64,000 nt of DNA, from contig CATOCA020000017.1 of the NCBI GenBank assembly GCA_951406725.2, positions 15,733 to 79,732 on the forward strand, given 5' to 3'. Below are positions 1-64,000 of the stretch, one piece after another; the stretch's first letter is position 1; every line of letters starts with the position of its first letter. Below the pieces are notes generated by a model, which saw nothing but the letters and a program-made list of their open reading frames with translations, was not told the origin of the DNA and searched no databases. The translations under genes were made by a program, and so were the position numbers. This DNA comes from Octopus vulgaris (lineage: Eukaryota).

Positions 1-1
1 C

Positions 2-827
2 CCCTCTGCCTTCACCCAATGCTTTGGTAAGGAAGGAGGAGGGAGAAAAACAAATACAAAAATCATCACAAACATTGACACGGAGATAAAAGAAAAAACT
101 TCCAACAATTTTGCTTCTGCTGCGAAGCAAATTTCGGAGGAAGTTAAGATAACTCTAGAAGATGTGAAAAGAGCGAAGGAATTGTTAAGGAAGGATGGCA
201 ATGGTATCTTCCTCAATACTCCACAAGAGGTGATTGAAAGCACCAACAAGCAAACAATAATTTACAAAGTTTTCGACAGAAAACTAAAAAGAATAACAAA
301 TGCCACACCCCAACAGTTGGAGATAGCTCTAAAGCCCATTTGGGCCCAAAAGAGCTACGTAACCAAGGGGAAGCGTTTTGGAACCGTGGAGGTTCGCTTC
401 CCAACAGAGGAGCTGGCAAGGGCGAACGCCATTTCGCCCTTGCAAACTGAGAATTTGTTACTAATTCCAACCCACCTCGGGCGAAGAGTTACAAAAATAA
501 AAATCGACCTCGTCCCCCCTGAATTAAATATGTCATGGCTGGTGGCAGCTGTCCTCTATGATATAGAGGACACTACCACCATTCTAGATGTCAGGAGAGT
601 GAGGGCGAAAAACTGGTTGGGGATGGGAGTGCTGCTTCTTGCGCAAATTCAGCAAGAGAATATAAGTAAAGTCCCTGATTTCGTAAGTTTGCCGGACGGC
701 ACTAGGCTAAACGTTGCTGTGGAGGGGCGAAAGCCAAAATGCTTTCTCTGCAGCAGCGAAAGCCACTTAAAGAGGGACTGTCCCATTCACAAAAAGAGGA
801 TGGAGGCTTTCAGCAAGAGGCAGCAGC

Positions 828-867
<40 letters not shown>

Positions 868-1675
868 CAAGCAACAACAACAGAAACAACAAAAACAGCA
901 AGAAACACCAAAGGCTGCCACACCACCAACACCATCACCAACACCAGCACCAAGACGAGCAACACCACCTCCAACAACAACAACCACCACCAAACCAACA
1001 CCGACAACCACCACCAAACCAACACCGACACCAGTACCTCGAAGGTCGACAGCAGCGACATCAACAGTAACAGGAGCAGCGGCACCACCGATACCGGTGG
1101 AACCAGAAACTTTTCGTCCTGCTACTGAAGCAGACCCCTCAACCATTCCTTTGCCGGATGAAGAGATCTCGGATTGTGCGAGCTCTGATTCCAACAAAGG
1201 AGAATGGAGTATAGTGCCTCCAAAGAAGAAAAGGAGGAAGAAACAAAAAGATTTACAGGGGAAGCACGAACAAATAGTGCTTCCCAACATCAACAACAAC
1301 AACAACAACAACACACACTCACAACAACAAACAACAACAACACTTTCGACACCACTACTGCCACTGCCACACACACAAACACACACAGACACAATTACAT
1401 CAATAAACACAAAGAACCAAAAACTAGTGGAGTACTTAAAAAACAAAACTAGTACAAATATAACCGATTTCATCATACCAACACAAAACACACCACCAGC
1501 ACACATTCTCACAATAAAAATAAATGCAAAATCATATGATGAAATCAAACAAATATTCCCTAACGATGTGGGATCGCTAGGGAAAAGTTTCTCGAAGAAA
1601 CTTTATAAAAACATTGTGGAAGCACCCGTGCAAAAGCACAAGGGAGCCACCCCCACCACCAACAACAGTAAGTAG
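2..1675 (+). CDS. Tx1 ORF1 type A (Gag-like nucleic-acid-binding protein), 5'-partial
   Basis: Open frame from window start. Zinc knuckle CFLCSSESHLKRDC (CX2CX4HX4C), polyQ, Pro/Thr-rich linker, basic NLS-like WSIVPPKKKRRKK. Confidence 0.88.
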
Positions 1676-1713
1676 AGCCTTTTTTTCTCCTTTTTTTCCC
1701 CCTACTTTGAGAC

Positions 1714-4700
1714 ATGGCAAATCTTAGAATCGGTTGCTTGAATGTGAGAGGCCTCGGGTCACCTTGGAAACAGGGTCACCTGTTAAACGACCTGAGGTTT
1801 CATGATGTGGATGTAGCAGCCATCAGTGAAACCAGGCTCTCCGACCCGCAGGAACTCGCAGCCCTTTTCGGCGGATACGAGATATTTCTATCTCCGTGTC
1901 GGCCGGGAGCGGGCGGTGGTGGTACTGCGGTGTTGTTTCGGAAGGGCCTGGACCTGAAAATAAGGACAGTCTTCTTGGATCCGGAAGGTAAGTTGGTGGT
2001 CCTCGACGTCGACGGTAGTGACGGCGGTGCTTTCAGACTGCTGGCTGCCTACGCTCCGACAGGAGCAGGGCAGTCGGATTATTTCAAACGTCTGGAAGTT
2101 TTCCTGGGAACGTCACGCACTCTAGTACTAGTTGGGGATTGGAACGCTGTCTTAGACGAACGTTTCGATCGGGTGGGCAGGGGAGCGTCTGTTAGGAGAG
2201 GGGGAGGGTGCAAGAGCCTCGCCAACCTACTCGGCCGCTTTCAGCTGTCCGACAGGTTTCGACTAGACAACCCGAATGTGCCAATGTGGACTTGGACAAA
2301 CCGCATCGGGTCGTCTAGATCGTACTTAGATAGAGTGTTTTGTAGGCCAGCGGATAAGGACAGCGTAGGGTGTCCACAATTCCACCTAGTCGAATATACG
2401 GACCACAAATTAGTGATCTGTACGGTCGACTTAGATAGGCTACATAGACAGGGACCCGGCTACTGGAAGCTGAACGCGTCGTTAACGGCGTGCAAAGCTT
2501 ACAGAGACCGGATTAGTTTACTAGTTAAGCGGGCGCTCACGGGGGCAATCATCAACAACAACTGGTGGTTTGCCCTCAAGAGAGCAATTAGAGTAGAGTC
2601 GATTAGGTATAGTAAGACTCTAGCTATTGAACGTAGGAAGAGAGAGCGGGATTTAGTTAAGAAACTAGACGAGGCTCTTGACACTGGCATCGCGACCGAC
2701 GTGTTGGCGGCAAGGTTGGCCCTCGACCAACACTTCGACGCCAAACACGAAGGCTGCGTTGTCAGAGCTAAGGCACGTTCGCTAAGCGGGGAGGGGACTA
2801 GAGCCGCTCGATGGGCCCGCGTGGCGGAGGCGAAGCGAGGCAACAGAGCAACCATTCGGTCTTTGGTGGACCAGAACGGGCGCGAGGTTACCCAACCGAA
2901 GCAGATGTGTACGGTGCTTCAGCGGCACTTTGCTCAACTGTTTGGGACGAGCGGTGGAACGGACACCAACGGTACAGACTTCGGTGTGTACCTGGACGGA
3001 CTGCCGCAACTCTCGGACAGCGAGGCAGAGTGCTGCGAAGGACCGATATCTGCCTGGGAAGTACAGGAAGCGATGAAGAGTTGCACGAGAGGTAGATCGC
3101 CGGGTTTGGATGGTCTGCCCTACGAGCTTTACTTTTCGATGCCAGACTTGTTTGCGGACCTGTTGGCAAACGTCTACTGCAACTGGCAGCAAAACGGGAG
3201 AATTCCTGCTTTTGTCTGTCGAGGGGTGGTGGCTTTGCTAAAGAAGGACCCAAACAAGGGGGACGTTATAGGGAATTTCCGGCCCATCACTCTGCTCAAT
3301 GCAGAGTTGAAGATTTTGGCCAAGGTGCTAGCCAAGAGATTGGCGCTTGTCGTGGACAAGCTGGTCGGCGGGACGCAGACATGCGCCGTGCCGACCAGGT
3401 CGATACACGACAACCTCCATCTCATGCGCTACATCATAGAGAGGGTGGGTAACGACGCTGGCGCGGGTGGGGCTTTGATCAACTTGGATCAGAGTAAAGC
3501 CTTCGATAGGGTCGACCATCGGTACCTGGCAGCTGTCCTCAAGGCAGCCGGCTTCGGTCCAGTCTTCCGCGGGTGGATCGCTGCTTTATACAGCAACATC
3601 TGCTCGGTGATACGGGTGAACGGTCACCTTTCGGAACCGTTCGACATCTCGCGTTCGGTCCGCCAAGGATGCCCTCTCTCCTCCCTCTTGTACATTTTGA
3701 CTCTCGAGCCATTACTGCGCAAGTTGGAGGCTTTGAGGGGCATCCCGCGCGATCTAGGAGGCGGAAACAGCGTGTCTGCTTATGCCGACGACGTCACCGT
3801 GGTGGTGTCGAGCCACAGGCACATTGGCCTGATTGGCGAGACGCTAAACCAGTACGAAGCGGTGACAGGGGCAAAGATTAACGCGGAAAAGTCTGTGGGC
3901 TTGCAACTGGGCACCTGGAGAGGCAAGCCCATGCCGTCCAACAGCGTCGTAGGGCGCTGGACAGACGGACCCGTTAAACTGCTCGGGGTCTGGTTCGGTC
4001 CGGACCTCCAGGTGGATAAGAACTGGGAAGAGGTGACGAGCAGGGTGGCACGTCTCACCCAGAAATGGGCCGAGAGGAAGCTGTCCCTGAAAGGTCGAGC
4101 GGAGGTGGCGAATGCGTACATCGCATCCGTCATCTATTACCGCTTGACCGTCGTCCCTTGTCCCGACCGCTGGTTGGCCAAGCTGGTACACCTGCTCTTC
4201 GACTTTTTGTGGAAGGGTCAGGTGCCACTGGTCAGGCGATCCATCTGCTGTCAACGACCGCTGAACGGAGGCCTTGGAATGCCGTGGTTGCTGTTGCGCA
4301 GACATGCGCTCAGGCTGCGGCATCTCAAGCGCTTCCTAGACGGTGAACAGGTGTGGTCGTCTTTTGTCAGACGCGATTTTCCGCAGCTCGTCTCTTTGAC
4401 GGAGCTGCAGACCTGGATCAAACGTAGACCGAGAAAGGGCGCTTGGCACCTCGAGTGCCGTCAAGCCCTCTCCGCCCTCCACCAGGCGGGCAATGCGGTC
4501 GGTTACAGCTCCACTCTAGCGTTCTATAGAGGGTTAGTGGAGGAAAAATGCGACGACGTTCTCGGGGAAACTCTAGGCGTTGAAGACGACGAACTGAGCG
4601 GTCTGTTCGGGAGGACTTTCGGGCCGGGGCCGATGGATAATTTCCAGAGGTCTCTCGCCTGGCAGTGCTACCGAGGGGCTCTGCCTGTTCGAGATAAACT

Positions 4701-5148
4701 CTACCGGCACGGAAGTGCCGTCAGCCGGGCCTGCCCGAGGTGTTGCCAGGACGACGAAACCGTTCTGCACGCACTCGTCCAGTGCCCGAGTATTGCTGAA
4801 ATATGGGTTTATGTCGAACAGCTACTGTCACGTGTAGGACGGATCCGACTATCGGCCGAATCCATAGTGAAGATTGCCCCGCCGACCTCCTTTAACAAGG
4901 AGGGCGAGGCCGTTTTCTTGTGCCTTGTGGCTGTGGCGAAAGAAGTCGTGTGGTGGACTCGTTTGAAAGGGCTAAAGTCAGACACTTTCCTCTTTGGTCA
5001 AGGCCTCATCAACTTTTTCAAGTTTCACTTGAAAAGGAAGATGAGGTTAGAGAGGAAAGTGCTGTCCGATAGCAAGTTTTATGAAAGGTGGGTGAATTGT
5101 GCGAGACTGGCCTGTATAAATGGACCAGTTCTCAGGTTTCGCCTGTGA
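1714..5148 (+). CDS. Tx1 ORF2: APE endonuclease + reverse transcriptase + C-terminal CCHC finger, intact 1144 aa
   Basis: EN motifs LNVRGL, ISETRL, VGDWN, SYLDRVF, TDH. RT motifs SPGLDGLP, NFRPITLLN, LDQSKAFDRV, RQGCPLS, AYADD. C-terminal CPRCCQDDETVLHALVQC. Confidence 0.95.
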   Translation: MANLRIGCLNVRGLGSPWKQGHLLNDLRFHDVDVAAISETRLSDPQELAALFGGYEIFLSPCRPGAGGGGTAVLFRKGLDLKIRTVFLDPEGKLVVLDVDGSDGGAFRLLAAYAPTGAGQSDYFKRLEVFLGTSRTLVLVGDWNAVLDERFDRVGRGASVRRGGGCKSLANLLGRFQLSDRFRLDNPNVPMWTWTNRIGSSRSYLDRVFCRPADKDSVGCPQFHLVEYTDHKLVICTVDLDRLHRQGPGYWKLNASLTACKAYRDRISLLVKRALTGAIINNNWWFALKRAIRVESIRYSKTLAIERRKRERDLVKKLDEALDTGIATDVLAARLALDQHFDAKHEGCVVRAKARSLSGEGTRAARWARVAEAKRGNRATIRSLVDQNGREVTQPKQMCTVLQRHFAQLFGTSGGTDTNGTDFGVYLDGLPQLSDSEAECCEGPISAWEVQEAMKSCTRGRSPGLDGLPYELYFSMPDLFADLLANVYCNWQQNGRIPAFVCRGVVALLKKDPNKGDVIGNFRPITLLNAELKILAKVLAKRLALVVDKLVGGTQTCAVPTRSIHDNLHLMRYIIERVGNDAGAGGALINLDQSKAFDRVDHRYLAAVLKAAGFGPVFRGWIAALYSNICSVIRVNGHLSEPFDISRSVRQGCPLSSLLYILTLEPLLRKLEALRGIPRDLGGGNSVSAYADDVTVVVSSHRHIGLIGETLNQYEAVTGAKINAEKSVGLQLGTWRGKPMPSNSVVGRWTDGPVKLLGVWFGPDLQVDKNWEEVTSRVARLTQKWAERKLSLKGRAEVANAYIASVIYYRLTVVPCPDRWLAKLVHLLFDFLWKGQVPLVRRSICCQRPLNGGLGMPWLLLRRHALRLRHLKRFLDGEQVWSSFVRRDFPQLVSLTELQTWIKRRPRKGAWHLECRQALSALHQAGNAVGYSSTLAFYRGLVEEKCDDVLGETLGVEDDELSGLFGRTFGPGPMDNFQRSLAWQCYRGALPVRDKLYRHGSAVSRACPRCCQDDETVLHALVQCPSIAEIWVYVEQLLSRVGRIRLSAESIVKIAPPTSFNKEGEAVFLCLVAVAKEVVWWTRLKGLKSDTFLFGQGLINFFKFHLKRKMRLERKVLSDSKFYERWVNCARLACINGPVLRFRL

Positions 5149-5680
5149 TTTCAAAGAAAAAGGTAATGTAAAAGGAGAAGAAAGGGGACTCTCTACACCC
5201 CCTTTTTTTGACCAGGCTCCCGTTGGCTTTTGTAGGGTTTTTTCCACCGGGAACATTTCGAGACGTCTCCCCCTTTTGGGAGTTTTTCATTGTTTTTAAT
5301 AATCATTGTTTTAAAGTTTTTTACACGGATTTTTTAACAAACGGACAAAACCCTTTGTAACCTTTCGTCCTGTCTTGTCCCTTTATGTAATCATGCGTGT
5401 CAGCCCTTGTGGCCAATAAAAAAAGAATTATTATTATTATTATTATTCCTTCCGACGCCGTTAGACGTACGTGAATCAGCTCCGTGAATTTGACACCAAT
5501 TTCATTGGAAATCTATTAATAGGTTTGAATATTTTTTAATATTTCTGTAGCCAAACCGACCGGCTTCTTGCGGAGCTCGTCGGTTGGGCGAAATTTTGCC
5601 CCATTCGGGGTGAAATTGCGTTTGAAAATTTTGAACATTTGACATTTTTCAACATTTTGAATATTACAACAAGAAAAAAC

Positions 5681-6703
5681 ATGGCTATGAAGCGAACAGT
5701 TGGCTGTTCCTTCCTTCAAAATACACTCCCTCCGCAAACACGCACAACTCGTACAAAACACCCACTTCACGCCTTAAAAGGCAACAAAGATTCTCCTTCC
5801 GAACCGCAGAGCACGCGCTCGGTTCAAAAGGAAAATGCAAGTCATGACGTCGCGTTCGACGTAATTCTTGATTTTCCCCCTCTGCCTTCACCCAATGCTT
5901 TGGTAAGGAAGGAGGAGGGAGAAAAAACAAATACAAAAATCATCACAAACATTGACACGGAGATAAAAGAAAAAACTTCCAACAATTTTGCTTCTGCTGC
6001 GAAGCAAATTTCGGAGGAAGTTAAGATAACTCTAGAAGATGTGAAAAGAGCGAAGGAATTGTTAAGGAAGGATGGCAATGGTATCTTCCTCAATACTCCA
6101 CAAGAGGTGATTGAAAGCACCAACAAGCAAACAATAATTTACAAAGTTTTCGACAGAAAACTAAAAAGAATAACAAATGCCACACCCCAACAGTTGGAGA
6201 TAGCTCTAAAGCCCATTTGGGCCCAAAAGAGCTACGTAACCAAGGGGAAGCGTTTTGGAACCGTGGAGGTTCGCTTCCCAACAGAGGAGCTGGCAAGGGC
6301 GAACGCCATTTCGCCCTTGCAAACTGAGAATTTGTTACTAATTCCAACCCACCTCGGGCGAAGAGTTACAAAAATAAAAATCGACCTCGTCCCCCCTGAA
6401 TTAAATATGTCATGGCTGGTGGCAGCTGTCCTCTATGATATAGAGGACACTACCACCATTCTAGATGTCAGGAGAGTGAGGGCGAAAAACTGGTTGGGGA
6501 TGGGAGTGCTGCTTCTTGCGCAAATTCAGCAAGAGAATATAAGTAAAGTCCCTGATTTCGTAAGTTTGCCGGACGGCACTAGGCTAAACGTTGCTGTGGA
6601 GGGGCGAAAGCCAAAATGCTTTCTCTGCAGCAGCGAAAGCCACTTAAAGAGGGACTGTCCCATTCACAAAAAGAGGATGGAGGCTTTCAGCAAGAGCAGC
6701 AGC

Positions 6704-6740
<37 letters not shown>

Positions 6741-7547
6741 CAAGCAACAACAACAGAAACAACAAAAACAGCAAGAAACACCAAAGGCTGCCACACCACC
6801 AACACCATCACCAACACCAGCACCAAGACGAGCAACACCACCTCCAACAACAACAACCACCACCAAACCAACACCGACAACCACCACCAAACCAACACCG
6901 ACACCAGTACCTCGAAGGTCGACAGCAGCGACATCAACAGTAACAGGAGCAGCGGCACCACCGATACCGGTGGAACCAGAAACTTTTCGTCCTGCTACTG
7001 AAGCAGACCCCTCAACCATTCCTTTGCCGGATGAAGAGATCTCGGATTGTGCGAGCTCTGATTCCAACAAAGGAGAATGGAATATAGTGCCTCCAAAGAA
7101 GAAAAGGAGGAAGAAACAAAAAGATTTACAGGGGAAGCACGAACAAATAGTGCTTCCCAACATCAACAACAACAACAACAACAACACACACTCACAACAA
7201 CAAACAACAACAACACTTTCGACACCACTACTGCCACTGCCACACACACAAACACACACAGACACAATTACATCAATAAACACAAAGAACCAAAAACTAG
7301 TGGAGTACTTAAAAACAAAACTAGTACAAATATAACCGATTTCATCATACCAACACAAAACACACCACCAGCACACATTCTCACAATAAAAATAAATGCA
7401 AAATCATATGATGAAATCAAACAAATATTCCCTAACGATGTGGGATCGCTAGGGAAAAGTTTCTCGAAGAAACTTTATAAAAACATTGTGGAAGCACCCG
7501 TGCAAAAGCACAAGGGAGCCACCCCCACCACCAACAACAGTAAGTAG
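5681..7547 (+). pseudogene. Tx1 ORF1 type A with two 1-nt frameshifts (~6696, ~7315)
   Basis: ATG at 5681 (MAMKRTVGCS). Otherwise almost identical to copy 1 ORF1. Missing G in AGAG(G)CAG and missing A in an A-run; these could be sequencing errors. Confidence 0.8.
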
Positions 7548-7585
7548 AGCCTTTTTTTCTCCTTTTTTTCCCCCTACTTTGAGAC

Positions 7586-10500
7586 ATGGCAAATCTTAGA
7601 ATCGGTTGCTTGAATGTGAGAGGCCTCGGGTCACCTTGGAAACAGGGTCACCTGTTAAACGACCTGAGGTTTCATGATGTGGATGTAGCAGCCATCAGTG
7701 AAACCAGGCTCTCCGACCCGCAGGAACTCGCAGCCCTTTTCGGCGGATACGAGATATTTCTATCTCCGTGTCGGCCGGGAGCGGGCGGTGGTGGTACTGC
7801 GGTGTTGTTTCGGAAGGGCCTGGACCTGAAAATAAGGACAGTCTTCTTGGATCCGGAAGGTAAGTTGGTGGTCCTCGACGTCGACGGTAGTGACGGCGGT
7901 GCTTTCAGACTGCTGGCTGCCTACGCTCCGACAGGAGCAGGGCAGTCGGATTATTTCAAACGTCTGGAAGTTTTCCTGGGAACGTCACGCACTCTAGTAC
8001 TAGTTGGGGATTGGAACGCTGTCTTAGACGAACGTTTCGATCGGGTGGGCAGGGGAGCGTCTGTTAGGAGAGGGGGAGGGTGCAAGAGCCTCGCCAACCT
8101 ACTCGGCCGCTTTCAGCTGTCCGACAGGTTTCGACTAGACAACCCGAATGTGCCAATGTGGACTTGGACAAACCGCATCGGGTCGTCTAGATCGTACTTA
8201 GATAGAGTGTTTTGTAGGCCAGCGGATAAGGACAGCGTAGGGTGTCCACAATTCCACCTAGTCGAAATATACGGACCACAAATTAGTGATCTGTACGGTC
8301 GACTTAGATAGGCTACATAGACAGGGACCCGGCTACTGGAAGCTGAACGCGTCGTTAACGGCGTGCAAAGCTTACAGAGACCGGATTAGTTTACTAGTTA
8401 AGCGGGCGCTCACGGGGGCAATCATCAACAACAACTGGTGGTTTGCCCTCAAGAGAGCAATTAGAGTAGAGTCGATTAGGTATAGTAAGACTCTAGCTAT
8501 TGAACGTAGGAAGAGAGAGCGGGATTTAGTTAAGAAACTAGACGAGGCTCTTGACACTGGCATCGCGACCGACGTGTTGGCGGCAAGGTTGGCCCTCGAC
8601 CAACACTTCGACGCCAAACACGAAGGCTGCGTTGTCAGAGCTAAGGCACGTTCGCTAAGCGGGGAGGGGACTAGAGCCGCTCGATGGGCCCGCGTGGCGG
8701 AGGCGAAGCGAGGCAACAGAGCAACCATTCGGTCTTTGGTGGACCAGAACGGGCGCGAGGTTACCCAACCGAAGCAGATGTGTACGGTACTTCAGCGGCA
8801 CTTTGCTCAACTGTTTGGGACGAGCGGTGGAACGGACACCAACGGTACAGACTTCGGTGTGTACCTGGACGGACTGCCGCAACTCTCGGACAGCGAGGCA
8901 GAGTGCTGCGAAGGACCGATATCTGCCTGGGAAGTACAGGAAGCGATGAAGAGTTGCACGAGAGGTAGATCGCCGGGTTTGGATGGTCTGCCCTACGAGC
9001 TTTACTTTTCAATGCCAGACTTGTTTGCGGACCTGTTGGCAAACGTCTACTGCAACTGGCAGCAAAACGGGAGAATTCCTGCTTTTGTCTGTCGAGGGGT
9101 GGTGGCTTTGCTAAAGAAGGACCCAAACAAGGGGGACGTTATAGGCAATTTCCGGCCCATCACTCTGCTCAATGCAGAGTTGAAGATTTTGGCCAAGGTG
9201 CTAGCCAAGAGATTGGCGCTTGTCGTGGACAAGCTGGTCGGCGGGACGCAGACATGCGCCGTGCCGACCAGGTCGATACACGACAACCTCCATCTCATGC
9301 GCTACATCATAGAGAGGGTGGGTAACGACGCTGGCGCGGGTGGGGCTTTGATCAACTTGGATCAGAGTAAAGCCTTCGATAGGGTCGACCATCGGTACCT
9401 GGCAGCTGTCCTCAAGGCAGCCGGCTTCGGTCCAGTCTTCCGCGGGTGGATCGCTGCTTTATACAGCAACATCTGCTCGGTGATACGGGTGAACGGTCAC
9501 CTTTCGGAACCGTTCGACATCTCGCGTTCGGTCCGCCAAGGATGCCCTCTCTCCTCCCTCTTGTACATTTTGACTCTCGAGCCATTACTGCGCAAGTTGG
9601 AGGCTTTGAGGGGCATCCCGCGCGATCTAGGAGGCGGAAACAGCGTGTCTGCTTATGCCGACGACGTCACCGTGGTGGTGTCGAGCCACAGGCACATTGG
9701 CCTGATTGGCGAGACGCTAAACCAGTACGAAGCGGTGACAGGGGCAAAGATTAACGCGGAAAAGTCTGTGGGCTTGCAACTGGGCACCTGGAGAGGCAAG
9801 CCCATGCCGTCCAACAGCGTCGTAGGGCGCTGGACAGACGGACCCGTTAAACTGCTCGGGGTCTGGTTCGGTCCGGACCTCCAGGTGGATAAGAACTGGG
9901 AAGAGGTGACGAGCAGGGTGGCACGTCTCACCCAGAAATGGGCCGAGAGGAAGCTGTCCCTGAAAGGTCGAGCGGAGGTGGCGAATGCGTACATCGCATC
10001 CGTCATCTATTACCGCTTGACCGTCGTCCCTTGTCCCGACCGCTGGTTGGCCAAGCTGGTACACCTGCTCTTCGACTTTTTGTGGAAGGGTCAGGTGCCA
10101 CTGGTCAGGCGATCCATCTGCTGTCAACGACCGCTGAACGGAGGCCTTGGAATGCCGTGGTTGCTGTTGCGCAGACATGCGCTCAGGCTGCGGCATCTCA
10201 AGCGCTTCCTAGACGGTGAACAGGTGTGGTCGTCTTTTGTCAGACGCGATTTTCCGCAGCTCGTCTCTTTGACGGAGCTGCAGACCTGGATCAAACGTAG
10301 ACCGAGAAAGGGCGCTTGGCACCTCGAGTGCCGTCAAGCCCTCTCCGCCCTCCACCAGGCGGGCAATGCGGTCGGTTACAGCTCCACTCTAGCGTTCTAT
10401 AGAGGGTTAGTGGAGGAAAAATGCGACGACGTTCTCGGGGAAACTCTAGGCGTTGAAGACGACGAACTGAGCGGTCTGTTCGGGAGGACTTTCGGGCCGG

Positions 10501-11021
10501 GGCCGATGGATAATTTCCAGAGGTCTCTCGCCTGGCAGTGCTACCGAGGGGCTCTGCCTGTTCGAGATAAACTCTACCGGCACGGAAGTGCCGTCAGCCG
10601 GGCCTGCCCGAGGTGTTGCCAGGACGACGAAACCGTTCTGCACGCACTCGTCCAGTGCCCGAGTATTGCTGAAATATGGGTTTATGTCGAACAGCTACTG
10701 TCACGTGTAGGACGGATCCGACTATCGGCCGAATCCATAGTGAAGATTGCCCCGCCGACCTCCTTTAACAAGGAGGGCGAGGCCGTTTTCTTGTGCCTTG
10801 TGGCTGTGGCGAAAGAAGTCGTGTGGTGGACTCGTTTGAAAGGGCTAAAGTCAGACACTTTCCTCTTTGGTCAAGGCCTCATCAACTTTTTCAAGTTTCA
10901 CTTGAAAAGGAAGATGAGGTTAGAGAGGAAAGTGCTGTCCGATAGCAAGTTTTATGAAAGGTGGGTGAATTGTGCGAGACTGGCCTGTATAAATGGACCA
11001 GTTCTCAGGTTTCGCCTGTGA
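7586..11021 (+). pseudogene. Tx1 ORF2 with a single +1 frameshift (~8266)
   Basis: GTCGAAATAT versus GTCGAATAT in the other copies. ORF track pieces 7586-8311 and 8286-11021 together match copy 1 ORF2. Confidence 0.85.
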
Positions 11022-11539
11022 TTTCAAAGAAAAAGGTAATGTAAAAGGAGAAGAAAGGGGACTCTCTACACCCCCTTTTTTTGACCAGGCTCCCGTTGGC
11101 TTTTGTAGGGTTTTTTCCACCGGGAACATTTCGAGACGTCTCCCCCTTTTGGGAGTTTTTCATTGTTGAATTTTATCATTGTTATAAAGATTTTTACTCG
11201 ATTTTTTAAAAACGGACAAAACCCTTTGTAACCTTTCGTCCTGTCTTGTCCCTTTATGTAATCATGCGTGTCAGCCCTTGTGGCCAATAAAAAAGAAAAG
11301 AATTGATTATTATTATTATTCCTTCCGACGCCGATGGACGTACGTGAATCAGCTCCGTGAATTTGACACCAATTTCATTGGAATTCATTTGATAAGTTTG
11401 AATATTTTTTAATATTTTTGTAGCCAAACCGACCGGCTTCTTGCGGAGCTCGTCGGTTGGGCGAAATTTTGCCCCATTCGGGGTGAAATTACTGTCTATC
11501 CTTTTGAAATTGACATTTTTTGCACACACACATTACAAA

Positions 11540-13423
11540 ATGGCACTGAAACGAGCTGCTGGCTCTTCCCTCCTTCTTGCAACACCCCCTACAAGAACAA
11601 AAAAAATAACGTCACGGGTTACGTACAACCCATTTCAGGCCGTAAAAGGCAACAAAGCTCCTCCTTCCGAACCGGAGAGCACGCGCTCGGTTCAAAAGGA
11701 GAATGCATGCCAGGACGTCGCGTTCGACGTCACTCTTGATTTTCCCCCTCTGCCTTCAACAAGTGATGCTGTACCGAAGGGGGAGGTAAAGAAAATTATA
11801 ACAGACACAAACACAGACAAGAACCAACAAAAAACTGTAAAAGCTTCTAACGATTTTGCTTCTGCTGCGAAGCAAATTTCGGAAGATGTAGAAATTACAA
11901 TGGAGGACATAAAAATGGCACAAGATTTGTTGAGAAAGGAGGGGAACAGTGTTTTCCTCAACACACCTCAACAACTCACACAAGAAACAAGCAAAAGAAC
12001 AATCTTTTATAAAGTCTTCGAAAAGAAAACTAAAAGATTGTTTAACGCCACACCACAACAGTTGGAGATGGCTCTGAAGCCCATTTGGGGCCAGAAGAGC
12101 TATGTGACAAGAGGGAAGCGATTTGGAACCGTGGAGGTTCGCTTCCCAACAGAGGAGCTTGCAAGGGCGAACGCCATTTCGCCCTTGCAAAATGAACATT
12201 TGTTCCTCGTCCCGACGTACCTCGGGCGTAAGGTACAAAAAATAACTATAAGCACAATACCCCCCGAACAGAAAATCTCATGGCTAGTGGCGGCTGTCCT
12301 CTATGGCATAGAGGACACTGCCACTATTCTGAATGTTCGGAGGGTACGAGAAAAGAACTGGTCAGGCATGGGTATTCAACTGCTGGTACAGATCCAGCAG
12401 GAAAACATCAATGCCATACCTGACTTTGTCATCTTGCTGGATGGGACCAGGCTAAATGTTATTGTAGAGGGGCGAAAGCCAAAATGTTTCCTCTGCAGTA
12501 GCGAAAGCCACCTAAAAAGGGACTGCCCCATTCAAAAAAAGAGAATGGAGGAGTATAGCAAGAGGCAGCAGCAACAACAACAACAACAACAACAACAACA
12601 CAAGCAACAACAACAGAAACAACAAAAACAGCAAGAAAAACCAAAGGCTGCCACACCACCAACACCATCACCAACACCAGCACCAAGACGAACAACACCA
12701 CCTCCAACAACAACAACCACCACCAAACCAACACCGACAACCACCACCAAACCAACACCGACACCAGTACCTCGAAGGTCGACAGCAGCGACATCAACAG
12801 TAACAGGAGCAGCGGCACCACCGATACCGGTGGAACCAGAAACTTTTCGTCCTGCTACTGAAGCAGACCCCTCAACCATTCCTTTGCCGGATGAAGAGAT
12901 CTCGGATTGTGCGAGCTCGGATTCCAACAAAGGAGAATGGAATATAGTACCTCCAAAAAAGAAAAGGAGGAAAAAACAAAAAGTTTTACAGGGGAAGCAC
13001 GAACAAATAGTACTTCCCAACATCAACAACAACATCAACAACAACACACACTCACAACAACAAACAACAACAACAACACTTTCGACACCACTACTGCCAC
13101 TACCACAGACACAAACAAACACAGACACAATTACAGACACGATTACAGCAGTGAATACAAGAAACCAGGAACTGGTTGAGTATTTGAAAAACAAAACAAG
13201 CACAAACATTACAGATTTCATAATACCTACACACAACACACCACCAGCACACATTCTCACAATAAAAATAAACAAAACAGTGTACAATGAAATAAAACAA
13301 ATATTCCCTAACGATGTGGGATCGTTAGGGAAAAGTTTCTCTCAGAAACTTTACAAAAATATTATTGAAGCACCCGTGCAAAAGCACAAGGGAGCCACCC
13401 CCACCACCAACAACAGTAAGTAG
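11540..13423 (+). CDS. Tx1 ORF1 type B, intact 627 aa
   Basis: ATG at 11540 (MALKRAAGSS) is in frame with ORF 11441-13423. Same CCHC knuckle, but N-terminal half and C-terminal segment differ from type A at many residues. Confidence 0.88.
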   Translation: MALKRAAGSSLLLATPPTRTKKITSRVTYNPFQAVKGNKAPPSEPESTRSVQKENACQDVAFDVTLDFPPLPSTSDAVPKGEVKKIITDTNTDKNQQKTVKASNDFASAAKQISEDVEITMEDIKMAQDLLRKEGNSVFLNTPQQLTQETSKRTIFYKVFEKKTKRLFNATPQQLEMALKPIWGQKSYVTRGKRFGTVEVRFPTEELARANAISPLQNEHLFLVPTYLGRKVQKITISTIPPEQKISWLVAAVLYGIEDTATILNVRRVREKNWSGMGIQLLVQIQQENINAIPDFVILLDGTRLNVIVEGRKPKCFLCSSESHLKRDCPIQKKRMEEYSKRQQQQQQQQQQQHKQQQQKQQKQQEKPKAATPPTPSPTPAPRRTTPPPTTTTTTKPTPTTTTKPTPTPVPRRSTAATSTVTGAAAPPIPVEPETFRPATEADPSTIPLPDEEISDCASSDSNKGEWNIVPPKKKRRKKQKVLQGKHEQIVLPNINNNINNNTHSQQQTTTTTLSTPLLPLPQTQTNTDTITDTITAVNTRNQELVEYLKNKTSTNITDFIIPTHNTPPAHILTIKINKTVYNEIKQIFPNDVGSLGKSFSQKLYKNIIEAPVQKHKGATPTTNNSK

Positions 13424-13461
13424 AGCCTTTTTTCTCCTTTTTTTTCCCTAATTCTTGAGAC

Positions 13462-16400
13462 ATGGCAAATCTTAGAATCGGTTGCTTGAATGTGAGAGGC
13501 CTCGGGTCACCTTGGAAACAGGGTCACCTGTTAAACGACCTGAGGTTTCATGATGTGGATATAGCAGCCATCAGTGAAACCAGGCTCTCCGACCCGCAGG
13601 AACTCGCAGCCCTTTTCGGCGGATACGAGATATTTCTATCTCCGTGTCGGCCGGGAGCGGGCGGTGTTGTTTCGGAAGGGCCTGGACCTGAAAATAAGGA
13701 CAGTCTTCTTGGATCCGGAAGGTAAGTTGGTGGTCCTCGACGTCGACGGTAGTGACGGCGGTGCTTTCAGACTGCTGGCTGCCTACGCTCCGACAGGAGC
13801 AGGGCAGTCGGATTATTTCAAACGTCTGGAAGTTTTCCTGGGAACGTCACGCACTCTAGTACTAGTTGGGGATTGGAACGCTGTCTTAGACGAACGTTTC
13901 GATCGGGTGGGCAGGGGAGCGTCTGTTAGGAGAGGGGGAGGGTGCAAGAGCCTCGCCAACCTACTCGGCCGCTTTCAGCTGTCCGACAGGTTTCGACTAG
14001 ACAACCCGAATGTGCCAATGTGGACTTGGACAAACCGCATCGGGTCGTCTAGATCGTACTTAGATAGAGTGTTTTGTAGGCCAGCGGATAAGGACAGCGT
14101 AGGGTGTCCACAATTCCACCTAGTCGAATATACGGACCACAAATTAGTGATCTGTACGGTCGACTTAGATAGGCTACATAGACAGGGACCCGGCTACTGG
14201 AAGCTGAACGCGTCGTTAACGGCGTGCAAAGCTTACAGAGACCGGATTAGTTTACTAGTTAAGCGGGCGCTCACGGGGGCAATCATCAACAACAACTGGT
14301 GGTTTGCCCTCAAGAGAGCAATTAGAGTAGAGTCGATTAGGTATAGTAAGACTCTAGCTATTGAACGTAGGAAGAGAGAGCGGGATTTAGTTAAGAAACT
14401 AGACGAGGCTCTTGACACTGGCATCGCGACCGACGTGTTGGCGGCAAGGTTGGCCCTCGACCAACACTTCGACGCCAAACACGAAGGCTGCGTTGTCAGA
14501 GCTAAGGCACGTTCGCTAAGCGGGGAGGGGACTAGAGCCGCTCGATGGGCCCGCGTGGCGGAGGCGAAGCGAGGCAACAGAGCAACCATTCGGTCTTTGG
14601 TGGACCAGAACGGGCGCGAGGTTACCCAACCGAAGCAGATGTGTACGGTGCTTCAGCGGCACTTTGCTCAACTGTTTGGGACGAGCGGTGGAACGGACAC
14701 CAACGGTACAGACTTCGGTGTGTACCTGGACGGACTGCCGCAACTCTCGGACAGCGAGGCAGAGTGCTGCGAAGGACCGATATCTGCCTGGGAAGTACAG
14801 GAAGCGATGAAGAGTTGCACGAGAGGTAGATCGCCGGGTTTGGATGGTCTGCCCTACGAGCTTTACTTTTCAATGCCAGACTTGTTTGCGGACCTGTTGG
14901 CAAACGTCTACTGCAACTGGCAGCAAAACGGGAGAATTCCTGCTTTTGTCTGTCGAGGGGTGGTGGCTTTGCTAAAGAAGGACCCAAACAAGGGGGACGT
15001 TATAGGGAATTTCCGGCCCATCACTCTGCTCAATGCAGAGTTGAAGATTTTGGCCAAGGTGCTAGCCAAGAGATTGGCGCTTGTCGTGGACAAGCTGGTC
15101 GGCGGGACGCAGACATGCGCCGTGCCGACCAGGTCGATACACGACAACCTCCATCTCATGCGCTACATCATAGAGAGGGTGGGTAACGACGCTGGCGCGG
15201 GTGGGGCTTTGATCAACTTGGATCAGAGTAAAGCCTTCGATAGGGTCGACCATCGGTACCTGGCAGCTGTCCTCAAGGCAGCCGGCTTCGGTCCAGTCTT
15301 CCGCGGGTGGATCGCTGCTTTATACAGCAACATCTGCTCGGTGATACGGGTGAACGGTCACCTTTCGGAACCGTTCGACATCTCGCGTTCGGTCCGCCAA
15401 GGATGCCCTCTCTCCTCCCTCTTGTACATTTTGACTCTCGAGCCATTACTGCGCAAGTTGGAGGCTTTGAGGGGCATCCCGCGCGATCTAGGAGGCGGAA
15501 ACAGCGTGTCTGCTTATGCCGACGACGTCACCGTGGTGGTGTCGAGCCACAGGCACATTGGCCTGATTGGCGAGACGCTAAACCAGTACGAAGCGGTGAC
15601 AGGGGCAAAGATTAACGCGGAAAAGTCTGTGGGCTTGCAACTGGGCACCTGGAGAGGCAAGCCCATGCCGTCCAACAGCGTCGTAGGGCGCTGGACAGAC
15701 GGACCCGTTAAACTGCTCGGGGTCTGGTTCGGTCCGGACCTCCAGGTAGATAAGAACTGGGAAGAGGTGACGAGCAGGGTGGCACGTCTCACCCAGAAAT
15801 GGGCCGAGAGGAAGCTGTCCCTGAAAGGTCGAGCGGAGGTGGCGAATGCGTACATCGCATCCGTCATCTATTACCGCTTGACCGTCGTCCCTTGTCCCGA
15901 CCGCTGGTTGGCCAAGCTGGTACGCCTGCTCTTCGACTTTTTGTGGAAGGGTCAGGTGCCACTGGTCAGGCGATCCATCTGCTGTCAACGACCGCTGAAC
16001 GGAGGCCTTGGAATGCCGTGGTTGCTGTTGCGCAGACATGCGCTCAGGCTGCGGCATCTCAAGCGCTTCCTAGACGGTGAACAGGTGTGGTCGTCTTTTG
16101 TCAGACGCGATTTTCCGCAGCTCGTCTCTTTGACGGAGCTGCAGACCTGGATCAAACGTAGACCGAGAAAGGGCGCTTGGCACCTCGAGTGCCGTCAAGC
16201 CCTCTCCGCCCTCCACCAGGCGGGCAATGCGGTCGGTTACAGCTCCACTCTAGCGTTCTATAGAGGGTTAGTGGAGGAAAAATGCGACGACGTTCTCGGG
16301 GAAACTCTAGGCGTTGAAGATGACGAACTGTGCGGTCTGTTCGGGAGGACTTTCGGGCCGGGGCCGATGGATAATTTCCAGAGGTCTCTCGCTTGGCAGT

Positions 16401-16882
16401 GCTACCGAGAGGCTCTGCCTGTTCGAGATAAACTCTACCGGCACGGAAGTGCCGTCAGCCGGGCCTGCCCGAGGTGTTGCCAGGACGATGAAACCGTTCT
16501 GCACGCACTCGTTCAGTGCCCGAGTATTGCTGAAATATGGGTTTATGTCGAACAGCTACTGTCACGTGTAGGACGGATCCGACTATCGGCCGAATCCATA
16601 GTGAAGATTGCCCCGCCGACCTCCTTTAACAAGGAGGGCGAGGCCGTTTTCTTGTGCCTAGTGGCTGTGGCGAAAGAGGTCGTGTGGTGGACTCGTTTGA
16701 AAGGGCTAAAGACAGACACTTTCCTCTTTGGTCAAGGCCTCATCAACTTTTTCAAGTTTCACCTGAAAAGGAAGATGAGGTTAGAGAGGAAAGTGCTGTC
16801 CGATAGCAAGTTTTATGAAAGGTGGGTGAATTGTGCGAGACTGGCCTGTATAAATGGACCAGTTCTCAGGTTTCGCCTGTGA
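13462..16882 (+). pseudogene. Tx1 ORF2 frameshifted by a 14-nt deletion (~13663)
   Basis: GGGCGGTGTTGTTT versus GGGCGGTGGTGGTACTGCGGTGTTGTTT; the deletion lies between GCGGTG direct repeats. Confidence 0.85.
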
Positions 16883-17312
16883 TTTCAAAGAAAAAGGTAA
16901 TGTAAAAGGAGAAGAAAGGGGACTCTCTACACCCCCTTTTTTTGACCAGGCTCCCGTTGGCTTTTGTAGGGTTTTTTCCACCAGGAACCTTTCGAGACGT
17001 CTCCCCCTTTTGGGAGTTTTTCATTGTTGAATTTTATAAGTTGTTATAAAGATTTTTACTCGATGTTTTTAAAAAAACGGCAAAACCCTTTGTAACCTTT
17101 CGTCCTGTCTTGTCCCTTTATGTAATCATGCGTGTCAGCCCTTGTGGCCAATAAAAAAGAATTGATTATTATTATTATTATTTAATATTTTGTAGCCAAA
17201 CCGACCGGCTTCTTGCGGAGCTCGTCGGTTGGGCGAAAATTTTGCCCCTTCGGGGTGAAATTGCTGTTTTTTATTTTGAAATTGACATTTTTTGCACACA
17301 CATATTTACAAA

Positions 17313-19188
17313 ATGGCTTTGAAACGAGCTGCTGGCTCTTCCTCCTTCTTGCAACACCCCCCCCACAAGAACAAAAAAAAATAACGTCACGGGTTACGAA
17401 CAACCCATTTCAGGCCGTAAAAGGCAACAAGAGCTCCTCCTTCCGAACCGGAGAGCACGCGCTCGGTTCAAAAGGAGAATGCAAGCCAGGACGTCGCGTT
17501 CGACGTAATTCTCGATTTTCCCCCTCTGCCTTCACCCAATGCTTTGGTACGGAAGGAGGCGGAAGAAAAAACAATTACAAAAATCATCACAAACATTGAC
17601 ACGGAGAAAAAAGAAAAAACTTCCAACAATTTTGCTTCTGCTGCGAAGCAAATTTCGGAGGAAGTTAAGATAACTCTAGAAGATGTGAAAAGAGCGAAGG
17701 AGTTGTTGAGGAAGGATGGCAATGGCATCTTCCTCAATACTCCACAAGAGGTGATTGAAAGCACCAACAAGAAAACAATAATTTACAAAGTTTTCGACAG
17801 AAAACTAAAAAGAATAACAAATGCCACACCCCAACAGTTGGAGATAGCTCTAAAGCCCACGTAAGAGCTACGTAACCAAGGGGAAGCGTTTTGGAACCGT
17901 GGAGGTTCGCTTCCCAACAGAGGAGCTTGCAAGGGCGAACGCCATTTCGCCCTTGCAAACTGAGAATTTGTTACTAGTTCCGACCCACCTCGGGCGAAGA
18001 GTAACAAAAATAAAAATCGACCTCGCCCCCCTGAGCTAGATATGTCATGGCTGGTGGCAGCTGTCCTCTATGATATAGAGGACACTACCACCATTCTAGA
18101 TGTCAGGAGAGTGAGGGCGAAAAACTGGTTGGGGATGGGAGTGCTGCTTCTTGCGCAAATTCAGCAAGAGAATATAAGTAAAGTCCCTGATTTCGTAAGT
18201 TTGCCGGACGGCACCAGGCTAAACGTTGCTGTGGAGGGGCGAAAGCCAAAATGTTTCTCTGCAGCAGCGAAAGCCACTTAAAGAGGGACTGTCCCATTCA
18301 CAAAAAGAGGATGGAGGCTTTCAGCAAGAGGCAGCAGCAACAACAACAACAACAACAACAACAACACAAGCAACAACAACAGAAACAACAAAAACAGCAA
18401 GAAACACCAAAGGCTGCCACACCACCAACACCATCACCAACACCAGCACCAAGACGAACAACACCACCTCCAACAACAACAACCACCACCAAACCAACAC
18501 CGACAACCACCACCAAACCAACACCGACACCAGTACCTCGAAGGTCGACAGCAGCGACATCAACAGTAGCAGGAGCAGCGGCACCACCGATACCGGTGGA
18601 ACCAAAACTTTTCGTCCTGCTACTGAAGCAGACCCCTCAACCATTCCTTTGCCGGATGAAGAGATCTCGGATTGTGCGAGCTCTGATTCCAACAAAGGAG
18701 AATGGAATATAGTGCCTCCAAAAAAGAAAAGGAGGAAAAAACAAAAAGATTTACAGGGGAAACACGAACAAATAGTACTTCCCAACATCAACAACAACAT
18801 CAACAACAACACACACTCACAACAACAAACAACAACAACAACACTTTCGACACCACTACTGCCACTACCACAGACACAAACAAACACAGACACAATTACA
18901 GACACGATTACAGCAGTGAATACAAGAAACCAGGAACTGGTTGAGTATTTGAAAAACAAAACAAGCACAAACATTACAGATTTCATAATACCTACACACA
19001 ACACACCACCAGCACACATTCTCACAATAAAAATAAACAAAACAGTTTACAACGAAATAAAACAAATATTCCCTAACGATGTGGGATCGTTAGGGAAAAG
19101 TTTCTCTCAGAAACTTTACAAAAATATTATTGAAGCACCCGTGCAAAAGCACAAGGGAGCCACCCCCACCACCAACAACAGTAAGTAG
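17313..19188 (+). pseudogene. Tx1 ORF1, B/A/B mosaic, multiple frameshifts and a small deletion creating a stop near 17860
   Basis: Fragmented ORFs 17213-17599, 17544-17864, 18042-18281, 18251-18712 and 18226-19188 align to ORF1. Confidence 0.82.
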
Positions 19189-19229
19189 AGCCTTTTTTCT
19201 CCTTTTTTTTTTCCCCTAACTTTTGAAAC

Positions 19230-22200
19230 ATGGCAAATCTTAGAATCGGTTGCTTGAATGTGAGAGGCCTCGGGTCACCTTGGAAACAGGGTCACCTGTT
19301 AAACGACCTGAGGTTTCATGATGTGGATGTAGCAGCCATCAGTGAAACCAGGCTCTCCGACCCGCAGGAACTCGCAGCCCTTTTCGGCGGATACGAGATA
19401 TTTCTATCTCCGTGTCGGCCGGGAGCGGGCGGTGGTGGTACTGCGGTGTTGTTTCGGAAGGGCCTGGACCTGAAAATAAGGACAGTCTTCTTGGATCCGG
19501 AAGGTAAGTTGGTGGTCCTCGACGTCGACGGTAGTGACGGCGGTGCTTTCAGACTGCTGGCTGCCTACGCTCCGACAGGAGCAGGGCAGTCGGATTATTT
19601 CAAACGTCTGGAAGTTTTCCTGGGAACGTCACGCACTCTAGTACTAGTTGGGGATTGGAACGCTGTCTTAGACGAACGTTTCGATCGGGTGGGCAGGGGA
19701 GCGTCTGATAGGAGAGGGGGAGGGTGCAAGAGCCTCGCCAACCTACTCGGCCGCTTTCAGCTGTCCGACAGGTTTCGACTAGACAACCCGAATGTGCCAA
19801 TGTGGACTTGGACAAACCGCATCGGGTCGTCTAGATCGTACTTAGATAGAGTGTTTTGTAGGCCAGCGGATAAGGACAGCGTAGGGTGTCCACAATTCCA
19901 CCTAGTCGAATATACGGACCACAAATTAGTGATCTGTACGGTCGACTTAGATAGGCTACATAGACAGGAACCCGGCTACTGGAAGCTGAACGCGTCGTTA
20001 ACGGCGTGCAAAGCTTACAGAGACCGGATTAGTTTACTAGTTAAGCGGGCGCTCACGGGGGCAATCATCAACAACAACTGGTGGTTTGCCCTCAAGAGAG
20101 CAATTAGAGTAGAGTCGATTAGGTATAGTAAGACTCTAGCTATTGAACGTAGGAAGAGAGAGCGGGATTTAGTTAAGAAACTAGACGAGGCTCTTGACAC
20201 TGGCATCGCGACCGACGTGTTGGCGGCAAGGTTGGCCCTCGACCAACACTTCGACGCCAAACACGAAGGCTGCGTTGTCAGAGCTAAGGCACGTTCGCTA
20301 AGCGGGGAGGGGACTAGAGCCGCTCGATGGGCCCGCGTGGCGGAGGCGAAGCGAGGCAACAGAGCAACCATTCGGTCTTTGGTGGACCAGAACGGGCGCG
20401 AGGTTACCCAACCGAAGCAGATGTGTACGGTGCTTCAGCGGCACTTTGCTCAACTGTTTGGGACGAGCGGTGGAACGGACACCAACGGTACAGACTTCGG
20501 TGTGTACCTGGACGGACTGCCGCAACTCTCGGACAGCGAGGCAGAGTGCTGCGAAGGACCGATATCTGCCTGGGAAGTACAGGAAGCGATGAAGAGTTGC
20601 ACGAGAGGTAGATCGCCGGGTTTGGATGGTCTGCCCTACGAGCTTTACTTTTCAATGCCAGACTTGTTTGCGGACCTGTTGGCAAACGTCTACTGCAACT
20701 GGCAGCAAAACGGGAGAATTCCTGCTTTTGTCTGTCGAGGGGTGGTGGCTTTGCTAAAGAAGGACCCAAACAAGGGGGACGTTATAGGGAATTTCCGGCC
20801 CATCACTCTGCTCAATGCAGAGTTGAAGATTTTGGCCAAGGTGCTAGCCAAGAGATTGGCGCTTGTCGTGGACAAGCTGGTCGGCGAGACGCAGACATGC
20901 GCCGTGCCGACCAGGTCGATACACGACAACCTCCATCTCATGCGCTACATCATAGAGAGGGTGGGTAACGACGCTGGCGCGGGTGGGGCTTTGATCAACT
21001 TGGATCAGAGTAAAGCCTTCGATAGGGTCGACCATCGGTACCTGGCAGCTGTCCTCAGGGCAGCCGGCTTCGGTCCAGTCTTCCGCGGGTGGATCGCTGC
21101 TTTATACAGCAACATCTGCTCAGTGATACGGGTGAACGGTCACCTTTCGGAACCGTTCGACATCTCGCGTTCGGTCCGCCAAGGATGCCCTCTCTCCTCC
21201 CTCTTGTACATTTTGACTCTCGAGCCATTACTGCGCAAGTTGGAGGCTTTGAGGGGTATCCCGCGCGATCTAGGAGGCGGAAACAGCGTGTCTGCTTATG
21301 CCGACGACGTCACCGTGGTGGTGTCGAGCCACAGGCACATTGGCCTGATTGGCGAGACGCTAAACCAGTACGAAGCGGTGACAGGGGCAAAGATTAACGC
21401 GGAAAAGTCTGTGGGCTTGCAACTGGGCACCTGGAGAGGCAAGCCCATGCCGTCCAACAGCGTCGTAGGGTGCTGGACAGACGGACCCGTTAAACTGCTC
21501 GGGGTCTGGTTCGGTCCGGACCTCCAGGTGGATAAGAACTGGGAAGAGGTGACGAGCAGGGAGGCACGTCTCACCCAGAAATGGGCCGAGAGGAAGCTGT
21601 CCCTGAAAGGTCGAGCGGAGGTGGCGAATGCGTACATCGCATCCGTCATCTATTACCGCTTGACCGTCGTCCCTTGTCCCGACCGCTGGTTGGCCAAGCT
21701 GGTACGCCTGCTCTTCGACTTTTTGTGGAAGGGTCAGGTGCCACTGGTCAGGCGATCCATCTGCTGTCAACGACCGCTGAACGGAGGCCTTGGAATGCCG
21801 TGGTTACTGTTGCGCAGACATGCGCTCAGGCTGCGGCATCTCAAGCGCTTCCTAGACGGTGAACAGGTGTGGTCGTCTTTTGTCAGACGCGATTTTCCGC
21901 AGCTCGTCTCTTTGACGGAACTGCAGACCTGGATCAAACGTAGACCGAGAAAGGGCGCTTGGCACCTCGAGTGCCGTCAAGCCCTCTCCGCCCTCCGCCA
22001 GGCGGGCAATGCGGTCGGTTACAGCTCCACTCTAGCGTTCTATAGAGGGTTAGTGGAGGAAAAATGCGACGACGTTCTCGGGGAAACTCTAGGCGTTGAA
22101 GATGACGAACTGTGCGGTCTGTTCGGGAGGACTTTCGGGCCGGGGCCGATGGATAATTTCCAGAGGTCTCTCGCTTGGCAGTGCTACCGAGGGGCTCTGC

Positions 22201-22664
22201 CTGTTCGAGATAAACTCTACCGGCACGGAAGTGCCGTCAGCCGGGCCTGCCCGAGGTGTTGCCAGGACGACGAAACCGTTCTGCACGCACTCGTCCAGTG
22301 CCCGAGTATTGCTGAAATATGGGTTTATGTCGAACAGCTACTGTCACGTGTAGGACGGATCCGACTATCGGCCGAATCCATAGTGAAGATTGCCCCGCCG
22401 ACCTCCTTTAACAAGGAGGGCGAGGCCGTTTTCTTGTGCCTAGTGGCTGTGGCGAAAGAGGTGGTGTGGTGGACTCGTTTGAAAGGGCTAAAGACAGACA
22501 CTTTCCTCTTTGGTCAAGGCCTCATCAACTTTTTCAAGTTTCACTTGAAAAGGAAGATGAGGTTAGAGAGGAAAGTGCTGTCCGATAGCAAGTTTTATGA
22601 AAGGTGGGTGAATTGTGCGAGACTGGCTTGTATAAATGGACCAGTTCTCAGGTTTCGCCTGTGA
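19230..22664 (+). CDS. Tx1 ORF2, intact 1144 aa
   Basis: Same EN/RT/CCHC motifs as copy 1, with only about ten amino-acid differences. Confidence 0.95.
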   Translation: MANLRIGCLNVRGLGSPWKQGHLLNDLRFHDVDVAAISETRLSDPQELAALFGGYEIFLSPCRPGAGGGGTAVLFRKGLDLKIRTVFLDPEGKLVVLDVDGSDGGAFRLLAAYAPTGAGQSDYFKRLEVFLGTSRTLVLVGDWNAVLDERFDRVGRGASDRRGGGCKSLANLLGRFQLSDRFRLDNPNVPMWTWTNRIGSSRSYLDRVFCRPADKDSVGCPQFHLVEYTDHKLVICTVDLDRLHRQEPGYWKLNASLTACKAYRDRISLLVKRALTGAIINNNWWFALKRAIRVESIRYSKTLAIERRKRERDLVKKLDEALDTGIATDVLAARLALDQHFDAKHEGCVVRAKARSLSGEGTRAARWARVAEAKRGNRATIRSLVDQNGREVTQPKQMCTVLQRHFAQLFGTSGGTDTNGTDFGVYLDGLPQLSDSEAECCEGPISAWEVQEAMKSCTRGRSPGLDGLPYELYFSMPDLFADLLANVYCNWQQNGRIPAFVCRGVVALLKKDPNKGDVIGNFRPITLLNAELKILAKVLAKRLALVVDKLVGETQTCAVPTRSIHDNLHLMRYIIERVGNDAGAGGALINLDQSKAFDRVDHRYLAAVLRAAGFGPVFRGWIAALYSNICSVIRVNGHLSEPFDISRSVRQGCPLSSLLYILTLEPLLRKLEALRGIPRDLGGGNSVSAYADDVTVVVSSHRHIGLIGETLNQYEAVTGAKINAEKSVGLQLGTWRGKPMPSNSVVGCWTDGPVKLLGVWFGPDLQVDKNWEEVTSREARLTQKWAERKLSLKGRAEVANAYIASVIYYRLTVVPCPDRWLAKLVRLLFDFLWKGQVPLVRRSICCQRPLNGGLGMPWLLLRRHALRLRHLKRFLDGEQVWSSFVRRDFPQLVSLTELQTWIKRRPRKGAWHLECRQALSALRQAGNAVGYSSTLAFYRGLVEEKCDDVLGETLGVEDDELCGLFGRTFGPGPMDNFQRSLAWQCYRGALPVRDKLYRHGSAVSRACPRCCQDDETVLHALVQCPSIAEIWVYVEQLLSRVGRIRLSAESIVKIAPPTSFNKEGEAVFLCLVAVAKEVVWWTRLKGLKTDTFLFGQGLINFFKFHLKRKMRLERKVLSDSKFYERWVNCARLACINGPVLRFRL

Positions 22665-22957
22665 TTTCAAAAAGGTAATACAAAAGGAGAAGAAAGGGGA
22701 CTCTATACACCCCCTTTTTTTTGACCAGGCTCCCGTTGGCTTTTGTAGGGTTTTTTCCACCAGGAACCTTTCGAAACGTCTCCCCCTTTTGGGAGTTTTT
22801 CATTGTTGAATTTTATAAGTTGTTATAAAGATTTTTACTCGATGTTTTTAAAAAACGGCAAAACCCTTTGTAACCTTTCGTCCTGTCTTGTCCCTTTATG
22901 TAATCATGCGTGTCAGCCCTTGTGGCCAATAAAAAAGAATTGATTATTATTATTATT

Positions 22958-23453
22958 ATAATAGAAATATTAAAAGTACTAAGTCTCTCTAAAAGAGAAC
23001 AACGGCAGCGTTCCCGGAAAATATTAGTTATCGCCATACCAACATGGCATTCTTATAAAAATAAGAATAAAGCTGACCGCTTATTAGCTCCATGAGGCCA
23101 TCGCCTTAAGTTAGCTATTTGATACACAAACTGTATCCATATAACCTTTGAACAAGGGAGGTCAGTCGCTCCACACTACTTGGCCGGCAGCTACAGACGC
23201 GTTTCGGGGTATTGCCCCTTTTCAATGCAGCGTAGCCAAACCAGTAGGTGTCGCTTCTGACAATCTCTGTTCAAAGGTTTTATTTACCTAGCTTCGGTGG
23301 AATACATCCACTTGTTTTCAATAATAGAAATATTAAAATTACTAAGTCTCTCTAAAAGAGAACAACGGCAGCGTTCCCGGAAAATATTAGTTATCGCCAT
23401 ACCAACATGGCATTCTTATAAAAATAAGAATAAAGCTGACCGCTTATTAGCTC

Positions 23454-23456
<3 letters not shown>
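22958..23456 (-). mobile_element. Non-coding Penelope-like (pLTR) / retrozyme-like element: 363-bp unit plus 136-bp partial tandem repeat
   Basis: 22958-23093 is repeated at 23321-23456 with one mismatch. Contains a hammerhead motif and is flanked by (ATT)n on both sides. Confidence 0.7.
23190..23231 (-). ncRNA. Minimal type I hammerhead ribozyme (U3-A8 core variant)
   Basis: Minus strand reads GCUGCA-UUGAAAA-GGGG CAAUA CCCC-GAAAC-GC-GUC-UGUAGC: stem I, core, 4-bp stem II, GAAA, palindromic ACGCGU stem III, GUC cleavage triplet. Confidence 0.75.
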
Positions 23457-23528
<72 letters not shown>

Positions 23529-23550
23529 TATTGTTATTATTATTATTATT
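23456..23550. repeat. (ATT)n/(AAT)n microsatellite, 3' tail of the adjacent minus-strand SINE
   Basis: About 31 trinucleotide units with ATC/GTT variants. Confidence 0.95.
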
Positions 23551-23625
23551 CAGGTCACTGCCTGGAATCGAATTCGGAATCTTGGGGTTAGTAGCCCGCA
23601 CTCTTAACCACTACGCCATATGCCC
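23551..23625 (-). mobile_element. tRNA-derived SINE head / tRNA pseudogene
   Basis: Minus strand GGGCATATGGCGTAGTGGTTAAGAGTGCGGGCTACTAACCCCAAGATTCCGAATTCGATTCCAGGCAGTGACCTG: A-box TGGCGTAGTGG, B-box-like ATTCGATTCC, then an (AAT)n tail. Stems are imperfect. Confidence 0.75.
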
Positions 23626-23639
23626 ACGGGCATTTCAGT

Positions 23640-24935
23640 TAGGGAAGTGAAGGAAATCAGCCCAAAAATGGGCAACTGGAAGGCCCCGGGACCAGATGGA
23701 GTTCATGGCTACTGGATCAAAAGATTTGGTGGATGTCATGCACGAATACCTGCACAACTCAACACCTTGTTAAATGCTGACCAAGTAGCAGCAGAGTGGC
23801 TGACAATGAGTAGGACAGTGCTGTGCTTGAAAAACATCAAAAAAGGCAATGGGTAGACAATTACAGGCCGATATCCTGCTTGCCACTTATTGAGGAAATT
23901 ATTGACTGGAATACTCGCAGAGTCAATGTAAGGACATCTGGGGAAAATGGAATCCTGCCACATGAGCAGAAGGGGTGCAAGCGTAAGTGTAGAGGTACCA
24001 AGGATCAACTCCTGGTAGACAAAACTGCACTTAGAGACTGCAAGAGGAGGAAAAGTAACTTAGTCATGTCATGGTTAGATTATCGTACGGCATACAATAT
24101 GATCACACGTTGTTGGATTATGGAATGTATGAACCTATTTGGTATTGCACTGAATGTTGAGCGATTGCTTGGAAAAGTATGGCGAAGCGGAGGACGGACC
24201 TGACAGCATATAGAAGTTTAGGGACAATAGAAATCAGGAAAGGCATCTTCCAAGGGGATTGCCTGTCCTCAATGATCTTTGTGCTGTGCATGATACCACT
24301 CACACTGAATCTGAGGAAAGCAAACACTGGGTATGTATGTATTCAAAAGCCGCCAACAAAATATGAATCACTTGTTATTCATGGATGACCTCAAACTTTA
24401 TGGTAAAGATGAATCACAAGTCAGTTCCCTCGTTGATACGGAGTATACTTTCAGTGCTGATATCATAATGGAGTTTAGATTGAAAAAGTGTGGTGTGTTC
24501 GCCTTGAAGGCAAGCAAAATTGAATGTATGGACGGGCTAGCGATACCGTCGGGAGAGGTTACGGAGCAAATTAAAAGGCGAGATGCTGGAAATGGAGATA
24601 CTGGAAATGGATAAATTGATGGAGAAAGAAATGACAGAAAAATTTGAAGTGGAGTACTTGCGGAGACTTAGACTGATCCTTAAGTCGAAGTTAAACGGAC
24701 AGAGTAAGATTGAAGCTATCAAAACCTGGGCAGTTTCACTCCTGAGATATGGAGCAATGATAATCACATGGGCAATAGACGAACTAAATAGCTTAGACAG
24801 AAAGACAAGGAAGTTGCTAACTAAATATGGGATACTTCACCCAAAAAAGTGACAGAGACAGACTGTATGTACCAAGAAAATGAGGGTAGGACTGATGGGA
24901 TGCGAACATAGCATTAGAGCAGAAGAAAACAACAT
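23640..24935 (+). mobile_element. Degenerate R4/Dong-like (RLE-type) non-LTR retrotransposon, RT fragment
   Basis: Frameshifted motifs WKAPGPDGVHGYWIK, NYRPISCLP, EQKGCKRKCRGTKDQLL, KGIFQGDCLS, HLLFMDDLKLY. Confidence 0.8.
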
Positions 24936-24939
24936 AACA

Positions 24940-27900
24940 TGTCACATTCACCCACCTTTCAACAAACTTACTGGGTGACAGCACCTCTCTCTCCAGTCTC
25001 ACTTTCCTTTTCAGGTCCCACCTGAAAAGTTAATGAGGCCTTGGCTGAAGAGGAAGGCACCCGTCTTAAACCCTTTTAATCGCATCCACCACACAACATC
25101 TTTCGCCATAACCACCAAACAGAGAAAAAACTGCCTGTCCTTCTGGCCAAAGGAAAGGAGGCGTGGTGATTTAACACGATTAACTCAGACGATAACTGGA
25201 TCCATCCTACACATGACAATAACTGTTCGACAAAGCTCCACAAGTCAGTAATACGTGGAAACTGTACGAGAGCATGCACAACAGTTTCATCGCTCCGCGT
25301 GCATCTCAGACAAGCCTGTAGAGCTCATGCCTGTAGAGCTTATCGCGAACCGGCCGAGCCAATCCCACACCATCCCACCCAACCAACCCCAGTAGCACTA
25401 CCAGGCCAGGAATTTCTCGAAGTTATCCATAGGTCCCGGTCTGAAAGTCCTCCAGAAAAGACCAGCCAGTTGATCCCTCCTGATGCCCTGAACCGCTCCG
25501 AGAACATCGTCACTCTTGCCCTCCATTAATCCCCCATAGAACTCCAAGGTGGAACTTCCATCGACTTCCTTGCCCAACTGGCCGAGGGCTGTGACCATTT
25601 GGAGACACTCTAGGTGCCAAGAGACCCTCCTCGGTCGACGCCTGATCCAGAACTGTTGCCACGTCAAGGAGACGAGCTGCGAAAAAGCACGTCCAACAGC
25701 AACCACGCCTGCTCACTGTTAAGGTATTGCTGGAGATGTCGCTGCCTCAGTGCATGTCTACGCATCATCAGCCATGGCAAACCCAGTCCTCCATGCAACA
25801 GACTGTCTAACAAGCGATACCTGTCCCTTCCACAGGAAGCAGAAGTGTAAGCGCACCAGCTGAGCAAGAAACGACAGTCAGGCAGTAGTATATGACGGGT
25901 GCGATGTATGCATTCGCCACCTCCACCCGACCTTTCAGGAACAGCTTCCTCTCGGCCCATTTCTGGTTGAGACTGGCTACCCTGTCTGTCATCTCACCCC
26001 AGTTCTTGTCCACTTGGAGGTCCGGACCGAATCAGACCCTGAGCAACTTAAATAGTTCTTCTTCCAGCACCCCACAACGCTGTCTGTCGGTAAGGATCTG
26101 CCTCTCCACGTGCCGAGCTGTAAGCCCACTCACTTCTGGTTAATCATTGCTCCTGTTACTGCTTCGTATTCCTTTAGGATAGTGCCGACCATCTCGATTT
26201 CCGAGATGTTTGACACCATCACGTTGACGTCATCTGCATATGCCAACACGAACCTTCCGCATCCTAGTTTACGCCGGATGCCCCTCAAAACATCCAGCTT
26301 CCGCAGTAATGGCTCGAGTGCCAGTAGGTAGAGAAGGAGTGAGAGTGGACAACCATGTCAAACCGAATGTGCGATGCTAAATGATCCTGACATTTACTTT
26401 GACCACCGAAAAGATGTCGCTGTACATTGCAGCGATCCAGCCTCTGAAAACGGAACCAAAACCAGCCACCTTAAGGACAGCCTCCAAGTACCGATGGTTC
26501 ACCCTATCAAAAGCTCTCGATAGTGCCCTACCTATGCCAGGATCTTTACCAATCCTCTCTATTATGTATCGTGTGAGGTGGAGGTTGTTGTGGTTAGATC
26601 AGTCGGGGATAGTGCAAGTCTGCACATCATCCACCAGTCTGTCAACGACAAGCGCTAGCCTCTTTGCTAATACCTCGGCCAAAATTTTGTAATTTGCATT
26701 TAACAGAGTTACAGGCCTAAAGTTATCAACAATGTCACCCTTGTTCAGATTCTTTCTAAGTAGCGTCACCACACCTAGGCTCACAAATATGGAGTTTCTC
26801 TCATTTTGCTGCCAGTTGCAGTAGACACCTCATAAAAGCTCACTAAACAAGTCTTGCATACGATTATAAAGCACGAAATGTAGACCATCCAATCCCGGAG
26901 ACTTCTCCCTCGTGCAAGTAGCTAATGCAACACGTATATCTTCAGCTGTTATCGGCATTTCGCATCACTCCACATCGTTGGCCGAAAGCCACGGCAGACC
27001 ATCGAAGTAGGAAGTGAAGTTCACCTCTGCCTCCAGACCACCACACACCCTGTACAGTTTAACAAAGTGCCGCTGAAATTCTGCATAGACCTGTTTGGAC
27101 TTGTGTAGCATGGGCCCATCCTGACTCCTCAAAGACCGAATTTAGTTTTATTACCACTTTGCGTATTGCTCACCTAGGCCCATCGAATGGCTTTCATTCC
27201 CTCCTGTTTAAGTGCACATGCCCTAGTTCTGACACTGCAACCTCCATGCTTGGTTCTGAAGAATTGGTTCAGAACCTATCTCGCCGCCAGCACGTCGGTC
27301 GCTATGCCTCTACTGAATGTCGCTTCTGATTTCCTAACTAGGTCTCCCTCCACTCTAGTTTTCTCTATCATTAGTTCTCGACAAAATACTACAGCATCTA
27401 CTATCATCGACGTTTTAGGGCTACCCACCATCGGTTGTTGACTTGCACCCGTCGACTCTTGATGGACTAACTTGTTAAGTCGTTCTGAAATCTTGGTGTG
27501 CCGGGAAGGATGAGCTCAGCTTCCAGTATCTCGGTAGCCTGCCAATGAAGCCTATCAAGGTCAAATCTGTGATCTTTATAGCTGACTAGTTCGAATTGTA
27601 TACAACCTATGCTTTCCTTATCTGCTGGCCTACAAAACACCCTATCAAGATAAGACCTGGATGACCTGATGCTAAAGCCCATGTCCACACTTGGGCATAC
27701 AGGTAATCCAGTTTAAACCTGTCAGCCAGTTGGAATCGACTGAGCAGGTTTGCAAGGCTTTCGTACCCCGTTTTCTATTTGCTAGCTCCGCCCAATCCAC
27801 ACATGCATCGAAGATGGCGTTCCAGTCACCCACTAAACACAACAGAGTGACCAGTATAAAAGCATTAGCTTCATTATCGTTCACATCTAGGACCACTGGC

Positions 27901-30157
27901 TTACCTTCTGAGTCCAGGAAGATCAACCCTATCTTGAGTCCAGGTCTTTTCTGAACAATACCGCCACCTCATCTACCATTCCTGGTCGACTAAGAGATGC
28001 AAAGATCTCAAAATCGCCAAAAATGGGTGTTAAGGTGCATGCTTCCACGATCCTGGTCTCACTGATGGCTATAACATCCAACTTGAGTCACCTGAGGTTA
28101 TTGAGCAACCCCAGGCCACGTAATGCAACCTACTCTTAGCACCACCATACTGGCCTAAAAGGAAGGAAAGAAAGATGAGGAATGCTACTTACTCTCATGG
28201 TGCCATTGGAGATCGGATGGTCCCACCTCCATTTCTTCGTTGGGTTCTTTTAGGAACCTTTATAGAAGCCTTGCATTGACATTTACTTGAGGGATTTTTA
28301 CATCATGTGGAAAGGCACCCCTAATTGTTTGGGAATCCATGTTCACCATCATTTAGTTCTTTGGCACGTTGCACATGCTAGTCCAAGAAGATTCCCTGCC
28401 TCCCACCTTTTTCAATGTCTTCCCTTATTGATAAGAGGGCCATTAGTTCTTTGTTAGCCCTCCTTACTAACACAAAGGTAACTGCCTGCATCATTGATCT
28501 TTGCTGTTCTTGCGTTTGTGGTGTGAGTTTCCTTTGGGGATTTTTATGTCTACAGTGCGGTTATTGGTGCTTCCAATGCTTTAGCAGATCATTGTGGTAC
28601 TTCATGAGTTGTCTGAGTGTCTGTGTTCGTTTTGTGGGGTGTAATTTCTTTGTTATCTTATTTTCGTGCAGGGCAACATGTCTCATTTCTGTGACTTCTT
28701 TTCGGTTTTTTGGATTTACTCTGTTCCCCCTCATCATCACTTTCCAATGTGGTAGAAGCAATGTCTGATGCAACCTCCTCCTCCTCTCTGTGTGGAATTG
28801 AATTTGTATTTGTATGTGTATCTTTTTCTGTGTGTTTGTTTATGAGAGGGGTGTTGTTGAGCTTGGTTGCAAGGTTGTTGGTTTTCGTGGTTGACCTCTC
28901 TGACGGTTTTCCTGTAGGTGCTGTTGTTACGCCCGCTACCGCCGCTGCTATTTTTACTGCTTTCCCTGTTGTTGGCGGTAATCTTTCTACAGCTGGCACA
29001 GTTTTTTTTTTTTTGTTCTTCCAGCTTTGGTGTTGGTGTCAACATTGGTCAACGGACTCCTGTACTTATTCGCTGAAGGCTGAATGCTTGTAAGTGTGTT
29101 GCTTCACCACAGGCGAAGCAATGAAGCCTTCTGCTCTCGGTGATAAGGGGTATTCCCTCCCGTCCTTGAGGCAGACATGATCTGGGATGTTCTCCAAGTC
29201 TTGTGGTTTTGTTTGGATTAGCATTTCCAAATCCATCTCAACCTAGTCTTCTCTTTGTGTCCGTTGGACTTTTAGGAGGAGGATGTCACTTCCCTCTGCG
29301 ATCACACATCCCACAACCTACCATATATACCTGGTATTATTTCAAGGACTTGAACTTTTATTGTTCTTCTGCCCATGCAGGACCGGTACATTATGAGCTG
29401 GTCAGTTTTACGACGTTTTCTCTGACCCATCTCAGTGTCATCTCCACTTGTAGGTGGGAGGATTGTTCTGCTCGTCGACACTGCACCGAGATACTTTAGT
29501 GTGCTCCTCTTAATTTCCGACCCCACTTCAGCTGGGATTGCAAGGTTAGCCCAGGTTTTATCGCTTTTAATGAGTTTGTGGGCCTGGGCTAACATTTCTT
29601 TTTTGTTGGATATGGTTATCTCATAGTACTTTTGTTGGCATTTCACAGCTGCTGCTGCAAAAGTACTTGTTCCGCTCTCACTACTGATGGTGGGAGTGGA
29701 ATCGTTCACGTTATTACTGCTATTATTACTTCCAAATACGCCCACCTTCCTGTTGCTGGTGTTGACGTTGGTATTGGTTGTTCTCATCGATATTTTTATT
29801 GTCGTTATTCATTCTGTTATTGCTTTCTTTTATGCTTCTCTGCTCCGTGTTGTTGGAGTTGTTATTTTCTGTGTTGAAATCAGTTATCATGGTATTTTCC
29901 ACATTATTTCCAATTGGGGAGTTAGCAGTTACATTTTTGTTGTCTATTCGACTATCGAGTGATTGTGTGTTCTCCACTGTGTCACTTTTCTCTGCAAGAT
30001 TACTTCTTTGTTCTTTGCGGTTAATTTCATCTCTGTCCATAGAGTATGTGGTGCTTTTGGATTCGTTATCATTAAGACTATTATTTTATACTCCCTTTTA
30101 AACAATAATATCAACAAAGACAGTAGTTTTGATGACAAAAATACTTGTCAAGCTTCT
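24940..30157 (-). mobile_element. Old, decayed Tx1-clade element (distinct subfamily), near full length but lacking its 3' UTR
   Basis: Fragments homologous to array ORF2 (RLEREVLSPSKFVERWVN, KWAERKLFLKGRVEVANAYI, NFRPVTLLN, SSRSYLDRVFCRPADK). ORF2 start near 28148. ORF1 remnants with HCFACGEATH knuckle near 29100. Confidence 0.85.
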
Positions 30158-30298
30158 GAGTTCAAATTCCGCTGAGGTCGACTTTGCTTTTCATCCTTTC
30201 GGAGTCGATAAATTGAGTACCAGTTGTGTATTGAGGGTCGATCTAATCGACTGGGCCCTCTCCCAAAACTTTCGAGTCTTGTGCCTAGAGTAGAAGAG
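30158..30298 (+). mobile_element. tRNA-derived SINE (5'-truncated) with Meta-domain-like core
   Basis: B-box GTTCAAATTCC, then GCTTTTCATCCTTTCGGAGTCGATAAATTGAGTACCAG (resembles the MetaSINE central domain), ending in (ATT)n. Confidence 0.65.
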
Positions 30299-30378
<80 letters not shown>

Positions 30379-30434
30379 TATTATTATTATTACTATTATT
30401 ATTATTATTATTATCATTATAATTATTAATATTA

Positions 30435-30474
<40 letters not shown>

Positions 30475-30517
30475 TATTACTATTATTACTATTATTACTA
30501 TTATTATTATTATTATT
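30299..30517. repeat. (ATT)n microsatellite
   Basis: About 220 bp ATT array with ACT variants. Confidence 0.95.
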
Positions 30518-31150
30518 TATGGGTTTTTCTTCTTTCAAATTTGCTTCCATTTCTTGCCGAGTGTCTTCCCGACTCCTAGGGCAAAGAAACTCATAGTATA
30601 CATTGGTAGGCCATTAAACTAAACTCACTAGTTCGTTCATTTTTTTTTTATAGAAATAAAGTTAAATTAAAATACATGGGTAGTAATAGTTCTCACATCA
30701 ACAATCCTCTTCTCAATACGTGTGATGTACCAGTTAAGACAATCTTTTGCACTTCTTGCAGGGATGGTAAGCCAGGGATCATTCTCATATAATTTTCGGT
30801 TCCCTTCTTGATCGTAGTGCTCCTACGATCACTGGTATTGTAACCGCCTTGAGATGCCACATTTTCTCAATTTCAATGAGCAGGTCTTTATATTTTCTGA
30901 GCTTGTCAAATTCTTTCGCCGAGATTACATAGAAAGTATTTTGCGTAGGATATGAACAGTTCCCATGAGCACTGTCTTTTGAATTTCTGCCATTTTGGGA
31001 TTTCCTGGTATCTGAGCTAGATAGTAATCAGCCCTTTTTGCTATCATTCCCAGGGCACCTATGACAACAGGTATTGTTTTAGTCTTCAAGTTCCATATTT
31101 TGCTAATTTCTATTTCAAGATCTTTATACTTGCTCAGTTTTTTGTTTCGT
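30518..31150 (-). mobile_element. Two 3' fragments of R4/Dong-like RLE elements
   Basis: Minus-strand translations KYKDLEIEISKIWNLKTKTIPVVIGALG and KYKDLLIEIEKMWHLKAVTIPVIVGAL (RLE C-terminus); 3' UTR runs into (AAT)n. Confidence 0.7.
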
Positions 31151-31409
31151 CACAGACCTTTTAAAACCATTTCAATAGTATGTTCTAACTAATAGAAGGA
31201 AGGAAAAAAAGAAAGAAAAATATTTACAATTTATTTTCTGAATGAAATTCATTCATTTGTAGTAATTTAACCCAAGGTCAACCCTGAGTTAACCTATGAT
31301 AAAAGGTGTATTCCATCTCATATTATTTCCAAATGTTGTATTACCTAAAGAAGTTTTAGATAATCTTTTTTAAGATGGCAGGATGTAATTAAGAGGAATT
31401 GGTAGCTAT

Positions 31410-32281
31410 TTGTTACATGTCAAACAACCCTCTCAAGACTCCTACCATGGAAGACCTACCATGAGTGTCAGTCCTGAAAATGTGGTAAAAATTTCTCAGG
31501 TTGTGTATGAGGATTGTCGTAGGATAATCACTGGCATTGCTGATATTGTTGGTCTGTCGTATGAGTCTGTGCACGCAATCCTAACATCTGAATTGAACAT
31601 GCAGTGTGTCTCTGCCAAGTTTGTCTCCTACCTGCCGACCACTGAGCAGAAATAACATCACATCAAAGTCTATCTGAATCTCCAATGACCCATCCTTCAT
31701 GTCAAGGATCATCACTGGTGATGAGAGTTGGGTCTATGGGCACGATCCTGAGATAAAGCAGCAGTCATCACAGTGGACCAAAGAATGAATGACAGAGTTG
31801 CAGCTCAATCAAGAGCATGCTCATCGTTTATTTCAACATCTGCAGTATTGTGCATTGAGAATTCATTCCCCAGGAACAGACTCTGAATCAAGACTTCCAC
31901 TACGATGTTTTGAAGAGTTTGAGGGAGGACATTCGATGAAAGCGACTGGATCTGTGGAGCATCAAGAACTGGATTTTTACGCCAACAATGACCTCTCCTT
32001 ACCCATGAGTTTCTCACCAAAACCAACATGGTATCACTTCAGCACATGCCTTATTTGCCAGATTTAGCACCTGCAGACTTTCATCTTTTTCCAAAGATGA
32101 AAAAGGTCCTCAACTTGCTCACAGAAAACAACCTCCAGGCCAGATTCCAAAACTGGCAGGAATGCTGAGACTGGTGTATTGCTGCGCAAGGTGACTATTT
32201 CGAAGGAAATGATGCTAAACTTTGGTAAATGAATTATTTTTAAGCATAACTAGTCCAGGAACTTTTTGATACCACCTTGTA
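31410..32281 (+). mobile_element. Mariner DNA transposon remnant (decayed transposase plus right TIR)
   Basis: GRP, IADIVGLSYESVHAILTSELNM (HTH region), IITGDESWVY, DLAPADFHLFPKMK; terminal GGAACTTTTTGATACCACCTTG+TA. Confidence 0.85.
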
Positions 32282-32313
<32 letters not shown>

Positions 32314-32347
32314 ATTAATAACAACAACAACAACAACAACAATAATA
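32281..32347. repeat. Compound (ATG)n(AAC)n(AAT)n microsatellite
   Basis: Direct reading. Confidence 0.9.
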
Positions 32348-32452
32348 GTTTCTTTCATTGAGCACAAGGGCTTAAGGCATGGAGGACAGTATTAAAGGAT
32401 GAGTTATAACACACAAAAATAGGTGGGATTTACATCGATCAAAGGGATATAT
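32341..32452 (-). mobile_element. 3' terminus of another Tx1-like family (probably continues at 36581-36960 beyond the CR1 insertion)
   Basis: Minus strand ends AGCCCTTGTGCTCAATGAAAGAAACTATTATT, resembling the array 3' end AGCCCTTGTGGCCAATAAAAAAAGAATTATT. Confidence 0.5.
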
Positions 32453-35400
32453 TAGTTAGTTAGTTAGTTAGTTAGTTAATTTGGCTCAAAAGCAAATAGC
32501 AAGGCCATGTAGGGGGACATGGAGTTAAGTACAGGGTGGTGTTCATGTAAAGAGTTCAGGCCACTTGAGGTCAAGGGAGGCTTTGAACAAAGCGGTCGTC
32601 GGCATCTTCACCATCTCGTCTGGCAGCTTGTTCCACGGATCCGCAACCCGGACGGAGAAAGCTCCTCTCCTTCGATTGAGATGAAATCGTCGCAGGTAGT
32701 GCTTTGTTGGCAGCATGGACGCACTGGGCCGAAGGCGAAAAGGAGGAATCCACCAAGATACCCAGGTCCTTTACCTGATCGGTCCTCTCCAGCGGCTCGA
32801 AATCAAGTTGAGTTGCAGGAGGAGAGCCAACAGGCAGATGACAGCATTTTGACACGTTCAGACATAGGTCCCATTCGTTAAACCACTTCCAAATTTGGTG
32901 GAGGCATCGACGAAGATCCTCTATATCACCGCGAGGAGCGACCAGTTTGATATCGTCGGCAAATAGAAGGGTGTGTTGCGTGAGACCGTCGAGCAAGTCA
33001 TTTATGAAGACTAAGAACAATAAGGGCCCAAGCACTGAACCTTGAGGCACGCCACTGCTCGCACTGGAGACGTCGGACCGCGAACCATTAACTTGGACTT
33101 GGAAGGAGCGATCTGAGAGGAAGGCACCAACCCATCGTACAATATCCGGATGGAAACTATATGCTTGAAGCTTGACAAGTAATAGGCGGTGGTTTACCGA
33201 GTCAAAAGCTTTGGAAAATCCAATAAAACGATGTCAACAGCATCACTATCATCGAGGATGCGCGTCACCAATTCTTCCATTACCAGTAAGTTGGTCAAGC
33301 ATGATCTCTTCGGCACGAAGCCGTGTTGGGAATCAGAGATAGAGGCTGTGTTTTGGAGGTGGAGCATCATACTTTTCTTAAGGATGGTTTCGAACATCTT
33401 GCTGATTATTGATGTAAGGGAAACCGGTCGGTAGTTAAGCGGGTCTTCGCGGCTCTCTTTCTTGAAAATTGGGCAGATTATCGCTGTTCTCCAGTCCGCA
33501 GGTATAACACTCGTCGCCAATGACATATTGAATAGACGTGTTAAGGGCTCGCAGATGACCGGAGCCAACGCTTTGATAACCCGTGGGTGTATGCCGTCAG
33601 GGCTGTGACCCTTGTTGACATCGAGGCCTTGAATAACACGTTTGACTTCGTCCCGCGTGATGACCAATCTAGGCATTGGAGGTACCGATCTATCAAATGG
33701 AGGGGGTTCATGACCATCATCTTGTTTGAAAATAGTTGAAAAAGCCTCGGCAAATAATTGACTCTGTTGATAAGGGTCCTCAATCGATACGCCTGTTGAG
33801 TCTACCAACGTTGCAATCTGGTTGTTCAAGCGGGAATTCCGTTGGACATGGGCAAAGAAGGTTTTTGGATTGCTACTGGCATTTGCCGCGATTTTGTATT
33901 CATAACTGAAGCGTTCTTCCTTTTCAATTTTCACGGCTCAGTCTCGTTGAGTTTTGTACACCTCAAAAGCTGCAGTCGAATCCAGATTTTTGAATTCAGC
34001 CCAAGCAATATCTCTGAGTCGACGTTCTCGTTTAACCTTCGTCACCCAGGGCTTGTGTTTCTTCTTCTTGGGAAGCCCAACGGGAACTGCCTGGTCAGTC
34101 AACCAGATTACATATGCTTTGAGGGATGACCATAGTTCGTCAACTGAGGACAACGTCATCAGGGATCGCCAGTCCAGAAGCGCGAAGCCTCGGTTAGAAT
34201 TTCAAGATTAATTGCAGAGAAGACTCTACGTGGCAGCGAAGTAGTCGTGGGCGTAGAAAAAGTTGTGTGCATGACGAACTTCAGGACCGCATGATCACTC
34301 TTGGCAAGAGGGGCGCACACAGATACGTCTGACACTGATCTTGGATAGCGGGAGAATACCAGATCCAGCATAGATGGCTGCTGCCCAGACCGATGCCTTG
34401 TCGGATATTCAACATGTTGCGATAGAAAACAATCTTCAGCCACGTCAAGAAGGGCCTGGCCGAACCGGGAAGATGTTGTACAAATTGATGCGGGCCAATC
34501 GATCGTGGGAGCGTTGAAGTCTCCTAGTACCAAACAGTCATGCGAAGCTGAAACGAATCTTATCGCTTCGAGTAAATGAGCATCGTCCTGGGGGTCGGCA
34601 AGAGGCGGCCTGTAGACAGCTAACACGGGCAGGCAAAACTCGGATAGGCTCAGCTTGCAATAGACGGCATCGAATTTTGTTGTAGGTTGAGCATTAGTGG
34701 GTAGAATACCGCTGGACGGTTTGTGCTCAGATTTGACATACACAGCAACACCTCCACCTCGCCTTTTTTCTCTGTCACATCTGAAAAGGACGTAGCCCTG
34801 TAGATGGATTTCTGAGTCCTTTACTGCTGGAGTCAGCCAAGTCTCGGTGATAGCTATCACATCAGGGGAGTCACGTATGGCCAGTGTAAATAGTTCGCTG
34901 AACTTTGGGAATAAGGAGCACGAGTTGGTATAGACGATGCTGAGCTGTGAAGTTTGAGGGGCGGGAGTTGGGGAACAAGCAGAATAAGGGGTATCAGAGA
35001 TAGCATCGTTGACGGGGGTATCAACTTCACTTCGATTTGCCCTCACTTCACTTTCCCTGTCAGTACTACAGCATGCGACCAGAGGTAGGACTTGATTATT
35101 TGTCCATCTTGGATGCGTAAACCCTTCTCTCCCATCTGTTTCCTCATCTTTAGTTCGGATATTAGGTTTCTCCGGCGAATTCTCTCTCTCAGTGAGTATT
35201 CCTCGCGAAAACCCATATCAGGCATGCGTCTGAGCTCTGTTCAGAAAGGCTGAAGCCTCCCGATCGGAAGAAAAGATTACCCTTATTGGGCGTGGTCTAG
35301 TATCTGAGGTTGGGTTCGCTTGAAATCTTCCTAGCCGAGCGACCTTATGGATACTGACATTTTCGTTCACAGAGAACAATTCTCCAACTAAAATGGAAAC

Positions 35401-36580
35401 AAAATTAATGTCTTCTTTTAGGCGGTTTATGCCTGTATCACAGGTGGATTCAGCTTTACCATAAATTATTGCTGATCTTGAGTGGGCAAAATGTTCTCTA
35501 CTATGAGCTGCGGTATTCGATTCTTCATTGGATGATTTTGAAAGGGTGGTTTCATAGCCATTAGACTTACGTCGGCATGTGGGGTCGATCGGAATGGGTT
35601 TAGTGGTCATAATTTTCCCGCCTGGTTTGGAACTGCACTGCCTCTTCTTCGGTTTGGGGAGCACCACTCCCCAGATGAACTCACATCGAGATCGTTCAGA
35701 ATTGGTTGAGCAATGGCATTAATGGGAAGGACAAGTGAGGGAGAATCCAAACAGATTTTATCGTGATCAGGTTTCATAGCTAAATCTGCCCCACTGGAGT
35801 TTTGACTACGTTTCTTCTTTTGGGGAGAACAACGGTCTTCAGGTGGGTTTGAGTCTACGCTCCTCAAATTAGGTTGGGGAACCTCCGGGACCGAAAAGGC
35901 AGATGAGGAAGAATCCGCACAGGAACGATCATGTGCAGAAACGACCGCCGGTTCCTTCGCCTTCTTTGGCCGCTTCGATTTTGTTCCCTTCGGTTTGGAC
36001 GTCTCCAGGGAAGAAATCAAGGGTGACTCTGCATCAATAGGAGACTGTTTATTCAGTAAAAGAGCAACAACAGACTTTAGGTGCTCGACCTCTTGTTTGA
36101 GCAACAGCAACTGCTCGTTGAGCTGACTATTGGTAGGACCATCATCTTGATGAGAAGCCCTTCTTGCAGATCTCAGTTTCGATCTGTAGGTAGCTGACAT
36201 GATAGATGGTTGACTAAAAACAATCTTCTATGGGCTCTAGGACAAATCTGAGTTAAATCAGGAACAAAAAAAAACAGCTGCAATCCTTGTAGGAGTAGGC
36301 AACAGCAGACAAAATCTGAGAGAGTTTGGGCTGAGCCGAATCACAATCCAAGATTGAAAGCAGACGGTGAAACGAGTTGGGAACCCTTCCTAATTGTCTG
36401 AAGCAGCTTTAGGATAAGGGATAGTAGGTCCAACTTTAGAATATTGATATGCATGTAAAATGTTCCACACGACTAAATATCATTTGACGTGCTATTTAGT
36501 ACTTCAATAATTGCGTCTGCGCATGTTTGTACATGTGTGAATAATGTGTTTATGTGCGAGAAGGCACATATTACCATATA
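32453..36580 (-). mobile_element. CR1-clade LINE, near full length, frameshifted, with (CTAA)n 3' tail
   Basis: ORF1 pieces 36200-35043 (RPRPIRVIF; ERIRRRNLISELK). ORF2 pieces 35046-32520: YTNSCSL, ITETWL, LGDFNAPTIDW, SDH, NYRPVSLTS, PQGSVLGPLLF, FADDIKL. (TTAG)n at 32453-32478. Possible short TSD GGATATA. Confidence 0.85.
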
Positions 36581-36975
36581 AAAGGATATAACAAAGGATA
36601 TATGAACAGAAATTTGAGAAATCAATAATTAAGTAATTAATGACAAGAATTCCCAATAGTGAGGTAGTTCACTTCGGTAATTAGGGGTCAACCCCATGTT
36701 AAAATCCCGGATTATTCTGCTGTCTTCAAGGTATGGGAATGTTTTCTTTTAGCTTGTTTCATCCTGCTTAAAAAACCATACTCAGAATTGATCCATTCAG
36801 TCTCACCAGTCTTGCTACTCTTGACCACCTTTTGATAAACACACTAGAAGGCAGCACTCCCTCTCTATCCTTATCTTCAAATGATATTTGAAGAAATTGA
36901 TGAGAGCTTAGCTAGATAGGAAAGTGCCTGTCTTCAAACCTTACAGACAGGCCAACCATACAAGGGAAAACCCAT

Positions 36976-39460
<2,485 letters not shown>

Positions 39461-39474
39461 GGAAAGTGCAGGTG

Positions 39475-42400
39475 AAATGTATCCGTTTTCCATGCTAGCA
39501 TGCAGAAAACAGGTTATTGGAGGATACATAGGGTTTTGACTGAGGGCTGGCAACATTTAAGATGGCTGCACCAGGCTGCACCAGGCTCCAGTCTTGATCT
39601 GGCAGAGTTTCTACAGCTGGATGCCCTTCCTAACGCCAACCACTTCGAGAGTGTAGTGGGTGCTTTTTACGTGCCACCTGCACAGGGGCCAGTCAGGCAG
39701 TACTGGCAATGACCTCGCTCGAATCTTTTTACATGTGCCACTGACACAGGTGCCAGTGAAGCGACGTTGGTAACGATCACGCTCGAATGGTGCCCTTTTA
39801 CGTGCCACGGGTACGGAAGCCAGTTGGCTGCTCTGGCAATGATCACAACGATCACGCTCGGATGGTGTTCTTGGCACCCTACTAGCACAGGCATAAGTGC
39901 CAGTAAGGCGACGCTGGTAACGATCATACTCGAATAGCCGCTCTGTCAATGATCACACTCGTATGGTGCTCTTTGCACCCCGCTAGCATGGATGCCAGTC
40001 ATCGAAATGATTTTGATTTCACTTGCCTCAACAGGTCTTCGCAAGCAAAAGTTTAGTGACCAAAGAAGGAAAAGCTACGCATAAGCGGGCTGGTTATGCT
40101 CCTAGCATAGGCCATGGGCTATGGTTTCATCTGGTTTGCCAGGTCTTATCGAGCACAGCATATTTCCAAAGGTTTCAGTCGCTAATCATTTCCGTGGTGA
40201 GGCCTAATGTCCGAAGGTCGTGCTTCACTACTTCATCCCAGGTCTTCCTGGGTCTACCTCTTCCACAGGTTCCCTCAACGCTAGGGTGTAACACTTTTTC
40301 ACACAACTATCCTCATCCATTCTCACCACATGACCATACCAGCGCAGTCGTCTCTCTTGCACACCACATCTAATGCTTCTTAGGTCCAACTTTTCTCTCA
40401 AGGTACTTACACTCTGTTGAGTATGAACACTGACATTACACATCCATCGGATCATACTGGCTTCATTCCTTGCGAGCTTACGCATATCCTCAGCAGTCAC
40501 AGCCCATGTTTCACTGCCATGTAGCATGGCTGTTCGTACACATGCATCATACAGTCTACCTTTTACTCTGAGCAGAGGCCCTTTGTCACCAGCAGAGGTA
40601 AGAGCTCTCTGAACTTTGCCCAAGCTATTCTTATTCTAGCAGCTACACTTTCAGTGCACCCTCCTCCTCTACTGATTTGGTCACCTAGATAACGGAAGCT
40701 ATCAACTACTTCTAGTTTTTCTCCCTGGAATGTGGCAGAAGTTGGTCTCTGCGCATTTTCAGTGTTTATTGCTCCCGAGCATCTGCCACATACAAAAACT
40801 ATCTTCCCAGTTAGCCTTCCTTTGATATTACTGCACCTCTTATGTGTCCATAGCTTACACTGGTACATCTTATAGAGTTTCTACCTACACCTCTACTACA
40901 GATCGAGCAGGGCCATCTACCTTAAGGGATTTATGGTTTGTCAGCCTTCCTACTTATTAAAACTTTGCTTTTAGCTAGGTTGATTCTAAGGCCCTTCAAT
41001 TCTAATCCTTGTTTCCACACTTGAAACTTCTCCTCTAGTTCTGATAGTGACTCAGTGATTAGAGCAAGGTCATCAGCATAGAGGAGCTCCCAGGGGCATC
41101 CTGTCTGGAATTCCTCCGTTATTGCCTGGAGGACTATGATAAATAGGAGGGGGCTGAGGACTGAACCCTGGTGGACCCCAACCTCTACCTTGAATTCTTC
41201 AGTGTACTCGTTGCCAACCCTTACCTTACTTACAGCGTCCCTGTACATGGCTTGCACAGCTCTCACTAACCATTCATCTATCCCTAGTTTCCTCATTGAC
41301 CACCAGATAAGGGATCGGGGGACCCTGTCAAAGGCTTTCTCCATGTCAACGAAAGCCAGGTACAGGGGCTTATCTTTGGCTAGGTATTTCTCCTGCAGCT
41401 GTCTTACCAGAAATATGGCATCAGTGGTACTTTTCCCTGGCACGAAACCAAACTGCATCTCATCCAAGTTGACTCTCTCCCTAATAAGTTGGGCTATGAC
41501 CCTCTCCGTAACCTTCATTACCTGATCCAACAGCTTGATACCTCTGTAATTATTTGTATCTAGGGCGTCACCTTTACCTTTGTAGCAGTTAACTATTATG
41601 CTGCTACACCAGTCATTGGGTATGACTCCTTCGTGTATCACCTGGTTAACTATACGGGTGACTAGGCTATAGCCGACACTGCCAGATATTTTGAGCATCT
41701 CTGCAGTAATTCCTGATGGGCCTGGGGCTTTCCCTGTCTTCATGCTTCTAATTGCCTTGACTACCAAGGAACTGTCAACATGGATAGCTGGTCCCTCTGT
41801 TGGGTCGACATTCGGCAGACTCTCTTTATCCCATGCATTTTCTTTATTCAGCAACCTTTCATAGTGGCGTCTCCAAACCACTCTCTTTGCATCCTCATTT
41901 AGCGCAAGTGAACCATCATCCATGCGAACACATTTCTCTCCTACCACATCACGATTCTCTCTCACACACTGTCTTGCAACACGAAATACCTCAAGTCTTT
42001 CGTCCTCACGGTGCAGAACATTGGCAAATTTTTTCTTATCTGCTTCCCCTCTGGCTAAATACACCTGCCTCCTAGCTTCCCTTCTGGCAGTCTGATACAC
42101 TTCCTCTGCTACCACCGTTCTTCCAGTCCTTCCAAGCCTGTTTCTTTTGTCTAATAGCCCTGTCAACAATATTGTTCCACCACCACGTTATTTTGGGTCT
42201 TGAGGGGACTTTGCACCAACCACAGATCTGGTCAGTGGCTCTCAGCAGGTTGTCCCTTAGAAACCTCCAGTTGTCTTCTACCCCATGTGAAGCTATATCC
42301 CCTTCTATTTCGTCAAAGGCTTCAAGTAATATGTCTCTAAATCTCTGTCCATTCGCAGGATCTTTAAGCTTCCAGACCCTTCTTCTCCATGTTGGTGTCT

Positions 42401-43500
42401 TCTGGTCGTCCTCTTAGTCCTGATCCTAAAGTCACTAACTACCAGTCTATGTTGTGGGGTACATTCTTCGCCTGGGAAGGTTTTGGCATTTATAAGCAGC
42501 CATCTTTCCCTTTTTCTGGCAAGGATGTAGTCAATTTGGCTAGTATGTCGGCCCGATCGGTAGGTGACTAGGTGGCTGGTAGGTTTCCTGAAGTTAGTGT
42601 TGCAAACCATAAGATCGTTCGCATCGCAGAACTCCAGCAGCCTGGTTCCCTCCTCGTTGCGGGAACCATAACCGTAGCCTCCATGTACGCCATGGAAGCC
42701 CCCAGCATGTTGTCCAACATGCCCATTGAAGTCACCAGCCACAAAGAGAAGGTCCCTGTCGTTCGTCAACAAGGTAGTCTGCAGTAGGGTGTCATAGAAT
42801 CGGTCTTTCTGTCCATTGGGTAGCCCTGGCTGAGGGGCATAGGCCGATATAATGGTTGCTAATCCATGATGAAGCACTAATCTAATCTTAAGTATTCTGT
42901 CGCATACTCTGACTACCTCAATTACCTTATCTACCCATTTTTAGTGAGAAGTATACACACCCCCAACCCCGTCAGTGTTCCCAGCCCAGAAAATATTGTA
43001 CCTGTGTTCTTTGCCTGTGAGGAACTTAGCAGAACCTCCTCTCCACCTCACTTCTTGGATGCAACACATATCGACACATCTCCGTTCAAGCATCTCAACA
43101 ATCTCACCAGACCTACCTTTCAGTGTGCCAACATTGAGGGTGCCTACCCTGAGGGTGTGGGAGGTATGGGCCCTAGGGACCTTGGGACGGGGGACAGTAG
43201 CTTCATGTACCTGAAAAGAAAACTTGCATTTGGCAGGATTCATAGACAAACAATAGACTTAAGTTCAAACCGCATACACTACTCTATCATATTTTTCACT
43301 GTATGATCACTACCTTATATAGCAGGGGGTGGGGTGGCATAAGCCTTTTGAAGTGTACATGGGAGACAACCAGGGATGACAAAATTGGGACTTCCGGTAA
43401 AGGTGGAGGTGGGAGGGAGGGTGCACCGCGAAAACTAGCAGCCATGAGGGGCACATCTCATCTCTTGAGAAGGAATACTTCATTGTAGGTATTAAGAGAC
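39475..43500 (-). mobile_element. RTE-clade LINE, near full length, frameshifted
   Basis: APE: GTLNVGTL, CIQEVRW, AGDFNGHVG, SQIDYIL, QHRLVV. RT: KAPGPSG, NYRGIKLL, FVDMEKAFDRV, HQGSVLSPLLF, YADDLAL. C-terminal RRLRWYGHV. Long 3' UTR. 5' boundary approximate. Confidence 0.88.
39690..39980. repeat. Degenerate ~60-70 bp tandem repeats in the RTE 3' UTR
   Basis: Recurrent GGTAACGATCACGCTCGAAT / GCAATGATCAC / GTGCCAGT..GCGACG units. Confidence 0.6.
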
Positions 43501-43719
43501 ATTTAGACATCGATAAGTAAGAAGGAACTATAGAGTTATATATTGAACATGAGACGTGAATTTGAAATAAACAGAATAAAACCGAATAGAGAGAAACTAA
43601 AAGGGTTAGACATCGATAAGTTAGAGAGTAAAACAGAATAGAGATAAACTAAAAGGGCTAATCAATTGCGCAGAATTATATATAGTTAACGGGTTGAGGC
43701 TGTGATGAAGCGTTGAAAG

Positions 43720-45607
43720 GGCTGACAAAAATCAAGACAGAGGAAGGGACAGAACAGAGAATAAAGGTTACAAGGGTTTTGTCCGTTTGTAAGATCGAGT
43801 AAAAAACAGTTTAAACAACGAAAGATTATAACAATGAAAATCTCCCAAAGGGGGGGGGGCATTACGAAAGGTTCCTGGTGGAAAAAACCATAAAAGCCAA
43901 CGGGAGCCTGGTCAAAAGGGGGGTAGAGAGCCCCTTTCTCCTTTTGTAATACTTTTTTAAATCACAGGTGTAACCTCAGAATGGCTCCTTTCACACTGGC
44001 CATTCTTGCGACATTTATCCACCTTTCATTAAATTTGCTATCGGACAGCACTTCCTCTCAACTCTCATCTTCCTTTTCAAGTGAAACTTGAAAAAGTTAA
44101 TGAAGCTTGGGCCAAAGAGGAAAATGTCTAATCTTAGCCCTTTCAAACAGGTCCACCATACCACCTCTTTCGCTACAGCCACTAGGCAAAGGAAAACTGC
44201 CTTGCCCTCCCGGTTAAAGGAGGTCGGCGGGATAATCTTCTCTATGGATTCAGCTGATAGCCAGATCCGTCCTATATGCGACAGTAGCTGTTCGACATAA
44301 ACCCATAGTTCAGCAATACTCGGATACTGGACGAGTGCGTGCAGGATGGTTTCATCGTCCTAGCAGCACCTTGGGCTGACGGCACTTCCGTGCCAGTAGA
44401 GTTTATGCCGAACAGGCAGAGCCCCTCGGTAACACTGCCAGGCGAGGGACCTCTGGAAATTATCCATTGGCCCCGGCCCGAAAGTCCTCTCGAACAGACT
44501 GCTCAGCTCATTATCGTCAAGCCTAGAGTTTCCCCGAGAACGTCGTCGCACTTTTCTTCCACTAACTCTCTATAGAACACTAGAGTGGAACTACTACCGA
44601 TCGCATTGCCCGCTTCGCGGAGGGCGGAGAGAGCTTGACGGCACTCGAGGTGCCAAGCGCCCTTTCTCAGTCTGCGTTTGATCCAGGTCTGCAGCTCTGA
44701 CAAAAGATGACCACACCTGTTCACCGTCTAGGAAACACTTGAGATGCCGTAGCCTGAGCGCATGTCTGCACATTAGTAATCACGGCATGCCAAGGCCTCC
44801 GTTCAGCGGTCGTTGACAGCAGATGGATCGCCTGACCAGTGGTACCTGACCCTTCCACAAAAAGCTGAAGAGCAAGCGTAGCAGCTTGGCCTACCAGCGG
44901 TTGGGACAAGGAACGATGGTCAAGCGGTAATAGATGACGGATGCGATGTACGCATTCGCCACCTCCGCCCGACCTTTCAGGGACAACTTCCTCTCGGCCC
45001 ATTTCTGGGTGAGATTGGCCACCCTGCTCGTCACTTCTTCCCAGTTTTTATCCTCTTGGAGGTCCGGACCGAACCAGACCTCAAGCAGTTTAACGGGTCC
45101 GTCTGTCCAGTGCCCTACGACGCTGTTGGACGGCATGGACTTGCCTCTCCAGGTGACTAGTTGCAAGCCCACAGACTTTTCCGCGTTAATCTTTGCCCCT
45201 GTCACTGCTTCGTACTCGTTCAGCATCTCGTCGATCAGGTCAATGTGCCTGTGACTCGACACCATCACGGTGACGTCATCGGATAGGCAGACACGCTGTT
45301 TCCACCTCCTAGATCGTGCAGGATACCCCTCAAAGCATCCAACTTGTGCAGTAATGGCTCAAGGGTCAAAACGTACAAGAGGGAGGAGAGAGGGCATCCT
45401 TGGCAGACTGAATGCGAGATGTCAAACGGCTCTGAAAGGTGACTGTTCACCCATATTACCGAGCAGATGTTGCAGTATAAAGCAGTGATCCACCTGCAGA
45501 AGACTGGACTGAAGCCGGCTGCCTTGAGAACAGCTGCTAGGTATCGATGGTTGACCCTATTGAAGGCTTTACTCTGATCTAAATTGATCAAAGCCCCACC
45601 CGCGCCA
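43720..45607 (-). mobile_element. 5'-truncated, moderately diverged relative of the array Tx1 family
   Basis: GAGGALINLDQSKAFNRV through ORF2 stop (~43962), plus a 3' UTR clearly homologous to the array 3' UTR. The 5' junction abuts the AT/ATT tail of a SINE. Confidence 0.9.
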
Positions 45608-45609
45608 AA

Positions 45610-45760
45610 TAATTAATAATAATTTCTACTATAGACACAAGGCCGAAATTTGAGGGGACAGTGATAGTCACTCACATCAACTCCAGTATTCCAACTTTAT
45701 CAACCCCAAAATGATGAAAAGCAAAGTTGGCCAAAGCAGAATTTGAACTCAGAACGTAGT
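45610..45760 (-). mobile_element. Decayed SINE of the same family as 30158-30298
   Basis: Minus strand TTCTGAGTTCAAATTCTGC...CTTTGCTTTTCATC...CCTTGTGTCTATAGTAGAAATTATTATT. Confidence 0.6.
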
Positions 45761-45974
45761 GACGCAGACAAATACATAACAAAAACACCATGACTTACAA
45801 ATATATATAACATACAGAAAATAGCACTACAAGGCATCACACACATCCTACATAAAACACTTTCAATACAGTGATAATAAGAGCATAACCGCAAACCAGG
45901 GCACAAACCCAAGGCACACAGAGTTGTGCTCAGTTGTGCAGTGAAAGCACGTTATGAAAATAAGACTACTGAAA

Positions 45975-46033
<59 letters not shown>

Positions 46034-46062
46034 AAATAATAATAATGATAATAATGATAATA
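45975..46062. repeat. (AAT)n microsatellite; (ATT)n tail of the minus-strand Tx1 copy to its right
   Basis: Direct reading. Confidence 0.9.
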
Positions 46063-48600
46063 AATTCTTTATTGGCCACCAGGGCTGAACACAAAACATA
46101 AATGATGATACACAGACAAGTGACAGTGGGGTTAAGCATGTAAAAAGCAAACAAAAAAAATAAACAACAATTAACAAGGAGATTAAACCAAGAATGTATT
46201 TCCCCAATAGCGGGGAGTTCCACTGAGAGGTGACCAAAGAAATCTCACACACTTTGGACTCCATAACACCAAAAGCACCTCAGGTAGGCACTCCTCTCCT
46301 CTGCATTCCATCCGGCCTACACGTACACACTTAAAGTAGGTCCATTCACACAGGCCATTCTTGTCACATTCACCCACATTTCAACAAACTTACTGGGAAA
46401 CAGCACCTCTCTCTCCAGTCTCACTTTCCTTTTCAGGTGGAACCTGAAAAAATCAATGAAGTGGAAGGTATCCATCTTCAAACCTTTCAATCACGTCCAC
46501 CACATAACCCCTTTTGCCATAGCCACCCAACAGATGGACTTGGATGACAGCTGGATCCGTCCTACACATGACAATAACTGTTTGACAAAGCTCTACAAGT
46601 TCACAATATGTGGACACTGTACGAGAGCATGCAGAATGATTTCATCGCTCTAGGTGCCTGTCTGATTGCACACCTGTGCCTGTAGAGCATATAGTGAACC
46701 GGCAGAGATCCCCTGGTAGCATTACCAGACCAGGGATTTCTGGAAGTTATCCATAGGTCCAAGTATGAAAGTCCTTCAGAAAAGGCCAGCCAGTTGATCC
46801 CTCCTGATGTCCAGAACATCTCTAAGAACATCATCACTCTTTCCCTCCATAATCCCCTATAAACTCCAATGTGGAACTTCCACAGACCGCATTACATGAT
46901 TGGCTGAGGGCTGTTAGCACTGAAGACACTCAAGATGCCAAGGCCCCTGCCTCAGTCTATGCCCGATCCAGGACTGTATCCCTGTTAAGGAGTCGAGCTG
47001 TGGAAAAGCACGTCCAGCAAACAGTGACCACACCTGCTCACCATTAATGTATTATTGGAGATGCCGCAACATCAGTGCACGTCTGCATATCATCAGCCAT
47101 GGCATGCCCAGTCCTCCACACAATGAGTGCTGTTGGAGATCAGGTGATCCCGCCTCCATTTCTTCATTGAGCTCCTTTTGGAACTCTTATAGAGAAGCCT
47201 TTCATTGGCATTTACTTGAGTGATCCCTACATTGTGTGGAAAGACATCCCTAATTGTTTGGATAGTGTCCAAATTCATCCTCACCATCATTCAGTTTTTG
47301 GCATGTTGCACATGCTAGTCCAAGATTTCCCCACCTTTTTTCAATGTCTTCCATTATTGATAAGAGGAGCCATCAGGTTTTTGTTAGCTCTCCTTACTAA
47401 CACAAAGTTAGCTGCCTGCATCATTGTTTCTTGTTTTTCTTATGGTGTTTGCAGTGTGAGTTTCCTTTTGGGATTTTTTCTGTCTGCAGTGGGGTTTTTG
47501 GTGCTTGTGATGCTTTAGTTGATGATTGTGGTGCCTCAGGAGTTGTCTGAGTGTCTGTGTTTGTTGTGGGTGCGAGTGCAGTTTCTTGTTATCTTGTTTT
47601 GGTGCAGGACAAAATGCCTCACTTCTGTGACTTCTTTTTGGTCTTTTGGATTTAATCTGTTCCCCCTCATCATCACTTTTCAATGTGATAGAAATAGTGC
47701 CAGTTGCAACCTCCTCTTCTTTGTGTGGAAGTGAATTCGTGTTTGTATGTGTATCTTTTTCTGCGTGTTTGTTTGTTAGAGGGTGAGTTTGTTGAGCTTG
47801 GTTGCGAGGTGTTGGTTTTTGTGGTTGACCTCTCTGACAGTTTTCCTGCTGGTGTTGTTGCTATTTTTGCTGCTTTCCCTATTGTTGGTGATGGTCTTTC
47901 TACAGCTGGTCCTGTTTTTTGTTTTCCCAGCCATAATGTTGGTGTCAACAGAGGTCTATGGACCCCTGTACCTTTTTGCTGAGGGATGAGTGCTTGTAGG
48001 TGTGTTGCTTCATGACAAGCAAAGCAATGAGGCCTTCTGCCCTCGGTGGTCAAGAGTAATTTCCTCCTACCCTTGAGGCAGACATAGTCTGGGATGTTTT
48101 CCAAGTCTTGTGGCTTTATTTGTATTAGCATTTCCAAATCTATCTCAACCTAGTTCTCTCTTTGTGTCCGTTGGACTTTTAGGAGGAGGGTGCTACTGCC
48201 CTCCATGATCACATATCCCATGAGCCACCATATGTTGATACTTGGTGTTATTCTGAGGACTCTAACTTTTATTGTTCTTCTACTCATCAATTTTGTCCTT
48301 GAAATTGTTACTTGTGTCAGTGAAAATTACATTTACATGACTTTTCCTGCTGTTATAAACTGGTTTGTTTTGTGTTAGAAAGTTACACCCACCTCACACC
48401 TCATTTCTCACTTGCAAATGTGTAAACATTTCGCAAATACTAAAATATTCAGGCACAAAGTCCAAATATTATTTAGCTCATTTTTTTCTGGGGACAAAGA
48501 CTACTGTCTTATGCTTTTAAACAATAATATCAATAATATAGTTTTGAGAACAAAAATACCTGTCAAGCTTCAACTGACTTTCTAGCCTTCCAACCAGAAG
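46063..48600 (-). mobile_element. Internally deleted copy of the old Tx1 subfamily (same as 24940-30157)
   Basis: Shares 5' UTR (AAACAATAATATCAA...AAAAATAC.TGTCAAGCTTC) and ORF1 (PHCFACHEATH). ORF1 end is fused to GGLGMPWL of ORF2 near 47122. 3' end CAGCCCTGGTGGCCAATAAAGAA+(ATT)n. Confidence 0.82.
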
Positions 48601-48699
48601 TATAATGTTTAATAATAATAATGATAATAATAACAATAATAATACAATGATGAGGAGGAAGATGGCGATGACGATGATGATCATGATGATGATCCATAA

Positions 48700-49580
48700 C
48701 CAGTAACCTATCATCCAATTGCTTATTTGCCTGTGATGTGGAAGCTTCTAACTGGAATAATGAGAAAGAAATTGTACAAACATCTTGGAAGAGAATGAAC
48801 AGTAAGGCTGAAGAAAGGGATCATGAGGAACAAAAAATCTGTTGGTTATAGATAAGGCAATTTTAAGGAATTATCAGAGAAGGTTGATAAGCCTATCAAG
48901 CACATGCATATGATATAGTTCCTCACTCATAGATTTTAAAATGCCTGGAGATAGTCAGGGCAGCTAAAAATATGATTTATTTATAGAAAAACAGTATAAG
49001 GAACTGGAAGCCAGTTTTGATTGCAGGTGGGAGGGAAATTGGACAAGTCAACATCAAGACAGGAATCTTTCGAGGAGACTGTGTTACACCTGATGTTTAT
49101 TGTTAGTATGCTACGATTCTCCATGGTTGTGAAAAAGATGGAAGCTGGTTACAAACTGCAGAAAAACATAAGACCAAATTACCACATGCTATAAATGGAT
49201 GATTTGGGGGTGCAAGAACTGAAGACAGTGTTATGAAGGAGATCAAGTCCTTACACGCCTATCTGGGGAATAGTGCTGAAAGAATGTTGCAGGCTTCACT
49301 CAATGAGAAGGTGACCAGTGACAATGTTGAGACCCTCCAGGATTACAACATAAGGACGAACAGAGAAAAGATCATCAAATGGAAAGAGAAAGTCCTACAC
49401 AGAGAGTTTTTCAGCAAATATTGGATGAAGGTGATGGGGAATCATGGAGATGGTTAAGACATGGTTTTTTTAAAGAAGAAGATAGAACAGATCTTTGCAA
49501 CATACCTGCAGACCAGAATATTGCGAAGACAGTGGACAAGAAAGTCAAGAAGTACCAAGTCCTAGCACTGGGACTGAACC
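48700..49580 (+). mobile_element. Highly decayed R4/Dong-like fragment
   Basis: YHPIAYLPVMWKLLTG, QLLVIDKAIL-like, GIFRGDC, VDKKVKKYQVLA; preceded by AAT/GAT repeats. Confidence 0.6.
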
Positions 49581-49599
49581 CAAAACTATATGATTGGGA

Positions 49600-52200
49600 A
49601 ATGACTTTATTTATTTTGAAAAGCAGCAAAGTACAGAGAAAAGAGATTTGGGACAAGGGTGCCACCCTGCTTGGCACCATTCTCTACAGGGATGGGTCCC
49701 GCCATGCTACCACCAACATTGACCCAAGCCTCCATTCCATCATGAAATGATTTGATTATTGATACAAAGTGATCTGGACATCCAGGTTTGCCATGTATTT
49801 TCCATAGGGAAACCCTATTCACAGTATCAAAGGCCTTGGTTGAATAAATGAATATCTGGACAAGATACATATTCTGCTCATAGTACTTCTACATCTGTCT
49901 CATTGTGAAAATCATATCCATCATTCCTCTTCCAGATCAGAAACCACATTGAGATTCAGATAGGATATCATTTACAAGACATGATATTTTGTTTGGGAAA
50001 AGATTAATAGACGAAGATTATTTTTATGTGGAGGAATAATTAATTATAATCCTATAATGAGTTTATTGATGTTTTTGTTATGTATTTGTAATATGGGAGC
50101 TCCCCCATTTATTAATTTGGTTAGTGAAATTATGTTATATATTTCTATATATGTTATATATGTTATACATATGTTATATATTTCTGGTAAGAATACTTAC
50201 CAGAACCTTGCCAGCAGCTAATAGTAGAGCAATACCTCTGTAATTGCCACACTCTACTCTGGCTTTCTTTTATAGAGAGGAAGAATAATTGCATCCTTCC
50301 TGGCCTTAGGCATTGCACCATTCCTCCAGATTACACTAATAAGTTCATTAAGGGACTATGTGATGTGATCACGGGACCTCAGCACAAATACCATCCCTAC
50401 CAGGTGCCTTACTAAGATTTAATTTACTTCTTGCTGTCATTATCTCACCTATTTAGGACATGGAATTTAAGGAGCTAATGACAGGTCTTTGTTGCATAGT
50501 GTCAATCACGGCTTCATGGACAATTGTCTCACAGTTTAAGAGTTCAGAAAAATGTCCAATCAAGTGACCTGTGATCTCTGTTGATTTAATAAACATAGTA
50601 GAAGACTCCTTGGAATGCAAAGGAGTAACTTGCTTCATAAGATGGTCAAGCTTCTTGTTGTTATTTGCATCAGCAGCAGCCTGAACATCACATGCAAGGT
50701 CCCCACACCAGGTGTTCTGCATCTTCCTGAGATATCACTGCAGTAGTGATTTTACACTGCTCTAGTGGGCAAGTGTTGGATTTTGCTGCACAACTGAAAG
50801 TCCTCAGTGCAGTAATATACTGTGGGCATGGCACTTAACAACCAATAGTCCCTGAACTTCAGCATCATTTTCATCAAACCAGTCTATGTGTCTGGAAGTA
50901 GCATGTCCCAGTGTTTCAGCAGCACATTGAAGAGCCTAGTCTCAGAAATCTTCCCACATTGTAGTATTTTCAATGCTGGATAAACAATTCTGAAGTTCTT
51001 TCCTCACCACAGCATCATCTATCTTATGGAGATTTAGATGCCGAGGAATGCCAACTGGCCCTCTTCTTTCTTTCATTGGGATCATCATCTGGGACTTTGC
51101 TTGCACCAGGCTGTGGTCTGTCCAGTACTCTGAACCATGAAAGGACTTGATATTACAAATGTCATAGACATCACACTTGCGAATGATGACACAATCCAGC
51201 AAGTGCCAAACTTTAGACCTTGGGTTCATCCATGCTGTTGTGTGATCACCTCTGTGCTTAAAATGATTGCTTGCAATGTAAAGTCCATATTCCTTGCAAA
51301 GCTCCAGAAGCATGAAACTATTGCAATTCATCTTCCCTACACCAAAACATCCAAGAGAGTTCCATGTCTGCCAATCTGTTCCAACCCTGGCATTAAAATC
51401 CTTCAGGAGAATGACTTTATCAGAATTGGGGATTTTCCTAGGTATAGCTCTCAGTTGGGTATAGAAAATAGCTTCATTTTCATCACAACTGGTGAAAGTA
51501 AGTGCATAAGCACTTATTAAAGTAGCAAAGCACCCACCCCTCAGGTGCAAACATAGAATCATTAGAGAATCATTTATAGGAAAGAAACAAGAAGCTTCTC
51601 TAACTTCTTAAGGACTTCAGATTGAACTGCAAAGCCAAAGTGCTGGCTTTGCAGTTCAATCTGAAATCCTTAAGCACTAGCCTCTCTGCACTCCTCCTTC
51701 AGTTTCCACTTCCAAAAAAGGTGTATCCACCTCCTACTTCCTCAAGCTGACCATCACCTTCTACACAAGTCTCTGAAAGTGCAGCTATATCAGTGTTATA
51801 ATAGTTCAGCTCCCAAGTAACAGATGCGGTGTGTCTTTCAGGCCTACAATCTCTCTTATTATCCCACAGAGTGTGCACATTCCAACTTGAAATATTCAAG
51901 TTCCAACCAGATTTTACAAGTATTCTCATTGCTTTGAGAGCACAGGATTGACATCCAACAGTCATGCTAAACTGACCAGATAGAGAAAGACAGGCAATTT
52001 TTGTTCACCTTTTCTAGAACCTCTCTGGCCTCCAGGTAAGTGGAGCTCTCCTAAATGGAGCTGCCCAGACATCCATGCAGCAACTGAAACCTATCACTAT
52101 CTTAGGTGACAAGGAGACTACTTTATATTTAACATAGGCCACCTACATGCAGGTCATTGACGACATGCTTCCAACCTATCAGGTTTGCATGCTTCACCAC
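49600..52200 (-). mobile_element. Decayed RTE (BovB-like) LINE
   Basis: SSWNVHTL, AALSET, DFNARVG, HLLDCVI, WTDHSLV, TKAFDTVNR, GAKQGGTLVPNLF. Confidence 0.78.
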
Positions 52201-52786
52201 TTTCCCATCACTGCAGGACTTCCAAATAAAAATATATATCAATATATATCTAAAAAGAAAAAAAGAAAAGGAATGCACATGTAAAGGAAAAGGTCAGCAA
52301 TGCCTGTGCAAAGTTTAGGTCCAATAAGGACTTGTGAGATAAGCCAAGGCAAGATGTCAGGCACCAATATAAGTTGCTGGCTCAGGGATGTGGGAGTGCC
52401 ATGATCTCAAGCATAAGCAAAAGATCCCTAAAATGTCTAATGCTATTCTCTGCATATCTGGTTTTATATCAGAGTAGCCTTCTCCTAGAAACATGCTTCA
52501 GCAAGAGTTCAGGGGTGCCTCACTCCCAGTGGCCTTACAGCATGCCGGACACCATCCCAGAATTTCTGCATACTCGTGCTATTGCTAGATAGTCATTGAA
52601 CCTGCACTAACTTCATCTGGCCTTTTAAGAGGTCTTGTTTTTAGTCCTGCTGGGTTCCTAGCAACACTCCTCACCAGAAAAGCCTGGTGGGGGTGCTGGT
52701 TTAGTTGCTGGCAACCTAACCATGCAACATGTACTGGGTTCTATGTTACCAGTAGCACTCATGAGTGACCTGACATACAAGCGACC

Positions 52787-52854
52787 ATACATACATACAT
52801 ACATACATACATACATACATACATACATACATACATACATACATACATACATAC
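52787..52854. repeat. (TACA)n microsatellite
   Basis: About 17 units. Confidence 0.95.
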
Positions 52855-53748
52855 AAGCACTGTACTGTCAACTCATGAATGCACTGCAGCCTGCATATAC
52901 AGGACCTGAAGGCACTGCAATCCCAGAGTCACAGGTAGTGAAAGACTTGGAGATCGATATGTGCAATGATGCATCATTTCATATGCAAATTAAGAAGATG
53001 GCAGCAAAGTGTAGACAATTGGTAGGATGGATACTAAGGTCCTTCAAGAGACCAAGAAATGGATACTAAAGTCCTTTAAGAGACCAAGAAATTATGTTTA
53101 CCCTGTGGAGGACCTTTGTTCACTACTGCTCTCAGCTATGGTCATCACATAGTGCCAAACTAACAGCGGACCTTGAAGCAGTCCAATGTCACTTCACTAA
53201 AGAGATTGAAACAGTGCAGTGGATGAGCTACAGGGAGAGGCTGAGAAAACTGTGACTTACTCCCTGAAGCAAAGGCACAACAGATATATAATAATCTACA
53301 TATGAAAAACTTTAGAAGGGTTTAGTACCTAATTTTGGCATTGAATGTTATACAAATGCCAGAACTGAATGTCATTGTATCATACCATCCACTCCATCTA
53401 AATTCAGGACCAGGTACTGCAAAGGCCTAGGATTCAAAGTCCCACAACTCTTCAATGCCTTGCCACAAAAGTTTTTATATCTACATAATGTGGATGTAGA
53501 TGTCTTCAAAAAGAAAGCAGACATCCTCCTCTCTACAATACAAAATGAACAGAGCCTGGCATGAGGTACAGACAAGTGCAGCAGAATCAAATTCCCTCAT
53601 ACACCAAATGGGACAACCGCTGGGACAAAAGAACATGCAAGAGTGGTGATGTGAAACCTCCCAGCCTGAGGAAATCAACAAAACTATGGTGGTACTTCAG
53701 CTGCATGGCTGAAACAAATAAAAAAATACATACATGCATACATACATA
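52855..53748 (+). mobile_element. Decayed 5'-truncated CR1-clade LINE 3' end (same family as 62813-64000)
   Basis: VKDLEIDMCNDASF, LVGWILRSF, YCSQLWS; 3' end GGCTGAAACAAATAAAAAAA then (TACA)n. Confidence 0.78.
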
Positions 53749-53990
53749 TGCTTTGCATAGCAGAGTGGGCAAGGATCCTTAAAGACTCGCTCAACCCAGT
53801 GATGCTCTTAAACTCCAGAAGTAATCTATTTCCCTGTTTACATTTTAGACACTACCTGCTGCAGGCATGGTATTTCCCATTTGTTGATTAGGGAGGAGAT
53901 TCCCTGTGGGTCAATTATAACCATAAGATTTTGCTGATCAGACCAATCTAAAGGTGATAACCCGTCCTGTTTAAGGTTCAGACAGTATAG

Positions 53991-54208
53991 CAGTGCTTTT
54001 CAACCTTTTTACTGGAGCGGAACCCCAAGAAAACATTTCACTGGCTCGAGGAACCCTGAGCAATAATTTAATTGTCTTATGCACACATATCTGCACAGGA
54101 GAATTAAAAATTACTGTCGATTTTAGCATTTTTGTAACTTCTTGCGGAACCCCTGAACTGTACTGGCAGAACCCTAAGGTTCCACGGAACCCTGGTTGAA
54201 AACCACTG
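53991..54208. mobile_element. hAT-superfamily MITE
   Basis: TIRs CAGTGCTTTTCAACC / GGTTGAAAACCACTG; perfect 8-bp TSD CAGTATAG (53983-53990, 54209-54216); subterminal GGAACCC repeats. Confidence 0.9.
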
Positions 54209-54406
54209 CAGTATAGAATATTCTTTGTTTACTAATTAACTGACTATGACGGTTTTCTGCCTCCTGTTTGTGTAGAGAATATATATCTACAGCCATTGGA
54301 GTCTGACAAGTCTATAAAGCCAAGCACTCTATGGATGAAAAACCATTGGTCACTCTATGACTTGACATATATTTAACTTCATATATATACATACATATAT
54401 ATATAT

Positions 54407-54666
54407 TGATAAAAATGGTAAGACAACAAAAGAATGAAAGGGACGTCGATATTATGTAAATAGAGGAATTTATCTGTAAATGTAATATGTGACAATTATT
54501 CAGTAGCCATGATAAAACTCTGAGTTTCGGATGCCGAGATGGAAATCCACGCCGCCATCTCTTCAGTAATTCGGCCATCGGAAAAATGCTATATGCCACC
54601 TAGGCATCTGAAACTCAGAGTTTTATCATGGCTACCGAATAATTGTCACATATAACATTTACAGAA
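54407..54666 (-). mobile_element. Penelope-like pLTR remnant with inverted duplication and degenerate hammerhead, within (TA)n
   Basis: 63-bp inverted arms 54473-54535 / 54603-54665 (3 mismatches). Minus strand CUGAAGA...stem...CGAAACUCAGAGUU. Flanked by TA repeats. Confidence 0.55.
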
Positions 54667-55337
54667 ATATATATATATATATATATATGAACCTACTGTA
54701 AAATCTTGTGAATAAGAGTAGCTAGACTAGAGTGGTTGGTCAATAAAAATATTTCTGGATCATTGATCTGAACGTTTTAAAATTCTGTATGTAAACTGCT
54801 GGAGAAAGAACAAAAGCTATACTAGCAAACAATTCTTTCCAGTTGTTTTCAAATTTTCTGTCTAAAAAGTTGTTTGTGTGTGTTGTATGATGTGATATAT
54901 TACTACTTTTTTCATTCAAACTTTCCATCTGGTGACATATTGGAATAACGATGTTGGTGAGTTTAGTTGCTGTTGTGGTTGTTTTCACTATTTCTATTGA
55001 ATTGTTGTTGTTGTTACTACTGTTGCTGATCACATTCACAAAAATAATTATGATGAAATTAGCCTAAATTTAGCAACCTAATCTTTGATTTCACAATGAA
55101 TCAGCTATTAAACTGACCAATGAAAATAGTACAGGACTCTGGTATCAGATAAGACACTTTTGTGGGTGGGGAAGATCAATCGTCTTGGCAGAAGTTTTTT
55201 TTTAAAAATAATATAACTTTTCTAGTCAATGAGTCAAGCTATTTGTCATCCTGATATATCAAGATTGGGAGTTAGTCATGCATTTAAGAAAACTATTTCG
55301 TTAATAAAAAGTATTGAAGCACATAAAATATCTGCAC

Positions 55338-55800
<463 letters not shown>

Positions 55801-55869
55801 TTCACATACATACATACATACGCACATACGTGTGTGTGTGTGTGTGTTCTAAAAAGAAAATGAATACGA

Positions 55870-56114
55870 ATCAACGCGACATGGCCTTTAATCCTATCAC
55901 GTGACCTCCGAATGTTGTGACGTCATGTCCGTAAGAGTACGGTAGCCATGTTTCCTCCTTATCTGTGAGACTGCAATCACTCCAGCCAAGTTGTTGTGTC
56001 GCTCTTCGTCTTCAGTTGTCTTGTCGGACAGCTTTTTGTTTATTGGTGGAAATCGCTGTAGAAGCGAATATACTATATTTGTTACGATCAATGTGCAGAA
56101 ATATTCTGGTAAGT
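55870..56114 (+). promoter_or_regulatory. Candidate host promoter plus non-coding first exon
   Basis: E-box TCACGTGA (55897-55904), CRE TGACGTCA (55918-55925), YY1-like GCCATGTT (55945-55952), local CpG retention, splice donor CTG|GTAAGT at 56108/56109. Confidence 0.4.
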
Positions 56115-56480
56115 ATCTTCACTCGATACTGACGCATTTTTTTTATTTTGATGCCGGTTCTTTCTAATTTTTTTTTTCTTTCTCGTGTTTGGAAAATTTT
56201 CACATTTTAGTTATAATTATAACTACTATTATTCTAGATGTACTCTCGACGTCATCTCTCATCTGATCAATTCTTTTAAATCCTGCAAAAATCTATAATT
56301 AAAGTCGTTCCAACCATGACTATTCCATTCTTTTCATTCTATTACTAATATTTCGTACAGTTAGTACCTAATAGACTCCCCCACATACACATTTTTCTCT
56401 TTTTGGTATTTTCCGATTTGTGTGGGAGTTTGCTTAAGTGTGTTGTATGTACAATATACGCATAACTATGACGTTGTTGG

Positions 56481-56516
<36 letters not shown>

Positions 56517-57134
56517 AAATATGAAGTAACTTGATGCATACGAAAGTTCATTTTATTCCTCGACGTACGAGGATAATATATGTCGGTCAAAGATTACAGT
56601 ATATAAAAGCTTTGTCTTGGTAGTCTGTGTATTAGAAGCTTCTTGAACTCTGAGCAATCACGTTTCAGAATGCTTAAACAATGTACTGGATGACTTAGAA
56701 GCATTTAAATAAGATAGGCTATATAAAATTAGAAGTCATTTTGCTTTTATATATTAAATACTGAGGGCATTTCAGAACCAGCCTCTCTCTATGTGTGTGT
56801 ATATATGTACAGGCACATATGTAAGCTCTGAAACATCATTTTCGTGCCTCCCAACCGTAGTTATATGTAAAGAATTTCATACATTTGGTTCGCATTTTCT
56901 TTGTGGGATTCTAAATAATTTTGTCTATTGCAGTCTTATTTTCCCTCTCTCGTATACTCGTTTTTGACTAACGTTTTAAAATGATTCATTTCTATTGTTG
57001 CCTGAAAAAAATTATTACATCGAGCGACGGTGTGAATCATCATATAAAGATTATACACACACGTTTTTATCTGATGGATTCTAATCTTACCATCATTTTA
57101 TTAAATGGCAACTAGTTGGAGTGTTAATATAGCT

Positions 57135-57412
57135 CATTGACTCTCAGCCGGGATCCATATGACCCCTAGAGGTCCACAAAAGCTAAATAGTAAATTGGAG
57201 ATCCACAGGTAGTATTTTAAGGGTCCATGAAAAATTTTGATGTAGATGTATTGCAAAATGTTACTGTTTCTTTAACGTTTTGCACAGTTCGACTTCACAC
57301 AAGTATGTGAAAAGCATAATAGGAATTTTGAAACTATATTATAAAACTAATTTTTAAGCATCGAATGAAACGAATAAAATAATCAGATGAAAAAGATGGT
57401 CGAGATTTACTG
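57135..57412. mobile_element. Old hAT-like MITE
   Basis: Degenerate TIRs CATTGACTCTCAGCC / GGTCGAGATTTACTG; 8-bp TSD ATATAGCT / CTATAGCT. Confidence 0.55.
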
Positions 57413-57825
57413 CTATAGCTGGAATGTTCATTCGTTCTTGGTGTTATGATAAACAAAATTCTCTCCGTTCTATAATTCGCTTGCTGCAGTTCTCATTAAT
57501 GGATACTTCATTTTTCCTTCCTCTCTTTATAGTTGAATATTAAGGATTTCCAAGCCATTTTGCATTGCTAAGTTCCGAGGAATTTACTTCCCTGTCTAAT
57601 CATATAACGTGCATTGATGCTCGACGAATCGAATGAGAGTACTCAATGTGTATAGCAGAGTTCTAATTTATTCGATATAGACACACACACATCTCCCCCC
57701 CCCCCACCACTTGTTTCAGTCAAGTGACTGCGCCCATTCTGGTGTATGGGCATTACAGGGACATAAACACCAGCATCGATTATCAAGCAATGGTGGGAGG
57801 ACAAACACACACGCAAATATATACT

Positions 57826-62812
<4,987 letters not shown>

Positions 62813-64000
62813 TATCACAAATTACTCAGACTCGGCATAACAGGAAAAGTAGGTGAGTGGATACATGACTTCCTGAAGGACAGAAGCCAGATGGTTGCAG
62901 CCAATGGAGCCCTCTCGGGAAAGACACCAATAGCAAGCGGGGTGCCACAGGGCACAGTCTTGGGACCCTTGCTGTTTTTGGTGGCGCTCTCTGACATGCC
63001 CTTGGTAGCACAAACAACATCCCTCACTAGCTATGCTGATGACACAAAGGTAGCACAGGCAATCAAAAACCCAGCTGATGCTGACCTTTTACAACAAGAT
63101 CTGGATGCCATATACAAATGGGCTGAAGACAACAACATGCAATTTAATGCTGGTAAATTTCAAGCCTTACAATATCAAGCTGTAAACACATATACATTAC
63201 AACACAACTATACTGGTCCAGGAGGGATCGAAATCCCAGTATCGAAATCAATACGGGACCTGGGGATAGACATGAGTGACGATGCATCTTTTTCTTCACA
63301 CATCGCGAAGGTGGCGACAATGTGCAGACGACTCACTGGCTGGATCCTGAGGACATTCCGGACAAGAGACTGCGAGACCATGTTGACACTATGGAGGACA
63401 TTTGTCCTAAGCCGCCTGGACTACTGCTCCCAACTGTGGTCACCGCATAGTGTCAAACTAACCACAGAGCTTGAGACAATCCAAAGACATTTCACCAAGA
63501 GGATTTCCACCATGAAAGAAAAGAACTATTGGGAGAGGCTTAGGGAACTCAATTTGTACTCCTTGGAACGAAGACGAGAGAGATATGCAGTGATATACAT
63601 ATGGAAAATCCTGGAGGGACTAGCACCAAATTTTGGAATTGAGAGCTGTTCCAATCCCCGTACAGGACGTCACTGTGTGGTGCCAAAGGTCCCGTCTTCC
63701 ACATCCAGGGTAAGGAGCAGATACTGTAATAGCCTGGGGTTCAGGGGCCCTCAGCTTTTCAACAAACTGCCAAGAAAACTAAGAGATCTACATGATGCGG
63801 ATGTGGACATTTTCAAAAAACATCTAGACAAGCTGCTTTCCGGGATCCCAGATGAACCCACTGCAAGGTACGAAGGTAACCTAAGGGCAGCAGCTACAAA
63901 CTCTCTCTTAGATCAGTGGCCAGCCACGGCAAACTGGACTTAGAGAGGGTAGCAACAAGGGCGGTGCCCCAGCATGGCCTCAGCCGGATGGCTGAAACAA
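62813..64000 (+). mobile_element. 5'-truncated CR1-clade LINE; RT C-terminal frame open to stop at 63943
   Basis: [44 protein letters not shown]; 3' UTR ...GGCTGAAACAA at window end. Confidence 0.9.

What the first reader, a model, noticed from the sequence alone, without database searches (positions are those of the whole stretch)
22958..23456. Retrozyme/Penelope-like mini-element carrying a hammerhead ribozyme with compensated U3-A8 core
Seen: a 363-bp unit with a 136-bp near-perfect terminal direct repeat and no credible ORF. Minus strand 23231-23190 reads GCUGCA UUGAAAA GGGG-CAAUA-CCCC GAAAC GC GUC^UGUAGC, with predicted cleavage between 23196 and 23195. Known: C3 and G8 of the hammerhead core form a Watson-Crick pair, so UUGAAAA is a double compensatory change from CUGANGA. 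Minimal type I hammerheads with palindromic stem III (here ACGCGU) that act as dimers are described in Penelope-like pLTRs and metazoan non-LTR retrozymes. Inference: a young non-autonomous element, possibly copied from a ~363-nt circular or tandem RNA, that landed in the same ATT tract, antisense to the Tx1 array.
Basis: partly seen in the sequence, partly recalled or inferred. Interest (0 to 1): 0.72.

Follow-up and report, generated by a model that had tools for sequence, protein, structure and literature searches.

The report
Penelope-copied ribozyme repeat with swapped core
This is one cut-short copy of a protein-free repeat, present about two thousand times in this animal genome, that carries a predicted self-cutting RNA with a rare but known core swap, is likely pasted into TA repeats by Penelope-type enzymes, and is itself the exact landing site of a second jumping gene.

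Summary
Observation confirmed. The 499 bp are 1.37 turns of a 363-bp non-coding unit with a type I hammerhead; the "terminal repeat" is not an LTR. About 2,300 U3-A8 cores match in the genome; stems covary. U3-A8 is in print for Schistosoma Penelope elements (PMC4209133). In 96 loci, 153 of 170 arms end at two fixed points (unit 136 or 73), 144 of those in TA repeats; 48 of 49 classifiable inverted pairs combine one of each. This is the Penelope tail footprint. A young Penelope-like family here shares the core, target and two-end pattern, but no sequence. A Tx1 LINE sits at one base of the unit in 20 of 20 cases, where a weak snRNA-type promoter match puts +1. Cleavage, expression and circles are untested; copy ends do not pile up at the cut site. 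The window copy is atypical: one ribozyme, ATT target. Verdict: a non-LTR retrozyme, a known kind. This scan reported the same footprint and Tx1 targeting on other DNA before.

The parts
22958..23456 (-). Whole insertion: 1.37 turns of the 363-bp unit (unit positions 1-363, then 1-136), single arm
23094..23456 (-). One full 363-bp unit, 41% GC, non-coding, highly self-paired
22958..23093 (-). Second pass through unit 1-136; its end at 22958 is the family's long fixed end (unit 136)
22958..23020 (-). 63-nt 'tail' between the short fixed end (unit 73, window 23021) and the long fixed end; likely the stretch between two reverse-transcription starts
   Evidence: tail concept from PMC11167929
23190..23231 (-). 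Predicted type I hammerhead: helix I 6 bp, helix II 4 bp with 5-nt loop, helix III 2 bp inside a 6-nt palindrome
23219..23225 (-). Core U3-U4-G5-A6-N7-A8-A9 (U3-A8 in place of C3-G8); only N7 differs between subfamilies
23195..23196 (-). Predicted cleavage site (unit 261/262); cleavage not tested
   Evidence: hammerhead consensus
23139..23283 (-). Long rod that extends helix I; 5' ends of copies pile up at its base (unit 293-313)
23300..23319 (-). Weak snRNA-promoter-like (PSE) site, best of 726 positions; would put +1 at unit 197-203 (about window 23258)
   Evidence: inferred
23242..23258 (-). 17-bp target of a site-specific Tx1 LINE (unit 199-215); empty in this copy
23455..23550 (+). (ATT)n tract at the truncated 5' junction; a shorter ATT run (about 22944-22959, end of the Tx1 unit) lies at the other junction

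Best explanation
The window holds a 5'-truncated copy of a 363-bp non-coding retrozyme family whose copies lie in tandem and inverted arrays with two fixed ends in TA repeats, and which is likely copied in trans by a Penelope-like reverse transcriptase/GIY-YIG protein from a predicted self-cleaved, likely circular RNA. Shown: family size, tandem and inverted arrays, two fixed ends, TA targets, covarying stems, a Tx1 LINE fixed at unit 199/200. Inferred steps: (a) an snRNA-type promoter inside each unit starts transcription near unit 199 of arrays (about 0.55); (b) hammerheads in neighbouring units pair through the palindromic helix III, cut out monomers, and these close to circles (about 0.6); (c) a Penelope protein dimer cuts both strands of an AT-rich target and starts one cDNA at unit 136 and the other at unit 73, each running round the template until it stalls, often at the base of the long stem, and the two cDNAs join by microhomology (about 0.85); (d) the helper is the young 781-aa family found here (about 0.4). 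The window copy started at 136, made one turn and stopped at position 1; with one ribozyme it could not release a monomer by itself.
For: Family: 1,248 + 503 + 594 cores against controls 3, 3, 0; canonical C3-G8 version 19 against control 8. Ends: 84 long, 69 short, 17 other of 170 arms in 96 loci; among 62 abutting inverted pairs 48 long+short, 1 long+long, 0 short+short, 13 with one end elsewhere (p = 6e-14 for 48 of 49); the older subfamily at about 80% identity shows the same two ends. This matches two internal start sites and extension of both strands by a purified Penelope protein (PMC11167929) and the inverted arm plus one-sided tail (PMC8557442). Helper candidate: 781-aa RT + GIY-YIG frame open in 16 of 16 copies fetched for that property, U3-A8 hammerhead, 19 short and 6 long ends in TA repeats, one of each in both two-armed loci. 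Structure: 7 of 52 pairs change on both sides (shuffles 3.5; 1 of 500), helix I 97% and helix II 100% paired; the helix III palindrome switches as a double change (about 1,750 versus 594 cores; one intermediate 21); helix III has pairing probability 0.0 in the monomer but a 6-bp duplex forms between two copies. One template per insertion: 0.9% divergence within arms, 1.0% between inverted arms, 2.8% between loci; 11 locus-private variants shared by all passes (6 across both arms), 2 by some; 61 of 170 arms cross the cut site twice or more.
Against: No cleavage, transcript or circle was observed. 5' ends are not enriched at the cut site: 8 at unit 262, 10 at 268, 0 at 256; no ribozyme-site chimera with a Penelope element among 2 matches. 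No coding Penelope element shares sequence with the unit in 66 loci tested (only 150 of 6,136 GIY-YIG candidates were scored). The tail is 63 nt against about 35 nt in the candidate helper and 30-40 in print. In vitro, Penelope insertion did not need ribozyme cleavage (PMC11167929), and 8 of 9 frog retrozyme dimers did not cleave (10.64898/2026.07.22.740005). The promoter match is weak (5.6 bits; a minus-strand site scores 5.1; seven of eight held-out snRNA promoters score 8-19). The 96 loci were not drawn at random, and rows picked by core pattern cannot show core conservation. Homogeneous arrays could also come from a homogeneous linear source.
Confidence: 0.8

Rival explanations
1. Same Penelope-type mobilisation, but the template is an uncleaved multimeric linear transcript of a source array; the hammerhead is slow or only a protein-binding fold and circles play no part.
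For: No pile-up of 5' ends at the cut site; cleavage not needed for insertion in vitro (PMC11167929); low activity of PLE hammerheads (PMC4209133).
Against: 5' ends do not pile up at the inferred start either (4 of 165 at unit 197-203); private variants run through all passes and both arms (11 against 2); the palindrome and stems are kept by double changes.
Confidence: 0.3
2. The copies are stubs of the pseudo-LTR of a coding Penelope-like element that was not found, not an element in its own right.
For: Same tail and inverted-arm footprint; U3-A8 core shared with a coding family; frog retrozymes match pLTRs (10.64898/2026.07.22.740005); the GIY-YIG search was far from exhaustive.
Against: Arrays repeat the closed 363-bp unit up to 7.6 times; no coding Penelope sequence was seen to continue an arm in the loci compared; three subfamilies down to about 80% identity keep the same unit.
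Confidence: 0.07
3. A Tx1/L1-type LINE (the window's array, or the family that targets the unit) is the helper.
For: The window copy abuts a Tx1 array; one locus (L300) joins an inverted arm directly to a truncated Tx1.
Against: No poly(A) or shared 3' tail; internal fixed ends in TA repeats far from any Tx1 in nearly all loci; the targeting Tx1 makes its own 17-bp duplication inside existing arrays of several subfamilies.
Confidence: 0.04
4. Local tandem duplication or satellite DNA with a chance hammerhead-like word.
For: Rfam finds no hammerhead here.
Against: Dispersed copies on many contigs with fixed ends; covariation.
Confidence: 0.01

Closest known systems
Metazoan non-LTR retrozymes (Cervera and de la Pena 2020, PMC7229834; mussel 350-390 bp, axolotl 330/350 bp; Li, Clavereau and Pollet 2026, 10.64898/2026.07.22.740005)
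   Same: Short non-coding tandem unit, GC under 50%, one type I hammerhead per unit with weak palindromic helix III, strong self-pairing, co-occurrence with Penelope-like elements.
   Different: U3-A8 core; two fixed ends, inverted arms and TA targets are not described for retrozymes in the parts read; no sequence-related pLTR found here; expression and circles not shown here.
EN+ Penelope-like elements with tail and inverted pLTR (PMC8557442; Poseidon of Anolis in vitro, PMC11167929)
   Same: Inverted 5'-truncated arm, one-sided tail, two internal start sites, AT-rich or microsatellite targets, hammerhead.
   Different: No ORF; the tail is 63 nt, not 30-40; the repeat unit is closed on itself.
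U3-A8 minimal hammerheads of Cercyon PLEs in Schistosoma mansoni (PMC4209133, about 1,300 hits)
   Same: Same core covariation.
   Different: Here in a canonical 6/4/2-bp build inside a homogeneous tandem retrozyme, not a minimal, heterogeneous, mostly single motif.
Non-autonomous Chlamys elements such as MRC1 (PMC8557442, passage)
   Same: Non-autonomous, multicopy head-to-tail, Penelope-dependent.
   Different: They resemble their helper at the 3' end, and most Chlamys lack hammerheads.
Target-specific Tx1 LINEs: Tx1L in Tx1D, Keno in U2 genes, Tx1-Mar in Mariner-N4 (PMC4494074, passages)
   Same: A Tx1 family fixed at one site of another multicopy element; a sister family here abuts U2 +1.
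   Different: The target is a hammerhead retrozyme; two searches found no paper on that.

Membership tests
Metazoan non-LTR retrozyme | Short (150-450 bp) non-coding unit in tandem copies | tested here: met
   363 bp, arrays to 7.6 units, no ORF; the window copy itself has only 1.37 units
Metazoan non-LTR retrozyme | One type I hammerhead fold per unit | tested here: met
   Helices I and II at p of at least 0.93, covariation; core is the U3-A8 variant; no Rfam match
Metazoan non-LTR retrozyme | No true LTRs; GC under 50%; highly self-paired | tested here: met
   The repeat is a phase overlap; GC 41%; z = -5.8 as a circle. PBS and PPT were not searched for
Metazoan non-LTR retrozyme | Self-cleavage | not testable with these tools
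   Indirect genomic test (ends or chimeras at the cut site) gave no enrichment
Metazoan non-LTR retrozyme | Accumulates as circular RNA | not testable with these tools
   Only assembled contigs were on offer; they cannot show strand, ends or circles
Penelope-mobilised element | Two fixed 3' ends (tail) and inverted 5'-truncated arm | tested here: met
   153 of 170 arms; 48 of 49 classifiable pairs long+short
Penelope-mobilised element | AT-rich or microsatellite target | tested here: met
   144 of 153 fixed ends in TA repeats
Penelope-mobilised element | Sequence shared with the pLTR of a coding helper | tested here: inconclusive
   None in 66 GIY-YIG loci; only 150 of 6,136 candidates scored
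Autonomous Penelope-like element | ORF with RT and GIY-YIG | tested here: not met
   No ORF in the unit
Minimal PLE hammerhead (min-HHR, PMC4209133) | Long helix II (7-8 bp), short helix I (4-5 bp), extra base before helix II | tested here: not met
   Helix I 6 bp, helix II 4 bp, no extra base in the window subfamily

The most novel reading that the evidence does not exclude
A three-tier system: an RNA circle with its own snRNA-type promoter and a working U3-A8 hammerhead, written into both strands of a TA cut by a Penelope dimer from two fixed start points without sequence kinship to that helper, and parasitised by a Tx1 LINE derived from a U2-targeting lineage that lands on its transcription start to borrow the promoter.
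Probability: 0.35. Interest if true: 0.65.

Novelty: new variant of a known kind. Interest (0 to 1): 0.45.

Why it matters
How animal retrozymes are copied back into genomes is open: PMC7229834 names Penelope-like elements as candidates and the 2026 preprint says the mechanism remains to be worked out. Two fixed ends, paired one long and one short, give exact predictions (unit 73 and 136) for the in vitro assay of PMC11167929, with an intact candidate protein in the same genome. The family is also a natural test of U3-A8 activity and of dimer cleavage. Descriptors that demand C3-G8 would miss it. The class, the core swap and Tx1 targeting of other transposons are each known, and this scan has noted the same footprint in other families, which caps the surprise.

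Tried and rejected
Rfam: no hammerhead match. Expression: no RNA holder listed; runs guessed as RNA gave contigs over most of the unit but cannot show transcription, so they are not used. Helper by sequence: BLAST of the unit against 30 + 20 + 16 GIY-YIG loci gave only a neighbouring older retrozyme copy (L101) and hits at E of 0.03 or worse; a Penelope thumb-domain family that I recalled is not in the library. Canonical-core sister: 19 matches, none part of the unit. In vivo cleavage footprints: none above control. A-to-G editing fixed in copies: no excess (6 A>G, 4 T>C; 1 and 1 among 11 private variants). Donor-derived 5' flank at Tx1 insertions: 22 differences in 4,743 compared cells, as within arrays, so no conversion. 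A start at unit 214-216, suggested by 6 ends there: the snRNA anchor motif does not fit, and microhomology explains several. Whole-promoter alignments did not single out any start. Five 5' ends were BLAST breaks and were dropped (165 of 170 kept); 3' ends are unaffected. Literature: no paper on this family or on Tx1 in retrozymes; no rate for the U3-A8 double change found; Lunse et al. (PMC5785218) is not held. Supplements were not opened and Repbase/Dfam cannot be searched, so the family may already be catalogued.

Full report
Observation. The direct repeat is at 22958-23093 and 23321-23456, 136 nt, spacing 363, one mismatch. The minus strand carries the hammerhead as described. I number the unit from window 23456 downwards (unit position = 23457 minus window position). 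The unit has no ORF, is 41% GC and folds far better than shuffles (z -6.8; -5.8 as a circle, 60 shuffles). Rfam does not recognise it.

Family. A DNA search of the genome (G000, 2.8 Gb) gave 116 matches from 40 of 881 candidates, the full-length ones 96-99% identical and often 363 bp apart. Pattern counts: 1,248 cores as in the window (control 3), 503 with another base at the free position N7 (control 3), 594 in an older subfamily with a different helix III palindrome (control 0). The patterns differ in strictness and a few matches are unrelated motifs, so about 2,300 is an estimate. A C3-G8 version gives 19 (control 8), none inside the unit. Contigs of 8 runs laid, from five coded organisms, hold the family, several with a TA junction at window 23321.

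Ribozyme. The build is helix I 6 bp with an internal loop and a long rod beyond, helix II 4 bp, helix III 2 bp in a palindrome. That is the canonical metazoan form in PMC4209133 (parts 1-2 of 4 read), not the minimal form. The same paper reports U3-A8 in Schistosoma Penelope elements, about 1,300 hits. Across 19 distinct copies, 7 of 52 pairs change on both sides (shuffle mean 3.5, 1 of 500) and helices I and II stay 97% and 100% paired; relatedness and a structure derived from the window copy inflate this. The palindrome switches by a double change; the one intermediate counted has 21 copies; the other was not counted. Helix III does not form in the monomer model, while two copies give a 6-bp duplex, as expected for dimer cleavage. 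Activity is untested.

Insertion footprint. I mapped 170 arms in 96 loci, taken from the top and the first-listed matches, favouring arrays; this is not a random sample. 84 arms end at unit 130-138, 69 at 66-78, 17 elsewhere. Of 62 loci with two abutting inverted arms, 48 pair a long with a short end, 1 has two long, none two short, 13 have one end elsewhere; 26 loci are single-armed and 8 complex. 144 of the 153 fixed ends lie in TA repeats; the window is the only AAT case. Both ends follow a CTAWTAT word. The older subfamily shows the same two ends (30 loci listed, not tallied). PMC11167929 (parts 1-2 of 4) shows a Penelope protein cutting and extending both strands and starting at two internal sites that define the tail; PMC8557442 (passages) describes the inverted arm and one-sided tail. 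So the window's 136-bp repeat is a start at 136, one full turn and a stop at 1.

Template. 61 of 170 arms cross the predicted cut site at least twice, up to 7.6 units. Among 73 young loci, divergence is 0.9% within arms, 1.0% between inverted arms and 2.8% between loci; 11 locus-private variants run through all passes (6 through both arms), 2 through some, 171 are single. 5' ends cluster at unit 293-313 (39 of 170), the base of the long stem, and not at the cut site: 8 genome-wide at 262 against 10 at 268 and 0 at 256. A circle explains all this most simply; an uncleaved multimer from a uniform source is not excluded.

Helper. A GIY-YIG search (150 of 6,136 candidates scored) found a young family with a 781-aa RT + GIY-YIG frame and a cysteine motif in the linker, which PMC8557442 ties to the Neptune and Nematis clades; no tree was built. 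Its hammerhead also has U3-A8. Of 32 end motifs listed, 19 are short ends and 6 long ends in TA repeats and 7 are internal; both two-armed loci have one of each. Its tail is about 35 nt and contains CTATTAT or a one-base variant near the end. It shares no extended sequence with the unit, and other Penelope-like families in the genome also end in TA repeats, so the helper is not pinned down.

A LINE that targets the unit. An earlier scan note (e1-10356931) prompted a look at a 5.35-kb insert in L062: a Tx1-type LINE with 370-aa and 1,140-aa frames, 57% identical in ORF2 to the window's Tx1. All 20 matches to its 3' end, in 15 places, are followed by unit 199/200; 3 of them show only the duplicated target and then another copy. 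Full-length copies carry a 17-bp duplication (unit 199-215); truncated ones join with a duplication or by microhomology (16 stretches). Two further notes (e1-8672266, e1-8670392) proposed that this is an snRNA-type start. U1, U2, U4 and U5 genes here share an ATCAGT-type element at -55 to -61 (18 of 19 promoters used). A matrix from them scores unit 138-157 best of 726 positions, which puts +1 at 197-203, but only at 5.6 bits with a rival at 5.1. Two of 15 U2 loci carry a sister Tx1 (83% in the ORF2 part compared) abutting +1. This is suggestive, not shown. 42 of 96 loci have this site followed by two ribozymes; the window copy is not among them.

Context. The element sits between the ATT end of the last unit of a tandem Tx1 array and a longer ATT tract that looks like the tail of a tRNA-like SINE on the minus strand (by eye, ARAGORN finds no tRNA). 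The array is a different Tx1 family and nothing ties it to the retrozyme beyond a shared AT-rich site.

Comparison and verdict. It works like, and meets every testable feature of, a metazoan non-LTR retrozyme (PMC7229834, parts 2-3 of 6 and passages; 10.64898/2026.07.22.740005, parts 1-3 of 5); cleavage and circles could not be tested. Both papers propose Penelope-like elements as helpers; the two-end footprint for retrozymes did not turn up, nor Tx1 targeting of one, though Tx1 targeting of other transposons is in PMC4494074 (passages). PMC6765202 and PMC7151607 were seen as passages only. The scan's index holds the same footprint and Tx1 targeting for other stretches and no look-alike of this sequence. 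A new variant of a known kind; interest 0.45.

Noticed in passing
G000:C2:73040000-73070000 (L289, L290, L270-L274): Five or more copies of the retrozyme-targeting Tx1 stacked head to tail, separated by the duplicated target or by exactly one retrozyme unit.
   Followed up: partly
L324 and L331, upstream of U2 +1: A sister Tx1 family (83% amino-acid identity in the part compared) ends directly at the first base of U2 genes.
   Followed up: partly
L143-L158: Young Penelope-like family with an open 781-aa frame, U3-A8 hammerhead, long repeat-rich 3' region and about 1.4 kb between the upstream repeat and the ORF.
   Followed up: partly
L300:5280-7238 (minus strand numbering): An inverted retrozyme arm joins directly to a truncated Tx1 without target duplication: either a Tx1 insertion with deletion or Tx1 carried as a passenger.
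   Followed up: no
window 1-22959 and L063: Tandem array of about 5.8-kb Tx1/L1-type units, 94-97% alike, each ending in an ATT run, continuing beyond the window's start; an inverted, 68% similar Tx1 lies at 24946-27768.
   Followed up: partly
window 23554-23630 (minus) and 23640-24800 (plus): tRNA-like SINE whose tail is likely the ATT tract, followed by a broken reverse-transcriptase fragment that was not classified.
   Followed up: no
L002, L030, L225, L226, L228: Independent loci repeat the same inversion junction at unit position 1 joined to 214 or 262 through a CATG-type microhomology.
   Followed up: partly
L065, L066, L075, L079: A different, diverged family of small C3-G8 hammerhead-like motifs; L066 lies near a Penelope-like RT fragment.
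   Followed up: no
L199:1488-1620: 133 bp of unrelated sequence between the two arms of one insertion.
   Followed up: no
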